Shown piece by piece: positions 1 to 11,727 of a DNA stretch of 11,727 nucleotides. Under the pieces are notes generated by a model. It saw only the letters and a program-made list of their open reading frames with translations. It was not told the origin of the DNA and made no database searches. Position numbers and translations under genes: made by a program. This stretch comes from Myxococcota bacterium (GTDB lineage: Bacteria; Myxococcota_A; UBA796; GCA-2862545), in contig JBCCQY010000226.1 in the NCBI GenBank assembly GCA_039208735.1, forward strand, positions 1-11,727, written 5' to 3'. Numbering within the stretch: position 1 is the first letter of the stretch; each line of letters starts with the position of its first letter.

Positions 1-286
1 AGCCAGTACGTTGGCCGATTGCACGTATCGGGACCCGCTCGCCCACAAGCAAGGGCATGCCGACCTCATTGGCTACATGTTGGCGTTTCACCAACAGACG
101 CCCGGAGGCCACTTCGTGACCCGACGCTACCAGCACCACCACGGCCGCAGCCTCATCGAGTGGGACATGGTGGACGGCACCGGCACGAAGCTAGGCGAAG
201 GTGCAAGCTTCGCTGAATACGCTCCCGACGGGCGCCTTCGCACGATGACCGGATTCTTCGAGACCCCACCCGAGTCTGCGGGATGA
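1..286 (+). CDS. SnoaL-like / NTF2-fold protein, 5'-truncated by the window edge
   Basis: Frame is open to the window edge (2..10 gcc agt acg). Translation has the SnoaL_2-type pattern YRDPL..xGxxxL...F...PG, followed by W(D)MVDG.G....GASF.E...DGRL...TGFF. Stop TGA overlaps the next ATG (ATGA, 283-286). Confidence 0.8.
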   Translation, partial: ASTLADCTYRDPLAHKQGHADLIGYMLAFHQQTPGGHFVTRRYQHHHGRSLIEWDMVDGTGTKLGEGASFAEYAPDGRLRTMTGFFETPPESAG

Positions 287-1164
287 CGATGCTCGAGCAG
301 GTGCAACGAGGCATCGACTACATCGAGGCCCACCTCGACCGATCGTTTGCCTTGACCGACGTGTCCCGCATCGCCGGAATGAGCCACTGGCATTTCCAGC
401 GCATGTTCCGTGCCCTGACCGGTGAGACGCTCATGACCTACGTCCGAGCGCGTCGCCTGTCACGCGCCTTGATTCGCCTGCTCGATACCGATGACCGAAT
501 CCTCGAGATCGCGCTCGATGCGGGATTCTCGTCTCACGAGAGCTTCACCCGCGCCTTCCAACGGACCTATGGTCTCGCACCGGCTGCCTTCCGGCGGCTC
601 GGGAATCGGCGCCTCTTTCCCAAGAAGCTTCGGATTGACCAGGCCTACCTCACGCACGTCGGGCAGCACGTCACCCGAGAACCCGAGATCGTGCACCGCG
701 AGGCCATGGCCGTGGTGGGAATGCAAACCTCGTTCTTCGGGGTCGACTCCGACAAGAACAACCTCGCAGAGCGCATTCCCGCCCTTTGGGACGCGTTCAC
801 GCCGCGCATGGACGAACTCGAGGGGACCCGGACGGAGTACTACGGGCTCATTTCATGTGAACCCCACTCCGAACGGCTGACCTACCTGGCCTGCGGCGAC
901 TTGGGAGGGCCCCCGCCGGCCGACATGGTGGTCGACACGGTGCCGTCGGGCACCTGGGCCGTCTTCGAGCACCGCGGGCCCCCCGAGCAGCTCGACCACA
1001 CCGTGAATTACGTCTACTCGGCTTGGCTTATGGGCTCCAAGACCTGGCGACACACCTACGGACCCGATCTCGAGATCTACGGTCCCGATTGGGCCCCAGA
1101 GTCTCCACAGTCCGTCATGCACTACGCCGTGCCCGTGGTTCAACCCGACGGGTCGCTCCGGTAG
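283..1164 (+). CDS. AraC-family transcriptional regulator with C-terminal GyrI-like effector-binding domain (Rob-like architecture)
   Basis: N-terminal AraC double HTH (IDYIEAHL...MSHWHFQRMF...YVRARRL...ILEIALDAGFSSHESFTRAFQRTYGLAPAAFR). C-terminal GyrI-like domain (VPSGTWAVFEHRG...YVYSAWL...GPDLEIY). Confidence 0.95.
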   Translation: MTMLEQVQRGIDYIEAHLDRSFALTDVSRIAGMSHWHFQRMFRALTGETLMTYVRARRLSRALIRLLDTDDRILEIALDAGFSSHESFTRAFQRTYGLAPAAFRRLGNRRLFPKKLRIDQAYLTHVGQHVTREPEIVHREAMAVVGMQTSFFGVDSDKNNLAERIPALWDAFTPRMDELEGTRTEYYGLISCEPHSERLTYLACGDLGGPPPADMVVDTVPSGTWAVFEHRGPPEQLDHTVNYVYSAWLMGSKTWRHTYGPDLEIYGPDWAPESPQSVMHYAVPVVQPDGSLR

Positions 1165-1241
1165 AGCACACCGACGCCCGTTGAATCATCTGGCAACGCA
1201 TCCACGGAGGCATTGCGGTACCTTGGATCGAGGTTCCAACA

Positions 1242-2873
1242 ATGTCGATGAACACGTGGCTTGAAGACCTCGACCCCGCCGATCGGGGTTTCCTCACTTG
1301 GCTTTCGGCCGTGGTGCGGCTGCCTTTGGACGACCTGCTGCAGACCATCGGCGTCGTCGCGGAGGCGGATCGCATTCGCGAACTCGACTTGTCCCCGTTG
1401 GGGCCTCACATCGCAGATCGCCCCCGCCCGCTGGACCCTCCGTTCGCGGGACTCGACGGTCTGCGCCGGCTCGACTGCTCGGGCCTTCAGCTGCCGAAAC
1501 TCGACCTTCGCTCTCTGGGTCCGCTCCGCCACCTGCGGTGCGCCGACAACGCGCTTCGCGAACTCGATGTGTCGGCCATGTCCGAACTCGAAAGCCTGGA
1601 CTGTTCAGGCAATGCGTTGATGACGTTGGACTTGCGTGGGCTGGGCGCGTTGCGCGATGTGACCTGCCGCGAGAACGGGCTTGCCATGCTGTTGATGGAT
1701 GAAGCGGTCACGCTGCATCGGCTCGACGCAAGCAGCAACCAGCTGATGGTGTTGGACCTGGGCGCCCAGCCCGTCCTCCACGAACTGTGGCTCGCGCGAA
1801 ATGCCCTGGTCTCCCTCAAAGGATCGCTGCCTGCGCTCGAGGTTCTCGAGGCTTCCCACAATCAGCTCTCGCGGTTGGATGCGGCCGAGTGGCCAGCCCT
1901 CACGACGTTGTCGGTCGCCCACAATCGTCTTGCCGCCCTCGATGTGCCGCCGACGATTTTGCAACTCGAAGTCGGCCACAACTACCTCGCAGCCCTCAAT
2001 CTCGCCGCGGCGTCCGACTTGGTCCACCTCGCGGCTGACCACAATCAGCTCGTCGCAGTGGCCTGGCCGCGCTCGAACGCCCTGGTCCGCGTCCACGTGA
2101 ACGGCAACCGCCTTTCTTCCTTGGCTTTGGGGCCTGGCCCGACCCTCGTCGTGACGTGCGATCGCAACCATCTCGCCCTGCTCGACACCACCGAGCTGCC
2201 TGCCCTGACCAAGCTTTCGTGTACCCACAACCGGCTGACCCTGCTCGATGTCCGTAAGAATCCGAACCTTGTGGATCTCGATCTTCGGAACAACCCAAAC
2301 CTGCGCACGGTCGACTTGACCCGCAACCCATGGCTGACCCATCTCGCGGTCGACGCCGAGGGGCCACGGCTCATCAAGGCCGACCGCGCCTTGTACGACA
2401 TTGCCGTACCCGACGATGCGACCCCCCTCGAAGACCTCGACACGCTTTCCCTCCACCGTGCCGCGCTGGCGTGGTGGCGCTCGGGTCGCCCCGAGCAGCT
2501 CGAAGCCATCGTCGCCCACCCCCGCTGCGACTGGGGAACGGCTGCCCTGCTTTACTGGACGCATCGCCCCTACCGGGTGCGCCGCGACGTGGATGCGTCC
2601 GCGCTCGAACCTTTCGAGGTTCCAACGTGGCGTCTCGTACAAGCCATCGAAGCGCGCGCCCAAGGCGATGGATTCGCGAGCCGCGATTGTCCCTTCAACC
2701 CGCAACACGACACCACGACGATTTCGGTCGAGGGCATGGATTGGACCCGCGAGGGTCAGGCCGATGGCGTTGTCGTGCCCCCGTTGCTTCTCGAGGCGAT
2801 TCAGCCTTCGGGCATCGGGCCCCAAACGAGATTGCCCAATGCCACGACGAGCCACCGCCAGGAAACCTCGTAG
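1242..2873 (+). CDS. Leucine-rich repeat protein with C-terminal DUF4274-like domain
   Basis: About 14-15 tandem LxxLxC/AxxNxLxxLD repeats. C-terminal LH.AAL.W...L.AIVAHPRCDWGTAALLYW resembles the DUF4274 pattern as recalled. GAGG lies upstream of the ATG. No signal peptide visible. Confidence 0.85.
   Translation: MSMNTWLEDLDPADRGFLTWLSAVVRLPLDDLLQTIGVVAEADRIRELDLSPLGPHIADRPRPLDPPFAGLDGLRRLDCSGLQLPKLDLRSLGPLRHLRCADNALRELDVSAMSELESLDCSGNALMTLDLRGLGALRDVTCRENGLAMLLMDEAVTLHRLDASSNQLMVLDLGAQPVLHELWLARNALVSLKGSLPALEVLEASHNQLSRLDAAEWPALTTLSVAHNRLAALDVPPTILQLEVGHNYLAALNLAAASDLVHLAADHNQLVAVAWPRSNALVRVHVNGNRLSSLALGPGPTLVVTCDRNHLALLDTTELPALTKLSCTHNRLTLLDVRKNPNLVDLDLRNNPNLRTVDLTRNPWLTHLAVDAEGPRLIKADRALYDIAVPDDATPLEDLDTLSLHRAALAWWRSGRPEQLEAIVAHPRCDWGTAALLYWTHRPYRVRRDVDASALEPFEVPTWRLVQAIEARAQGDGFASRDCPFNPQHDTTTISVEGMDWTREGQADGVVVPPLLLEAIQPSGIGPQTRLPNATTSHRQETS
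1461..2355 (+). repeat. Protein-level tandem LRR array, mostly 21 aa per unit (IRREKO-type consensus)
   Basis: Units such as LRHLRCADNALRELDVSAMSE, LESLDCSGNALMTLDLRGLGA, LEVLEASHNQLSRLDAAEWPA and LTKLSCTHNRLTLLDVRKNPN. Unit length 19-22 aa. Divergent at the DNA level. Confidence 0.85.
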
Positions 2874-3190
2874 GCCCCGAAGTACGTGAGCCACATCTGA
2901 ATGATCATGAGCAACGCCGTGAATACAACGCCGGCGATCGAGACGGTCCGGGCAGACTCGATGGAGCGTTGAAGATCCTGACCGAAGAAGCCAGCCCGCA
3001 GTCGAGCATGCTCCTTTTCGGCGAAGAACCAACCCGCCAGCACGATCAAGGTGCCTGGGACCGCGGAGCACGGCAGGCCCGTGATGGCGATGAGGAACCC
3101 CACCGACACCAGCGTGAACACTAGGTTCGTGCGAGGGGGAACCCCTCGCCCGCTCTCCGAAAACAGCTCATCGACTTCGTTGCTCACCAT
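2801..3190 (-). CDS. Small hypothetical integral membrane protein (about 3-4 hydrophobic segments)
   Basis: 129 aa with clear hydrophobic stretches (LVFTLVSVGFLIAITGLP, GTLIVLAGWFFA, VSIAGVVFTALLMIIQMWLTYF). Fills the gap between the LRR gene and yaaA. TAAGGA lies directly upstream, so the start could be the GTG at 3187. Confidence 0.7.
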   Translation of the reverse strand: MVSNEVDELFSESGRGVPPRTNLVFTLVSVGFLIAITGLPCSAVPGTLIVLAGWFFAEKEHARLRAGFFGQDLQRSIESARTVSIAGVVFTALLMIIQMWLTYFGAYEVSWRWLVVALGNLVWGPMPEG

Positions 3191-3253
3191 TCCTTACTAG
3201 TGATCTCGAACGGTTCCGCCCCGTCACCGTCGGTCAGTTGAAAAGGAGTCCCC

Positions 3254-4042
3254 GTGCTGATGGTCCTCTCTCCTGCAAAGAATCTCCAGGAGGGTCCTGC
3301 GATCGATTCACTGCCCACCAGCGAGCCTGCGTTGCTCGACGACACCGCGGCCCTCCTGAAGGTGGCCCGCCGATGGTCCGTCGCCAATCTGAAGGCACGC
3401 ATGTCGCTTTCCGATGCGCTGGCGACGCTCAACCATGAACGGTTCCAGACCTTCCTCGAACGCCCAGGGCCGACGGAAGCCCGTCAGGCCGCACGGCTGT
3501 TCAACGGCGATGTCTATCAGGGGCTTCACGCCGAAACGCTGACCAAGGCCGATCTCGAGTTCGGCCAACAGCACTTGGCGATTCTGTCTGGGTTGTACGG
3601 CGTGCTGCGTCCCCTCGATCTCGTCCAGCCCTACCGGCTGGAGATGGGCACGAAAGTCAAGACGAGACGCGGCGAAGATCTCTACGCTTTCTGGGGCGAC
3701 CGCATCGCGGCGGTCCTTGCCGAACGCGTGGCCGACCACGACGACAAGACGCTCATAAACCTGGCTTCCAAAGAATACTTTTCGGCCGTTGCCCTGCGTG
3801 CGCTCCCGGGCCCTGTGCTGACGCCGGTGTTCCGCGACGTCAAGAACGGCAAGAGCCGCGTAATCTCCTTCTTCGCGAAGAAGGCGCGCGGCGCCATGGC
3901 GCGTTTCGCCCTGCAGCAACGTCTCACCCGTCCCGAAGGCCTGAAAGGCTTCAACGACGGCGGCTATACGTTTCAGCCGGACCTTTCGACGAAGGCCGAA
4001 TGGGTGTTCACCCGGCCTCAGCCCCCGCCGGTCAACGGCTAA
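3254..4042 (+). CDS. yaaA: Peroxide stress resistance protein YaaA (DUF328/UPF0246)
   Basis: Hallmark motifs LSPAK, F.GDVY.GL, ILSGLYGVLRPLD..QPYRLEMG, INLASKEY, ISFFAKKARG.MARF. Strong RBS AAAAGGAG at 3241-3248 before GTG. Confidence 0.96.
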   Translation: MLMVLSPAKNLQEGPAIDSLPTSEPALLDDTAALLKVARRWSVANLKARMSLSDALATLNHERFQTFLERPGPTEARQAARLFNGDVYQGLHAETLTKADLEFGQQHLAILSGLYGVLRPLDLVQPYRLEMGTKVKTRRGEDLYAFWGDRIAAVLAERVADHDDKTLINLASKEYFSAVALRALPGPVLTPVFRDVKNGKSRVISFFAKKARGAMARFALQQRLTRPEGLKGFNDGGYTFQPDLSTKAEWVFTRPQPPPVNG

Positions 4043-4248
4043 GTGCCGGTGTCGCCGGTCGGGGCAAGCTGGGTCACGAAGCCTTCGGGGGGCTCACAGG
4101 CAAACACCATCGTGGTGGGCTCGCCCAGACCGTCCCCGTCTTCGTCGGGGAAGAAGGCTTGACGCGTCTCACAGTCGCGCTCATCGAGCGGCTCCATGAG
4201 CTGGACACACCCCGTCGCAAACCCGACGATCCACAGGAAACGAATCAC
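4039..4248 (-). CDS. Small putative lipoprotein (69 aa) with one DxDGDGxG acidic metal-binding-like motif
   Basis: Start re-called at GTG 4248 with GGAGG just upstream. This gives MIRFLWIVGFATG-C (short signal and lipobox-like Cys), then C....FFPDEDGDGLGEP....ACEPPEGFV. Its stop overlaps the yaaA stop (ctaa, 4039-4042). Confidence 0.7.
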   Translation of the reverse strand: MIRFLWIVGFATGCVQLMEPLDERDCETRQAFFPDEDGDGLGEPTTMVFACEPPEGFVTQLAPTGDTGT

Positions 4249-4274
4249 GTTGCCCCTCCAGGCGAGACGTATCG

Positions 4275-5351
4275 TCAAGCACGTAGCGCCTCCGTGACCA
4301 CGTCGTCCCACGTTCGAACGGCGGGTCGTGGATGCCGACCCGCTTGGCGACGGATGGCGGCCACCCAGTCCCCGATCTTCCCCGAATGCACGATCTCGCC
4401 GCCCTCGCCCCCGAGCAACCGAGGAGCCTCGGGCAACGGTCCCGTCACCACCGGTACGCCCTGGGCGCGGTAGGCAAGCAGTTTGAGCGGACTAAACCAG
4501 GGCGGCGCATCGGTGGTGTAAGGCGCGACCCCCACGTCAAAGCCGGCCAGGATCGCGCCGACCTCCTGGGGAGGCACCTGGCCGAGCGCCACGATGCGTC
4601 GATGCGCGGGCAGCGTCACCGGCCCCGTCCCCACGGTCACCAACCACGCATCCTCCCCCAGCTCATCGACGATTGCGGGCAGTTGTTCGACCCCATGGGC
4701 CTGACGAAAGCTGCCGACAAATCCGATGACGATGCGAGCGGAATCCGGCACGGGCAACCGATGGCGGGCTCGGATGCGGTCCTCGAGCACGGCGGGCTCG
4801 ACCCCATTGGGCACCACCCGAACGCGATGCGAAGCCGCTCCTCGGCCCACCGCCCAATTGGCCAGCCATGTGCTCACGGCGATCACCCGATCGGCCGTAG
4901 CCACACGTCGCGCCGCCCGGCGCTCCACCCTGCCCCGCACCTTGGCCCCCGCAGCACGTCGTTCTTGAACCACCGGGGCATTGACTTCGATCAGCCAGCG
5001 CGCCCCCACCCGAGCGGCAAACCCTGGGACACCCGACGTGAGCGCGTGGCGCTCCCAGATCCAGTCCGGACGCCACCCATCGGCGGTCGCTCGACGGAGT
5101 CCGGCCGCCGCATCCACCCCTGCCCCAAGCGTCCGGAGTCCTCGGGGCCACCGCGTACGAGGCGCAAGGGCGATCGGTCCCCCCACCGGCTCTCCCCAAC
5201 GCCCCCGCGCATCCACCATCGCGCCCACGGACAGGCGGACGTCGTGCCCCGCTCGTCGCAGGGCTCGTACGATCGCCCGAAGGTGCTCACTTGCGCCAGA
5301 AGGGCCGAACAGCGGCACCCCTCGGTCCGCACAATGCACGAGGACTCTCAC
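4275..5351 (-). CDS. Glycosyltransferase family 4 (GT-B fold)
   Basis: Start re-called at GTG 5351, 10 bp after the CGL stop: MRVLVHCADRGVPLFGPSGASEH...L.RAGHDV, IEVNAP, ADRVIAVS, VVPNGV, GFVGSF...HG, DVGVAPY...FSPLKL..Y...GVPVV. Confidence 0.9.
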   Translation of the reverse strand: MRVLVHCADRGVPLFGPSGASEHLRAIVRALRRAGHDVRLSVGAMVDARGRWGEPVGGPIALAPRTRWPRGLRTLGAGVDAAAGLRRATADGWRPDWIWERHALTSGVPGFAARVGARWLIEVNAPVVQERRAAGAKVRGRVERRAARRVATADRVIAVSTWLANWAVGRGAASHRVRVVPNGVEPAVLEDRIRARHRLPVPDSARIVIGFVGSFRQAHGVEQLPAIVDELGEDAWLVTVGTGPVTLPAHRRIVALGQVPPQEVGAILAGFDVGVAPYTTDAPPWFSPLKLLAYRAQGVPVVTGPLPEAPRLLGGEGGEIVHSGKIGDWVAAIRRQAGRHPRPAVRTWDDVVTEALRA

Positions 5352-5361
5352 CGTCGCGAAA

Positions 5362-6522
5362 TCAGCGCAACGATGCGGCCATGGCCTGGTCCAGGTCCGC
5401 CACGAGGTCGTCGACGTGTTCGATGCCGATGGACAACCGCACCAATCCGTCGTCGATCCCCAACGCAGCCCGCTGCTCGGGCGGCACGGATGCATGCGTC
5501 ATGGACGCCGGCAGCTCGATGAGCGACTCTACGCCCCCGAGCGACTCCGCCAACGTGAAGATCTTGGTGGCCGACACGAAGTCCTCGGCTTCGGCCAACG
5601 TCGCGTCCAACACGAACGACACCATGCCCCCAAACCCGTCCATTTGTCGGTTTGCCAATCCGAATCCCGGGTCCGACTCAAGCAGGGGGTAGTGCAGGCG
5701 TTTGACGCGCGGGTGCTCCGACAGCCACTTCACGATGGCCTTCGCATTGTGTTGATGACGGTCCATGCGCACGGCGAGCGTTTTCAAACCACGCAGGGTG
5801 AGCCACGCATCCCAAGGGCCCGGCACACTCCCCACCGAATTCTGCATGAAGCGGACCGGCTCAACATCCTCGGCCGTGCGGCCAATGACGATACCCGCAA
5901 CGACATCGCTATGGCCGTTGAGGTACTTCGTCATGGAGTGCACGACGTAGTCGGCACCGTGCTCGATCGGGCGCTGAAAGATCGGCGTGGCAAAGGTGTT
6001 GTCGACCGCGAACTTCGCCCCCACCGCTCGGCACCGTGCCGACACCGCAGCGAGATCCGTCACCTTGAGCAAGGGGTTCGTCGGGGTCTCGATCCACACC
6101 ATGGCGACGCCGTCGCCGATCGCATCGGCTGGGTCCACGGTGGTGAAATCGACGTAGGAAAACGACAGGTCGCGCCGCGCCATCACCCGCTCGAACAAGC
6201 GATAGGTGCCGCCGTACAAATCGTCAGAGGCCACCACATGAGCCCCTGCAGGCAAGGTCAGCAACAGCGAGGTGGTCGCCGCGAGCCCGCTGCCAAACGC
6301 AATCGCCTCGGTGCCCCCTTCAAGGGCCGCGACACAGCGCTCGAGCGCTTCGCGGGTGGGGTTGTGCGTGCGGGCGTATTCGTAGCCCGTGTGCTGGGCA
6401 GGCCGCGGCTGTGCATAGGTCGAGGTCTGGAACACAGGCGGCATCACCGCCCCTGTGGTCGGTTCGGGCGACTGCCCCGCGTGAATGACCTTCGTGGACA
6501 GGTGCCCTTCACGATCCGGCAT
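5362..6522 (-). CDS. Cystathionine gamma-lyase / gamma-synthase (Cys/Met metabolism PLP enzyme)
   Basis: Motifs TGAVMPPVFQTSTY, YEYARTHNPTR, DDLYGGTYRLF, ETPTNP, VDNTF, SMTKYLNGHSD (PLP lysine), AESLGGVESL, RLSIGIE. ATG 6522 preferred because GGAG lies at 6532-6529; it overlaps the upstream gene by 14 bp. Confidence 0.95.
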   Translation of the reverse strand: MPDREGHLSTKVIHAGQSPEPTTGAVMPPVFQTSTYAQPRPAQHTGYEYARTHNPTREALERCVAALEGGTEAIAFGSGLAATTSLLLTLPAGAHVVASDDLYGGTYRLFERVMARRDLSFSYVDFTTVDPADAIGDGVAMVWIETPTNPLLKVTDLAAVSARCRAVGAKFAVDNTFATPIFQRPIEHGADYVVHSMTKYLNGHSDVVAGIVIGRTAEDVEPVRFMQNSVGSVPGPWDAWLTLRGLKTLAVRMDRHQHNAKAIVKWLSEHPRVKRLHYPLLESDPGFGLANRQMDGFGGMVSFVLDATLAEAEDFVSATKIFTLAESLGGVESLIELPASMTHASVPPEQRAALGIDDGLVRLSIGIEHVDDLVADLDQAMAASLR

Positions 6523-7897
6523 GGGATTCTCCAGAAAATCGCGCGACATGGTCGATCAAATCGATGCGCGACAGCACGGTCTGTAGCTCGTCTCCGTCCA
6601 TGACGAGGGCGAGTCGAACGTTGCGGAAGAGATCGGAAAGCACCCCGATCGCGGTGTCACGATCCACGACACAAAAGTCTTGGGTCGCCAACTCCCCGGC
6701 GCGGGCCGGTGGCGTCGCAGGATCAAGGGCGGCTTCGAGCAAGGTCCGCTCGTGGAGCACCCCCACCACCCGCCCCTGGCGCAAGACAGGCACCTGGCTA
6801 ATGCCATGCGCCTTGAGCAGCCCGATGGCGTCGATGGCCACGGTGGTGTCGGGAATCGTGATCGGCTGACGGGGGTGCGACCCGATGAGGTCGGCAACCG
6901 TGCCAAGATCGCGAGGGGCCGTCGATAAGCCACGGTCGGCCAACCAAGCGTCGTTGTGGATCGTGTCGAGGAAGGGATGGCCCGAATCCGGCAGCAAGAC
7001 CACCGCCGTGGCCTCCGGCCGGTCGTGGGTGCGCAGCCATCGGAGGGCTCCGGCGACTGCCGCCCCCGAAGCTCCCCCCACCAACCAGCCCTCTTCGCGG
7101 GCGAGTCGGCGCGCCACATGAAACGCCTCGGCGTCGCTTACGCGAACGACGTCGTCAACCACCGAGAAGTCCAGGGTGGACGGAAGAAAGTCTTTGCCAA
7201 TGCCCGCGACCGTATGTCGAAAGGCGGTGGTGATCTGACCGGTCTTGAAAAGGTCGAAGTAGACCGACCCCACTGGATCAACGCCAATCACCTGGACATC
7301 GGGATTCTGTTCCTTGAGGTACCGACCGATCCCCGTGATGGCCCCTCCGGTGCCCAGTCCCGCGATGAAGATGTCGATGGGATCGTCGAGCTGCGCCTCG
7401 AGTTCGGGACCCGTGACTCGGTAGTGCCCGTTTGGATTGGCCGGATTGTGGTGCTGGTTGGCGTAATAGGCGTGGGACGTCTCCGCGGCGAGTCGTTGGG
7501 CCACCCGGTAGTGGGACCGCGCATCATCCGGCTCCACTTGGGTCGGGGCGACCACCACCTTGGCTCCGACGGCCTGCAGAGCGGCTCGTTCGGCCACCGG
7601 CACATGATCGGGCACCACCACCGTGCAGCGGTAGCCTTTGATCGCCGCCGCCATCGCGAGGCCCAAGCTGGATTGCCCATCCGAGGCCTCTACGATCGTA
7701 CCGCCAGGATCAAGGTCTCCCCTTCGTTCTGCCTCATCGAGGATGGACAGCGCGACCCGGTCCTTGAGGGACCCTCCGGGATTCCGCATTTCGAGCTTCG
7801 CGTAGACCCGAATCGAAAGCGCTGCCGTCAGCCTCTGGAACCGCACCAGCGGAGTGTCGCCAACGCAGGTGAGAACTGTGTCGTGGACATTTCGCAC
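6509..7897 (-). CDS. Cystathionine beta-synthase-like protein (PLP fold II plus C-terminal CBS-domain pair) with an atypical substrate loop
   Basis: GDTPLV, YAKLE..NPGGSLKDR (PLP lysine), NQ..NPAN...HY..TGPE, GLGTGG, GVDPVGS, LAREEG.LVG.ASG, LPDSG, followed by a CBS pair (GISQVPV...VVGVL.E..LL; VLSRIDLI). GTG 7897 has GAGG 5 nt upstream; the alternative start is TTG 7945. Confidence 0.9.
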   Translation of the reverse strand: MRNVHDTVLTCVGDTPLVRFQRLTAALSIRVYAKLEMRNPGGSLKDRVALSILDEAERRGDLDPGGTIVEASDGQSSLGLAMAAAIKGYRCTVVVPDHVPVAERAALQAVGAKVVVAPTQVEPDDARSHYRVAQRLAAETSHAYYANQHHNPANPNGHYRVTGPELEAQLDDPIDIFIAGLGTGGAITGIGRYLKEQNPDVQVIGVDPVGSVYFDLFKTGQITTAFRHTVAGIGKDFLPSTLDFSVVDDVVRVSDAEAFHVARRLAREEGWLVGGASGAAVAGALRWLRTHDRPEATAVVLLPDSGHPFLDTIHNDAWLADRGLSTAPRDLGTVADLIGSHPRQPITIPDTTVAIDAIGLLKAHGISQVPVLRQGRVVGVLHERTLLEAALDPATPPARAGELATQDFCVVDRDTAIGVLSDLFRNVRLALVMDGDELQTVLSRIDLIDHVARFSGESHAGS

Positions 7898-7922
7898 CCG
7901 AACCTCAGAACCATGGGCGGGC

Positions 7923-7982
7923 CTTAGCACGACGGATGGCTCCAAGCGTCCTTCCGTCTCGGTGACGCGACCGTGCTAAGTT
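7923..7982. promoter_or_regulatory. Inverted repeat in the divergent CBS/ALDH control region; possible back-to-back extended -10 elements or an operator
   Basis: Perfect 9-bp inverted repeat CTTAGCACG (7923-7931) / CGTGCTAAG (7972-7980) with a 40-bp spacer. TGcTAAGTT (7974-7982) resembles an extended -10 for the + strand gene. Confidence 0.45.
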
Positions 7983-8007
7983 GACGTCCACGTGGGGTGG
8001 AGCCGAA

Positions 8008-9618
8008 TTGAGCGGCCAACGCGAACGACTGGTACGTCGGGGCGATTACATCTGGGGATCGTGGGTCAAGCCCGAGCGGGTCGACGGTTACATCGTCGGC
8101 GTGAACCCTGGGGATCGAACCGACGTTCTCGGCCGCTTCTCTTTTTCGGAAGCTTCCGTCGACGACGCTGTCGATTGTGCCCGTCGGGGCTCGATCTTCT
8201 GGCGCCGAGTGAGTCTCGATGATCGGGTGAAAGCGCTTCGGAAGTACCGCGATGTGCTGTCGAAGCGGCAGGAGCGGTTTGCGGAGTTGATCACTCGCGA
8301 GACGGGGAAGCCCAAGTGGGAAGCCCGGCAAGAGGTGATCGCGTCCATCCGGGCTGTCGATCTGCTGCTCGAAGAAGGGGTGACGCTGCTCGGGCCCCGG
8401 GTGCTCTCCGAGCGCGAAGCGCGCAGCGACTACCGCCCGCACGGGGTCGTCGCCATTCTCGTGCCCTACAACCTGCCGTTGCTCATCCCCACCCTGCACG
8501 TCGCCGCCTCGCTGCTCGCAGGCAACACGGTGGTGTTGAAGCCGTCCAAATTCACGCCTGGGGTGGGCCAGGCGCTCGGCGAAGCCCTCGACCGCTGCAA
8601 GCTGCCGCGCGGTGCCTTCAACCTCATCCAGGGGTCCGGCACCGGCATCGGACAGCGTCTGGCCACGCATCCCGGCATCGACGCCCTGCTTTTCAGCGGG
8701 TCATTCGCCACTGCGGTGCGACTGCGCGAGGCGAGTACCGAACGTCCAGAGTTGCCCACCTTCCTCCAGATGGGTGGAAAAGGGGCGGCCCTGGTGTTGG
8801 ATGGCTGCGATCTTCAGCGCGCCGTCTACGAAGTGTTGGTCGGGGCCTTTCTGACCGCGGGCCAGCGCAACAATTCGACGGGCCGGGTGATCGTTACCGA
8901 ATCCATCGCCGATGCATTCGTGGCTGAACTCAAGCGGCGGGCCCGTCGCGTTCAGGTCGGCTACGGCTTCGATCCTGACTGCTTCATGGGTCCTTTGATC
9001 AGCGAGAATTTCCGCACGCGGTACGGGCGGTACGGACGCGCGCTGACGGCACGAGGTCACGATGCCGTTCTCGAGTGCCAACATCGCGAGATCGAAGGTC
9101 GCAAAGGATTCTACGTCGAGCCTGCGATCTACGAGGTCGATTGGGCCAACGGACACGGATTCATCAACGATGAACCTCCCGGCCCGACGGTGCTGATCTA
9201 TCGGGTCCGCACCTGGGAAGAAGGGGTTGCCCTTCACAATCGGCTGTTCTATCGAGTCTCGACAAGCGTGTTTGCGCCACCGTCGCTGGACGACCTGCCC
9301 GAACTCGTGGGCCGGCTACGCACGGGGTCGATCAACCTCAATCGCGGCACGATCGGCGCCTCGCTGAGGCTACCCGCCGTCGGCCTGGGTCGATCGTCCA
9401 ATGGCCTTGCGGGCGGCATCGACCTGCTGCGATTCCTTTCGACGCCTCGCTCCACGCTCGTCGAGAATCGACCGTTTGATCCCGATCAGGTGGTGCCAGG
9501 CGTGAACTGGGGAGCCGAGATCGACCTGCCCACGCTGGTCGACACCTCGGGAGAGACCACCGAGACCGGTGATCGAACGGAGTCCACTACCGAGGCGATG
9601 TCGCGCGAGACGACGTAG
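8008..9618 (+). CDS. Aldehyde dehydrogenase-fold protein (AstD/succinylglutamate-semialdehyde dehydrogenase-like), probably catalytically inactive
   Basis: ALDH motifs ITRETGKPKWEA, RPHGVVAILVPYNLP, LLAGNTVVLKPS..TP, LP.G.FNLIQG, LLFSGS. However it reads LQMGGK instead of LEMGG(K/N), and AFLTAGQRNNST instead of GQRC. TTG 8008 preferred (GGAG at 7999-8002); the ORF track start is 7981. Confidence 0.9.
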   Translation: MSGQRERLVRRGDYIWGSWVKPERVDGYIVGVNPGDRTDVLGRFSFSEASVDDAVDCARRGSIFWRRVSLDDRVKALRKYRDVLSKRQERFAELITRETGKPKWEARQEVIASIRAVDLLLEEGVTLLGPRVLSEREARSDYRPHGVVAILVPYNLPLLIPTLHVAASLLAGNTVVLKPSKFTPGVGQALGEALDRCKLPRGAFNLIQGSGTGIGQRLATHPGIDALLFSGSFATAVRLREASTERPELPTFLQMGGKGAALVLDGCDLQRAVYEVLVGAFLTAGQRNNSTGRVIVTESIADAFVAELKRRARRVQVGYGFDPDCFMGPLISENFRTRYGRYGRALTARGHDAVLECQHREIEGRKGFYVEPAIYEVDWANGHGFINDEPPGPTVLIYRVRTWEEGVALHNRLFYRVSTSVFAPPSLDDLPELVGRLRTGSINLNRGTIGASLRLPAVGLGRSSNGLAGGIDLLRFLSTPRSTLVENRPFDPDQVVPGVNWGAEIDLPTLVDTSGETTETGDRTESTTEAMSRETT

Positions 9619-9687
9619 CCCTGCGATGTGACACCCTGGTGTGACGCCACGCCCTACAGTTGACGCCCTCCGGATCGATGGGGGCTC

Positions 9688-10632
9688 ATGCTTGAACGAC
9701 GGGGCCTGTCGAACGTGTCGGATGTCGCATCGGTGGCTTCGAGGCCACCCGAGATCGTGGGTGGCCGCTATCTGCTGGGCAAAGCCGTCGGGGCCGGAAG
9801 TTCGGGCACCGTCTACCTCGCGCGCGACCGTCAGAGTGGGGACCGCTTTGCCGTCAAGGTGCGGGAGGCGCAAGGCCGTGAACAGCCGGTGCGGTTCTTG
9901 GCCGAGGCTCGGGACATGGCCCGATTGCGGCACCCTCGCCTCGTGCCCGTGGTGGACAGTGGCAACGACGGAGACCTTTACTGGTTCGTGATGCCCTTCT
10001 TCGCCCGTGGCAGCCTTCGCGATCAGATCAAGCGCAATGGCCCCTTGTCTTCGGTGGAAGGGCTCGAATGCATCTTCCGCGTGCTCGAGGGACTCGATGC
10101 GGTCCACAAAGCGGGCCTTGTACACCGCGATGTGAAGCCCCACAACGTGCTCATCGACGATGATGGCGTGCCCGTCATCACCGACTTTGGGCTGGTGCGA
10201 CACCTGCACGGCGGCGTTCCGTACCGCACCCGCACCGACCAATCGATGGGCACGCCCAACTACCGGGCTCCGGAGCAGGCGGTCGACGCGGCCAACGTCG
10301 ATCATCGCGCCGATATCTACGGGGTCGGCGCAACCCTGTACTTCCTGCTCACGTCTCGTCGACCGGGCTTTTTGTACATGGTCGACGAACACGATCCCAC
10401 GATGGCCACCGTGGACCCCACGATCCGCCCCTTCATCTTGCGTTGCATGGCCTACGAGGCCGATGAACGCTACGCAAACGCACGTGATGCGGCCATCGCG
10501 GTCGAACAGCTCGCGTTCGACCTCGGCCCGCAGCGCGGTCGACCCGAACTGGGGCAGGGCTGGATGCGGCGGTTTGACCGAGGAGGTCGCCGCACGTGGT
10601 GGGAGCGCTTTGTGGCGTGGGTGCTTGGGTAG
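9688..10632 (+). CDS. Hanks-type (eukaryotic-like) Ser/Thr protein kinase, kinase domain only
   Basis: GAGSSGTVY, FAVK, RFLAEAR (alphaC Glu), HRDVKPHN, ITDFGL, MGTPNYRAPEQ, ADIYGVG and ERY are all intact. Exact start uncertain (ATG 9688 or GTG 9715). Confidence 0.95.
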   Translation: MLERRGLSNVSDVASVASRPPEIVGGRYLLGKAVGAGSSGTVYLARDRQSGDRFAVKVREAQGREQPVRFLAEARDMARLRHPRLVPVVDSGNDGDLYWFVMPFFARGSLRDQIKRNGPLSSVEGLECIFRVLEGLDAVHKAGLVHRDVKPHNVLIDDDGVPVITDFGLVRHLHGGVPYRTRTDQSMGTPNYRAPEQAVDAANVDHRADIYGVGATLYFLLTSRRPGFLYMVDEHDPTMATVDPTIRPFILRCMAYEADERYANARDAAIAVEQLAFDLGPQRGRPELGQGWMRRFDRGGRRTWWERFVAWVLG

Positions 10633-10633
10633 C

Positions 10634-11422
10634 CTACGGGCCCGAACTCACCACTTGGTACTGGTAGCCAATGAAGCGGTAGACCCCGTTCTTGACGCCA
10701 TCGGCCTGCGGGACGTCGGCGAGGAGGATCGGGATGTTGTCGCCGCCGGCGTCTACGACGAGCGTGCCGTCTGGCTCTGCCTCGAACGCAATCGTGGCGA
10801 TGGCTTCCACCCGCGAAAACGTCCACCGGTCGGACAGGCGAACCTCTCCGCCAATGATGCGTTCTTCTTCGATGGAGGAACTCGTAGCCCAACCGACGGC
10901 ATTGGCCGAAGGCCGTTCCACGAGAATGGCCCAGTCGACCTCGCTGCCATCCCGGTTCGTCGTGAGGAATTCAACAAGCGAACCGCTGTAGAACTCCCAG
11001 ATCCGCGAGTACTCGGGGTTTTCGCAGTTCGTGATCACCTGATCGAGGTCGACCAACAACGAAGCGCCCCAGAACTCGTCTTCGTCGAGGTAGGGCAGTC
11101 GCTGCGCCCCGATGCCCCGAATGGGCACGAGCACCTCGCACGAATTGCCATTTAAACCATCGTATTCGTCGTCACCTACGATGAACTGAATGGCGGAGGT
11201 GCTGTCGCCGCTGCTCTCGTTGAGCCAAGGCCCGGGCAATCCGGTGTCCTCATCCACCCGAAACACCGCGTTCACGCGAAGTCGCGTCTCCCGCAACGGT
11301 GGCAGGGGTTCCATCCCCGAATCGCCAAAGGTCGCAGTGGGGTTCCGAAACACGGGAGGCGGCCCTTCCTCTTCCGCACAACCAAGGAGGCCGAGGACGA
11401 GGCTCGAGGTCCAGACGAACAT
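10634..11422 (-). CDS. Acidic hypothetical lipoprotein
   Basis: MFVWTSSLVLGLLG-C gives lipobox LLGC. GGAG lies 5 nt upstream of ATG 11422; the alternative GTG 11440 overlaps the upstream stop. The mature region is D/E-rich with alternating hydrophobic, beta-strand-like segments. Confidence 0.8.
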   Translation of the reverse strand: MFVWTSSLVLGLLGCAEEEGPPPVFRNPTATFGDSGMEPLPPLRETRLRVNAVFRVDEDTGLPGPWLNESSGDSTSAIQFIVGDDEYDGLNGNSCEVLVPIRGIGAQRLPYLDEDEFWGASLLVDLDQVITNCENPEYSRIWEFYSGSLVEFLTTNRDGSEVDWAILVERPSANAVGWATSSSIEEERIIGGEVRLSDRWTFSRVEAIATIAFEAEPDGTLVVDAGGDNIPILLADVPQADGVKNGVYRFIGYQYQVVSSGP

Positions 11423-11436
11423 GGCGACTCCAGGAT

Positions 11437-11727
11437 TCACCGCGCGGCTTCCCGGCGAGGAAGTGGCGCGGGGGATGGCAGTTTCTCGGGATCGAGACGG
11501 ACGACAAACGTCGACCCTTGCCCACTCACGGAATGTACATCGAGCTCCCCACCATGCGCTTCGACAATTCGTCGACAGATGGGAAGCCCCAGACCCGTGC
11601 CACCTTGCTTCGTGGTGAAGAAGGGAACGAAGAGTTTTTCTCGGACATCGGCGTCAATACCTGCCCCAGTGTCCGAAACGGCGACCTCGATGGACGGCCC
11701 CGCCCGTCGCCCGATCTGACGGGTGCG
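11437..11727 (-). CDS. Sensor histidine kinase, C-terminal HATPase_c part (gene starts beyond the window)
   Basis: Not in the ORF track. Manual translation from 11727: RTRQIGRRAGPSIEVAVSDTGAGIDADVREKLFVPFFTTKQGGTGLGLPICRRIVEAHGGELDVHSVSGQGSTFVVRLDPEKLPSPAPLPRREAAR*. It contains the G1 (DTGAG), F (FVPFFTTK) and G2 (GTGLGL) boxes. TGA at 11439-11437. Confidence 0.95.
   Translation of the reverse strand, partial: RTRQIGRRAGPSIEVAVSDTGAGIDADVREKLFVPFFTTKQGGTGLGLPICRRIVEAHGGELDVHSVSGQGSTFVVRLDPEKLPSPAPLPRREAAR

Follow-up and report, generated by a model that had tools for sequence, protein, structure and literature searches.

According to our analysis, the window (the whole stretch of 11,727 nucleotides analysed here) encodes an aldehyde dehydrogenase (ALDH)-fold pseudoenzyme derived from AstD, the N-succinylglutamate 5-semialdehyde dehydrogenase, in which Gln and Asn stand in place of the general-base Glu and the nucleophile Cys. 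The protein is very probably incapable of thiol-dependent aldehyde oxidation, while its gene is under strong purifying selection. It is kept in single copy in a class where no intact version was found, which points to a job different from that of AstD. The explanation that we prefer, tentatively and with a confidence slightly short of even, is that of a low-copy, non-catalytic adaptor or regulator which would bind a nucleotide.

In what follows, the order and the class are those of the window genome, and the intact relatives are 144 sequences defined by the presence of both Glu and Cys, with 21 outgroup rows and the paralogues of the window genome left out. Coordinates are collected in Table 1. 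Residues are numbered from the TTG at 7981, which opens a 545-amino-acid reading frame; nine has to be subtracted for numbering from the true start.

Table 1. Features of the ALDH-fold gene and of its surroundings in the window
Feature	Position	Strand	Evidence
GT4 glycosyltransferase, divergent operon	4275..5345	-	Neighbour also found in the other orders of the class
Cystathionine gamma-lyase/synthase-family protein (CGL), divergent operon	5362..6549	-	Domain search
Cystathionine beta-synthase-like protein (CBS; PALP+CBS), head-to-head neighbour	6509..7945	-	Likely start near 7897
Extended -10-like element TG-n-TAAGTT	7974..7982	+	Sequence; 9-bp inverted pair with 7923-7931
GGAG ribosome-binding site and TTG start	7999..8010	+	Sequence
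AstD-derived ALDH-fold pseudoenzyme, 536 aa	8008..9618	+	Pfam Aldedh, NCBIfam AstD, AlphaFold2, Foldseek
N-terminal beta-hairpin region (residues 14-57), candidate partner surface with Asp204 and Arg210	8020..8151	+	Conservation
KPSK adenosine-ribose motif with Lys187 retained and Lys190 in place of Glu	8539..8550	+	Counts in the order and in intact relatives
Gln263 replacing the general-base Glu	8767..8769	+	CAG in LQMGGK, aligned to the Glu of 'lemgg'
Arg296, substrate-carboxylate residue before the lost Cys	8866..8868	+	Invariant in the class and in intact relatives
Asn297 replacing the nucleophile Cys	8869..8871	+	AAC in GQRNNST, aligned to the Cys of 'gqrct'
DEPPGP with Glu398 retained and Pro400 in place of the nicotinamide-ribose Phe	9169..9186	+	Motif and order counts
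Arg425 replacing a conserved Gly beside the nicotinamide pocket	9253..9255	+	Order compared with intact relatives
Ser/Thr kinase, downstream	9688..10632	+	Adjacency in 5/5 genus genomes, at no other locus examined

Gene model and fold

The true start is the TTG at 8008, as indicated by the GGAG at 7999-8002, by the 536-amino-acid database record and by the orthologues, which begin at the aligned codon. The frame runs without an internal stop, and FSGS, PYNLP and KPS lie where the earlier note had located them. The product is a single Aldedh domain according to Pfam (PF00171, 5e-94, 315.8 bits, profile positions 1-456 of 461), and the same search detected no HTH or other effector or DNA-binding domain. 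Its AlphaFold2 model (pLDDT 86.8, pTM 0.84) is disordered at the ends only and shows, together with the Foldseek comparison, the three-domain ALDH structure. The ordered core extends to about Trp510 (9510), and the C-terminal tail of 35 residues is acidic, rich in Thr and Glu and modelled with low confidence.

By profile, sequence and fold the best match is AstD (TIGR03240, NF006992; PDB 4kna, 3ju8 and 5u0l), with which the protein has the C-terminal PG tail and the GQR motif in common. AstD-type structures rank at the top of the Foldseek search (TM 0.83-0.84), and the TM scores to AstD and ALDH9A1 span 0.82-0.84. In the HMMER comparison with solved structures, ALDH16-length chains (6mvr, 6mvu) rank far below AstD. 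An ESM Atlas search returned ordinary ALDH clusters only. Compared with AstD, the protein lacks the Cys, the Glu and the Phe of the nicotinamide site and aromatic box, and it reaches about half of the cut-off scores (272.5 bits against 514 for NF006992, the best NCBIfam model, and 262.8 against 579.3 for TIGR03240), cut-offs also missed by the three intact relatives that were scored. The window genome has a size of 9.4 Mb and a GC content of 64%.

Loss of the catalytic residues

A HMMER alignment of the window protein to three solved AstD-type structures, gapless at both catalytic sites, places Gln263 on the Glu and Asn297 on the Cys, 34 codons apart as the earlier note had read them, and the match to PF00171 is full-length; equivalences to ALDH2 were assigned by motif match. 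The replacement is a property of the family. Glu and Cys occur together in none of the 90 class genomes tallied (one locus per genome, 71 in the order and 19 outside it, picked by score and not at random), so that the close homologues do not retain the pair and the change is not private to this gene. In the order, position 297 is His in 56 genomes, Pro in 5, Ala in 4, Asn in 3 and Gly, Phe and Tyr in 1 each, with Cys in none of the 71. The 119 database homologues (57-79% identity) equally lack Cys, their nucleophile column reading His in 104, Tyr in 4, Pro in 4, Asn, Gln and Phe in 2 each and Gly in 1. Position 263 is Gln in 55 order genomes, Glu in 5, Asn in 4 and Leu in 3, and the five which carry Glu again are all without Cys; Glu is found there in none of the 19 other class genomes.

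The codon at position 297 is CAC in 53 order genomes, and the AAC of the window is common to the congeners G001 and G004 and is hence no sequencing error. The earlier note had come to a similar conclusion by counting two base changes from Cys to Asn; the conclusion holds, but the residue of the family at this position is His, and Asn is a variant of the genus only one base away from it. The expectation that Gln and Asn would mark a conserved clade needs similar recasting: a conserved dead clade does exist, but its signature at the level of the order is Gln and His, and the loss of Glu is older, at the level of the class. Position 297 accepts His, Pro, Ala, Asn, Gly, Phe and Tyr, a range which catalytic residues do not tolerate. 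The oxyanion Asn, described earlier as kept, is indeed present in the window protein as Asn164, but it is found in just 48 of the 71 order genomes and in none of the 19 others.

This variability bears on whether the ALDH scaffold has become a new enzyme with other, non-thiol chemistry. The prevalence of His at the nucleophile position, the invariance of Arg296 and Arg302 and the fixation of His360 and His419 in the closest 150 sequences would suit such an enzyme, which we nevertheless deem decidedly unlikely, because His297 has given way to Asn here and elsewhere to Pro, Ala, Gly, Phe or Tyr, because both His360 and His419 drop to 88% in divergent members of the order and are missing in most of the class outside it, and because no new class-wide invariant residue of catalytic type lies within the cleft.

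Distribution, selection and origin

An orthologue was detected at E<=2e-100 in 39 of 40 relatives, the missing genome being 71% complete. In a phylum sample, for which the best four candidates per genome were scored, all 43 same-order genomes gave one match each, and the search of the 40 relatives shows a wide gap to the next match. The gene is also present in the other families of the class. Against the congener G001 we obtained dN of 0.053 and dS of 1.24, giving dN/dS of about 0.04, a value that is rough and probably an upper bound because dS is near saturation; the neighbouring genes gave dN and dS of 0.099 and 1.17 (CGL) and 0.265 and 1.35 (GT4) in the same comparison, so that the ALDH gene is the lower. 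The designation as a pseudoenzyme in the earlier note is thus borne out by the absence of Cys, the purifying selection and the intact fold. A recent lesion, a decaying gene or an assembly error, for which the one frameshifted copy (in G366) might be adduced, has a negligible probability, being refuted by the family-wide loss of Cys, by the selection and by the codon common to the congeners, besides the presence of the gene throughout the order.

Outside the order, Cys survives in 8 of the 19 genomes (families f8 and f9), all of them without the oxyanion Asn, and the remaining members have Phe, Arg or Ala at the nucleophile position. In a quick mixture-model tree, built with the two catalytic columns excluded, 15 members of the class fall together on a single branch (SH-aLRT 100) within the AstD-like group. 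These sequences are most simply explained by a loss of Glu in the ancestor of the class, followed later by several losses of Cys. The best 150 representatives of a profile search comprise 91 with both Glu and Cys, 29 with neither, 17 with Cys only and 6 with Glu only, the sites not being covered in the other 7. In the tree, a separate set of dead proteins groups with AstD of Bdellovibrionota, apart from the window family, and a single clade for the 15 dead rows was rejected by the AU test (31 of 61 rows, LG+G4) at a p-AU of 0.0007, which is optimistic because the groups were named after an earlier tree had been seen. Dead AstD-like proteins thus appear to have arisen at least twice.

The Cys-keeping outer members could be taken to indicate that the protein is still an aldehyde dehydrogenase, working through a relocated Cys such as Cys264 or Cys206, and Cys is present at position 264 in 94 of the 119 database homologues and at position 206 in 146 of 149 sequences. 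We think this very unlikely. The window protein has Met at position 264 and no Cys between residues 277 and 333, Cys264 occurs in just 35 of the 71 order genomes, and Cys206 sits, in the AlphaFold2 model, where a helix of the NAD domain ends and is Ala in most class members outside the order, while the outer members which keep the original Cys lack both the Glu and the oxyanion Asn. A relocated active-site Cys, which the earlier note had raised, was rejected, as the aligned homologues and order genomes have no conserved replacement near the site.

Absence of the ancestral pathway and of an intact paralogue

The nearest intact relatives, in Bdellovibrionota, adjoin genes for AstA, an M20 peptidase and a class III aminotransferase. 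AstA (PF04958) was found in none of 121 class genomes, the control being positive in E. coli and Caulobacter. With a profile of 26 intact proteins, and with the best 12 candidates per genome scored, an intact AstD-type gene was likewise found in none of the 121. The top score was 542 bits, and all three matches above 500 bits are dead members; the same profile gives 583-720 bits for 20 intact loci and 498-531 bits for four proteobacterial AstDs. As neither an intact AstD-type copy nor AstA was found, it would therefore be the orthologue itself that died, the dead gene replacing the live one.

The window genome encodes eight other ALDHs, all with Glu and Cys, which are members of other families and show 23-32% identity to the window protein. 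We rejected an active AstD-type paralogue, none having been found and the second-best matches inspected belonging to another ALDH family. The earlier note had suggested that the protein regulates an active paralogue through hetero-oligomers. Mixed oligomers are known for an inactive ALDH2 variant, according to the accessible text of PMC10211241, and the eight other ALDHs could in principle serve as partners; however, these belong to other families and are distant in sequence, and since the 121 class genomes yielded no intact AstD-type paralogue, we regard this mode of regulation as most improbable and no longer follow the suggestion.

Remodelling of the cofactor site

The change from EEIFGP to DEPPGP reported earlier is real, but it spares the Glu: Glu398, which we take to be the ribose-binding Glu (ALDH2 Glu399 by motif), is present in the window protein and in 61 of the 71 order genomes, whereas Phe at position 400 occurs in none of them, so that the Glu399/Phe401 pair which positions the nicotinamide is broken. 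Beside the pocket, Arg425 is found in 69 order genomes (2 gaps), where 137 of the 144 intact relatives have Gly. In comparison with the intact relatives, the order has lost Gly245, Asn268, Phe400, Gly425 and Phe466 and, for the most part, Thr239 (33/71 against 142/144) and Phe165. Residues of the adenosine site are kept, namely Lys187 (70/71), Ser189 (71/71), Gly218 (71/71) and Gly240 (69/71). Judged by these residues, the nicotinamide pocket and the aromatic box have been dismantled in the order and the adenosine subsite has been retained.

The subsite has also acquired a base, with Lys190 in all 71 order genomes at a position where 136 of the 144 intact relatives have Glu or Asp. According to PMC8160307, Lys192 and Glu195 are linked to the adenine ribose, and a basic residue in combination with a missing acid is associated with binding of a 2'-phosphate. 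The kept subsite and Lys190 hence suggest binding of a phosphorylated adenosine nucleotide. Outside the order, Lys187 is Asn in 5 of the 19 genomes, position 190 is Ser in 16 of them and Phe238 is mostly lost; because the adenosine subsite varies in this way elsewhere in the class, nucleotide binding may be specific to the order or residual. On the substrate side, Arg296 is invariant in all 90 class genomes, at a position whose residue in PutA and ALDH7A1 holds the carboxylate of the substrate (PMC12398946 and PMC13162559); it is invariant in the 144 intact relatives as well, hence its role may be structural.

Conserved surface

The most conserved part of the family is the N-terminal hairpin region, where the mean frequency of the top residue over residues 14-57 is 0.81 in the order against 0.35 in the intact relatives. 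The new invariants of the family include Gly51, Phe55, Asp204 and Arg210, and those found class-wide are Ser27, Asp204, Tyr283, Gly475, Phe499 and Trp510, which lie mostly outside the cofactor cleft. Residues 14-57 with Asp204 and Arg210 would form one contiguous docking surface, a placement derived from the sequence and from general ALDH topology.

Both the location of the class-wide invariants and the variability of the adenosine site outside the order would be expected of a protein that serves a conserved complex as a structural subunit or scaffold without binding a ligand, and whose cofactor-site residues would be leftovers; there is a bacterial precedent in the dead second aldehyde dehydrogenase (AldDH) of GRM1 microcompartment loci, for which a scaffold role is proposed (PMC4207490). 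We consider a scaffold unlikely, since Lys190 and Arg425 are gains within or beside the cofactor cleft, the conserved weak start codon described below suits a low-dose protein more than a bulk structural one, and neither shell nor complex genes are linked to the locus among the window genes and the annotated neighbour clusters.

Gene neighbourhood, promoter and start codon

The gene is head-to-head with CBS in 52 of 83 distinct loci, and 66 of these loci have either CBS or GT4 in that arrangement at a distance of up to 1.5 kb. The divergent operon often runs on through CGL, GT4 and PlsB, and it is absent from families f7 (0/8 loci) and f10 (0/2); the downstream side is variable. We read the inverted pair upstream of the gene as predicted back-to-back promoters. 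A TAnnnT element lies upstream in 49 of 71 order loci, compared with 17.1 +/- 3.5 in shuffled sequences, and a scan for strict consensus promoters found none. With the in-frame start closest to the aligned position taken as the start codon, 68 of the 71 order loci begin with GTG or TTG, whereas ATG opens 26 of 52 neighbouring CBS genes.

Such an arrangement might belong to a regulator which binds polyanions, membranes or nucleic acids and acts on the CBS-CGL-GT4-PlsB operon itself or on the products of its genes. Regulators are overrepresented in conserved divergent gene pairs (Korbel 2004, cited in PMC7355258), and the core of the window protein is basic, with a net charge of +8 compared with -2 to -15 in the eight other ALDHs of the genome; the median in the order is +8, with positive values in 65 of 69 proteins, and that of the intact relatives is -4. 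A regulator of this kind is nonetheless quite unlikely in our view, given that the protein has no DNA-binding domain, that the median charge is -3.5 outside the order, that overlapping back-to-back promoters can by themselves preserve the gene order, and that CBS is degenerate in the window genome and was not found beside the gene in G001 although the two ALDHs are 92% identical. A degenerate CBS as the partner across the family was also rejected, as most neighbouring CBS genes have canonical motifs, and so was the downstream kinase, whose adjacency was seen only in the genus of the window. A kinase fusion occurs in a single instance, P0123. A search for longer proteins gave 8 matches, comprising seven ALDH-aminotransferase fusions and one PutA, all at most 36% identical to the window protein.

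Proposed function

In the nucleotide-binding adaptor or regulator that we favour, the AstD dimer would be retained, and the adenosine subsite with Lys190 would hold NADP(H), 2'-phospho-ADP-ribose or a CoA-type ligand without turnover, while Arg296 and the anchor loop might perhaps still hold a small acid. The new conserved surface, made up of the N-terminal hairpin, Asp204 and Arg210, would dock a partner protein and relay ligand binding to it; for the identity of this partner, the divergent sulfur and lipid operon would be a mere lead. Production would be constitutive and at a low dose, through a sigma-70-type -10 element and the GTG or TTG start, and the protein would in this way act as a metabolite-sensing adaptor or regulator.

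A broader version, which we offer as a speculation more likely wrong than right, is that AstD-like proteins of myxobacteria-like and Bdellovibrio-like bacteria have a second, non-catalytic job of such importance that catalysis was dropped independently more than once, and that the protein of this class is the sole survivor of the arginine succinyltransferase pathway and a universal, probably essential sensor of phospho-adenosine nucleotides, which would steer the synthesis of sulfur amino acids or envelope lipids via a partner. If this were true, the family would be a new one of bacterial ALDH-fold regulators, and active orthologues in culturable relatives would be moonlighting proteins that reveal this second job.

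Relation to known dead ALDHs

Dead ALDHs are known, and their roles are largely unsettled. Vertebrate ALDH16A1 also has an ALDH fold without catalytic residues and is proposed to be a binding protein in the accessible parts of PMC8160307 and PMC12041015; it belongs to another ALDH family, with an independent origin, and has an extra C-terminal Rossmann-like domain which the window protein lacks. In the dead second AldDH of GRM1 the Cys is likewise replaced, and a role as scaffold or regulator is proposed (PMC4207490, in the text available). That protein accompanies an active AldDH as an additional copy, whereas the window protein is the only AstD-type copy, has lost the Glu too and has no shell or cut genes nearby. 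The dead proteins that group with Bdellovibrionota AstD come from the same parent family but do not form a single clade with the window family.

We found no description of the window family in the open-access literature searched. What is new is the class-wide reach, the sequence in which the residues were lost, the absence of the pathway and of a paralogue, the remodelled adenosine site, the conserved weak start codon and the test for independent origins. A dead ALDH that exists as the only copy, has persisted beyond its pathway and shows, class-wide, stronger conservation than the neighbouring enzymes offers a clean system for an ALDH fold without chemistry, with a natural series leading from intact proteins to those without Glu and then to those without Glu and Cys. 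Finally, the databases label proteins of this family succinylglutamic semialdehyde dehydrogenase, a name which implies the arginine pathway and which, with AstA in 0 of the 121 class genomes, we flag as an annotation error.

The CBS-like neighbor and the putative divergent promoters

According to our comparison of motifs with orthologues, the cystathionine beta-synthase (CBS)-like gene head-to-head with the AstD-derived dead aldehyde dehydrogenase (ALDH) gene encodes a protein in which the PLP lysine is present, while its substrate loop reads ASDGQSS instead of the ATSGNTG of the orthologues, and two further motifs differ as well. A second CBS-like gene is present in the same genome (contig C1, 3222-4556), and no CBS was found adjoining the ALDH gene in the congener G001. 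Given these deviant motifs, the second gene, and the arrangement in G001, the copy in the window is possibly decaying or repurposed. The CBS at two other compared loci, L035 and L037, likewise deviates from the orthologue motifs. A perfect 9-bp inverted pair with a spacing of 40 bp is read, from its sequence, as two putative extended -10 elements placed back to back, one for the CBS operon and the other for the ALDH gene.

Other features of the window
Feature	Position	Strand
AraC/GyrI regulator	283-1164	
Leucine-rich-repeat protein, DUF4274-like domain at C-terminus	1242-2873	
YaaA	3254-4042	
CBS-like gene	6509-7945	-
9-bp inverted pair	7923-7931 / 7972-7980	
Kinase	9688-10632	
Probable lipoprotein	10634-11440	-

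The product of the last gene, for which the Pfam search returned no match, is probably a lipoprotein; G001 carries this gene as two tandem copies.

Further members and relatives of the dead ALDH family

In the window's genus, a kinase gene lies directly downstream of the ALDH gene, and in one singleton record (P0123, 847 aa) a dead ALDH family member is fused behind a Ser/Thr kinase domain. Members with 54 to 57% identity occur at L037 and L040, in records titled Enterobacterales and Klebsiella pneumoniae, which are probably mislabeled bins. At L037, CBS is head-to-head with the family gene, and the neighboring genes at L040 are the same as those at L038 and L044. In another genome, G366, the family gene (C149, 11773-13245) is broken by a frameshift, either an error or a real lesion.

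In f8, a family of the same class but another order, four loci (L149, L154, L155, and L156) carry a gene of ~400 aa between the dead ALDH and the glycosyltransferase GT4 (e.g., L154:7515-8726). The Pfam search with this gene gave no match; a weak relative is present in the window's own genome (contig C34).

Among other AstD-like proteins, the subclade P0213, P0244, P0150, P0239, and P0249 has His at the general-base position and retains Cys, with a 330-residue N-terminal extension, without Pfam match, in two members. Fusions of AstD-like, class III aminotransferase, and GNAT domains are found in P0183, P0185, P0188, P0205, P0242, and P0296-P0302 (protein lengths 1000-1760 aa). Intact Bdellovibrionales AstD-like genes are directly followed 3' by mltG (YceG) at 16 of the clustered loci (within L052-L073).
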